Assembly (NCBI GenBank): GCA_963773065.1
Contig: CAVYZN010000023.1
Coordinates: 64,001 to 128,000, forward strand
Direction of reading: 5' to 3'
Source: an uncultured Gammaproteobacteria bacterium
GTDB lineage: Bacteria; Pseudomonadota; Gammaproteobacteria; UBA9214
Length of the DNA stretch: 64,000 nt
Shown: in pieces, positions 1 to 64,000 of the stretch
How the letters are laid out: each line of letters starts with the position of its first letter
How positions within the stretch are numbered: the first letter of the stretch is position 1
The notes under the pieces: generated by a model
Databases searched by the model: none
The model's input: the letters and a program-made list of their open reading frames with translations, nothing else
Told to the model about the DNA's origin: nothing
Translations under genes and position numbers: made by a program

Positions 1-3000
1 GGCGTCCTGTATCGGGGCCGGGATGGTGGGGAACATCGCACCGCCGTTTCTATCCAGCGCCGTGATGGAGCCATGGTGGTTGTGCATCACGCGCGAGTTG
101 CTCTGGTGACCCACCTGGTTACGCCCGTTGGCGATCGTGCCGGTGGCGCCGGCCAGCGGGCCGAGCTGCGCCAGGTCGAGCGCCGGGGTGTAGTGGCAGA
201 CCTGACAGACCACGGGCTTGCCCTGCACCAGCGCCTTGTTGATCAGGCAACTCGGCGTCCCGTTCGGGGCGCCACTGTTGATGGTGCAGGGGTCGGCCGC
301 CGTGTTGAGGCAGTTCTCCCCCCCGTGTCACACGCCGTGCTCACGTAGTGGGCTCCGTGCTTCAGGTCGTGCAGGCGCAGCAGGTTGATGTCCGCGGCGT
401 ACTCCAGGCTGACCTTGGGCGGCATGTTGCTGTCCGGGTCGTTCAGGCTGGTCGCCACCGGCAAGCCGGCCGTGCTGAGCGTAGTGGTGGGAATGTCGGT
501 GCGGTTGGCCACACCGTACACGCTGGTGTAATCGGCGTTGGTGCTGTGGCAGGTGACGCAGCTCGCCTCACCGGAGATGGGCAGAACCGTGTCCACCGTG
601 GAGAGCACCGTGCCGCCCGTGTTCTTCGCCTGCACCCGCACCAGCGGGTAGGCGTTCTCCCGCCCGAAGTCGTCGAAGGACGCGTACGGAATGCCCGCAC
701 CCTCGAACCAGTCGACGTTCGCCGCCACGTAGCCGAAGGCAAAGTTCGTGAAGAACGGCTTGTTGATGAAGTGCTCCTGGACCAGTTGCGGAACGTTGTT
801 GGTGTACGGGTTACCGATCCCGGGCATGGCATGCAGCACCGCTTCCAGGGTCACGTCGCTGCCGCCCAACTGTCCGTCACTGCCGATGTAGAACTTCTCC
901 ATGTTCGGCACCGGCAGCCCGGTGTCCGCCGTGACGTTGAACGGCGGGCCGGCGAGCGGGGTCAAGGTCGCACTGGGACCCACGAGCGGGTTGTAGGCCG
1001 GATAGAACGGGTCATAGGTCCCGGCCGGGATCACATTCCAGAAGTTGGTCTTGTAGGTGCTGCCGTCATCGCGCACCCCGTTCAGGACCCCCGACTGGCC
1101 GAGGATCGGGTCGTTGGCGTTCGCCGCCGCCGAGTAGTACAGGCTCACGCCCGCCGGATTCAGCGTCGGGATCGTCGCTTTCTGCACCACCTGCGCCAGC
1201 ATCACCTGGAACGGCGGCAGGATGCTCGCGATACGGGTATCCAGGTCGCCGCAATGCATGCCGAGGTCGTTGATGGCCAGCACGCTGTAGCTCGTGTTCG
1301 CCACCTGCGCCTGCACCGGCACGACCGTGGTCACCGGGTTCACCGAGTTCTGGCTGGTGGAGTTGATGGAGGTGTTGGCCCTCCGCCGTCGTTGTCGTTG
1401 ATGGTGCCCACGCCCTGATTGTCGGCGATGGTGGCGTTGGTCGCACCCGAGAGGTTGACGTTGAAGGTCTCGGTCGATTCGACCGCGGTGTCGTTGATGG
1501 TCGTCACCGCGAAGGTCTGGGTCGTGGTATTTGGCGCGAAGGTCAGCGTCACGTTGCTGCGGGCGGTGTAGTCGCCGGGAGCCACAGCGGTGCCGTTGGC
1601 GGTGCTGGCGACCACGGTCACCGTCGAGGTGGAGGCCGCCGACAGGCTGACGGTAAAGTTGGCGGCGCCGCCCTCGGTCACGGTCACGTTGTTGATCGAG
1701 AGGCTGGGCTGGGCCGTGTCGTTGTCGTTGATGGTGCCCACGCCCTGGGCATCGGCGATGATCGCGTTGCTCGGGTTCGAGAGGTTGACGTTGAAGGTCT
1801 CGGTCGACTCCGCCGTGGTGTCGTTGATGGTCGTCACCGCGAAGGTCTGGGTCGTGGTATTTGGCGCGAAGTTCAGCGTCACGTTGCTGCGGGCGGTGTA
1901 GTCGCCGGGAGCCACAGCGGTGCCGTTGGCGGTGCTGGCGACCACGGTCACCGTCGAGGTGGAGGCCGCCGACAGGCTGACGGTAAAGTTGGCGGCGCCG
2001 CCCTCGGTCACGGTCACGTTGTTGATCGAGAGGCTGGGCTGGGCCGTGTCGTTGTCGTTGATGGTGCCCACGCCCTGGGCATCAGCGATGATCGCGTTGC
2101 TCGGGTTCGACAGGTTGACGTTGAAGGTCTCAGTCGACTCCGCCGTGGTGTCGTTGATGGTCGTCACCGCGAAGGTCTGGGTCGTGGTGCCAACCGGGAA
2201 GCTCAGCGTCACATTGCTGCGGGCGGTGTAGTCGCCAGGAGCCACGGCGGTGCCGTTGGCGGTGCTGGCGGCGACCGTCACCGTCGTCGTGGACGCAGCC
2301 GATAGGCTAACCGTGAAGTTGGCGATGCCGCCCTCGGTCACGGTCACGTTGTTGATCGAGAGGCTGCGCGTTCCGGAGGACGGGGTCGTGGCCGTCGCCG
2401 TGCTCGAGTAATTGCTCAGGTTATGGGCCGCGTCTTCGGCCGCACCCGGTAGCGGTACGTGGTGTTCGAGCTACGGCCCGTGTCGTTATAGCTGTTCGTC
2501 GTGGGCGTGGCGATCTGCGAGGTCGGCGTGCAGCTCGATCCCGTGCAGCGATACACGCGATAGTTGGTGACCCCGACGTTGTCGGTCGATGCCGACCAGG
2601 TCAGATTGATCTGGCTCGAGCTCACCGCAGTCGCCGTCAGGTTCTGCGGCGTCGATGGGTTCTGGGTGTCCGGCGTACTGACCGTAACGGACGTAGAGCA
2701 GTCGGCGGTGGTACTGAAGCGGGTGAGATGCAGGCTGGTCGTGAAATTGCCCGCGTTGGCGTAGCTGACCGTGCGGGTGGAGCTCGTGCTCGAGCTCGGA
2801 TTGCCACCCTGGAAGGTCCAGCTATAATTCGGCGTCCCCGAGAAGCCGGTGTACGTGGCGGACCAGTTCACCGACCCCCCGGTGTTGACGGACGGGTTCT
2901 GAGGGCTGATAGTGCAGGTGGCCGCCTGGGATGGCGCCGCGAGCACGAAGCCCGCCAGGAGCGTGAAGGCCGCGGCCGCCAGCCGGGCCCACGAGGTGGT

Positions 3001-3102
3001 CCGTCTGGCTTTTGGCGCTGGCCAGCCGGCGGCGGTGGATGTCCCGCACGTCAAGCAGCCGAGATCAGGATGTTTCATCGTTGGTTGTAGCATTGTTTTC
3101 AT
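1..3102 (-). CDS. Large secreted multiheme c-type cytochrome, copy 1: signal peptide + PKD + fibronectin III + 3 Calx-beta repeats + cytochrome region. Runs off the left edge and is split by apparent frameshifts (~2430, ~1380, ~320).
   Basis: Joins ORFs 2416..3102 (hydrophobic FTLLAGFVLAAPSQA; PKD-like YSWTFQGG...VSYANAGNFT; FN3 PQNLTATAVSSSQINLTWSASTDNVGV), 1340..2347 (three 110-aa Calx-beta units) and 243..1343 (NDLGMHCGD, CVTCH). CQVCH follows in the next frame near 190-206. Confidence 0.8.
1390..2366 (-). repeat. Three tandem 330-bp Calx-beta coding repeats
   Basis: tcgtcaccgcgaaggtctgg recurs at 1501, 1831 and 2161. Confidence 0.95.
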
Positions 3103-3121
3103 CGGACTCTCCCCTTAAACA

Positions 3122-3187
3122 TTACGTAGTTAGCTTCCAACCTGCCGTTGTACCTTACGTAGTTAGCTTCCAACCTGCCCTTGTACC
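3122..3187. repeat. 33-bp tandem duplication in the 5' leader of cytochrome copy 1
   Basis: ttacgtagttagcttccaacctgcc(g/c)ttgtacc at 3122-3154 and 3155-3187, 32/33 identical. Confidence 0.95.
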
Positions 3188-3304
3188 GCTATGCTTGCCG
3201 AGCCGCGGCATCGCGCCGCCGCCCGCTCGCTTCGAATTGCATTTGACTTTCTGCCGGCGCCGCGCAACCCGGCAACCGCGACCGGCATGAGAACGGTTAT
3301 ACAG

Positions 3305-3320
3305 GCAAGACCGGTGCCAA
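3305..3320 (-). promoter_or_regulatory. sigma54 (-24/-12) promoter of cytochrome copy 1
   Basis: Minus strand TTGGCACCGGTCTTGC, with GG-N10-GC spacing matching TGGCAC-N5-TTGC. Confidence 0.8.
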
Positions 3321-3336
3321 ACAGCCGCAATAAAGT

Positions 3337-3349
3337 TAACTGCTTGATC
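3337..3349 (-). promoter_or_regulatory. IHF-like binding site
   Basis: Minus strand gATCAAgcagTTA vs consensus WATCAANNNNTTR, lying between the sigma54 box and the UAS. Confidence 0.65.
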
Positions 3350-3397
3350 GGCTGAACAACCCTAATAATCCTGGGGGCGAACTCCGCACCGGGCGTC

Positions 3398-3435
3398 ATG
3401 GCATTTCTGTCATGCCGGTATGACATTTCTGTCAT
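3398..3435. promoter_or_regulatory. Two palindromic upstream activator sites (candidate bEBP UAS)
   Basis: ATGGCAtttcTGTCAT (3398-3413) and ATGACAtttcTGTCAT (3420-3435), 22-bp period. Confidence 0.65.
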
Positions 3436-3451
3436 GCCGGGTGGCGGCTTG

Positions 3452-5542
3452 CTAGTCCTGGCCGACCGCCTTCATGCTGAGGCGGATGCGGCCCTGCTTG
3501 TCGACCTCCAGCACCTTGACCTTGACCTGGTCGCCCTCGGAGAGCTTGTCGCTGACGTTCTGCACGCGCTCCTCGCAGATCTGCGAGATATGCACCAGCC
3601 CATCCTTGCCCGGCAGGATGGTCACGAAGGCGCCGAAGTCCATCAGCTTGGCCACGCGGCCTTCATAGATCTGGCCGACCTCGACATCCGCCGTAATCAG
3701 CTCGATGCGCCGCTTCGCCTCCTGCCCCGCCTCATAATCGACGGAAGCGATCTTGACGTTGCCGCTGTCATCGATGTCGATGCTCGCGCCGGTCTCCTCG
3801 GTGATGGAGCGGATGGTCGCGCCACCCTTGCCGATGACGTCGCGGATGCGCTCCGGGTTGATCTTCATGGTGATGTAGCGCGGCGCGAATTTCGACATTT
3901 CCTCGCGCGGCGCGGAGATCGCTTCCGCCATCTTGCCGAGGATATGGATGCGCCCCTCATTGGCCTGCGACAGCGCCTGCTGCATGATCTCGCGGGTGAT
4001 GCCCTCGATCTTGATGTCCATCTGCAGCGCGGTCACGCCCGCGGTAGTGCCGGCGACCTTGAAGTCCATGTCGCCCAGGTGGTCCTCGTCGCCCATGATG
4101 TCGGTCAGCACCGCGTGGCGGTCGCCTTCCTTGATGAGACCCATGGCCACACCGGCCACCGGGGCCGTGATCGGCACGCCGGCATCCATCAGCGCCAGGC
4201 TGGTGCCGCAGACGCTCGCCATGGAACTGGAACCGTTGGACTCGGTGATCTCGGAGACGACGCGTATCGTGTAGGGAAAGGATTCGGGGTCCGGCATGAC
4301 CGCGCTGACGCCGCGCTTGGCCAGTTTGCCGTGGCCGATCTCACGGCGCTTGGGACTGCCCACCCGGCCGGTTTCACCGACGCAGTAGGGCGGGAAATTG
4401 TAGTGCAGCATGAAGTACTCGCGCCGCGAGCCCTGCAGGGCGTCGATGATCTGGGCGTCGCGTTCGGTGCCGAGCGTGGTCACCACCAGCGCCTGGGTCT
4501 CGCCCCGCGTGAACAGCGCGGAGCCGTGGGTGCGCGGCAGCAGGCCGGTGCGGATCGTGATCGGCCGCACGGTGCGGGTATCGCGCCCGTCGATGCGCGG
4601 CTCGCCGGCCAGGATGCGGCTGCGCACGGTTTTCTTTTCCAGTCTGGCGATCGCGGCGGCGACCTCCTCGGCGGCGTAGCCGTCCGCGCCCTCGACGGCG
4701 GTGAGCTTGTCGGCGATTTCCTCGCGGATCTTGTCGAGCAGGGCATACCGGTCCTGCTTGTCGGCAACCCGGTAGGCCGCCCGGATGGCATCCAGTCCTT
4801 CCTTTTCGACCGCCGCCTGCAAGGCCCCGTTCTCCTCCGCAGGTGTCCAAACCAGGGCCGGGGCATTGACCGCGGCGGAGAGTTCCCGGATCGCGGCGAT
4901 GGCGGTCTGCATCCGTTCGTGGCCGAAGACGACCGAGCCCAGCATGATGTCTTCGGGCAGTTGCTTTGCCTGGGACTCGACCATCAGCACCGCGCTCTGC
5001 GTGCCGGCGACGACCAGATCCAGTTTCGACTCGGCCAGTTGGCTGGTGGTCGGGTTGAGCACATACTCCCCGTTGATATAGCCGACGCGGGCGGCGCCGA
5101 TCGGGCCGTTGAACGGCAGCCCGGAGATCGACAGGGCGGCCGAGGCGCCGAGCAGTGATGCGATATCGGGATCGACTTCCGGATCCAGCGACATCACCGT
5201 GACGATGACCTGCACCTCGTTGGTGAAGCCCTTGGGGAAGAGCGGGCGCAGCGGCCGGTCGATCAGGCGCGAGACCAGCGTCTCGGTCTCGCTGGGGCGC
5301 CCTTCACGGCGAAAAAAACCGCCGGGGATGGTGCCGGCGGCGTAGGTCTTTTCCTGGTAGTCCACGGTAAGCGGGAAGAAATCCCGGCCTTCCAGGGTCT
5401 TCTTCGCGGCGACCACGGTCGCGAGGATCACCGTATCGCCCATGCTGACCATGACGGCGCCGGTGGCCTGACGGGCGATTTCGCCGGTTTCCAGCGTGAC
5501 GGTCTGGTCACCGTACTGAAAGGATTTCTTGATTACGCTCAC
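3452..5542 (-). CDS. pnp: Polyribonucleotide nucleotidyltransferase
   Basis: [44 protein letters not shown] and S1 domains. Confidence 0.99.
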
Positions 5543-5607
5543 GGATAAATTCCTTAACTATGACGTGGTAACGGGTGGTCGGCGCGTGGCCGGGGTGACA
5601 GCGTGAT

Positions 5608-5877
5608 CTAGCGGCGCAGACCCAGACGCCCGATCAGGTCCTGGTAACGCGTGCCGTCCTTGCCCTTCAGGTAATCAAGCAGCTTGCGGCGCTTGTTGAC
5701 CATGCGCAGCAGCCCCTGGCGGGAATGGTGATCGCTTTTATGCAGGGTGAAATGCTCCGTCAATTGCTGGATATTGGCGGACAGCAAGGCGACCTGGACT
5801 TCCGGCGAACCGGTATCGGCGGCACCGCGCTGGTAATCCTTGACGATCTGTCCTTTTTGTTCGGCATTCAAAGCCAT
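5608..5877 (-). CDS. rpsO: 30S ribosomal protein S15
   Basis: [34 protein letters not shown]. Confidence 0.99.
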
Positions 5878-5965
5878 GTAACAACCCCCGAAGAGACACT
5901 TGAGTCGAGTGAGCCCGGTATTTTATCCGGGGTTAGGGTAAGCCACAACTCCTTTGAAGGAAATA

Positions 5966-6886
5966 TCAGGCGATATTGAGCAAACGCCGCGGCGCGACCC
6001 GCCCGTCGTCGAGAATCTCGCCAACGCCGAGAAAACGCCGCTGCCCTTCATAGAGGCGCACCAGCCCGGCAGTCGGCGCATGCGGCACCAGAACCGGCTG
6101 ACCCTGGCGCAGGTAGAAGGCGGCATCGCCGGTGAGACGCACGTCCGGCCACTGGCTGAGGCCGCTTTCCATCGGCAGCAGCAGGTCATCGAGCGCCTTT
6201 TCACCCCCCGCGGCCAGCCGTTCCTCGAGGGTATCGAGGGTCACCATGCCGGCGGCGCCATAGGGCCCGACGCCGAAACGCCGCAGGTCCGCGACATGCG
6301 CGCCGCAACCCAGCACCTCGCCGATATCATCAACCAGGGTGCGGATATAGGTCCCCTTGGAGCAGTGCACATCGATCTCAACCAGCGGCAGCCGGAAGTT
6401 CAGCAGATCCATCGCATGGATCGTGATCCGCCGCGGCGCGCGTTCGACTTCGACTCCCTGGCGCGCCAGGGCATACAGGCGCTGCCCCTGGTGCTTGACG
6501 GCCGAATACATCGGGGGAATCTGGTCGATATCCCCGCTATAGTCCTGCATGACCTCGCGCAGCCGCTTTTCGGTGACCGCGTCCACCGGGCGCGTCTTCA
6601 GCACCTCCCCTTCGGCATCGCCGGTGGCGGTGCGCACCCCCAGCCGGCACGACACCCAGTAGTGCTTGTCGGCGTCGAGCAGGAACCCGGAGACCTTGGT
6701 CGCCTCGCCCAGGCAGACCGGCAGCAGGCCGCTCGCCAGCGGATCCAGACTGCCGGTATGACCGGCCTTGCGGGCGCGATAAAGCCGCTTGACCTTCTGC
6801 AGGGCGGCATTGGAGGTCAATCCGGCCGGCTTGTCCAGCAGCAGGATGCCATCCACACGCCGTTCATCGCCGTGACGTCGACCCAT
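5966..6886 (-). CDS. truB: tRNA pseudouridine(55) synthase
   Basis: GILLLDKPAG, KAGHTGSLDPLASG, CSKGTYIRTL. Confidence 0.98.
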   Translation of the reverse strand: MGRRHGDERRVDGILLLDKPAGLTSNAALQKVKRLYRARKAGHTGSLDPLASGLLPVCLGEATKVSGFLLDADKHYWVSCRLGVRTATGDAEGEVLKTRPVDAVTEKRLREVMQDYSGDIDQIPPMYSAVKHQGQRLYALARQGVEVERAPRRITIHAMDLLNFRLPLVEIDVHCSKGTYIRTLVDDIGEVLGCGAHVADLRRFGVGPYGAAGMVTLDTLEERLAAGGEKALDDLLLPMESGLSQWPDVRLTGDAAFYLRQGQPVLVPHAPTAGLVRLYEGQRRFLGVGEILDDGRVAPRRLLNIA

Positions 6887-6912
6887 GATCAATCACCTTG
6901 CGCCGCGCGCGG

Positions 6913-7287
6913 TTACGCTTCGTCTTCCGGCGGGTGCCTGCCGGCGACGGCCGCCGCAATCAGCGCGTCCATCCGCGCCCCTTCGGCCAGCGATGCGTCA
7001 TAGAAGAACCGCAATTGCGGAATCACCCGGATACGCATCCGCTGGCCAAGCTGGTGGCGCAGGAAACCGGCGGCCTTGTTCAATACCTTGAGAGTTTCGT
7101 CGACGGTCTCATCCCCGCCCAGCACGGAGACATAGACCCGGGCGTGCGCCAGATCGCGCGACACCTCGACACCGGAAATGCTGATCATGCCCAGCCGGGG
7201 GTCCTTGATCTCCTCGTGCAGGAGACCGGCCAGCTCGCGCAGGATCTGTTCACCGACGCGGCGCGTTCGTGGAAATTCCCTGGGCAT
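6913..7287 (-). CDS. rbfA: Ribosome-binding factor A
   Basis: RTRRVGEQI, KDPRL, VSRDLAHARVYV, PQLRFFYD; start placed at MPREF. Confidence 0.97.
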   Translation of the reverse strand: MPREFPRTRRVGEQILRELAGLLHEEIKDPRLGMISISGVEVSRDLAHARVYVSVLGGDETVDETLKVLNKAAGFLRHQLGQRMRIRVIPQLRFFYDASLAEGARMDALIAAAVAGRHPPEDEA

Positions 7288-7338
7288 GGCTAGTGACTGT
7301 CGACTCCCGTTGAACATGCTAAGGATTACGTTGACCAT

Positions 7339-7486
7339 GCCTCATGCCGGGCAAGTCATCTCGTGACACTCGCTGCAGAGATCACAGATCGCAATGTATC
7401 GCGTGCAGTACAGGATGCTCTGCGACTTGCGCCTCGCGGTACGGCACGGATATACGTGTCACGACAGGACTTACCCGGCATGAGGC
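7339..7486. mobile_element. ~148-bp MITE-like element between infB and rbfA
   Basis: Terminal inverted repeats 7339-7369 / 7456-7486 (28/31 match); non-coding interior. Confidence 0.65.
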
Positions 7487-7496
7487 CTCCGCTGCC

Positions 7497-10076
7497 CTAG
7501 AGCTGGCGCGCGATCTCGATCCGCTCGAACACCTCGATCTGGTCGCCGACCTTCACGCTGTAGTTCTTGACGCCGATCCCGCATTCGGTGCCCGCCCTGA
7601 CCTCGTTGACGTCGTCCTTGAAACGGCGCAGCGATTCCAGCTCGCCTTCGAAGACCACGACATTGTCCCGCAGGACCCGGATCGGCGCCCGGCGGCGCAC
7701 CACGCCATCGACGACGATACAGCCGGCGATGTCGCCGAGCTTGTGGGAACGGAACACCTCCTTGACCTCGGCCAGCCCGATGATCTCCTCCTTGACTTCG
7801 GGGGCCAGCAGCCCGCTGACCGCGTTCTTGACGGCATCGATGGCGTCGTAGATGACGCTGTAGTACTTCAGGTCGACGTTGTTTTCCTCGACCAGGCGTT
7901 TAGCCGAGGCATCGGCGCGCACGTTGAAGCCGATGATGATGGCATTGGAGGCGACCGCCAGGTTGACGTCGGATTCGTTGATGCCGCCAACGCCGCTGGA
8001 GACGACCTTGACGTTCACTTCCCGCTCCTCGGAGGCAATATTGGAGAGCGCCTCGCTCAACGCCTCGGCGCTGCCCTGCACATCGGCCTTGAGCACGATA
8101 TTGACCGCCGCCGCCCGGCCTTCCCCGACCTGTGAAAACACATCTTCGAGACGCGTCTGCTGCTGCTTGGCAAGCCGCTGGTCGCGTGATTTTTCCTGGC
8201 GCTGTGAGGCGAGTTCGCGCGCCTTGCGCTCATCCGCGACGACCATCACCTCGTCGCCGGCATTGGGCACCGCCGAGAGGCCCAGCACCAGCGCGGGTAT
8301 GGACGGGCCGGCCTCGTCGATCTGCTTGCCGCTTTCATCGAACATGGCGCGCACCCGGCCCCACTCCGCTCCGGTGAGGATCAGGTCGCCGCGACGCAGC
8401 ACGCCGTTCTGCACCAGGATGGTGGCCACGGCGCCGCGGCCCTTGTCCAGGCTCGACTCGACGACGATGCCGGTCGCCGGGCAATCCCGGACCGCGGTGA
8501 GCTCGAGCATTTCCGACTGCAGCAAGACCGCATCCAGCAGGTCATCGATCCCCTCTCCGGTCTTGGCGGAAACCGCCACGAACATGGTGTCGCCGCCCCA
8601 GTCTTCCGGAATCACCTGCACGGCCGTCAGTTCATTCCTGACCCGCTCCGGGTCCGCTTGCGGCTTGTCGATCTTGTTGATCGCCACCACCAGCGGCACG
8701 CCGGCCGCCCGGGCGTGTTGTATCGCTTCCTGCGTCTGCGGCATGACACCGTCATCCGCCGCGACCACCAGAATCACGATGTCCGTCACCCGCGCTCCGC
8801 GCGCGCGCATGGCGGTGAAGGCGGCGTGGCCCGGGGTATCGAGGAAACTGATCATTCCCTTCCGCGTTTCCACATGGTAGGCGCCGATATGCTGGGTGAT
8901 GCCGCCGGCCTCGCCCTCGGCCACCCGGGTGCGGCGGATGTAATCGAGCAGCGAGGTTTTGCCATGGTCGACATGCCCCATGATGGTGACCACGGGGGGA
9001 CGCGGCAGCCGCTCGCCGGAAACATCCTGGATGCGCTGCTTGAGTTCGTCTTCCAGGGCGTTCTCCTGCACGGGCCTGGCGATGTGGCCCATCTCCTCGA
9101 CCACCAGCGTGGCGGTATCCTGATCGATCATCTGATTGATGGTCGCCATCACACCCATCCTCATCAGGGTCTTGATGACCTCGGCGGACTTGACGGACAT
9201 CTTCTGCGCCAGATCGGAAACCGCGATATTCGCCGGCAGGCCGACCTCGTGGATGAGCGGCGCCGTTGGCCGCTCGAAGCCGTGCTCCTGGGTGGGGGTG
9301 ATAGTGACCCGCCGCGTGCTTTTCGACTTTTTCTGGCGGCGCCCGCTCTTGTCGGCGGCGACGTGCAACTGCTGGCGGCCATAGCGCGTGAGTTTCTCGT
9401 CATCTTCCTCGATCTTGACCTTGCGCTCCTTGTCCACGGGCTTTTTCAGGCGGACCTCTTCCCGTTCCCGGGCGGGCGCCGGCGCCCGGGGCCCCGCCTT
9501 TGCATGCGTCGGCCTTGCGGGTCTCATCCACGGTCTTGCGTTTCTCTTCCGCCTCGGCCTTGAGCCGGGACTCCTCCGCGGCGCGCCTTGTTCCTCTTCC
9601 CGCCGGAGGGCCTCTTCCCGCTCCTTGCGCGCCGCCTCGGCCCGCGCCTGCTCTTCCGCCTCCAGGCGCGCCTGTTCGGCGGCTTCCTGTTCCTGGCGTT
9701 CCTGCTCCTCGGCCACCAGGTCCGCGCGTTTCACATAGGTGCGCTTCTTGCGCACCTCGACGATCACGGTCTTTTTCTCGGGCTTGGCCCCGCGCATGGC
9801 GCCACGCCCGCCCGGCGGGCGTGGCGCGGGAACGCTGGTCTGCAGTTCCGTGTGGGATTTGCGTTTCAGGGTGATCTTTTTCGGGGCCATGGCGGTTATC
9901 GGGCCGCGCTTGCCATGGCTCTCCCGCAGAAAATCCAGCAGTTGGGTCTTCTGGGTTTCCGTGATGGTGGCATTCTCATCACGGATTTCCAGACCCGCTT
10001 CACCCAGTTGCGCCAGCAGCCTGTCGGTGGGAACACCGACGACTTCAGCGAATTGCTTTACCGTGACTTCTGACAT
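7497..10076 (-). CDS. infB: Translation initiation factor IF-2
   Basis: [35 protein letters not shown]; a short N-terminal stretch looks locally out of frame. Confidence 0.99.
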
Positions 10077-10099
10077 GCCTGTCGCTCCTACGCTAACGG

Positions 10100-11638
10100 T
10101 CAGTCCTGCGCCTGTTGTGCGAACCAGGGGGCGCGTGCCGTCATGATCAGGGCGCCGGCCCGGGCCTCGTCCATGCCGTTGATATCCATCAGGTCATCGA
10201 TGGCCTGTTCGGCGAGATCCTCCATGGTGGTGATGCCCCGGCTGGCGAGCTCGAAAGCCAGTTCCCGGTCCATGCCTTCCATTTCCAGCAGGTCCCGGGC
10301 CGGTTCCGCGTCACCGATCTTCTCTTCCTTGATGATGGCTTGGGTGAGCAGCACATCACGCGCGCGCCCCCGCAATTCATCGACGATCCCTTCCTCGAAT
10401 TCCTCGATCTGCAACAACTCGCTCCTGGGTACGTAGACGATTTCCTCGATGGTGGAAAAGCCTTCCTGCACCAGGATGGCGGCAATCTCCTCGTCCACGT
10501 CGAGCTGTTCCTTGAACAGCCGCTGCAGCTCCTGGGCCTCTGCCTCGCTCTTTTCCTCGGCCTGGGACTCGTCCATGATGTTGAGTTCCCAGCCGGTCAA
10601 CTGGCTGGCGAGGCGCACGTTCTGTCCGGCGCGGCCGATCGCCTGCGAGAGCTGCTCCTCGGCGACCGCGATATCCATGGTATGGGTCTCTTCATCGACC
10701 ACGATCGAGGTGACCTCGGCCGGCGACATGGCATTGATAACGAACTGCGCGGGATTCGCATCCCAGAGGATGATGTCGACGCGTTCGCCGGAGAGTTCCG
10801 TGGAAACCGTCTGGACGCGGGAACCGCGCATGCCCACGCAGGCGCCGACCGGATCGATGCGCGGATCATTGGTCTTGACGGCGATCTTCGCGCGCAGGCC
10901 CGGGTCGCGCGCGGATGAAATGATCTCGATCAGGCCCTGCCCCACCTCGGGAACCTCCAGCTTAAACAGCTCGATCAGAAATTCCGGGGCGACGCGCGTG
11001 ACCAGCAACTGCGGCCCGCGTTGCTCGGCGCTGACTTCCTTCAGATACCCGCGCAGGCGATCGCCGGGACGCACCGCCTCCCGGGGAATCATATGCTCGC
11101 GCGGAATGATCGCCTCGGCGTTGCTGCCAAGGTCGAGGTAGACATTGCCGCGCTCGACCCGCTTGACCACGCCGGTCACCAGGTCGCCGACACGGTCCTT
11201 GTAGGCTTCAACGACCTGCGCCCGCTCGGCCTCGCGCACTTTCTGCACGATGACCTGTTTGGCGGTCTGGGCGCCGATACGGCCAAAATCGACCGACTCC
11301 ATCGGCTCTTCGATGAAGTCTCCGTGTTTCAAGTTCGGATCCCGCTGCCGCGCCTCGGCCAGCGTGATCTGACGCTCCGGATTTTCATACACCAGCGCAT
11401 CCTCGACGTCCGCCGCCGTCGCCTCCGCAGTGAGCGTCTCGTCGATCACCTGCCAGCGGCGGAAGGTCTTATAGGCGCCGGTCTTGCGGTCGATGGCGAC
11501 ACGCGCATCGATATCACCGCCATGGCGTTTGCGGGTGGCGGTCGCGAGCGCGGCCTCGATTGCCTGGAAAATGATCTCCTTGTCGATACCCTTTTCATTG
11601 GATACCGCATCGACGACTAGCAAGATCTCTTTGTCCAT
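10100..11638 (-). CDS. nusA: Transcription factor NusA
   Basis: [43 protein letters not shown]. Confidence 0.99.
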
Positions 11639-11659
11639 TCCAAAACCTCCAATATTGGC

Positions 11660-12117
11660 TCAGTATTCCGGAACCAAACGCGCCTGTTCGATCTGGTCCA
11701 GCGCCAGGATGACTTCCTCGCCGTCCTGATCCACCACGACATTCCCGCCTTCGACCCGCAGCAGGCGGCCCTGGTACTTGCGCCGCCCTTCCAGCGGGCA
11801 GGCCAGGCGCAGTTTCACCAGGCTCCCGGCAAAGCGTTCATAGTCGCTCCCGCTTGAACAACAGCCGGTCAAGCCCGGGCGAGGACACCTCCAGGGTGTA
11901 ATGCCCGGCTATCGGGTCCTTCACGTCCAGCAGTCCGCTGACCTGGTAACTCACCCGCTCGCAATCGTCCGCGGTGATGCCCTGCTCGCCGTCGATATAG
12001 ACGCGCAGCAGGGCGCCGCCGGGCCGCCGCCGCGATACTCGACGCCGGCGAGTCATACCCCAGCGCCACGATGGCCGGTTCCAGCCAATCGCCAATCTGT
12101 AACGGGTCCTGCCTCAT
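11660..12117 (-). CDS. rimP: Ribosome maturation factor RimP (apparent frameshifts)
   Basis: [39 protein letters not shown] spread over three frames; position upstream of nusA. Confidence 0.93.
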
Positions 12118-12135
12118 CCTGCGCCTTGCGGAAAC

Positions 12136-12157
12136 AAAAAATGGGCCTTAGGCCCAC
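12136..12157 (-). promoter_or_regulatory. Hairpin + U-tract in the rimP leader
   Basis: Minus strand GTGGGCC-TAA-GGCCCA-TTTTTT. Confidence 0.55.
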
Positions 12158-12254
12158 TCCATGAACTCCGAATTTATCGTTCCGGGAGTATAGCAAAATA
12201 GCCAACCCCGCCCAAGCGGCACCGCCGTGGGGATTATATCCTGATCCGGACTAT

Positions 12255-12278
12255 AAAAAACCCCGATCGAGGGGCGTT
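12255..12278 (-). terminator. Putative terminator after tRNA-fMet
   Basis: Minus strand CCCC-TCGATC-GGGG followed by TTTTTT. Confidence 0.5.
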
Positions 12279-12288
12279 GATTATAGGT

Positions 12289-12365
12289 TGGTAGCGGGGG
12301 CAGGATTTGAACCTGCGACCTTCGGGTTATGAGCCCGACGAGCTGCCAGACTGCTCCACCCCGCA
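12289..12365 (-). tRNA. metY: tRNA-fMet (CAT), initiator type
   Basis: 77 nt; anticodon arm TCGGG-CTCATAA-CCCGA with three G:C pairs; GTTCAAAT T-loop; CCA end; 1:72 mismatch (U:U). Confidence 0.97.
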
Positions 12366-12630
12366 GCAACGGCCCGGAAGTGTAGCGGCTACCCCACACT
12401 AATTCAAGTCTAACCGGATTTTCACCTCCAGAAACGTCGAGTGCGGGCTACTGATCGAACGACCGTCTTCCTCACGCTCGATTTCCAGTGTGAACATCAT
12501 AATGGCTACCTCGGTTGTTTCCCCGCAATAATAGTATGTAGCCCGGGTTGAGCAATAGCGACAATGTCGCCGGGAGCAATGTTGGACAGCCGCAGGCTGC
12601 GCCCGTAGGGCGGAGTCCGGTAGGGAGGCG

Positions 12631-14070
12631 TCAGCCCAGCACCGCCGTGCACACCGACAGCAGCGCGCCGGGGAAGAGGCCGAGGGCGAGCACCGCGAGG
12701 CCGTTCACGCTCATCGCGATCCGCAGGTCGGCGCTGACCGCGAGCGGCGCCTGGGCCTCGGCCGCGTCGAAGTACATCAGCTTGACCACGCCGCAGGTAG
12801 TAGTAGGCGCCGATGATGGAGAAGAACACGCCGGCGAGCGCGAGCCACAGCAGGTCGACATGGATCACCGCCTGCAGCACCCACAGCTTGGCGTAGAAAC
12901 CGACCGTGGGCGGCACGCCGGCCAGGGAGAACATCAGGATCAGCATCATGAAGGCGAACCAGGGGCTGCGGTCGTTCAGGCCCTTGAAGTCATCCAGCCG
13001 GTCGGCCTCGAAGCCGGCGCGGCTCAGCAGGATGATCATGCCGAAGCCGCCGATCGCCGTGAGCGCATAGGTGATGGCGTAGAACAGGGCGGCCGAATAG
13101 CCCTCGGGGGTGCCGGCCAGAAGGCCCAGCAGCAGGAAGCCGACGTGCGATATGGTCGAATAGGCCAGCATGCGCTTGATGTTGGTCTGGGCGATGGCGA
13201 TCACGTTGCCGATCGCGAGCGAGAGCACGGCGAGGATGATCAGCATCTCCTGCCAGCTCGCGCTGAGGCCGCCGAGGGCCTCCGCCAGCACCCGCATGGC
13301 CATGGCGAAAGCGGCGATCTTGGGGGCGCTGCCGATGAACAGCGTCACGGGCGTGGGGGCGCCGTGATAGACGTCCGGGATCCACATGTGGAACGGCACG
13401 GCGCCGAACTTGAAGGCCAGTCCGACGACGATGAAGCACAGGGCGAACACCAGGATGATGTCCTTCTCGCCCGGGGACGCGATCGCCGCGGCCACCCGTT
13501 CGATATCCAGGCTGCCGGTGGCGCCGTAGAGCATGGAAATCCCGTAGAGCAGCATGCCCGAGGCGAGCGCGCCCAGCACGAAGTACTTCATCGCCGCCTC
13601 CGAGGCGGGCGCGGAATCCCGGTTGAAGGCGACCAGCGCGTACAGGGACAGCGACAGCAGCTCCAGCCCGAGGTAGACGGTCAGCAGGTTGTGGGCCGAG
13701 ACCAGCACCAGCATGCCGAGCACCGCGAACAGGCCGAGCACGTAGAATTCCCCGCGGAAGATGCCGCGCGCCACGCAGATAGCTGCGCGAATACAGGAAC
13801 ACCCCGAAGGTGATCAGGAGGATGCTGGTCTTCGAGAGCGCGGCCAGCGGATCGTGCACGAAGGTCCCATTCAGCAGCACCGCCGCCGGATGCTCCAGCA
13901 GGCTCCAGCTGAGCAGCGCCGCGAGCGAGCAGCGTGGCCTGGGACAGCACATAAGCGACCACGCGGCGCCCATCGCCGAGAAACACATCGATGACCAGGA
14001 TGGCGCAGGCCATGACCAGCAGGAAGATTTCCGTGGCGAGGGGCGCAAATTCGGCTAAGGCGATAGTCAT
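12631..14070 (-). CDS. nuoN: NADH-quinone oxidoreductase subunit N (apparent frameshifts)
   Basis: [46 protein letters not shown]. Confidence 0.96.
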
Positions 14071-14082
14071 GGGACTGCCCTT

Positions 14083-15648
14083 CTAGTGCGGCGCATTGAT
14101 GAGCGCCAGGCCGGTTTCCGGCAGCTTGGAAGCGGACACCTGGACGATCAGGTTGTCGACGCTGGCATGCATCACCTCGACCAGCGGCGCGGGCCAGATG
14201 CCGAACAGCAGCACCGCGCCCGCGAGGCTCGCCAGGATCACGAATTCGCGCGGGTTGACGTCCTCCAGAGCGCGCACGCCCTCGTTTGCGACCGCGCCGA
14301 AGATGACGCGCTTGACCAGCCACAGGCTGTAGGCGGCGCCCAGGACCAGCGTGGTCGCGGCCAGGAAGGCGAACCAGAAGTTCGCCTTGAAGCCGGCCAG
14401 GATCACCATGAACTCGCCGACGAAGCCGGAGGTGCCCGGCAGGCCCGAGTTGGCCATGGAGAACAGCATCATGAAGGCGGCGAATACCGGCATGGTGTTG
14501 ACGACGCCGCCGTAGTCGCCGATCTGGCGGCTGTGCAGGCGGTCATAGAGCACGCCGACGCACAGGAACAGCGCGCCGGAGATGAACCCGTGCGAGATCA
14601 TCTGCACCATGCCGCCCTCCATGCCGAGCGCGGCCCCCTGCGGGATCGACGCCCGGCGCCGCGGCGGTGTTGTCGAGCAGCGTGAACACGAGAAAGATGC
14701 CCAGCGTGACGAAGCCCATGTGCGCGATGGACGAATAGGCGATCAGCTTCTTCATGTCCTCCTGCACCAGCGCGACGAAACCGATGTAGACCACCGCGAC
14801 CAGCGACATGAGGATGATCAGCCAGTCCAGCGCGTGGCTCGCATCCGGGGTGATCGGCAGGCTGAAGCGCAGGAAGCCGTAACCGCCGATCTTCAGCATG
14901 ATGGCCGCCAGGATCACGGAGCCGCCGGTCGGCGCCTCCACGTGCGCGTCCGGCAGCCAGGTGTGCACCGGCCACATCGGCACCTTGACGGCGAAGGCCA
15001 GCAGGAAGGCGATGAAGATCAGCACCTGCTCCGTCATGTCGAGCGGCAGGCGCTGGAAATCGAGGATGCCGAAGCTGCCGGACTGCAGGTACATGTAGAT
15101 CAGCGCCACCAGCATGAACACCGAGCCGAAGAAGGTGTAGAGGAAGAACTTGATGGTGGCATAGACCCGCCGCGGGCCGCCCCAGACGCCGATGATGAGG
15201 AACATCGGCACCAGCATGGCCTCCCAGAAGACATAGAACAGCACCGCATCGAGCGCCGCGAACACGCCGTTCATCAGCCCCTCCATGATCAGGAAGGCCG
15301 CCATGTACTGCGCGGTCTTCTCCCGGATCACCTCCCAGCCGGCGAGCACCACCAGCAGCGTGGTGAAGGTGGTCAGGATGATCAGCGGCATGGAGATGCC
15401 GTCCACGCCGAGGTGGTAGTTGGCGTTGAAGGTCTCGATCCACGGGCGCCAGCTCCTGGAACTGCATGGTCGCCGTGGCCGTATCGAAATGCGTGTACAG
15501 CAGCATGCTCAGCAGGAAGGTCGCGCCGGCGACCAGCAGGGCGGCCGGGCGGCAGTCCGGGAAACCCAGCGCCTGCATCGCCAGCAGTAGGCACGCCGCC
15601 GGCCACCGGCAGCCAGATCAGCACGCTCAGCAAGGGAAAATCGATCAT
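14083..15648 (-). CDS. nuoM: NADH-quinone oxidoreductase subunit M (apparent frameshifts)
   Basis: VKVPMWPVHTWLPDAHVEAPTGGS, KKLIAYSSIAHMG, GLPGTSGFVGE. Confidence 0.96.
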
Positions 15649-17621
15649 GCGCCTGCCCCCGTGCCTAGGAAGACGAACCAGAACAGCAGCAGCAGCAGGC
15701 CGATGATCATGCTGAAGGCGTAGTGATAGAGGTAACCGGACTGCACCTGGCGCACCACGCCGGCCACCCAGCCCACCATGCGGGCGCTGCCGTTGACGAT
15801 CAGGCCGTCGATGATCAGCGTGTCGCCGAGCCTCCACAGCAGCCGCCCGACCCCGCGCGCGCCGCCGGCGAACACGGCCTCGTTGAAATCATCGGCGTAG
15901 TATTTGTTGACCAGGAGTTGATGGATGCCGCGAAAGCGCCGGGCGATGTTCCCGGCGACGGCCGGGTTCTTCATGTAGACATACCAGGCGGTCGCCACCC
16001 CGGCGAGGGCCAGGTAGAGCGGCCGGTCCCCCGAAGGCATGCCGCATGAAGCCCAGCGGCCCGTGGTAATGCGCGGCCAGTTCGCCCAGCACGTCATGCG
16101 CTGCGGCGACGGTGGATCGCGCCGTCGAAGAAATCGCCGAACACCACCGGACCGAGCCAGTAGCCGGCGAGCACCGAGGGGATGGCGAGCAGGATCAGCG
16201 GCGCGGTCACCACCCAGGGGGTCTCGTGCAGGTGCTCGCGGGTGTGTGCATCCATGCGCGGTTCGCCGTGGAACACGATGAAATACAGGCGGAAGCTGTA
16301 CAGCGCGGTGACGAACACGCCGAGCAGCACCGCCCAGTAGGCGATGCCCGCGCCCGGGAGGTGCGAGTCATGCACCGCCTCGATGATGGTGTCCTTGGAG
16401 AAGAAGCCGGAGAACAACGGCGTGCCGATCAGCGCCAGCGTGCCGATCAGGAAGGTGATCCAGGTGATCGGCATGTACTGGCGCATTCCGCCCATGTTGC
16501 GGATGTCCTGCTCGTGGTGCATGGCGATGATGACCGAACCCGCCGCGAGGAACAGCAGCGCCTTGAAGAAGGCATGGGTCATGAGGTGGAAGATGCCGGC
16601 GGCGTAGGCCGAGGCGCCCAGCGCCACGGTCATGTAGCCGAGCTGGGAGAGCGTCGAGTAGGCGATCACGCGCTTGATGTCGTTCTGCACGATGCCGAGG
16701 AACCCCATGAACAGCGCCGTGATCGCGCCGATGATCAGCACCACGCTCAGCGCGGTCTCCGACAGCTCGTAGAGCGGCGACATGCGCGCCACCATGAAGA
16801 TGCCGGCGGTGACCATGGTGGCGGCGTGGATCAGCGCCGAGATCGGCGTCGGGCCTTCCATGGAATCCGGCAGCCACACATGCAGCGGCACCTGGGCGGA
16901 CTTGCCCATGGCGCCGATGAACAGCGGAGATGCAGATGACCGTCAGCAGCGACCAGCTGGCTGCCGGAGAGGATTTCATAGCTCGTGGCCGCGAACTGCG
17001 GGGCCGCGGCAAACACCGTGGCGTAGTCCAGGCTGTTGAAGTGGGCGTAGATGGCGGCGATGCCCAGCAGAAAGCCGAAGTCCCCCACGCGGTTCACCAG
17101 GAAGGCCTTGAGGTTGGCGTGGATCGCGGTCTCGCGCGTGTACCAGAAGCCGATCAGCAAATAGGACACCAGGCCCACCGCCTCCCAGCCGAAGAAGAGC
17201 TGCAGGAAGTTGTTGGACATCACCAGCATCAGCATGGAGAAGGTGAACAGCGCGATATAACTGAAGAAGCGCTGGTAGCCCGGATCGTCGTGCATGTAGC
17301 CGATGGTGTAGACATGCACCATCGAGCGAGACGAAACTCACCACGGCGATCATCAGCGCCGTCAGCTTGTCGATCAGGAAGCCGATCTCGAAGCGCACCC
17401 CGTCGGAGACCATCCAGGTATAGACGCTGCCGTTGTAGGGCCCGGCGCCGTCGATGGCGATGTGCTTGAACACGATCAGCGACAGCACGAACGAGACCGC
17501 GACGCCCAGGATGGTGACCGTGTGCGCGCCCGCGCGGCCGATCTGCCGTCCGAACAGGCCGGCGACGATGGCGCCGAAGCAGCGGCGCGAGCGGTATGGC
17601 GAGGTAGAGATTCTCCATCAT
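15645..17621 (-). CDS. nuoL: NADH-quinone oxidoreductase subunit L (apparent frameshifts)
   Basis: [42 protein letters not shown]. Confidence 0.96.
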
Positions 17622-17634
17622 TAGCCCTTCACAT

Positions 17635-17940
17635 TTAGCCCTTCAGGGTATCCAGGTCATCGACGTTGATGGTCTGGCGGTTGCGGAACAGCACCACCAG
17701 GATCGCCAGCCCGATGGCGGACTCCGCGGCGGCGACGGTCAGGATGAAGAACACGAACACCTGCCCGGCGGTATCGCCCAGGAAATAGGAGAAGGCGATG
17801 AAGTTCATGTTGACCGCCAGCAGCATCAGCTCGATCGCCATCAGCAGGATGATGACGTTCTTGCGGTTGAGGAAGATCCCGGCGACGCTCAGCCCGAACA
17901 GGATGGCGCCCAGTATCAGATAGTCGGACAGTGCGATCAT
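17635..17940 (-). CDS. nuoK: NADH-quinone oxidoreductase subunit K
   Basis: [24 protein letters not shown]. Confidence 0.98.
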
Positions 17941-17975
17941 TTTCTATCAATCGTTTTCAATATGTGATTTCACAA

Positions 17976-18119
17976 ATTCACCGCAGAGACGCAAAGAACG
18001 CAGAGACACATTTTTAACAACAAAAGGTTCCTGTCCAGGTGTCATGTAACATACAGGTCCTGTTTCATCTTTGCTTTGTTCATACCTTACTTTGCGTTCT
18101 CTGCGTCTCTGCGGTGAAT
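17976..18119. repeat. Palindromic repeat element (CACCGCAGAGACGC family) between nuoJ and nuoK
   Basis: 30-bp inverted arms 17976-18005 / 18090-18119 (28/30) around an AT-rich spacer. Confidence 0.85.
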
Positions 18120-18131
18120 CATCGTTCTATC

Positions 18132-18737
18132 CTATTGCCTGTCTTCCGAACGCATCTTCACCAGGCGCACGCGGTCGGCGCGCTTCACGGCCACCTGCGC
18201 CGCCGGGTTCTGGTACTTCGTCTCCGGGCGGCGGCGCATGGTGAGCGCGATGGCGGCGATGATGGCCACCAGCAGGATCACCGCGGCGATCTCGAAGGGA
18301 TAGACGTAATCGGTATAGAGCACGCCGCCCAGTTCACGGGTGTTGCTGTAGCCCGCCGCGTGCCGCGCCGGGATGGCCACCGCCTGCGGGCCGAAATGCT
18401 TCACCCCGACCACCAGGCTCATCTCGAGCACGATGAGCAACGCCACGGTGAGCCCGACCGGCAGGTAGCGGATGAAACCTTCCCGCAGCGGCGTGACATT
18501 GATGTCCAGCATCATCACCACGAACAGAAACAGCACCATCACGGCGCCGACGTAGACCAGCACCAGGGCGATGGCGAGGAATTCCGCCTCGAGCAGCAGC
18601 CACAGCCCGGCGCTGGTGAAAAACGCCAGCACCAGGTGCAGCGCGGCGTGCACCGGGTTGCGCACCGTGATGACGCGCCCCGCCGCGAACACCAGGATGG
18701 CGGCGAGCATGTAGAAGACGAGGCGATCAAAATCCAT
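18132..18737 (-). CDS. nuoJ: NADH-quinone oxidoreductase subunit J
   Basis: RNPVHAAL, VYVGAVMVLFLFVVMML, YPFEIAAVILL. Confidence 0.98.
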   Translation of the reverse strand: MDFDRLVFYMLAAILVFAAGRVITVRNPVHAALHLVLAFFTSAGLWLLLEAEFLAIALVLVYVGAVMVLFLFVVMMLDINVTPLREGFIRYLPVGLTVALLIVLEMSLVVGVKHFGPQAVAIPARHAAGYSNTRELGGVLYTDYVYPFEIAAVILLVAIIAAIALTMRRRPETKYQNPAAQVAVKRADRVRLVKMRSEDRQ

Positions 18738-18742
18738 GCTGT

Positions 18743-19232
18743 CTACCGGTAGGCCGCATCTTCCATGCGGTCCTTGGCGATCTGGGCCTCATACTGGTCG
18801 CCGACGGCGAGCAGCATGTCCTTGGTCATGATGTGCTCGCCCCGCTTCTCGAAGGCGTACTCGAAGATGCGCGTTTCGACGATGGAGTCCACCGGGCAGG
18901 ATTCCTCGCAGAATCCGCAGTAGATGCACTTGAACAGGTCGATGTCGTAGCGCGTGGTGCGCCGGGTGCCGTCTTCGCGCTCCTCCGCCTCGATGGTGAT
19001 GGCGAGCGCCGGGCACACGGCCTCGCACAGCTTGCAGGCGATGCAGCGTTCTTCCCCGTTGGGGTAGCGGCGCAGGGCGTGCAGTCCCCGGAAGCGGCGC
19101 GACTGCGGGGTCTTCTCCTCGGGATACTGCACCGTGATCTTGCGCCGGAAGAGCTGCGCGCGCGGTCAGGCCCAGGCCCTTGCGCAGCTCGCTGAGCGTC
19201 AGGCTCTTCAGATAGGCGCCGAATCCGTCCAT
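18743..19232 (-). CDS. nuoI: NADH-quinone oxidoreductase subunit I (apparent frameshift near the 5' end)
   Basis: [12 protein letters not shown] and [12 protein letters not shown] Fe-S motifs. Confidence 0.97.
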
Positions 19233-19246
19233 AGCCGCGTGTTGCC

Positions 19247-20252
19247 TCAGTCGAACCAGGGGCCGACGCCGGCCACCACGGCCGCGCCTTCCACCGCCAG
19301 CCACACGATGGTGATCGGGATGAACACCTTCCAGCCGAGGCGCATGATCTGGTCATAGCGGTAGCGCGGGAAGGTGGCGCGCAGCCAGAGAAAGACGAAC
19401 AGGAAGAGCGAGGTCTTCGCCGATCAGCCAGGCGATGCCGGGCACCCAGGCAAACCAGGACTCGAACCAGGTTCCCTGAAGCGGCGACAGCCAGCCGCCC
19501 ATGAACATCACCGCCGTCAGCGTGGCGATCAGGATCATGTTGGCGTATTCCGCCAGGAAGAACACGGCGAAGGCCATGCCGGAGTATTCCACATGGAAGC
19601 CCGCCACGATCTCCGACTCGCCTTCCGCCACGTCGAAGGGGGCGCGGTTGGTCTCCGCCACCCCGGAGATGAAGTAGACCAGGAACAGCGGGAACAGCGG
19701 CAGCCAGAACCAGTGCAGCAGGCTGCCCTGCTGGGCCAGCACGATCTCGCGCAGATTCAGGCTGCCGCCGGCGATCAGCACGCCGACCAGGGCGAAGCCC
19801 ATGGAGATTTCATAGGCCACGATCTGCGCCGCGGAGCGCATCGCGCCGAGCAAGGCATATTTCGAATTGGACGCCCAGCCGGCGATGATGACGCCGTACA
19901 CGCCCATCGAGGTAAGCGCCAGTATATACAGCAGGCTGGCATCGATGTTCGCCAGCACCAGGGTGCCGGTGAACGGCATCACCGCCCAGGCCGCCAGCGC
20001 CGGGGCGATGGAGAGCATCGGGGCGATCACGAACAGGAAGCGGTCGGCGTTGGTCGGGATGATGATTTCCTTCATCAGCAGCTTCACGACATCGGCGATC
20101 GGCTGCAGCCAGCCGCGCGGCCCGACGCGGTTCGGCCCGATGCGCACCTGCATGTAGCCGATGATCTTGCGCTCGGCGTAGGTCAGGTAGGCGACGGACA
20201 GCATCAGCGGCAGCAGGATCGCGATGATCTTGAGCACGATGAACGCCGGCAT
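19247..20252 (-). CDS. nuoH: NADH-quinone oxidoreductase subunit H (start uncertain; apparent frameshift near the 3' end)
   Basis: [33 protein letters not shown]. Confidence 0.95.
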
Positions 20253-20386
20253 GCCTGAGGATTTCCCAGAATGCTCAGCAGTCATCGTCGACGGCCAGTT
20301 GTACCGACGTCCTGCAGCTGATCAGGGTGATCGCCAATGGGTCACTGTAGGATTATTGCAGCGCTGTGTACTGTCAGGCCCGGTCC

Positions 20387-22795
20387 TCATGCCCGCTCGA
20401 TGTAACCGGCCCGTAGCTCGGCGCCGAGACCCGCCGTTGCCGGGGTGCCGCTCGGCAACCAGAGGCATCCCGCGGGCACCCGTTCATCGATCTGAAGCGG
20501 CAGCGTGACGCGGCGCCCGCCCTGGGTGAGACTGACGGAGCCGGCGCCGCTCACACCGCTTTGCACAGCCTGCGCCGCGCACAGTCGCGCCACGACGGCC
20601 GCGAGCGCATCCGGCGTTTCCTGCAGGGCGGCGGCGCGGCGCACCAGGGCATCGGCGGAATGGATCGCCACATCGCCGATCCGCTCCAGACCCTGCCGGC
20701 CGGCGGGCGCGGCGGCGACCGGACCGCTGCCTCGCTGGTCGGCCACCGCCGCGGCATCGACCCGGCGGCGCAGTTCATCGCGCACTTCCTCGCTGAACTG
20801 GTGTAGTCAAACCCGTCCAGCCCGAGCCGGTTGCCGAGCACGCGCAGCACCTTCCAGCCGGGCCGGCTGCTCGGCGTGCGGACGCGGCGACACCGGCAAA
20901 GCTCTGCCAGCGTCCCTCGGCATTGACGAAAGTCCCGGAGGTTTCCGTGTAGGGCGCGATCGGCAGCAGCACGTTCGCACCGGTCTTCATCGCCGCGCTC
21001 GCCCAGGGGGTGAGCGCGACCACGCAGCCGGCGGTGGCGAGCGCCCGGGCGGCGGCGCCCGAGTCCCAGCAGTCGTGTTCCGGTTCGACGCCCACCAGCA
21101 GGTAACCCCGGCGCGGGTTCTCCAGCATGTCGCGGGCGTTCAGGCCGGCCGCGGCGACGGAGGCTCCCGCCGCGCCGCGATGCGGCAGCACGCCCGCGAG
21201 CCAGCCGCCGACGCTGTTCGCCGCCTCCGGCAAATGCCCGAGCACCGCGCCGCTGGCCGCGGCGATCACCGCGGCCAGCGCCGTGAGCAGCGAGTACTGC
21301 GGATGCGCCGTGGCCGTATTGCCCAGCAGCACCGTGCGGCGGCCGGCGCTCCGCAGGGCCTGCGCCATGGCGCGCTGGACTATCATCCGGGACGGCGGCG
21401 GCGATCAGGCGGCGCACCGCCTCCGGCGCCGTGCCGCCGGCATCCGGGAAACAGGCCGCGATACCCGCCAGCGCCGCCGCCATGCCGGATGGCGGCACGA
21501 TGGCCTTCGCATGCACCGGCATGGGGAATTCGTAGTCGATGGGGTTCACGAACATCACGCGGGCGCCCGCGAGCGCCGCCTTGCGCAGACGGTGGGCGGC
21601 GAGCGGCTGCTCCTTGCGCGGATTGGAGCCGATCACCAGGGCCGCCGTGACGGTTTCCAGCGCCTGCAGCGATTGGCCCAGCGTGGGCGCAAGCGGCGCA
21701 TTGTCCTGGTCGGTGAAATCGGCCTGGCGCAGGCGGTGATCGATGTTGTTCGTCCCCAGGCCCCGCGCGACGGCCTGGGCCAGAGTACATCTCCTCCAGC
21801 GTCGCCGTGGGCGAGACCAGCAGGCCGAGCTGTTCGGCGCCGTGTTCGCCGGCGACCGACTTGAGGCCGTCGACGGCCGCCTGCAGCGCGGCGTCCCAGT
21901 CGGTTTCCCGCCAGCGGCCGTCCACCTTGACCATGGGGGATCCCAGGCGGTCATCGGCGTACAGGCCCTCGTAGCTGAAGCGGTCGCGGTCGGACAGCCA
22001 GACTTCGTTGATGGCCTCGTTCTCGCGCGGCACCACGCGCATCACCTGCCCGCGGCGGGTGTGCACATAGATATTGGAGCCGACGGAGTCATGCGGCGCC
22101 ACGGAGGCGCCCTGGTTCAACTCCCAGGCGCGCGCCTTGAAGCGGAACGGCCGGGAGGTGAGCGCCCCCACCGGGCAGATATCGATCACGTTGCCCGAGA
22201 GTTCGGATTCGAGCGAGCCCTCGATGTAGGTGCCGATCTCCATGTTCTCGCCGCGCCCGGTCGCGCCCAGCTCCATCTTGCCGGCGACCTCGCGCAGCAG
22301 GCGGATGCAGCGCGTGCAGTGGATGCAGCGCGTCATGTCGGTGGCGATCAGCGGGCCGATGTACTTGTCCTTCACCACGCGCTTGTTCTCCGCGAAGCGC
22401 GAGACGTCGCGGCCGTAGCCGAGCGCCAGGTCCTGCAGTTCGCACTCCCCGCCCTGGTCGCAGATCGGGCAGTCGAGCGGGTGGTTGATGAGCAGGAATT
22501 CCATCACGGCCTTCTGCGCGCCGCGGGCGAGCTCCGAGCGGGTGGATATCTTCATGCCCGCGGCGACCGGGGTCGCGCAGGCCGGCACCGGTTTCGACAT
22601 CTTCTCCACCTGCACCAGGCACATGCGGCAGTTGGCGGCGATGGAGAGTTTCTTGTGGTAGCAGAAACGCGGGATGTAGATCCCGGCCTGGTCCGCCACC
22701 TCGATGATCATGGCGCCCTTGCGCGCCTTAAGCGCACGCCCGTCGATCTCGATCGCTACCGCTTCCGCCGGCGGGATCTCGGGACGGGCGCTCAT
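20387..22795 (-). CDS. nuoG: NADH-quinone oxidoreductase subunit G (apparent frameshifts)
   Basis: [47 protein letters not shown]. Confidence 0.96.
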
Positions 22796-24093
22796 GCGGC
22801 GACTCCGGTCGAGACGGCGCCGGGGCCCGCCAGGCAGCGCTTGTGGGTGATGTGGTATTCGAACTCGTGGCGGTAATGCCGGAGGAAGCTCTGCACCGGC
22901 CAGGCCGAGGCTTCGCCGAAGGCGCAGATGGTGCGGCCCTCGATCTGGCCCGCGGCGCTCGCCAGCAGGTCCAGGTCCTCGGGACGCCCCTGCCCTTCCT
23001 CGATGCGCTTGATGACCCGGTACATCCAGCCGGTGCCTTCCCGGCAGGGCGTGCACTGGCCGCAGGATTCCGCGTAATAGAACCGCGAGATGCGCAGCAG
23101 CGCGCGCACCATGCAGGTGGAGTCGTCCATCACCATGACGCCGCCGGAGCCGAGCGCCGAGCCGGCCTTGGAGAGCGAGTCATAGTCCATGGTGCAGCCC
23201 ATGATGGCCGCGGCCGGCATGACCGGCATGGAGGAGCCGCCCGGGATCACCGCCTTCAACGCATGGCCGTGGCGCACGCCGCCGGCCATCTCCAGCAGGT
23301 CGCGGAACGGGATGCCCATCGGCACCTCGAAGTTGCCCGGCCGGTTGACGTGCCCGGACACGGAGAAGATCTTCACGCCGCCGTTGTTCGGCTTGCCGAG
23401 CTTGAGGAACCACTCGCCGCCGTTGCGCATGATGGCGGGCACGGAGGCCAGCGTCTCGGTGTTGTTGATGGTGGTGGGCCTGCCGTACAGGCCGTAGTTG
23501 GCCGGAAACGGCGGCTTGAAGCGCGGCTGGCCCTTCTTGCCTTCCAGCGATTCGAGCAGCGCGGTTTCCTCGCCGCAGATGTAGGCCCCGGCGCCGAGAT
23601 GCCCGTGGCATTCGAAGTCGACGCCGGAACCGAGCAGATTCCTGCCCACGAAGCCGGCCGCGCGCGCCTCCGCGAGCGCGTGCTCGAAACGCTCGAACGG
23701 CTCGTGGTGAAACTCGCCGCGCATGTAGTTGTAGCCCACCGTGGCGCCCATGGCGTAACCGGCGATCGCCATGCCCTCGACCAGGGCATGCGGATTGAAG
23801 CGCAGGATGTCGCGGTCCTTGCAGGTACCCGGTTCGGATTCGTCCGAGTTGCACACGAGGTACTTCTGCACCGGCGCATTGCGGGGCATGAAGCTCCATT
23901 TGAGCCCGGTCGGGAAGCCCGCGCCGCCGCGCCCGCGCAGGCCCGATTGCTTCACCTCGTCGATGATCTCCTCGGGCGGGGTCTTCTCCCGCAGGATCTT
24001 CCGCCACGCCTGGTAGCCGCCGACCTTGAGGTAGTTCTCCAGGGTCCACGGCTCGTCGAACTGCAGGGTGGCGAAACAGATCTGTTCGGTCAT
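22792..24093 (-). CDS. nuoF: NADH-quinone oxidoreductase subunit F
   Basis: [38 protein letters not shown]. Confidence 0.99.
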
Positions 24094-24096
24094 GTC

Positions 24097-24601
24097 CTAC
24101 TCCAGCGCGTCCAGGATCTCGTCCACCTTCGCGGCGGTGAGATGCTCGTGGTAGTGTCCGTCGACGGTCATCATGGGTGCGCCGGCGCAGGCGGCCAGAC
24201 ACTCCTCCTCGCGCTTGAGGGTGATGCGCCCGTCGGGGGTGGTTTCGCCGAGCCGGATGCCGAGCCGGTTCTCCACATGCGCCACGAGGCTCGTCCGCCC
24301 CGCACAGCATGCAGGACAGGTTGGTGCACAGGGAGACCATGTGCCGCCCGACCGGTTTGAGCTCGATCATGGAATAGAAGGTGCCCACCTCGTAGACCTG
24401 CATCCTGGGCATGTTCAGGTACTCGGCCACCGCGTCCATCAGCTCGCGGCTGACCCAGCCGCCGTTCTGCGCCTGCACGATGTGCAGCGCCGGCAGCACC
24501 GCGGACTGGCGCTGGTCGGGCGGATACTTCGCCAGCCAGGCATCGATCTGCGCGCGCGAGGCGGCGCTGATCAGTCCGGTCGTGTCCATCTGTGCGTTCA
24601 T
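24097..24601 (-). CDS. nuoE: NADH-quinone oxidoreductase subunit E (apparent frameshift)
   Basis: [36 protein letters not shown]. Confidence 0.96.
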
Positions 24602-24651
24602 GTCACGTCGATTCACACTACGCGACAGCGCCAAGCAGTATCTGATCTCTG

Positions 24652-24733
24652 CGTAGGAGCGGGCTTGCCCGCGAACACGCGTTTCATGATCACTGGTTCG
24701 CTCAACCGGTTCGCGGGCAAGCCCGCTCCTACG
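24652..24733. repeat. GTAG-type REP doublet (REPIN) between nuoD and nuoE
   Basis: Perfect 25-bp inverted repeat cGTAGGAGCGGGCTTGCCCGCGAAC at 24652-24676 / 24709-24733. Confidence 0.9.
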
Positions 24734-24744
24734 ATTGATCCGGT

Positions 24745-25999
24745 TCACCGGTCGATTTCCCCGAACACGATGTCCTGCGAGCCGATTATCGCCACCACGT
24801 CGGCCAGCATGTGGCCGCGCACCATCTCGTTCAAGCTGGCCAGATGGGGGAAGCCGGGGGCGCGCACCTTCAGCCGGTAGGGCTTGTTGGCGCCATCCGA
24901 GATCAGGTACACGCCGAATTCGCCCTTCGGGTGCTCGACCGCGGCGTAGGCCTCGCCCTCGGGGATGCAGAAACCCTCGGTGAACAGCTTGAAATGATGG
25001 ATCAGGGCCTCCATGTCGGCCTTCATTTCCTCGCGCCGCGGCGGCGTCAGCTTGTGATCGTCCAGCATCACCGGCCCGGGATTGCCCGCGCAACCACTCG
25101 ATGCACTGTTTGATGATGCGGTTGGACTGGCGCATCTCCTCGATGCGCACCAGATAGCGATCATAGCAGTCGCCGGTCGCGCCCACCGGGATGTCGAAAT
25201 CCATGCGCTCGTAGACCGCGTAGGGCTGCTTCTTGCGCAGGTCCCACTCGACCCCGGAGCCGCGCAGCATCGGGCCGGTGAAGCCAAGCTGCAGGGCGCG
25301 CTCCGGCGGCACCACGCCGATGCCGACGGTGCGCTGTTTCCAGATGCGGTTGTCGGTCAGCAGGGTTTCGTAGTCGTCCACGCAGCGCGGGAAGCGCTCG
25401 GTGAAGGCCGCGATGAAATCGAGCAGCGAGCCCTGGCGGTCCGCGTTCTTGCGGTCCACCTCCTTCTGGTTGTGCCATTTCGAGGCCGCGTATTTGGGCA
25501 TGGCTTCCGGCAGGTCGCGATAGACGCCGCCGGGGCGGTAATAGGTCGCGTGCATGCGCGTGCCCGAGACCGCCTCGTAGCAGTCCATCAGGTCCTCGCG
25601 CTCGCGGAAGGTGTAGAGGAACACCGTCATCGCGCCGATATCGAGCCCGTGCGCGCCGAGCCACAGCAGGTGGTTCAGGATGCGGGTGATCTCGTCGAAC
25701 ATGACGCGGATGTACTGGGCGCGCAGCGGCGGCGTCACCCCCAGCAGCTTCTCCATGGCGAGCACATAACCGTGCTCGTTGCACATCATGGAGACGTAGT
25801 CGAGGCGGTCCATGTAGCCGATGCTCTGGTTCCAGGGCTTGCTCTCGGCGAGCTTCTCCGTGCCGCGATGCAACAGGCCGATGTGCGGGTCGGCGCGCTC
25901 GATCACCTCGCCGTCCAGCTCCAGCACCAGGCGCAGCACGCCGTGGGCCGCCGGGTGCTGCGGGCCGAAGTTGAGGGTGTAATTGCGGATCTCGGGCAT
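24745..25999 (-). CDS. nuoD: NADH-quinone oxidoreductase subunit D (apparent frameshift ~25090)
   Basis: [33 protein letters not shown]. Confidence 0.98.
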
Positions 26000-26002
26000 G
26001 GC

Positions 26003-26734
26003 TTATTCCGCCGCTTCCGCGGCTTTCGGCGCATCGGGCGCCGCGGGCCTCGCGGCGCGGATCACCTTGGGCACGAGCACGCGCGGTTCGATGCTGACCG
26101 GCTGGTAGACGACGCGCCGCTTCTCGGGGTCGTAGATGACCTCGACGTTGCCGCTCAGCGGGAAGTCCTTGCGGAACGGATAGCCGATGAAGCCGTAATC
26201 GGTGAGCAGGCGGCGCAGGTCCGGATGGCCGTCGAACAGGATGCCGAACAGGTCGAACGCCTCGCGCTCGTACCAGTCGGCGCTGTTCCAGACCGTGATC
26301 ACGGACGGCACCACCGGCAGCGCGTCCTCGGCGGCGTACACGCGCAGGCGCAGGCGGTGGTTCCGAGCGAGGGACAGCAGGTGATAGACCACGGCGAAGC
26401 GTTGCGCCGCCCAGGGTTTCTCCACCACCAGATCCTCCGTGACCGCCGTCAGGCGGCCTTCGGTCCAGGCCTCGACGCCGCGGCTGAAGCCGGAAGTCGA
26501 GGATTCCTCGGTGGTCCATTCATCCTTGCCGTAACTGGCATAGTCCACGCCGCACAGGTCGACCAGCATTTCAAAGGCAAACGCCGGCTCGTCGCGCAGC
26601 GCGGTGGCCACGGCCAACAGGTTTTCCGGCGCCACCTCGACCGTGACCTCGCCCACCGCCACCGTCACGGAGCGCAGGCGGTCGCCGAAGCGTTGCTTGA
26701 GTTGCTCTGCGAGCCGGCTGGGACTATCGGTCAT
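26003..26734 (-). CDS. nuoC: NADH-quinone oxidoreductase subunit C
   Basis: [36 protein letters not shown]. Confidence 0.98.
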
Positions 26735-26745
26735 GGACGGTGCCC

Positions 26746-27222
26746 TCAGCGGGCGATGGTGTTGGTGCGGCGGATCTTGTTCTGCAGTTGCATGATGCCG
26801 TACAGCAGGGCTTCGGCGGTCGGGGGGCAGCCCGGCACGTAGATGTCGACCGGGACGATCCGGTCGCAGCCGCGCACCACCGCGTAGGAGTAATGGTAAT
26901 AGCCGCCGCCGTTGGCGCAGGAACCCATGGAGATCACCCAGCGCGGTTCGGCCATCTGGTCATAGACCTTGCGCAGCGCCGGGGCCATCTTGTTCACCAG
27001 CGTGCCGGCGACGATCATCACGTCCGACTGGCGCGGGCTGGGGCGGAAGATGATGCCGAAGCGGTCCAGGTCATAGCGCGAGGCGCCGGCCTGCATCATC
27101 TCGACGGCGCAGCACGCCAGGCCGAAGGTCATCGGCCACAGCGAGCCGGTGCGCGCCCAGTTGATGAGCTGATCCGCCGTGGTGGTGACGAAGCCTTCCT
27201 TGAGCATCCCCTCTATTCCCAT
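26746..27222 (-). CDS. nuoB: NADH-quinone oxidoreductase subunit B
   Basis: [22 protein letters not shown]. Confidence 0.98.
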
Positions 27223-27569
27223 TCGAGGGCGCCCTTCTTCCACTCGTAGATGAAGCCGATCACCAGGATCGCCAGGAAGATCATCATGGCGACAAAGCCG
27301 AATAGGCCGATGGAATCCAGCACCACGGCCCAGGGGAACAGGAAGGCGATCTCGAGATCGAAGATGATGAACAGGATGGCGACCAGGTAGTAGCGCACGT
27401 CGAAGCGCATGCGCGAATCCTCGAAGGCCTCGAAGCCGCACTCATAGGGCGAGAGTTTTTCGCTATCGGGTTTGTGCGGCGCCAGCAGGAACCCCGCCAG
27501 GATCGGGAGTACGCCGACGGCGATGCCGATGGCGATGAAGATCATGATGGGCAGGTAATTATCCAGCAT
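27213..27569 (-). CDS. nuoA: NADH-quinone oxidoreductase subunit A
   Basis: [32 protein letters not shown]. Confidence 0.99.
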
Positions 27570-28060
27570 CTAAAAACCGCCTCGCGCGCCCCGGTCAACC
27601 GAGACCCGGCGCAATTGCAGAGTTTATGAAGAATTGGACCGGCCATGAAAAAGGATGTTGCAGTCTAGGCCAGCCGGGCGACGGGTGTCAAGTTGGAGGC
27701 TGTCTGTTTTATCTATATTTTTCTTATGCTTAGTCTATTTTCTAGGGGTATAAAAAATACCCGTGCAAGGCCCGCCGGAGCCGGCGGATGCGCCGGGTCA
27801 ACAAACCGGAAAATGTTGCACGCGGCGCGGGATCGATCCGCTTCGGGAAATATGGTGCCGATGGCACTGCCCATCTTGGGCATTTGCCGAGCAAGTAACA
27901 TCGCGGCGGAACTAAGGGCTGCCCTGAGTACGTCCCTGGCTGAAGCCAGACGCCGTCCGAAGTCACGCGTAGTGGGATGTCCGGCGCCATAGGCACCAAG
28001 GAGCGCGAGGAAATGGACGCCAGACGCGCGGAAGGCTGATAAAAACGGCAGATACGGGCA

Positions 28061-31000
28061 TTATCTCGACCTACCCGCTACTGCCCCATGTCTGAGACCG
28101 GGGCCTGGTTTACGGCGGCGGCATCCCTGCCGCCTCGAGCGGCTTACTGGGCTAGGTACGCAGGTACCGGTACAGTAGCTCTCGTTGTGGCACACGGCGC
28201 AGCACACCGGCTGACCCTTGACCACGGTGTTCCCGCTGAAGGAGCGGTTGGCAAGCACGCGCGAGAGTGGCGTGCCGCAACTGTTGCTGCGGCTGGTGCC
28301 GCAGTGGCAGGCCTGGCAGTTGGCGGTGTAGTTGCCGCACAGATTGCTGTGGTTGCTGCTGCTCGACCACGGGGTGCTGCCGGCCGCGATAGGGTGCAGC
28401 AGTGCGGTGCCGTTCAGGTTGTTACGGGTTGGTAGTGCAGTGGCAGGTGGTGCAGTCAGTGATGGTGCCGCTGTGGCCTGCAACTGGGTGGCGGTGACGT
28501 TGTCGTTGGCATTCGGATTGGCGTTCGGCCACTCCGCATGGGTCGCCCGTGGCAGGCCTCGCACATCACCCCGCTGTGGCCCGTGCTCACCCGGTAGAGC
28601 TGCGGATTGCCGCGCCGCGTTGGGAGTGCAGTTGAAGGATGCCGGCACCGCGGGTTCGCGAAGCGCTTGTTGGTCGGCACGATCGGCGTCGCCTTGGCAT
28701 CGCCGGTGCGGAACGCCTGGCGCAGGCGGATGCAGTCAGTGTAGCCGTTGCTGTACACCAGTATTGACGACGAGACCGCCGCCGGTGGTCACCCGGCTGA
28801 CCGCATCACCCGTATGGCAGGAACCGCAGCCGGGTTCGTTGGCCCAGGCACGAGGGCGTGTTGGCGTTGGTGTAGAAGTACTTCGCCAGGATGAAGGCCC
28901 CCGCGTTGCTCGGCGAGACGTTCTTCGAGAAGTAGTTGCCGACCTGGAGCATCGAACAGTGGCAGTCGCTGCACAGCACGTCCGCATTGAACATCGCCCG
29001 CGCAGGCACTTGGTGTTGGTGCCGGGTGGCACTCGTAGCAACTGTTCTCCAGCGCCGTAGTGCGCGCGCTCTGGTTGGTGATATTGCCGTTGGCATCCTG
29101 TACGGAGCCGGGATGGTGGGGAACATCGCACCGCCGTTTCTATCCAGCGCGTGATGGAGCCATGGTGGTTGTGCATCACGCGTGAATTGCTCTGGTGACC
29201 CACCTGGTTACGCCCGTTGGCGATCGTGCCGGTAGCGCCGGCCAGTGGGCCGAGCTGCGCCAGGTCGAGCGCCGGGGTGTAGTGGCAGACCTGACAGACC
29301 ACGGGCTTGCCCTGCACCAGCGCCTTGTTGATCAGGCAGCTCGGCGTCCCGTTCGGGGTGCCACTGTTGATGGTGCAGGGATCGGCCGCGTGCTGAGGCA
29401 GTTCTCCCCCCCGTGTCACACGCAGTGCTCACGTAGTGGGATCCGTGCTTCAGGTAGTGCAGGCGCAGCAGGTTGATGTCTGCGGCGTACTCCAGGCTGA
29501 CTTGGGCGGCATGTTGCTGTCCGGGTAGTTCAGGCTGGTCGCCACCGGCAAGCGGCGTGCTGAGCGTAGTGGTGGGAATGTCGGTGCGATTGGCCACACC
29601 GTGCACGCTGGTGTAATCGGTGTTGGTGCTGTGGCAGGTGACGCAGCTCGCCTCACCGGAGATGGGCAGTACCGTGTCCACTGTGGAGAGCACCGTGCCG
29701 CCCGTGTTCTTCGCCTGCACCCGCACCAGCGGGTAGGCGTTCTCCAGTCCGAAGTAGTCGAAGGACGCGTACGGAATGCCCGCAGCCTCGAACCAGTCGA
29801 CATTCGCCGCCACGTAGCCGAAGGGGAAGTTGGTGAAGAACGGCTTGTTGATGAAGTGCTCCTGGACCAGTTGCGGAACGTTGTTGGTGTACGGGTTACC
29901 GATCCCGGGCATGGCATGCAGCACCGCTTCCAGGGTCACGTCGCTGCCGCCGAACTGTCCATCACTGCCGATGTAGAACTTCTCCATGTTCGGCACCGGC
30001 AGCCCGTGTACGCGTGACGTTGAACGGCGGGCCGGCGAGCGGGGTCAAGGTCGCACTCGGACCCACCAGCGGGTTGTAGGCCGGATAGAACGGGTCATAG
30101 GTCCCGGCCGGGATCACATTCCAGAAGTTGGTCTTGTAGGTGCTGCCGTCATCGCGCACCCCGTTCAGGACCCCCGACAGGCCGAGGATCGGGTCGTTGG
30201 CGTTCGCCGCCGCCGAGTAGTACAGGCTCACGCCCGCCGGGTTCAGCGTCGGAGTGGTCCCTTTCTGCACCACCTGCGCCAGCAACACCTGGAACGGCGG
30301 CAGGATGCTCGCGATGCGGGTATCCAGGTCGCCGCAATGCATGCCGAGGTCGTTGATGGCCAGCACGCTGTAGCTCGTGTTCGCCACCTGCGACTGCACC
30401 GGCACGACCGTGGTCACCGCGTTCACCGAGTTCTGGCTGGTGGAGTTGATGGAGGTGTTGGGCGCTCCGCCGTCGTTGTCGGTGATGGTGCCGACTCCCT
30501 GGGCGTCGGCGATAGTCGCGTTGCTCGGGTTCGACAGGTTGACGTTGAAGGTCTCGGTCGACTCCGCCGTGGTGTCGTTGATGGTGGTCACCGCGAAGGT
30601 CTGGGTCGTGGTGTTTGGCGCGAAGGTCAGCGTCACGTTGCTGCGGGCGGTGTAGTCGCCGGGAGCCACAGCGGTGCCGTTGGCGGTGCTGGCGGCGACC
30701 GTCACCGTCGAGGTGGAGGCCGCCGACAGGCTCACGGTAAAGTTGGCGGTGCCGCCCTCGGTCACGGTCACGTCGTTGATCGAGAGGCTGGTCTGGGCCG
30801 CGTCGTTGTCGTTGATGGTGCCCACGCCCTGGGCATCAGCGATAGTCGCGTTGCTCGGGTTCGACAGGTTGACGTTGAAGGTCTCGGTCAACTCCGCCGT
30901 GGTGTCGTTGATGGTCGTCACCGCGAAGGTCTGGGTCGTGGTGCTAACCGGGAAGCTCAGCGTCACATTGCTGCGGGCGGTGTAGTCGCCGGGAGCCACA

Positions 31001-31864
31001 GCGGTGCCGTTGGCGGTGCTGGCGGCGACCGTCACCGTCGTCGTGGACGCAGCAGAAAGGCTAACAGTGAAGTTGGCGGTGCTGCTCTCGGTCACGGTCA
31101 CGTTATTGATCGAGAGGCTGGGCTGGGCCGTGTCGTTGTCGTTAATGGTGCCCACGCCCTGACTGTCGGCGATAGTCGCGTTGCTCGGGTTCGATAGGTT
31201 GACGTTGAAGGTCTCGGTCGATTCCGCCGTGGTGTCGTTGATGGTCGTCACCGCGAAGGTCTGGGTCGTGGTGCCCGGGTTAAAGGTCAGCGTCACGTTG
31301 CTGCGGGCGGCGTAGTCGCCGGGAGCCACAGCGCTGCCGTTGGCGGTGCTAGCGGCGACAGTCACCGTCTGCGTGGAGGCGGCCGACAGGCTCACGGTAA
31401 AGTTGGCGGTGCCGCCCTCGGTCACGGTCACGTTGTTGATCGAGAGGCTGGGCTGCGCCGTGTCGTTGTCGTTGATGGTGCCGACACCTGAGCGTCGCTG
31501 ATCGTGCCCTTGCTGGGGTTACTCAGGTTGACGTTGAAGGTCTCGGTAGTCTCCGGCGTCGTGTTCTGAATGGTACTGACCGAGATGGTTTGAGTGGTGA
31601 CGCCATTATTGAATGTAAGGGTGCCGCTACTCGCCGTGTAGTCCGAACCGGACTGGGCAGTGCCGTTCGCGGTCGCATAGTTGATCGTCATACGCCCGTT
31701 AGTGCCGTTGGCGCGGGTCACCGTGAAGGTCGCGGTGCCCCCCTCGGTGACCGTCTGGTCGTTGATGCTCCAGGTCGTAGCCTGGGCCGCGAGCGCGGAG
31801 CCCGCCAGGAGCATGAAGGCCGTGCACAACCGCCAGAACCGGGCGTGGTTTGAAGTATGAGTCA
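28061..31864 (-). CDS. Secreted multiheme c-type cytochrome, copy 2: signal peptide + 4 Calx-beta + ~9 CxxCH. Many frameshifts (sequencing error or decay).
   Basis: MTHTSNHARFWRLCTAFMLLAGSALAAQA; Calx-beta units; NDLGMHCGD; CVTCH, CQVCH, CYECH, CSDCH, CGSCH, CEACH, CTTCH, CQACH, CAVCH read across frames; highly similar to 1-2366. Confidence 0.8.
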
Positions 31865-32410
31865 TCGTCGCTATCCTCCACCATGGTGTTGAGCTCAATT
31901 CCCAGCCCTCTTTAAGGAGACACCGGAACCGGAACGCTAACAGAGTCGATTAAAAAATAGATAGCAAACGTCTTCTCGCCGCACGGTTGCGGTGGTTGCT
32001 GCTGATGTTGCCATCACGTGAACTAAAGATGATGTGGAAAGTTTTCAAATTATTTTGGGACATTTTACCCAATTATTACTATGAGTCAACAGTGCAAAGT
32101 CAAACTAAGCGGCCAGCTATGCACCCTCGTTGACCCGTTCGAGAACGCGAATACCGCAACCGCTAACGGCCTGTCACCCCTCATGAAGTCGCGGTCATTG
32201 CGCTGCGAAATAGCCAAGGCGAATTGGGATTCGCCGCTGTTGAATGTACCTGTATGTAGTGCCGGATATACGGGAGGGCCTTTTCCCATTCTCCTGAGTA
32301 TGCTTTCTTCGTGTCGTACAGGGTATCCCCCTCAAGGAACATACAGGCCGATACGGCTTCAGAGAAGGCGGCCGGCACTGCCCATGCGAACCCGTCAAAG
32401 AATCTCTCGC

Positions 32411-32908
32411 TCATTTGCCTCCTGGCAACCCAACTGCCCCGCCAGCGATTGCTACCACGAGTGGATGCACAAGAAATCTCCGTAGCAGGCCCATTGCTTC
32501 CTGCTTTTGCTCCTGTGTCGCATTGGCATTGTCAATGAGTTGGACCAGCTCTTCAACACTCTGGGTGACTCGCTGCCTGTTGTTATCCCCTACGATGACA
32601 TTGGTCGAGCCGGAGACGTTGACTGTGTTGTTTTGCACGAACTCCACCTTTATGTCTGAAGTCGCTTCACCCTCAACCACATCAATTCCAAATGCAGAGA
32701 TTTTTCCTATGCCATCGTTAACCGCACCATAAGACTTCAGGGACTTCCATTCGATAAGACCATGCTGACCTAGCTGGTCGCTGATTGCGAGAATGTCGTC
32801 CTCAGTGATGGGGACCTCAAAGTCGCTGGGCTGAGGTAGGTACATCCCACCGCGACGGTTCTCGTAGTACCGCTGCAGGACCAAGCCCCGGAGTTGTGTG
32901 TCCTTCAC
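32411..32908 (-). CDS. Hypothetical protein (winged-helix-like N-terminus, Asn/Val-rich linker, helical C-terminus), lower GC
   Basis: Open frame; GTG start after GGGGAG (MKDTQLRGLVLQRYY...); codon usage differs from the backbone. Confidence 0.65.
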   Translation of the reverse strand: MKDTQLRGLVLQRYYENRRGGMYLPQPSDFEVPITEDDILAISDQLGQHGLIEWKSLKSYGAVNDGIGKISAFGIDVVEGEATSDIKVEFVQNNTVNVSGSTNVIVGDNNRQRVTQSVEELVQLIDNANATQEQKQEAMGLLRRFLVHPLVVAIAGGAVGLPGGK

Positions 32909-32994
32909 TGTGCGTAGCTCCCCGCCACCAATATTACTAGCAATAGTTACTAGCGAATTTCTATAATTTATTGTTTTTATAACTACTTTCAATA

Positions 32995-33079
32995 TGGTGC
33001 CGATGGCCGGACTCGAACCGGCATGGCTTGCGCCACTGCCCCCTCAAGACAGCGTGTCTACCAATTTCACCACATCGGC
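32995..33079 (-). tRNA. leuU: tRNA-Leu (GAG)
   Basis: 85 nt GCCGATGTGGTGAAATTGGTAGACACGCTGTCTTGAGGGGGCAG...GTTCGAGTCCGGCCATCGGCACCA; long variable arm; follows secG. Confidence 0.97.
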
Positions 33080-33113
33080 CTGATTCGAAACGCTACGCCG
33101 CAAGCGGCGCGGC

Positions 33114-33703
33114 TTATTCAGGTAAATCATCCACCTTCTTGTCCGGCGTCGCGGGTGCCTTCGGCGCAATGCCGGCAGCGGCTGGTTTCTTTGCAGCCGG
33201 TTTCTTGCGGTTTCGGGCGCCGGTTTCTCGGTCGCCGCTTTCTTTTCCGCCGGTTTGACAACAGCCGGTTGCACGGCTGCCGGTGTCTCGGCGGCCGGCT
33301 TCTCTGCCACCGGGTTCTCGGCGGCCGGCGCCGGAGTGATTTCCGGAAGGTCCGGCGCCGCGCTCTTCAACTTGTCGAGGGTGGCGGCCGTTTCTTCCTG
33401 CTGCGCGGCTTTCTGCTGGGCATTCTGCTGCTCGATCTGCTCGACCACGCTCTCGGGCGCTGCGCGGCCCACGTGGCGCACCAGCGGCGAGGCGATCAAC
33501 AGGCAGTTGATGAAGAACACAGCCGCCATGATGGCGGTCGCCCGCGTGAAGAACGACCCCGAGCCGCGCGACCCGAAGACCGTGCCCGAGGCGCCGCTGC
33601 CAAACCCGGCGCCCATGTCGGCGCCCTTGCCCTGTTGCAAGAGCACCAGGGTGATGATGCTGATGGACACCAGGATCTGCACAACCAGTAGTAAGGTAAA
33701 CAT
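33114..33703 (-). CDS. secG: Preprotein translocase SecG with long Ala/Pro/Lys/Glu-rich tail (apparent frameshift ~33210)
   Basis: LVLLQQGKGADMGAGFGSGASGTVFGS; the tail continues in another frame to KKVDDLPE*, which avoids overlapping the tRNA. Confidence 0.93.
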
Positions 33704-33742
33704 AGGCGACCGTCAATTCAGCGTTAATACATTTATATAAGA

Positions 33743-34504
33743 TCAGCGGCGGACATTGCCGGCCCGGCCGATCGCCAGAAAATCCTGCGCATCCAGGGAG
33801 GCGCCGCCGATCAGACCGCCGTCGATATCCGCCATGGCGAGAAGCTCCGCGGCATTGCTGCCCTTGACGCTGCCGCCGTAGAGAATCCGGACCTTCGCCG
33901 CGACGGCCTTGTCCAGGCCGGCCAGCTTGCCGCGGATGAAGGCGTGTACATCCTGCGCCTGCTGCGGTGAGGCGGTCCTGCCGGTGCCGATTGCCCAGAC
34001 CGGTTCGTAGGCGATCACGGCGGCGGCCAGCGCGCCGACGCCCTCGAGGGCGATGACGGCGTCCAGTTGACGGCCGACGACCTGCTCGGTGATGCCCTGC
34101 TCCCGTTCCTCCAGCAGCTCGCCCACGCACAGGATCGGCACCAGTCCGGCCTTGCGCGCGGCGGCGAACTTGCGCGCCGTGAAGTCGTCGCTTTCGCCGT
34201 AGATGCTGCGCCGCTCGGAATGCCCCACGATGGCGTATTTGCAGCCGACATCGGTCAGCATGCCGGGCGCCACCTCGCCGGTATGAGCCCCGGATTCCCG
34301 GTCGTTGACGTCCTGGGCGCCGAGCGCGACCGAGGTCCCCTTTAGCATGGCGGCCACCTGCGGGAGGTAGACGTAGGGCGGGCAGACCGCCAGTTCCGCC
34401 GTGGTGACCATAGCCAGGCCGGCCTTGATCCCCTCGACCAGCTTTTTGATGCTGGCGAGCGATCCGTTCATCTTCCAGTTACCGGCGACCAGTGGCTGAC
34501 GCAT
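33743..34504 (-). CDS. tpiA: Triosephosphate isomerase
   Basis: VAGNWKMN, GHSERR, AYEPVWAIGTG, YGGSV, GGASL. Confidence 0.99.
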   Translation of the reverse strand: MRQPLVAGNWKMNGSLASIKKLVEGIKAGLAMVTTAELAVCPPYVYLPQVAAMLKGTSVALGAQDVNDRESGAHTGEVAPGMLTDVGCKYAIVGHSERRSIYGESDDFTARKFAAARKAGLVPILCVGELLEEREQGITEQVVGRQLDAVIALEGVGALAAAVIAYEPVWAIGTGRTASPQQAQDVHAFIRGKLAGLDKAVAAKVRILYGGSVKGSNAAELLAMADIDGGLIGGASLDAQDFLAIGRAGNVRR

Positions 34505-34800
34505 TTCGACCTCCCGTGAAAGCAGGCCGGGTAGCTTAGCGATCCGGGACCGGAAAATCAATTTGTCCGGTGAAATGCTTGTTTGCGCAGGAACCTTCGC
34601 TCATGAATGAGCAGACCCCTCAATTGCCTCAGGAACCGTGCGGCCCGGCGGACCTTTCCCCCCCGGCAAGGAAACGCGACCCAGGGTGAGACGCTCAGGC
34701 AACACCGTTTCGTGAAAAATTCACGTAGCCGGGAAAAAGCCCGGTTATTGACTATGATTACGGTACAAAACCCAATGGACCCCGGTAAAGGAGGATCGCT

Positions 34801-35169
34801 ATGGCCAGGAAAGCGCTTTGCATCGGCATCAACAACTACCCCGGTACTCACATGGATCTGCAGGGCTGCGTCAACGACGCCCAGGATTGGGCCGCGGTTT
34901 TGCAGGCACGCGGCTACACGGTCACCACTCTGCTCGACAAACACGCCACCAAGGCCGCGATGGTACAGGCGATGTCGGACCTGATCGGCGCGGCGGGCAA
35001 CGGCGCTTTCACCTACTACGCACTGAAAACGCTCAAGGCGCTGAAGCCGGACGCCAGTTATGCGGACTGGAACAAGGCCATCGGCGCTTATCTGCCGTCC
35101 GCCAGTTACCCGCAGAGTCCGCAACTCGTGGGCAACAAGACGGCGCGCGGGCAGAAGGTTTTTGGCTGA
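34801..35169 (+). pseudogene. Metacaspase (peptidase C14) with in-frame internal deletion of the catalytic core
   Basis: AAGGAGG RBS; N-terminal KALCIGINNY..DLQGCVNDA joined directly to C-terminal NGAFTYYAL...YPQSPQL; no SGHG or DxCH. Confidence 0.75.
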
Positions 35170-35236
35170 CCAGTATCCAAGTAAGAAGTGAGAAGTAAAA
35201 AAGTAAGGTCCGGAGCCACCGCCCCGGCACCCGACC

Positions 35237-35464
35237 ATGAACATCTTAGCCATCACACTTTGGCAGATGAATGAGAACCTCCCCGCTTTGAAACTGATGC
35301 GGGCTGCTGCCGAGGGCCGCACGCGCGTGCTGGGGTCGAATCATCCCGATGCGGTCAACTCGCGGCAGATGTTTGCGCAGATGTCGGCAGCATTAAGTGG
35401 TAAACGAATAGGCTTTGTAGACAGGAAAAGAATCATCAGAGGGAACTTGCAAAGCACCAGGTAA
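35237..35464 (+). pseudogene. TPR remnant (kinesin-light-chain-like repeat)
   Basis: MNILAITL...RTRVLGSNHPDAVNSR resembles one LGxxHP TPR unit. Confidence 0.45.
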
Positions 35465-35541
35465 AACCTTCAGGCGAGTGCCACGTTTGAAAGGGACAGG
35501 ACGCAAATAGGGAATAATCAGGACCAAAGGAGAACGACATC

Positions 35542-47112: not shown

Positions 47113-47400
47113 ATGAACACCTACGAACCTCACCCGATCGACACCTCCGGCGTCCGGCTACCGGAGGGCCTCATGGAACTCACCGAAGAACTCGCGCGCA
47201 GCACGCACGATCACTGGGCGAGACAGCGCATCGGGGAGGGATGGAGCTGGGGTCCCGCGCGCGATGACGCCGCCAAACGGCACCCCGACCTCGTGCCCTA
47301 TGCCGAGCTTTCGGAAGCGGAGAAGCAGTACGACCGCACGACCGCCATGGAAACGCTGAAGGCGATCATCGCCCTGGGATACCGGATCGAGCGCGATTAG
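47113..47400 (+). CDS. Stand-alone RyR (ryanodine receptor repeat) domain protein, 95 aa
   Basis: YEPHPIDTS.V.LP..L..L.E.LA...HD.WA..RI.EGW.WG..RDD..KRHPDLVPYAELSEAEKQYDR. Confidence 0.9.
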   Translation: MNTYEPHPIDTSGVRLPEGLMELTEELARSTHDHWARQRIGEGWSWGPARDDAAKRHPDLVPYAELSEAEKQYDRTTAMETLKAIIALGYRIERD

Positions 47401-47454
47401 CGCCGCAAAGGGCTGCGCCCCACGGACTCCCGAAACGGGGGAAAGCACAACGGG

Positions 47455-48675
47455 TCAATCCTCGATGTCCCTGGCAAGACGAAAACCAATGTAGCTGTAC
47501 CCGGCACCGGGGGAGTCCCTGAGCCGGGACGCGGAACGCAGGCCCACCGCCAGGAGGTACCAGGAACCACCGCGCACCACGCGCTGGCCGCAATCTCCGC
47601 CGCCGCCCTCCAACCAGGCGGAACCGTCATCGGGCGCGCCATCGTAGTTATCATGCACGCAGTCCTGCACCCACTCCCACACATTGCCCGCCGTGTCGTA
47701 AAGACCAAACGCGTTCGCCTCGAATGACCCTACCGGCGCCGTGTACTTCCCTTCGGCCTTGCCCTGCCACTCACTCTCACAATCCTCGCAGTTGGCCATC
47801 CCCGGCTTCATCTCCTCACCCCACCAGTACCGCGTCGAAGTCCCCGCCCGCGCGGCATACTCCCACTCGGCTTCGGTCGGGAGCCGATACGGCTTACCCG
47901 TCTGTTGCGACAGCCATTCGGCATAGGCTACCGCATCAACCCAGGAGACATTGATCACCGGCCGACGGTCACGACCCCAGCCACCATCGGCCGGCAGCGC
48001 ATGCCCCGTTGAGGCCGCAAACTGGTCGTATTCCTCGAAGGTCACTTCGTATCGCCCAATCGCAAACGGCCTGGTGAAAGTAACCCGGTGCTGGGGACGC
48101 TCATCCGGATCCCGGCCATATTCATCGCCTGGCGAACCCATCATGAAAGAACCCGGCGGAATTTCCACCATCTCGGGACCCTTCGAACCATCAAGCAATG
48201 TGTCGCGAATCACAGCCGGCAATGACACGTTGGCTACGTTTACGTTTTCGCTTGGTTCTTTGCTGATTTCAGTCGGCCGATGGGGTTGACCGACAATCTC
48301 GGCGATATCCTTCCTCAGGTTCCGATAAGAATCCTGGTTAACGGTGCCATCCCAATCGAACAATTCAAGCGTTTGCAACTCTTCGAACCGAAAGGGAAGA
48401 TCGACCGCCTCAATCTTGACCGGAACCAGTTTATTGTGATTCAGAGCGTAATACGCCTCGTCCTTCACATAAGTCGACTGGACCGAACGTTGCGACCACA
48501 GGACGATGACGCAGCGGGATGCCTTCATTGCCTGCTCGATCACATCATCGAAGTGTTCGCCCGCGTGGAGCTTCGGGTCCCACCAGACACTCCAGCCCTC
48601 GCGTTCCAGCGCATCCGCCAGGCATCTGGCGACGTGCTGTTCCTCCCGTTTGTAGCTGATAAAAATATCCGTCAT
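47455..48675 (-). CDS. TIR domain + FGE-sulfatase/CLec domain
   Basis: DIFISYKRE, GWSVWWD, VIVLWS..S..STYVKDEA; GPEMVEIPPGSFMMGS, YRLPTEAEWEYAARAG, GNVWEW, RGGSW, GFRLARD. Confidence 0.9.
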   Translation of the reverse strand: MTDIFISYKREEQHVARCLADALEREGWSVWWDPKLHAGEHFDDVIEQAMKASRCVIVLWSQRSVQSTYVKDEAYYALNHNKLVPVKIEAVDLPFRFEELQTLELFDWDGTVNQDSYRNLRKDIAEIVGQPHRPTEISKEPSENVNVANVSLPAVIRDTLLDGSKGPEMVEIPPGSFMMGSPGDEYGRDPDERPQHRVTFTRPFAIGRYEVTFEEYDQFAASTGHALPADGGWGRDRRPVINVSWVDAVAYAEWLSQQTGKPYRLPTEAEWEYAARAGTSTRYWWGEEMKPGMANCEDCESEWQGKAEGKYTAPVGSFEANAFGLYDTAGNVWEWVQDCVHDNYDGAPDDGSAWLEGGGGDCGQRVVRGGSWYLLAVGLRSASRLRDSPGAGYSYIGFRLARDIED

Positions 48676-48812
48676 GCTCGCGACTTGTTCCAGGTTTCGT
48701 ATGCCGGTGAAAAACGAGACGGGGCGTTCGGCCTGCGCCTACCCGCCCCGTCCCGCGCCGTCCGTGACAGGTCTATTAGGCGGCCCCATCCGTGCGGTCG
48801 GCAATGGCGGCT

Positions 48813-50147
48813 TCAGACGGCCGCGGCCACGGCCGTGGCCAGATGACCGGCCTCTTCGCGCACCGTCTGTTCGTCCTCGCCTTCGACCATGACCCGCACC
48901 ACGGGTTCGGTCCCGGACGCGCGCAACAGGACACGGCCCCTGCCGCTGAGCCGCCGCTCCGCCGACCGGACCGCCTCCTGCACGCCCGGCGCGGCCTCCA
49001 AGTTCATGCTCTTACCGACCGGTACGTTGATCATGTACTGCGGATATTTCTTCATGCCGGCCTTCAACTCGTGCAGCGGCTTGCCGCCCATGATCATGGT
49101 GGCGAGCACCTGCAGCGCGGCGACGATGCCGTCGCCGGTGGTGGTGCGGTCCAGGCAGATGATGTGGCCGGAGGATTCCCCGCCCAGCATGCCGCCGGTC
49201 TGCTGCAGCCGCTCCAGCACGTAGCGGTCGCCGACCCGGGCGCGCTCGAAGGCGATGCCGTGCGCCTGCAGGGCATGCTCCAGTCCGAGGTTGCTCATCA
49301 GGGTGCCGACGACGCTGCCGTTCAGCTTGCCCTGCTCCCGGCGCGAGCGCGCGATGATGAACAACAGCTCATCGCCGTCCACCAGTTCGCCGCGGCTGTC
49401 GACCATGATGACGCGGTCGCCGTCGCCATCGAGGGCAACCCCGGCATCGGCGGCGTGTTCCCGCACCGTTTTCTGCAACTGCTCGGGCTGGGTGGAACCG
49501 CAGTCGAGGTTGATGTTGAGGCCGTCGGGATGCGTGCCGACCTTGATCACCTCCGCGCCCAGTTCGTCGAAGATGCTGGGCGCGACGCCGTAGGTGGCGC
49601 CGTTCGCGCAGTCGACGACGATCTTCAGGCCCCGCAGCGACAGGCTCATCGGCACCGTGCTCTTGCAGAACTCGATATAGCGCCCGGGGGCATCGGGCAC
49701 GCGTTCCGCCTTGCCGAGCCGGGCGGAGTCCACGGTGACCATGGGCTTCTCCAGCTCGTCCTCGATGGCGAGTTCGATCTCGTCCGGCAGCTTGGTGCCC
49801 TGGCGCGAGAAGAACTTGATGCCGTTGTCGAAGTAGGGATTGTGCGAGGCGCTGATGACGATCCCGGCGCAGGCATGCAGGGTGCGCGTGAGATAGGCGA
49901 TGCCGGGGGTGGGCATGGGACCCAGCAGGCGGATGTCGATACCGGCGGCGGAAAGACCCGCCTCCAGCGCCGATTCGAACATGTAGCCGGAAATGCGCGT
50001 GTCCTTGCCGATGATGACCAGGTCGCCGCCGGCAAGCCCCAGCACGCGGCCGGTTGCCCAGCCCAGTTTCAGCATGAACTCGGCCGTTACCGGGTATTCC
50101 CCCACCCGACCGCGGATGCCGTCGGTACCGAAATATTTTTTCGCCAT
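48813..50147 (-). CDS. glmM: Phosphoglucosamine mutase
   Basis: [36 protein letters not shown]. Confidence 0.99.
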
Positions 50148-50188
50148 GCTGGCTCCTCAATGATGCCGCATCAGTCCAGATCGGAATT

Positions 50189-50403
50189 ATTCACCGCAAA
50201 GACGCAAAGTTCGCGAAGACTTATTAACAAAAATCATTAAACAGCTTTGCGTTCTTTGCGTCTTTGCGGTGAATTTATTTCTTTATGGATGGACATTGAT
50301 TCACCGCATTTTCGCTCTCTCCATCCTGTCCTGTATTACCGCTCAACACCGAAGTTGTTTTCAAGTGATTATTGGTTTTGCGGTCTTGGCGTCTTTGCGG
50401 TGA
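50189..50403. repeat. Two palindromic elements of the CACCGCAAAGACGC family between folP and glmM
   Basis: Arms 50189-50218 / 50245-50274; a degenerate pair 50299-50308 / 50377-50403; same family as 17976-18119. Confidence 0.8.
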
Positions 50404-50409
50404 GGCTCA

Positions 50410-51264
50410 TTAGCCGGCATCCCTGACCGCCTGACACAGCCGGATCGCCTCGCGAGTCTCGCGGACATCGTGGCAGCGCACGATCGCGGCGCCCTGCCAG
50501 ACCGCCAGCACCGCCAGGGCAACGCTGGGAGTTAACCGCTGATCGACGGGAAGGCCCAGCACCTGGCCGATCAGCGACTTGCGTGACAGACCGACCAGCA
50601 CGGGGTAGCCGTGCGCGACCAGGCGGTCGAGATGGCGCAGCAGCCGCAGGTTGTGCTCAACCGTCTTGCCGAATCCGAAGCCCGGGTCCAGCAGTATCCG
50701 GTGGCGCGGCACCCCGGCCGTGACACAGGCGCGCACGCGCTCCAGCAGAAAGCCGGCGACTTCGGCAACCACGTCCGCGTAGCGCGGCGCCTCCTGCATG
50801 GTTTGCGGCTCGCCCCGCATGTGCATCAGGCATACCGGCACGCCCAGATCCGCCGCCGCCGCGGCGGCGCCTTCCGCCCGCAGGGCATTGACGTCATTGA
50901 TCAGGCCGGCGCCCGCCGCCACCGCGGCGCGCATCACCTCCGGTTTCCGGGTATCGACCGATATGGGCACCGGCAGGGATCGATGCAGGGATTCGATGAC
51001 CGGCAGGACGCGCCGCAGTTCCTCATCCAGCGGGACCGGCGGGGCCCCCGGACGGGTGGACTCGCCGCCGACATCGATGATCGCCGCGCCCTCATCGACC
51101 ATGCGATGCGCCCGCTCGACGGCCCTCGCGGTGGATAAGAAATCACCCCCGTCCGAAAAGGAATCGGGGGTGACATTCAGGATGCCCATGATCTGCGGAT
51201 GCGAGAGGTCCACCGGCTTGCCCGCGCAGTCGAGCCAAATGGGGTCAGCGCCATCTCCCGCCAA
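50410..51264 (-). CDS. folP: Dihydropteroate synthase (start approximate)
   Basis: MGILNVTPDSFSDGG, DVGGESTRPG, LDPGFGFGK, SRKS. Confidence 0.98.
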   Translation of the reverse strand: MAGDGADPIWLDCAGKPVDLSHPQIMGILNVTPDSFSDGGDFLSTARAVERAHRMVDEGAAIIDVGGESTRPGAPPVPLDEELRRVLPVIESLHRSLPVPISVDTRKPEVMRAAVAAGAGLINDVNALRAEGAAAAAADLGVPVCLMHMRGEPQTMQEAPRYADVVAEVAGFLLERVRACVTAGVPRHRILLDPGFGFGKTVEHNLRLLRHLDRLVAHGYPVLVGLSRKSLIGQVLGLPVDQRLTPSVALAVLAVWQGAAIVRCHDVRETREAIRLCQAVRDAG

Positions 51265-51282
51265 GGGTATTCACCACCCGGT

Positions 51283-53220
<1,938 letters not shown>

Positions 53221-53303
53221 ACCGGATACCTCATCTTGTCAGTGGAGCGACTGCCTGCGTATTTCCACAATCAATGGACGGGTTAAAAAGTGCATCAACT
53301 ACA

Positions 53304-53936
53304 TTATGACACATTAGCCGGATTGCGGTGCTTTGCCAACACATACACCTCGCGGCTTTTGGGGCGCGAAGCCCTGGGCTTGCGTATCCTGACCGCATGG
53401 TAATGCGCGCGCAACGTCTTGACCAGTTCGTCAAACCCCTCGCCCTGGAAGGCCTTGAACAACAACACCCCGCTATCGCGCAGGACCCGGTCGGCAAAAT
53501 CCGCCGCCAGTTCCGCCAGGTAGATGCTGCCCGGCTGGTCCACCGCATCCATACCCGTGATATTGGGGGCCATGTCGGACATTACAAGGTCGACCCCGCC
53601 ACCGGTGAGCATCCCCAGCAGCCGTTCCAGCACCGTGTCTTCGCGAAAATCCCCCTGCAGAAATTCCACTCCGGATAACGGTTCCATCGGCAGGATGTCC
53701 ATGGCGATGATGCGGCCGGTGCCCTTGAGAAGCTGCGCGGCATACTGCGACCACCCGCCGGGCGATGCGCCCAGGTCGACGAGCGTCATGCCGGGCCTAA
53801 GAATACGGTCCTTGCGCTGGATTTCCTCGAGCTTGTACACGGCGCGCGAGCGGTAACCCTCGCGTTGCGCGCGCTTGACGAACTCGTCATCGAAATGCGA
53901 TTTGAGCCACTGGTGGCTGCTCTTGCTTCTGCCCAT
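53304..53936 (-). CDS. rlmE: 23S rRNA Um2552 methyltransferase
   Basis: GYRSRAVYKL, DLGASPGGWSQ, SDMAPN, KPRASR. Confidence 0.98.
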   Translation of the reverse strand: MGRSKSSHQWLKSHFDDEFVKRAQREGYRSRAVYKLEEIQRKDRILRPGMTLVDLGASPGGWSQYAAQLLKGTGRIIAMDILPMEPLSGVEFLQGDFREDTVLERLLGMLTGGGVDLVMSDMAPNITGMDAVDQPGSIYLAELAADFADRVLRDSGVLLFKAFQGEGFDELVKTLRAHYHAVRIRKPRASRPKSREVYVLAKHRNPANVS

Positions 53937-53952
53937 GTTCCTGAACCTGTTA

Positions 53953-54409
53953 TCAATCGATCCGGGCATCCCCATCCCTGCGCCCGACCGCCACCAGGAG
54001 CAGGCCAAGCACACAGTTGACGAGATACACCCCGCTCGCCAGGCCGTGCGCCTGGGCAAAACGGGCGCTTTCCGTCAGTCCCGCGGCACGCAGTTCCGCG
54101 ATCCACGGGGCGAGGACGAATTCTCCGAGCAGGATCAGGGCCAGCATCGCCACGATCACGATCGCACGCCAGGCGCGGGAAGCGCCGCTGCCGGCGCAGG
54201 TACCCGTTGATCGCCAGCAGGCCGCAGCCGCAGGCAAGCCCCGCATAGCTCATCACGCCGAAGAGGGCCCCGGCCAGGGTACCCGCCAGCGCCCGGTCCT
54301 CCAGTTGCGAAAACAGGAGCGGCGCCACGACGAACCCGGCCGTCCACAGGCCGCCGACCCAGAAGGTCAGGAGCGTGCGTTCCACCGCCTGCAGGTAGGG
54401 ATTGGTCAT
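53953..54409 (-). CDS. DUF4149-like membrane protein (apparent frameshift)
   Basis: LLTFWVGGLW..GFVVAPLLF, FAQAHGLAS in the second frame; position next to greA/rlmE. Confidence 0.7.
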
Positions 54410-54622
54410 GGATCAGAACTCCTGGAATTCGGTTCAGCGCGTCGTTACAAGCCGCGGCGCAACGCGTTTAACAGGTTTTGTGGCAAGAATAGCGTGGGAC
54501 TTGCCGTAAATCCGTTCTAGGTACACTGCATCCATGCGTCGATGACCGCCTAGCCGTTCCGACATCCCTGGTAGTCGTGCAGCTCTGTAGCGGTGAGAAC
54601 AGGTTTACAGGGACGGCCACTT

Positions 54623-55095
54623 TTAGATGTAACGGACCTCGACGATCTCCAGGCTGCGCGCGCCGCCCGGGACCGTGACCGTAACGACATCGCCTTCCAT
54701 CTTGGCGATGAGCGCCCGCGCAATCGGGGAATTGATCGAAATCTTGCCGGCCTTGATATCGGCCTCGTCCTCGCCGACGATCTGGTAGGTCACGGACTCG
54801 CCCGTGTCCTCGTCCGCCAGCACCACCGTACTGCCGAACACGACCTTGCCGCCGGCATTCAAGGTGGTGACGTCGACGATATGGGCATGGCTCAGCTTGC
54901 CCTCGATCTCCTTGATGCGTCCCTCGGTAAAACTTTGCTGTTCGCGGGCGGCATGGTATTCGGCATTTTCCTTCAGATCGCCATGCGCGCGCGCCTCCGC
55001 GATGGCCTGGATGATGCGGGGGCGATCGAGCGTCTTCAACCTGAGCAGCTCCTCGCGCAATTTTTCCGCGCCTTTTGCCGTAATGGGGACCTTGG

Positions 55096-55099
<4 letters not shown>
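54623..55099 (-). CDS. greA: Transcription elongation factor GreA
   Basis: [25 protein letters not shown]. Confidence 0.99.
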
Positions 55100-58317
<3,218 letters not shown>

Positions 58318-58327
58318 GGGAATTCCG

Positions 58328-59515
58328 TCAGTGGCGCGATTTGCCGCCCGCCGCGCTCCCGACGATACCGCCGGCGGCGGCGACATACTGCCTGATCTGT
58401 TCGATGAAACGGTCGAACAGCGGCGCCACATCATGCGGCCCGGGACTCGCCTCCGGATGACCCTGGAAACAGAATGCCGGGCAGTCCGTGCGCGCGAGGC
58501 CCTGCAGGGAACCGTCGAACAGGGAGCGGTGGGTGGCCACCAGGCAATCCGGCAGGCTGCTCTCATCGACGGCGAAGCCGTGGTTCTGGCTGGTGATCAT
58601 GACCCGCCCGCTCTCGAGGTCCTGCACCGGATGATTGGCCCCGTGATGGCCGAATTTCATCTTGACGGTCCGCGCCCCGCTCGCCAGCGCGAGCAACTGG
58701 TGCCCCAGGCAGATGCCGAACACCGGGATACCGGTCTTGAGCAGTTGCCGGATGGCCGCGATCGCATAATCACAGGGCTCCGGATCGCCCGGTCCATTGG
58801 AGAGAAAAACGCCGTCGGGCCGCATCGCCAGCACCGCATCGGCCGTGGTCCTGGCGGGCACCACGGTAATCCGGCAGCCGCGCGCGGCGAGCATGCGCAG
58901 GATGTTGCGCTTGACGCCATAATCGTAGGCCACCACGTGATAGGGATACGCCGTCGCGGCATGGATCGCGGGCAGGCCCTGGTCCAGTGACCAGAGTCCC
59001 TGGCGCCAGTCATAGGCATTGGCGGTGCTCACGACCTGCGCGAGATCCATCCCCACCAGGCCGGGAAACTCCCGGGCCATGGCGATCGCTTCGGCCGTGT
59101 CGATATCCTCGCCGGCGACCAGGCAGCCGTTCTGGGCGCCCTTCTCGCGCAGCAGGCGCGTGAGGCGCCGGGTGTCGATATCGGCGATGCCGATGACACC
59201 GCGCTGCCGGAGGTAGGCGTCGAGGGTCAGGCAACTGCGCCAGTTACTGGCGCGCGCGGGCAGATCGCGGATCACCAGTCCGGCACAGTGGATCGATCCG
59301 GCTTCTTCATCCGCGGCGTTGGTGCCGACATTGCCGATGTGCGGGTAAGTCAGGGTGACGATCTGGCGGGCATAGGAAGGGTCGGTAAGAATCTCCTGAT
59401 AACCCGTCATGGCGGTGTTGAATACCACTTCACCGGCAATCCGCCCCTCGATACCGATCGATGCACCCCGAAACAGGCTGCCGTCTTCCAGGGCCAATAG
59501 GGCCGGTTTCCTCAA
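58328..59515 (-). CDS. carA: Carbamoyl-phosphate synthase small subunit
   Basis: [34 protein letters not shown]; TTG start after GGAGG. Confidence 0.98.
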
Positions 59516-59537
59516 GAAAACCTCCGCGTCTGGACGT

Positions 59538-59574
59538 AGAAAACGGGAGGGTTCCCGCGGAACCATCCCGTCTC
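59538..59574 (-). promoter_or_regulatory. Strong hairpin in the carA leader (possible attenuator/terminator)
   Basis: Minus strand ACGGGATGGTTCC-GCG-GGAACCCTCCCGT-TTT just upstream of the RBS. Confidence 0.5.
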
Positions 59575-59641
59575 TTGAAACTGATGTGAACTGCTCGCTA
59601 GCGTGCTGCGAATTGTACTGGATTGTCAACGGGGCTGTCTA

Positions 59642-60505
<864 letters not shown>

Positions 60506-61642
60506 CTACATCTTCATGCCATCGAAGAACTTCTTCACGCCATCCAGCCAGGAATGGGTCTGCGGGCTGTGCCGGCTGCCGCCCTCGTCCATTTCGCCGG
60601 CAAACTCCTGCAGCATCTCCTTCTGCTTGCGGCTCAGATTCACCGGGGTCTCGATAGTCACCTTGCAGATCAGGTCGCCGACCGGCCCGCCCCGCACCGG
60701 CTTTACCCCCTTGCCGCGGATACGGAACATCCTGCCGGTCTGGGTCTCCGGCGGGATCTTGAGATTCACGCGCCCATCGAGCGTGGGCACCTCCAGTTCA
60801 CCGCCGAGCGCCGCCGTGACGAAACCGATCGGCACCTCGCAGTAGAGGTTGTTCTCTTCGCGCACGAAGATGGGATGCTGCCTGACCTGGATCTGGACGT
60901 AGAGATCGCCGGGCGGACCACCGCTCTCACCGGCCTCGCCTTCACCGGCCAGGCGTATCCGGTCCCCGGTATCGACGCCGGCCGGGACCTTCACCGACAG
61001 GGTCTTGCGCTCCTCGACGCGACCCTGGCCATGGCACTTCTGGCACGGGTCGGAAATGAGGGTGCCCTTGCCATGACAGCGCGGACAGGTCTGTTGCAGT
61101 GAAAAAAAGCCCTGCTGCATGCGGACCTGCCCGTGGCCTCCGCAGGTAGCGCAGGTCGTCGGAGTGCTGCCCTTGCGCGCCCCGCTGCCGCCGCACTCAT
61201 CACAGGCCACCCGGGTCGGTACGCGGATCTTGACGCTGGTGCCGGCCACCGCGTCCTCCAGCGACAGGTCAAGGTTGTAGCGCAAGTCGGAACCGCGGTA
61301 AACCCGCTGCCCGCCGGCGCCGCCGCGTCCGGCGCCGAAGATGTCGCCGAACACGTCACCGAAGATGTCACTGAAACTCGCCCCCGCGCCCGCCGATCCG
61401 CCACCGCCCATGGAGGGGTCCACGCCGGCATGGCCGAACTGGTCGTAGGCGGCGCGTTTGCGGGAATCGCTGAGCACCTCGTAGGCTTCCTTGCACTCCT
61501 TGAATTTGTTCTCCGCCCCCTTGTCGTCCGGATTGCGGTCCGGATGGTGTTTCTGCGCGGCGCGGCGATAGGCCTTCTTCAGTTCGGCTTCACTGGCGTT
61601 TTTGGAAACACCGAGGACTTCGTAGTAATCACGTTTTGACAT
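60506..61642 (-). CDS. dnaJ: Chaperone DnaJ
   Basis: J domain HPD, G/F region, four CxxCxGxG. Confidence 0.99.
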
Positions 61643-61910
61643 AAGGTCGGCAGTTAGTCTGGTTGCAGCCCGGATTGTTTACCGCAAAGAGGCAAGGTGC
61701 ATCATGCCGCCGTAAAGTGCGGCAGGTCTTACCGGAAATTTCGACCGGGAATCCTCTCGGCATCCGTCAATCCGCCCTCAACCCCGCGTCCTGTCCAGTG
61801 ACGCGGCTGCTCGTCTGCATTCGGCCTCGTGGACACGCCATCCACGACGAATGTCCGCCACCGGCACAAGCCGATGGCGGAGCTGGCGTCCGCGCACGTC
61901 AATCACACCG

Positions 61911-63854
61911 TCATTTGCGGCCGGCGTCTTTCACCTCTTCAAACTCCGCATCGACGACATCACCCTCCGCCCCGGCGCCAGCCTCGCCGGCCGCGCCACC
62001 CGCGGCGCCGGTACCCGCGGCTCCCTGCCCGGCCTGCTGCTCCTTGTAAACACGCTCGGCGAGTTTTCCGGATTTCTCACCCAGTTCACTGGTGCGTGCC
62101 TCGATGGCGCCCTTGTCGTCACCCTTCATGGCTTGCTGCAAGGCTTCGATGGCCGCCTTGATCTCCTTCTTCTCGGACTCGGTCACCTTCTCGCCAAGGT
62201 CCTTGAGCGACTTGTTGGTGGCATGGATTAGTCCATCCGCATGGTTGCGCGCATCGATCAGCTCATGGAACCTGCGGTCTTCCTCGGCATGCGCCTCGGC
62301 GTCCTTGACCATCTGATCGATTTCCGCATCCGACAATCCGCTCGAGGCCTTGATCTGGATCGACTGCTGCTTGCCGGTCGCCTTGTCCTTCGCCGAAACG
62401 TGCAGGATGCCGTTGGCGTCGATATCGAAGGTCACCTCGATCTGCGGCACGCCGCGCGGGGCCGTCGGGATATCGCTCAGATCGAACCGCCCCAGCGACT
62501 TGTTCGCGGAAGCCACGTCGCGTTCACCCTGCAGCACATGCACGGTAACCGCCGTCTGGTTGTCGTCCGCCGTCGAGAAGACCTGGTTAGCCTTGGTCGG
62601 GATGGTGGTGTTCTTTTCGATCAGTTTGGTCATCACCCCGCCCAGCGTCTCGATGCCGAGCGAGAGCGGCGTCACGTCGAGCAGCAGCACGTCCTTGACA
62701 TGGCCCGACAGTACGCCGCCCTGGATCGCCGCACCGACCGCCACGGCCTCGTCGGGATTGACGTCCTTGCGCGGCTCCTTGCCGAAGAAATTCCTGACCA
62801 CCTCCTGCACCTTGGGCATGCGGGTCTGGCCGCCCACCAGGATGATGTCATCGATCTGGCTGGTCGACATCCCGGCATCCTTGAGGGCGATCTTGCACGG
62901 CTCGATGGTCCGGTCGATCAGGTCCTCGACCAGGGCTTCGAGCTTGGCGCGGGTAAGCTTCATGTTGAGGTGCTTGGGCCCGCTGGCATCCGCGGTGATA
63001 TACGGCAGGTTCACGTCGGTCTGCTGGCTTGAGGACAGCTCGATCTTGGCCTTTTCGGCCCCTTCCTTGAGTCGCTGCATGGCAAGCGGGTCACCGCGCA
63101 GATCGATACCCTGATCCTTCTTGAACTCGTCCGCGAGGTAGTCGATCAGCCGCTTGTCGAAATCTTCACCGCCGAGGAAGGTATCGCCGTTGGTGGATAG
63201 CACTTCGAACTGGTGTTCGCCATCCACATCGGCGATCTCGATGATGGAGATATCGAAGGTGCCGCCGCCGAGATCGTACACGGCGATCTTGGAGTCGCCG
63301 CGCTTCTTGTCCATCCCATAGGCGAGCGCCGCCGCCGTCGGTTCGTTGATGATGCGTTTCACCTCCAGGCCGGCGATGCGTCCGGCATCCTTGGTGGCCT
63401 GACGCTGCGAGTCGTTGAAATAGGCCGGCACCGTGATGACCGCCTCGGTCACCTTCTCGCCCAGGTAATCCTCCGCCGTGCTCTTCATCTTCTGCAGCAC
63501 ACGGGCGGAGATTTCCGGCGGCGACATGCGCTTGCCGCCCGCTTCAACCCAGGCATCGCCGTTGTCCGCCTTGACGATCTTGTACGGCACCAGCTTGATG
63601 TCACGCTGGACGACGTCTTCCTGGAAGCGGCGGCCGATCAGGCGCTTGATCGCATTGAGGGTGTTGCGCGGGTTGGTGACCGCCTGGCGCTTCGCGGACT
63701 GACCCACCAGGATTTCATCATTGCCGGTGAAGGCCACGATGGAAGGCGTGGTGCGGTCCCCCTCGCTGTTTTCAATGACCCGCGGTTTACCCCCCTCCAT
63801 GATGGCCACACAGGAATTGGTGGTGCCCAGGTCAATGCCGATAATCTTTGCCAT
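61911..63854 (-). CDS. dnaK: Chaperone DnaK
   Basis: [34 protein letters not shown]. Confidence 0.99.
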
Positions 63855-63920
63855 TTTTTCAAGTCTCCATGTAACTTCATGAATAATCGGATGATGCATC
63901 CAGACTGCCGCTACCCTCCT

Positions 63921-63949
63921 ACATGGGGACGGCAGGCAAATAAATCAAG
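63921..63949 (-). promoter_or_regulatory. sigma32 heat-shock promoter of dnaK
   Basis: Minus strand CTTGATT-N14-CCCCATGT. Confidence 0.75.

Positions 63950-64000: not shown

What the first reader, a model, noticed from the sequence alone, without database searches (positions are those of the whole stretch)
47403..47583. Second, different DGR-like variable region plus GCA-loop hairpin on the TIR-CLec gene, implying a second template
Seen (minus strand): TGG TAC CTC CTG GCG GTG GGC CTG CGT TCC GCG TCC CGG CTC AGG GAC TCC CCC GGT GCC GGG TAC AGC TAC ATT GGT TTT CGT CTT GCC. It has 12 NNC/NNT codons at CLec variable positions and again the AGG codon. About 35 nt after the stop lies GGGC-GCA-GCCC in an imperfect longer stem. 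The scaffold differs from the first region in multiple fixed positions (TCC GCG vs TGC GCC; CTT GCC vs GTG GTG). The third CLec gene (46861-46960) lacks the pattern and serves as an internal control. Established: DGR targets often have a downstream hairpin with a short GNA-type loop. Inference: two DGR templates diversify two cytoplasmic receptors in one island, while the membrane-anchored one is not targeted.
Basis: partly seen in the sequence, partly recalled or inferred. Interest (0 to 1): 0.75.

Follow-up and report, generated by a model that had tools for sequence, protein, structure and literature searches.

The report
Orphaned DGR variable region, cassette truncated
The end of this bacterial TIR-lectin immune-sensor gene was once rewritten by a mutagenic retroelement, but the element's enzyme and template are gone and only a stub is left, so this is an ordinary leftover, not a second working template.

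Summary
The quoted sequence is exact. It is the 3' end (47473-47562, minus strand) of an intact 406-aa TIR + FGE-sulfatase (C-type-lectin fold) gene. It is a real DGR-type variable region by homology. Relatives in other genomes carry this segment next to a reverse transcriptase and a template repeat with adenine-only differences (6 of 80 genome loci, plus metagenome loci). Against the nearest foreign template the window differs at 24 of 31 adenine sites but only 11 of 83 other sites. All 11 codons opposite template AAC/AAT end in C.

The inferred second template is not there. The 3.84-Mb assembly (91% complete) holds no matching template and no DGR-type reverse transcriptase. Directly upstream of the gene (48707-48796) lies the distal 88 of about 215 positions of the structured element that follows the template in intact cassettes. 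It is cut off 16-20 nt after glmM, and it is the only copy in the genome. The GGGC-GCA-GCCC hairpin sits where verified targets have 6-10-bp stems, but it has decayed to 4 bp and folds no better than shuffles.

Verdict: an orphaned, probably frozen variable region, a new member of a known kind. This scan has noted orphan DGR regions in other genomes before.

The parts
47455..48675 (-). Intact TIR + FGE-sulfatase (CLec-fold) gene, 406 aa, no TM segment (P0001)
   Evidence: Maximum Kyte-Doolittle 19-residue mean is 0.75. Closest solved folds are PvdO 5hha (E 3.6e-53) and TvpA 2y3c (E 1.2e-18).
47473..47562 (-). DGR-type variable region (30 codons, from TGG of GGSW to GCC of GFRLA), now without a template
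   Evidence: Against the L114 TR: 24/31 A-site and 11/83 non-A mismatches. 11/11 codons opposite AAC/AAT end in C.
47563..47586 (-). Upstream invariant scaffold (CAG CGC GTG GTG CGC GGT GGT TCC) that aligns with the 5' part of foreign templates
47473..47489 (-). 3' end of the template-homologous stretch (IMH-like TTGGTTTTCGTCTTGCC), identical in foreign TRs and VRs
   Evidence: The pattern matched 21 metagenome loci. 16 are FGE-type ends; 6 of these loci hold TR-like copies (4 distinct TR sequences). 5 are unrelated chance matches.
47421..47454 (-). Pyrimidine-rich spacer after the stop, homologous to the spacer behind verified targets
   Evidence: Alignment A1.
47401..47424 (-). Decayed hairpin: GGGC-GCA-GCCC core at 47420-47410, with 3 outer pairs across an internal loop. 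It lies where verified targets have 7-9-bp stems with GCAA/GAAA loops.
48707..48796 (-). Truncated remnant of the structured element that follows the template repeat in intact cassettes. Profile positions 99-186 of about 215 are kept; positions 1-98, the TR and the RT are missing.
   Evidence: BLASTN: 82% over 62 nt, E 3.5e-11. MAFFT alignment. nhmmer: E 3.4e-12, the only significant hit in the genome.
48797..48815 (-). Junction: glmM stop (48815-48813) plus about 16-20 nt of flank shared with the closest same-genus genome. The cassette stub starts right after it.
   Evidence: L128 matches 87 nt at 89.7%, then diverges.
48813..50147 (-). glmM (phosphoglucosamine mutase), the housekeeping flank. 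folP, ftsH and rlmE/ftsJ follow on the same strand.
47068..47400 (+). Convergent RyR-domain gene
45385..45474 (+). The 'first region': VR-like end of the nSTAND1-FGE gene (42913-45504). It has a different scaffold and also no template.
   Evidence: best foreign TR is L048: 26/33 A-site, 14/81 non-A; 10/11 codons end in C.
45718..46977 (+). TIR-TM-FGE gene, the internal control without the DGR pattern
   Evidence: 38/86 non-A mismatches; 3/11.

Best explanation
The gene encodes a cytoplasmic sensor-effector. An N-terminal TIR domain is fused to a non-enzymatic FGE-sulfatase/C-type-lectin-fold ligand-binding domain. The binding surface of that domain is encoded by the last 30 or so codons.

Those codons were written by a diversity-generating retroelement. 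In intact relatives the order is NTPase-CLec target, RT, template repeat, structured post-template element, TIR-CLec target. cDNA made from the template, with adenines randomised, replaces the variable region.

In this genome the RT, the template and the proximal half of the post-template element have been lost. What remains is a roughly 90-nt stub between glmM and the gene, a variable region with no template, and a decayed downstream hairpin. The region is therefore an orphan: one fixed allele, inherited like ordinary DNA.

Shown: homology to verified VR/TR pairs, the adenine-site pattern, the absence of TR and RT from the assembly, and the truncated stub. Inferred: that the loss was a deletion or recombination at the island edge, that the region is now frozen, and that the protein works as an immune sensor.
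For: 1. Family context. A self-BLAST screen for A-biased repeats found TR/VR pairs on the homologous FGE C-terminus in 6 of 80 related genome loci (L019, L024, L040, L046, L048, L050). L024 reads AAA_35-FGE target, RT (RVT_1, 59 bits), TR, TIR-FGE target. Metagenome loci L108/L122 hold a TR and VRs with 0/86 non-A mismatches.

2. VR pattern. The window VR against the nearest foreign TR (L114) has 24/31 A-site and 11/83 non-A mismatches (Fisher p 1.6e-10). Other family VRs against non-cognate TRs give 9-16 non-A mismatches. Cognate pairs give 0 (7 VRs) or 5-7 (the two L040 VRs); the two L019 VRs align with gaps and could not be scored in this ungapped comparison. The control gene gives 38/86. 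11/11 codons opposite AAC/AAT end in C, against a background of 0.27.

3. 3' flank. It aligns with the flanks of verified targets: stop, CT-rich spacer, hairpin position.

4. No template. The adenine-tolerant ungapped scan of the whole genome gave at best 23/91 non-A mismatches; control scans tolerant of C, G or T gave 16-23. Gapped BLASTN of the VR and of 10 foreign TRs hit only FGE gene ends, plus weak hits that are not TR-like.

5. No DGR RT. PF00078 gives 5 places. Two on C10 have a GIIM domain. C5 and C32 carry QGxxxSP/YCDD-type motifs. C11 is a 197-aa fragment beside an IS3-type transposase. The DGR RT P0122 as query finds only these. In 40 relatives nothing scored better than E 1.5e-19, the level that this genome's own group II intron RTs reach.

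6. Stub. A profile of the post-TR element from 7 cassettes has one significant genome hit, window 48796-48707, E 3.4e-12, covering profile positions 99-186 only. The same-genus genome G004 shares the glmM flank up to that point and then diverges.

7. Hairpin. It has 4 bp, against 6-10 bp in 9 of 9 verified VRs and 7-8 bp in both L108 VRs, and z = -0.86. In passages I read of Guo et al. 2011 (PMC3240598), stems are 7-10 bp with 4-nt GRNA loops, and removing 2-6 bp of stem nearly abolishes homing in BPP-1.
Against: The assembly has 33 contigs and is 90.9% complete with 6.3% contamination. A trans-acting cassette on unassembled or unbinned DNA cannot be excluded, and remote targets are documented (passages of PMC5758913, and PMC10907252).

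Whether the VR varies between strains was not resolved. Contigs of three other metagenomes cross the VR as single pieces (X1 46900-47595, X2 47020-47604, X3 47172-47556, with 28, 28 and 13 differences). Only 40 of 90 difference rows were printed, none of them between 47408 and 47584, so up to 22, 12 and 12 unprinted differences could lie in the VR.

The glmM/stub junction rests on this one assembled contig; I did not lay reads across 48700-48900.

Hairpin requirements were measured in a phage DGR, not in this clade. One verified target (L050) has only a 6-bp stem.
Confidence: 0.8

Rival explanations
1. The region is still an active remote target. A DGR (RT plus a template for this scaffold, and perhaps a second template for the nSTAND1 gene) lies in the roughly 9% of the genome that is not assembled, or on an unbinned plasmid or phage. 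It rewrites the region in trans.
For: The VR is intact, in frame and fully diversified: 24/31 A sites differ from the nearest foreign TR. The IMH-like 3' end is identical to that of four distinct foreign TRs. Remote and trans targets are described (passages read). The assembly is incomplete.
Against: No TR, no DGR RT and no second copy of the post-TR element is present in 3.84 Mb. No DGR-type RT was found in the 40 relatives searched. The cassette that once served this gene is visibly truncated next to it. The hairpin stem is 4 bp, against 6-10 bp in all verified sister targets. The VR assembles as single unitigs in three other metagenomes at depths of 3.7-5.5, which is weak evidence.
Confidence: 0.12
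2. The region is not DGR-related. It would be the ordinary fast-evolving ligand-binding loop of an FGE-fold paralogue, and the NNC codons and the hairpin would be coincidence in a 60-64% G+C genome.
For: The hairpin alone is at chance level. Binding loops of CLec folds also vary without DGRs: the control gene shows 22/28 A-site against 38/86 non-A mismatches, p 0.002.
Against: The non-A scaffold is only 13% different from a foreign TR (11/83), against 44% for the control gene. 11/11 NNC codons occur against a C3 background of 0.27. The 17-nt IMH-like end is identical to foreign TRs. Both the 3' flank and the 5' flank, the post-TR stub at E 3.4e-12, are homologous to DGR cassettes.
Confidence: 0.03
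3. The hairpin is simply a bidirectional terminator between the convergent RyR and TIR-CLec genes.
For: It lies in the 54-nt gap between two convergent stops. TTT follows it on the minus strand.
Against: The stem is 4 bp and no U-run of 4 or more follows on either strand. The fold is not better than shuffles. Its position and arms align with the GC hairpins behind verified DGR targets that have other neighbours. I did not run the terminator scan tool.
Confidence: 0.05

Closest known systems
DGR targets of the STAND-NTPase/TIR + CLec type in multicellular and sulfur bacteria (Thiohalocapsa PB-PSB1 and RT clade 5D; Doré et al. 2024, PMC10907252; I read passages only)
   Same: The domain logic matches: nSTAND1-CLec and TIR-CLec genes side by side, a single C-terminal CLec domain carrying the VR, and CHAT and other conflict-system genes nearby. 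The paper also reports incomplete loci and candidate remote targets.
   Different: In this assembly no RT or TR exists. The cassette is cut down to a stub, and the two VR scaffolds cannot share one template. I did not place the sister RTs in that paper's tree, and its supplements were not seen.
Intact sister cassettes found here: L024/L019 (uncultured Gammaproteobacteria MAGs) and L108/L122 (metagenome contigs)
   Same: The FGE domain is 63% identical in L024. The IMH-like end, the CT-rich spacer, the hairpin position and the post-TR element ahead of the TIR-FGE gene are all shared.
   Different: The sister cassettes have an RT, a TR with 28-31 adenines, VRs with 0 non-A mismatches to it, and 7-9-bp hairpins with GCAA, GAAA or AGGGAN loops. 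The window has none of these.
Bordetella phage BPP-1 Mtd target site: IMH plus hairpin/cruciform (Guo et al. 2011, PMC3240598; I read the abstract and passages)
   Same: A GC-rich inverted repeat downstream of the VR, beyond the end of TR/VR homology.
   Different: BPP-1-type hairpins have 7-10-bp stems and a 4-nt GRNA loop, 4-34 bp from the VR. Here the stem is 4 bp, the loop is the 3-nt GCA, and the hairpin lies about 50 nt from the end of the template-homologous stretch.
Treponema denticola TvpA (PDB 2y3c), an FGE-sulfatase-type DGR variable protein
   Same: The same fold family by sequence: E 1.2e-18 over residues 260-401.
   Different: TvpA is a lipoprotein served by an active DGR with several remote targets (passage). 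This protein is cytoplasmic, fused to TIR, and has no template.
Orphan or frozen DGR variable regions noted earlier in this scan on other DNA (e1-5069696, e1-3130513, e1-2697129, e1-1165950, e1-3131282, e1-1397636)
   Same: A VR footprint on an FGE-fold gene end with no RT or TR; e1-5069696 also reports short cassette remnants.
   Different: They are in other organisms and gene architectures. I did not check those notes.

Membership tests
DGR variable protein / DGR target site | C-terminal C-type-lectin (FGE-sulfatase) fold domain carrying the variable stretch | tested here: met
   PF03781 at E 2.4e-64 over residues 166-402. PDB relatives are PvdO, FGE and TvpA.
DGR variable protein / DGR target site | A cognate template repeat in the genome that differs from the VR only at template adenines | tested here: not met
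   Best candidate has 23/91 non-A mismatches, no better than the C/G/T control scans. BLASTN in both directions finds only FGE ends. The assembly is 91% complete.
DGR variable protein / DGR target site | A DGR-type reverse transcriptase in the genome | tested here: not met
   PF00078 gives 5 places: four group II-type RTs and one 197-aa fragment. The DGR RT P0122 finds nothing else. The [LIV]GxxxSQ hallmark I looked for is recalled, not taken from a call; it is present in P0122 as IGNLTSQ.
DGR variable protein / DGR target site | Substitutions concentrated at template-adenine positions (AAC to NNC) | tested here: met
   Tested against foreign templates only: 24/31 against 11/83 mismatches, and 11/11 NNC codons.
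DGR variable protein / DGR target site | IMH-type invariant 3' end shared with a template | tested here: inconclusive
   The 17-nt end is identical to that of 4 distinct foreign TR sequences (in 6 loci). There is no own TR to compare.
DGR variable protein / DGR target site | GC-rich hairpin/cruciform downstream of the VR (7-10 bp stem, 4-nt GRNA loop; Guo 2011) | tested here: not met
   4-bp stem and 3-nt loop, z = -0.86. The positional homologue is recognisable.
DGR variable protein / DGR target site | Population-level hypervariation confined to the VR | tested here: inconclusive
   Only assembled contigs of 4 runs could be laid. The VR is crossed by single contigs in 3 runs, but 50 of 90 difference rows were not shown.
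DGR cassette (RT-TR-post-TR element) adjacent to the target | Complete post-template structured element contiguous with a TR | tested here: not met
   Only profile positions 99-186 of about 215 are present, at 48707-48796. The glmM flank abuts it.
Bacterial TIR-domain immune effectors | TIR domain | tested here: met
   TIR_2 at E 1.8e-23 over residues 4-110, and a weak ThsB_TIR hit.
Bacterial TIR-domain immune effectors | Catalytic glutamate and NADase or signalling activity | not tested
   A Glu lies in ...STYVKDEAYYAL.... I did not align it to a solved TIR, so the assignment is by eye and from recall.

The most novel reading that the evidence does not exclude
The region is still being rewritten in trans by a DGR that did not make it into the assembly. 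A scaffold-specific template would serve this gene and another the nSTAND1 gene, and a minimal 4-bp/GCA hairpin would suffice in this clade. One defence island would then run two independently programmed hypervariable cytoplasmic receptors.
Probability: 0.1. Interest if true: 0.5.

Novelty: new member of a known kind. Interest (0 to 1): 0.28.

Why it matters
DGR-diversified TIR-CLec and STAND-CLec sensors are already in print, and orphan variable regions are a recurring sight, so little is new here. Two points are useful.

First, this locus shows how a target becomes orphaned. The break lies inside the cassette's post-template element, at the edge of a defence island downstream of glmM. It leaves a fixed allele of a once-programmable receptor.

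Second, a caution for annotation. An NNC-rich CLec end with a small downstream hairpin does not imply a template. The stub test used here (a profile of the post-TR element) is a quick way to tell a decayed cis cassette from a remote target.

Tried and rejected
1. First adenine-tolerant scan. It was swamped by homopolymer runs. I redid it with a cap on A-site mismatches.

2. Avd-like PF05635 gene on C6. It sits between GDP-mannose dehydratase and epimerase genes with no RT nearby, so it is not a DGR.

3. C11 RT fragment. A weak VR hit lay nearby at C11:317783-317824. The fragment is 197 aa, of low G+C by eye, lies beside an IS3-type transposase and has no TR. Rejected as the missing RT.

4. Metagenome pattern scan with the mid-VR scaffold: 0 matches. 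The second pattern (IMH-like end) gave 21 loci, 5 of them unrelated chance matches (L106, L110, L117, L118, L125). None is a template for this VR; the best has 11/83 non-A mismatches.

5. Search for near-identical short protein fragments carrying other VR alleles. The best hit is 72% identical, so no strain alleles were found. The full-length search's best hit is 64%.

6. Sequencing runs. 16 runs hold parts of the stretch (shares 0.05-0.29), all stored as contigs. Laying 4 of them could not show within-sample variation, and the printed table was cut, so VR identity between strains is undecided. No habitat claim is made from these small shares.

7. Rfam. No family matched the window 47300-48900 or L024/L108.

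8. Weak BLAST/nhmmer hits on C8 and C9 were inspected and are not TR-like.

9. The two L019 VRs align to their TR with gaps. My ungapped comparison therefore mis-scores them, and I did not use those two rows.
Full report
WHAT IS THERE

The window is G000:C23:64001-128000. The quoted codons are exact, on the minus strand at 47562-47473, with the stop at 47457-47455. They end an intact 406-aa ORF, 47455-48675(-). The ORF has an N-terminal TIR_2 domain (E 1.8e-23) and an FGE-sulfatase domain (E 2.4e-64). It has no hydrophobic segment; the maximum 19-residue Kyte-Doolittle mean is 0.75. The closest solved relatives by sequence are PvdO (5hha), formylglycine-generating enzymes, and the DGR variable protein TvpA (2y3c, E 1.2e-18).

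Neighbours:
- nSTAND1-FGE, 42913-45504 (+).
- TIR-TM-FGE, 45718-46977 (+), with a TM helix at residues 165-183.
- A RyR-domain gene, 47068-47400 (+), convergent with the gene in question.
- Further left, a 1798-aa CHAT/TPR-S protein and two peptidase-M15 genes.
- To the right, housekeeping genes on the minus strand: glmM 48813-50147, folP, ftsH and ftsJ.

IS IT A DGR VARIABLE REGION? YES, BY DESCENT

TIR + FGE proteins form a very large family. 7999 of the 8000 scored candidates reached E <= 0.001, and the best is 64% identical. Their C-termini share an invariant frame, RGGSW..LRS..R....GFRLAQDLD, with hypervariable positions in between.

Of 80 related loci fetched from genome contigs, a self-BLAST screen for repeats whose mismatches sit at A in one copy found template/variable pairs in 6: L019, L024, L040, L046, L048 and L050. 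In each, the variable copy is the 3' end of the homologous FGE gene. L024 reads AAA_35-FGE target, RT (RVT_1, motif IGNLTSQ), TR, TIR-FGE target.

A metagenome scan with the window's invariant 3' end gave 21 loci:
- 16 are FGE-type ends. 6 of these loci hold adenine-rich TR-like copies, which are 4 distinct sequences because L119 equals L111 and L122 equals L108.
- 5 are unrelated chance matches.

Anchored on the Gly-Phe-Arg codons, the comparisons with templates give:

| Sequence compared | Best template | A-site mismatches | Non-A mismatches |
|---|---|---|---|
| Window VR (TIR2 gene) | L114 (foreign) | 24/31 | 11/83 (Fisher p 1.6e-10) |
| nSTAND1 gene end | L048 (foreign) | 26/33 | 14/81 |
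| Control gene 45718-46977 | L019 (foreign) | 22/28 | 38/86 |
| Other family VRs | non-cognate | not tabulated | 9-16 |
| Cognate pairs | own TR | not tabulated | 0 (7 VRs), 5-7 (2 L040 VRs) |

The two L019 VRs align with gaps and were left out.

All 11 codons opposite template AAC/AAT end in C, against a third-base C frequency of 0.27 in the rest of the gene. The control gene has 3 of 11.

THE HAIRPIN

All 9 verified variable regions, and both in L108, are followed by a pyrimidine-rich spacer and then a perfect GC-rich stem of 6-10 bp. Loops include GCAA, GAAA, GATA and GAA. Four such flanks, folded as DNA, scored z = -1.8 to -3.6.

The window has GGGC-GCA-GCCC at 47420-47410. This is a 4-bp stem, and 86% of shuffles equal or beat it. 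The 54-nt gap folds at z = -0.86. Alignment A1 nevertheless shows that the stop, the spacer and both hairpin arms are positional homologues of the L024/L019 flank (CGCGGGCC GCAA GGCCCGCG against CGTGGGGC GCA GCCCTTTGCG). The hairpin is therefore real as a remnant but decayed.

In the passages I read of Guo et al. 2011 (PMC3240598), DGR hairpins have 7-10-bp stems and 4-nt GRNA loops, and removing 2-6 bp of stem lowers BPP-1 homing to near the level of a destroyed stem.

IS THERE A SECOND TEMPLATE? NOT IN THIS ASSEMBLY

- Template. An ungapped scan of both strands of all 33 contigs counted only mismatches at non-A template bases. Its best candidate had 23 of 91 for this region and for the nSTAND1 region alike. 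Control scans tolerant of C, G or T gave 16-23 (the first attempt was spoiled by homopolymers). Gapped BLASTN of the region and of 10 foreign templates with their downstream 160 nt hits only the ends of FGE genes, plus weak hits that are not template-like.
- Reverse transcriptase. RVT_1 has 5 places in the genome: two tandem identical copies on C10 with a group II maturase domain, two identical copies on C5 and C32 with group II-type motifs, and a 197-aa fragment on C11 beside an IS3-type transposase. The sister DGR RT P0122 finds only these.
- Relatives. Among the 40 relatives searched, nothing scored better than E 1.5e-19, the level that this genome's own group II intron RTs reach.
- Avd. 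The one Avd-like gene (PF05635) sits in a polysaccharide cluster.
- Orthologues. Same-genus genomes have no close orthologue of the gene; the best matches are 54-58% identical and lie in long unrelated proteins with a conserved, non-variable C-terminus.

THE STUB

The BLASTN gave one unexpected hit. The segment 100-160 nt downstream of the L108/L109 templates matches window 48796-48735(-) at 82% over 62 nt (E 3.5e-11). This lies in the 137-nt gap between the glmM stop and the start of the TIR-FGE gene, on the gene's strand.

In 7 cassettes this post-template element is contiguous with the TR whatever gene follows it. It has a conserved predicted structure: 52 pairs, 18 of them with compensatory changes. 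It has no Rfam family.

A profile built from the 7 copies has a single significant hit in the whole genome, window 48796-48707 (E 3.4e-12). The hit covers profile positions 99-186 only. The proximal half, the TR and the RT are absent.

The closest same-genus genome (G004, glmM 92% identical) shares the flank for about 16-20 nt past the glmM stop. It then diverges exactly where the stub begins.

In L024 and L019 the order is TR, element, TIR-FGE gene. The called protein P0031 even begins inside a template translation. The simplest reading is that this gene once stood directly downstream of its own template, and that a deletion or recombination at the island edge removed it.

MECHANISM AND STATUS

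- Shown: the region descends from DGR mutagenesis, and the cis cassette is truncated.
- Inferred: the region is now a fixed allele, and the protein is a cytoplasmic TIR sensor whose CLec tip binds a ligand. The function follows the conflict-system reading in the passages of Doré et al. 2024 (PMC10907252) that I read; it was not tested here.

The nSTAND1 region differs from this one at 40 of 114 positions, 13 of them third-codon positions. Neither region has a template now.

OPEN POINTS

- The assembly is 90.9% complete, so a trans-acting DGR cannot be excluded.
Allele identity between strains is therefore undecided.
- The junction rests on one contig.
- Supplements of the cited papers were not seen. 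They may list such loci.

COMPARISON AND NOVELTY

DGRs that diversify nSTAND1/NACHT-CLec and TIR-bearing CLec targets, including incomplete loci and remote targets, are published (PMC10907252 passages; PMC5758913 passages). Earlier notes of this scan describe orphan DGR regions in other genomes. This is a new member of a known kind. Its one instructive detail is the breakpoint inside the cassette.

Noticed in passing
window 45530-45692 and 47037-47200: A 164-nt direct repeat at 88% identity. The copy behind the nSTAND1-FGE gene holds the upstream region and first codons of the RyR gene (MNTYEPHPIDTS...). This suggests that a 'CLec gene + RyR' unit was duplicated or that the TIR-TM-FGE gene was inserted into it.
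   Followed up: partly
L024:12333-12532, L019:10139-10338, L046:12328-12527, L108:3666-3865(-), L109:1335-1534(-), L111:466-665(-), L114:1455-1654: A conserved element of about 190 nt directly after the template repeat in 7 cassettes. The predicted structure has 52 pairs, 18 with compensatory changes, and no Rfam family matched (only L024 and L108 were scanned). It is probably this clade's counterpart of the DGR RNA spacer.
   Followed up: partly
L128 (G004:C77), downstream of glmM: The closest same-genus genome carries a different TIR-domain gene (MNESTFDVFLSYHW...) right after glmM. The glmM 3' flank looks like a recurrent landing site for defence genes in this genus; three other genus members have an unrelated conserved gene there.
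   Followed up: no
G000:C10:19323-20285 and 21957-22919; C5:5431-6123 and C32:190586-191278: Two pairs of identical group II intron-type RT genes, one pair in tandem 2.6 kb apart.
   Followed up: partly
G000:C11:319171-319602 (L005): A truncated 197-aa RT (RVT_1, 27.5 bits, YVDD) of lower G+C by eye, next to IS3-type transposase ORFs. It is not of DGR or group II type by motif and is possibly a defence-type RT.
   Followed up: no
G000:C6:32388-32684 (L006:8344-8694): A stand-alone Avd-like four-helix-bundle gene (PF05635, E 2.8e-33) wedged between GDP-mannose dehydratase and epimerase genes, with no RT nearby.
   Followed up: partly
protein P0031 (512 aa, from a 1.9-Mb public contig): The called protein starts with a translated template repeat (MIRGGSWNNKPRNLRSAKRNRNNNLGFRLAQ...) and reads through into a TIR-FGE gene. 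This is a gene-calling artefact, but it marks another TR-then-TIR-FGE cassette.
   Followed up: no
L037:12416-12529: A template-like adenine-rich copy (35 A; ...GGSWNNKPENLRSSNRNRNNTDNRNNNIGFRLA) with no paired VR found in that locus by my screen.
   Followed up: no
G000:C2:11756-12289: A short (217-aa ORF) FGE gene ending in GFRLAQDL. Its scaffold distance to foreign templates is intermediate (19/86 non-A mismatches). It may be an older, more decayed orphan.
   Followed up: partly
window 47455-48675 against 48813-53220: The TIR-FGE gene has a different codon third-base usage from the adjacent housekeeping genes: C 0.27 and T 0.22, against C 0.40-0.53 and T 0.06-0.12. Its G+C is also lower, 0.59 against 0.62-0.69. 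Both are consistent with foreign origin.
   Followed up: partly
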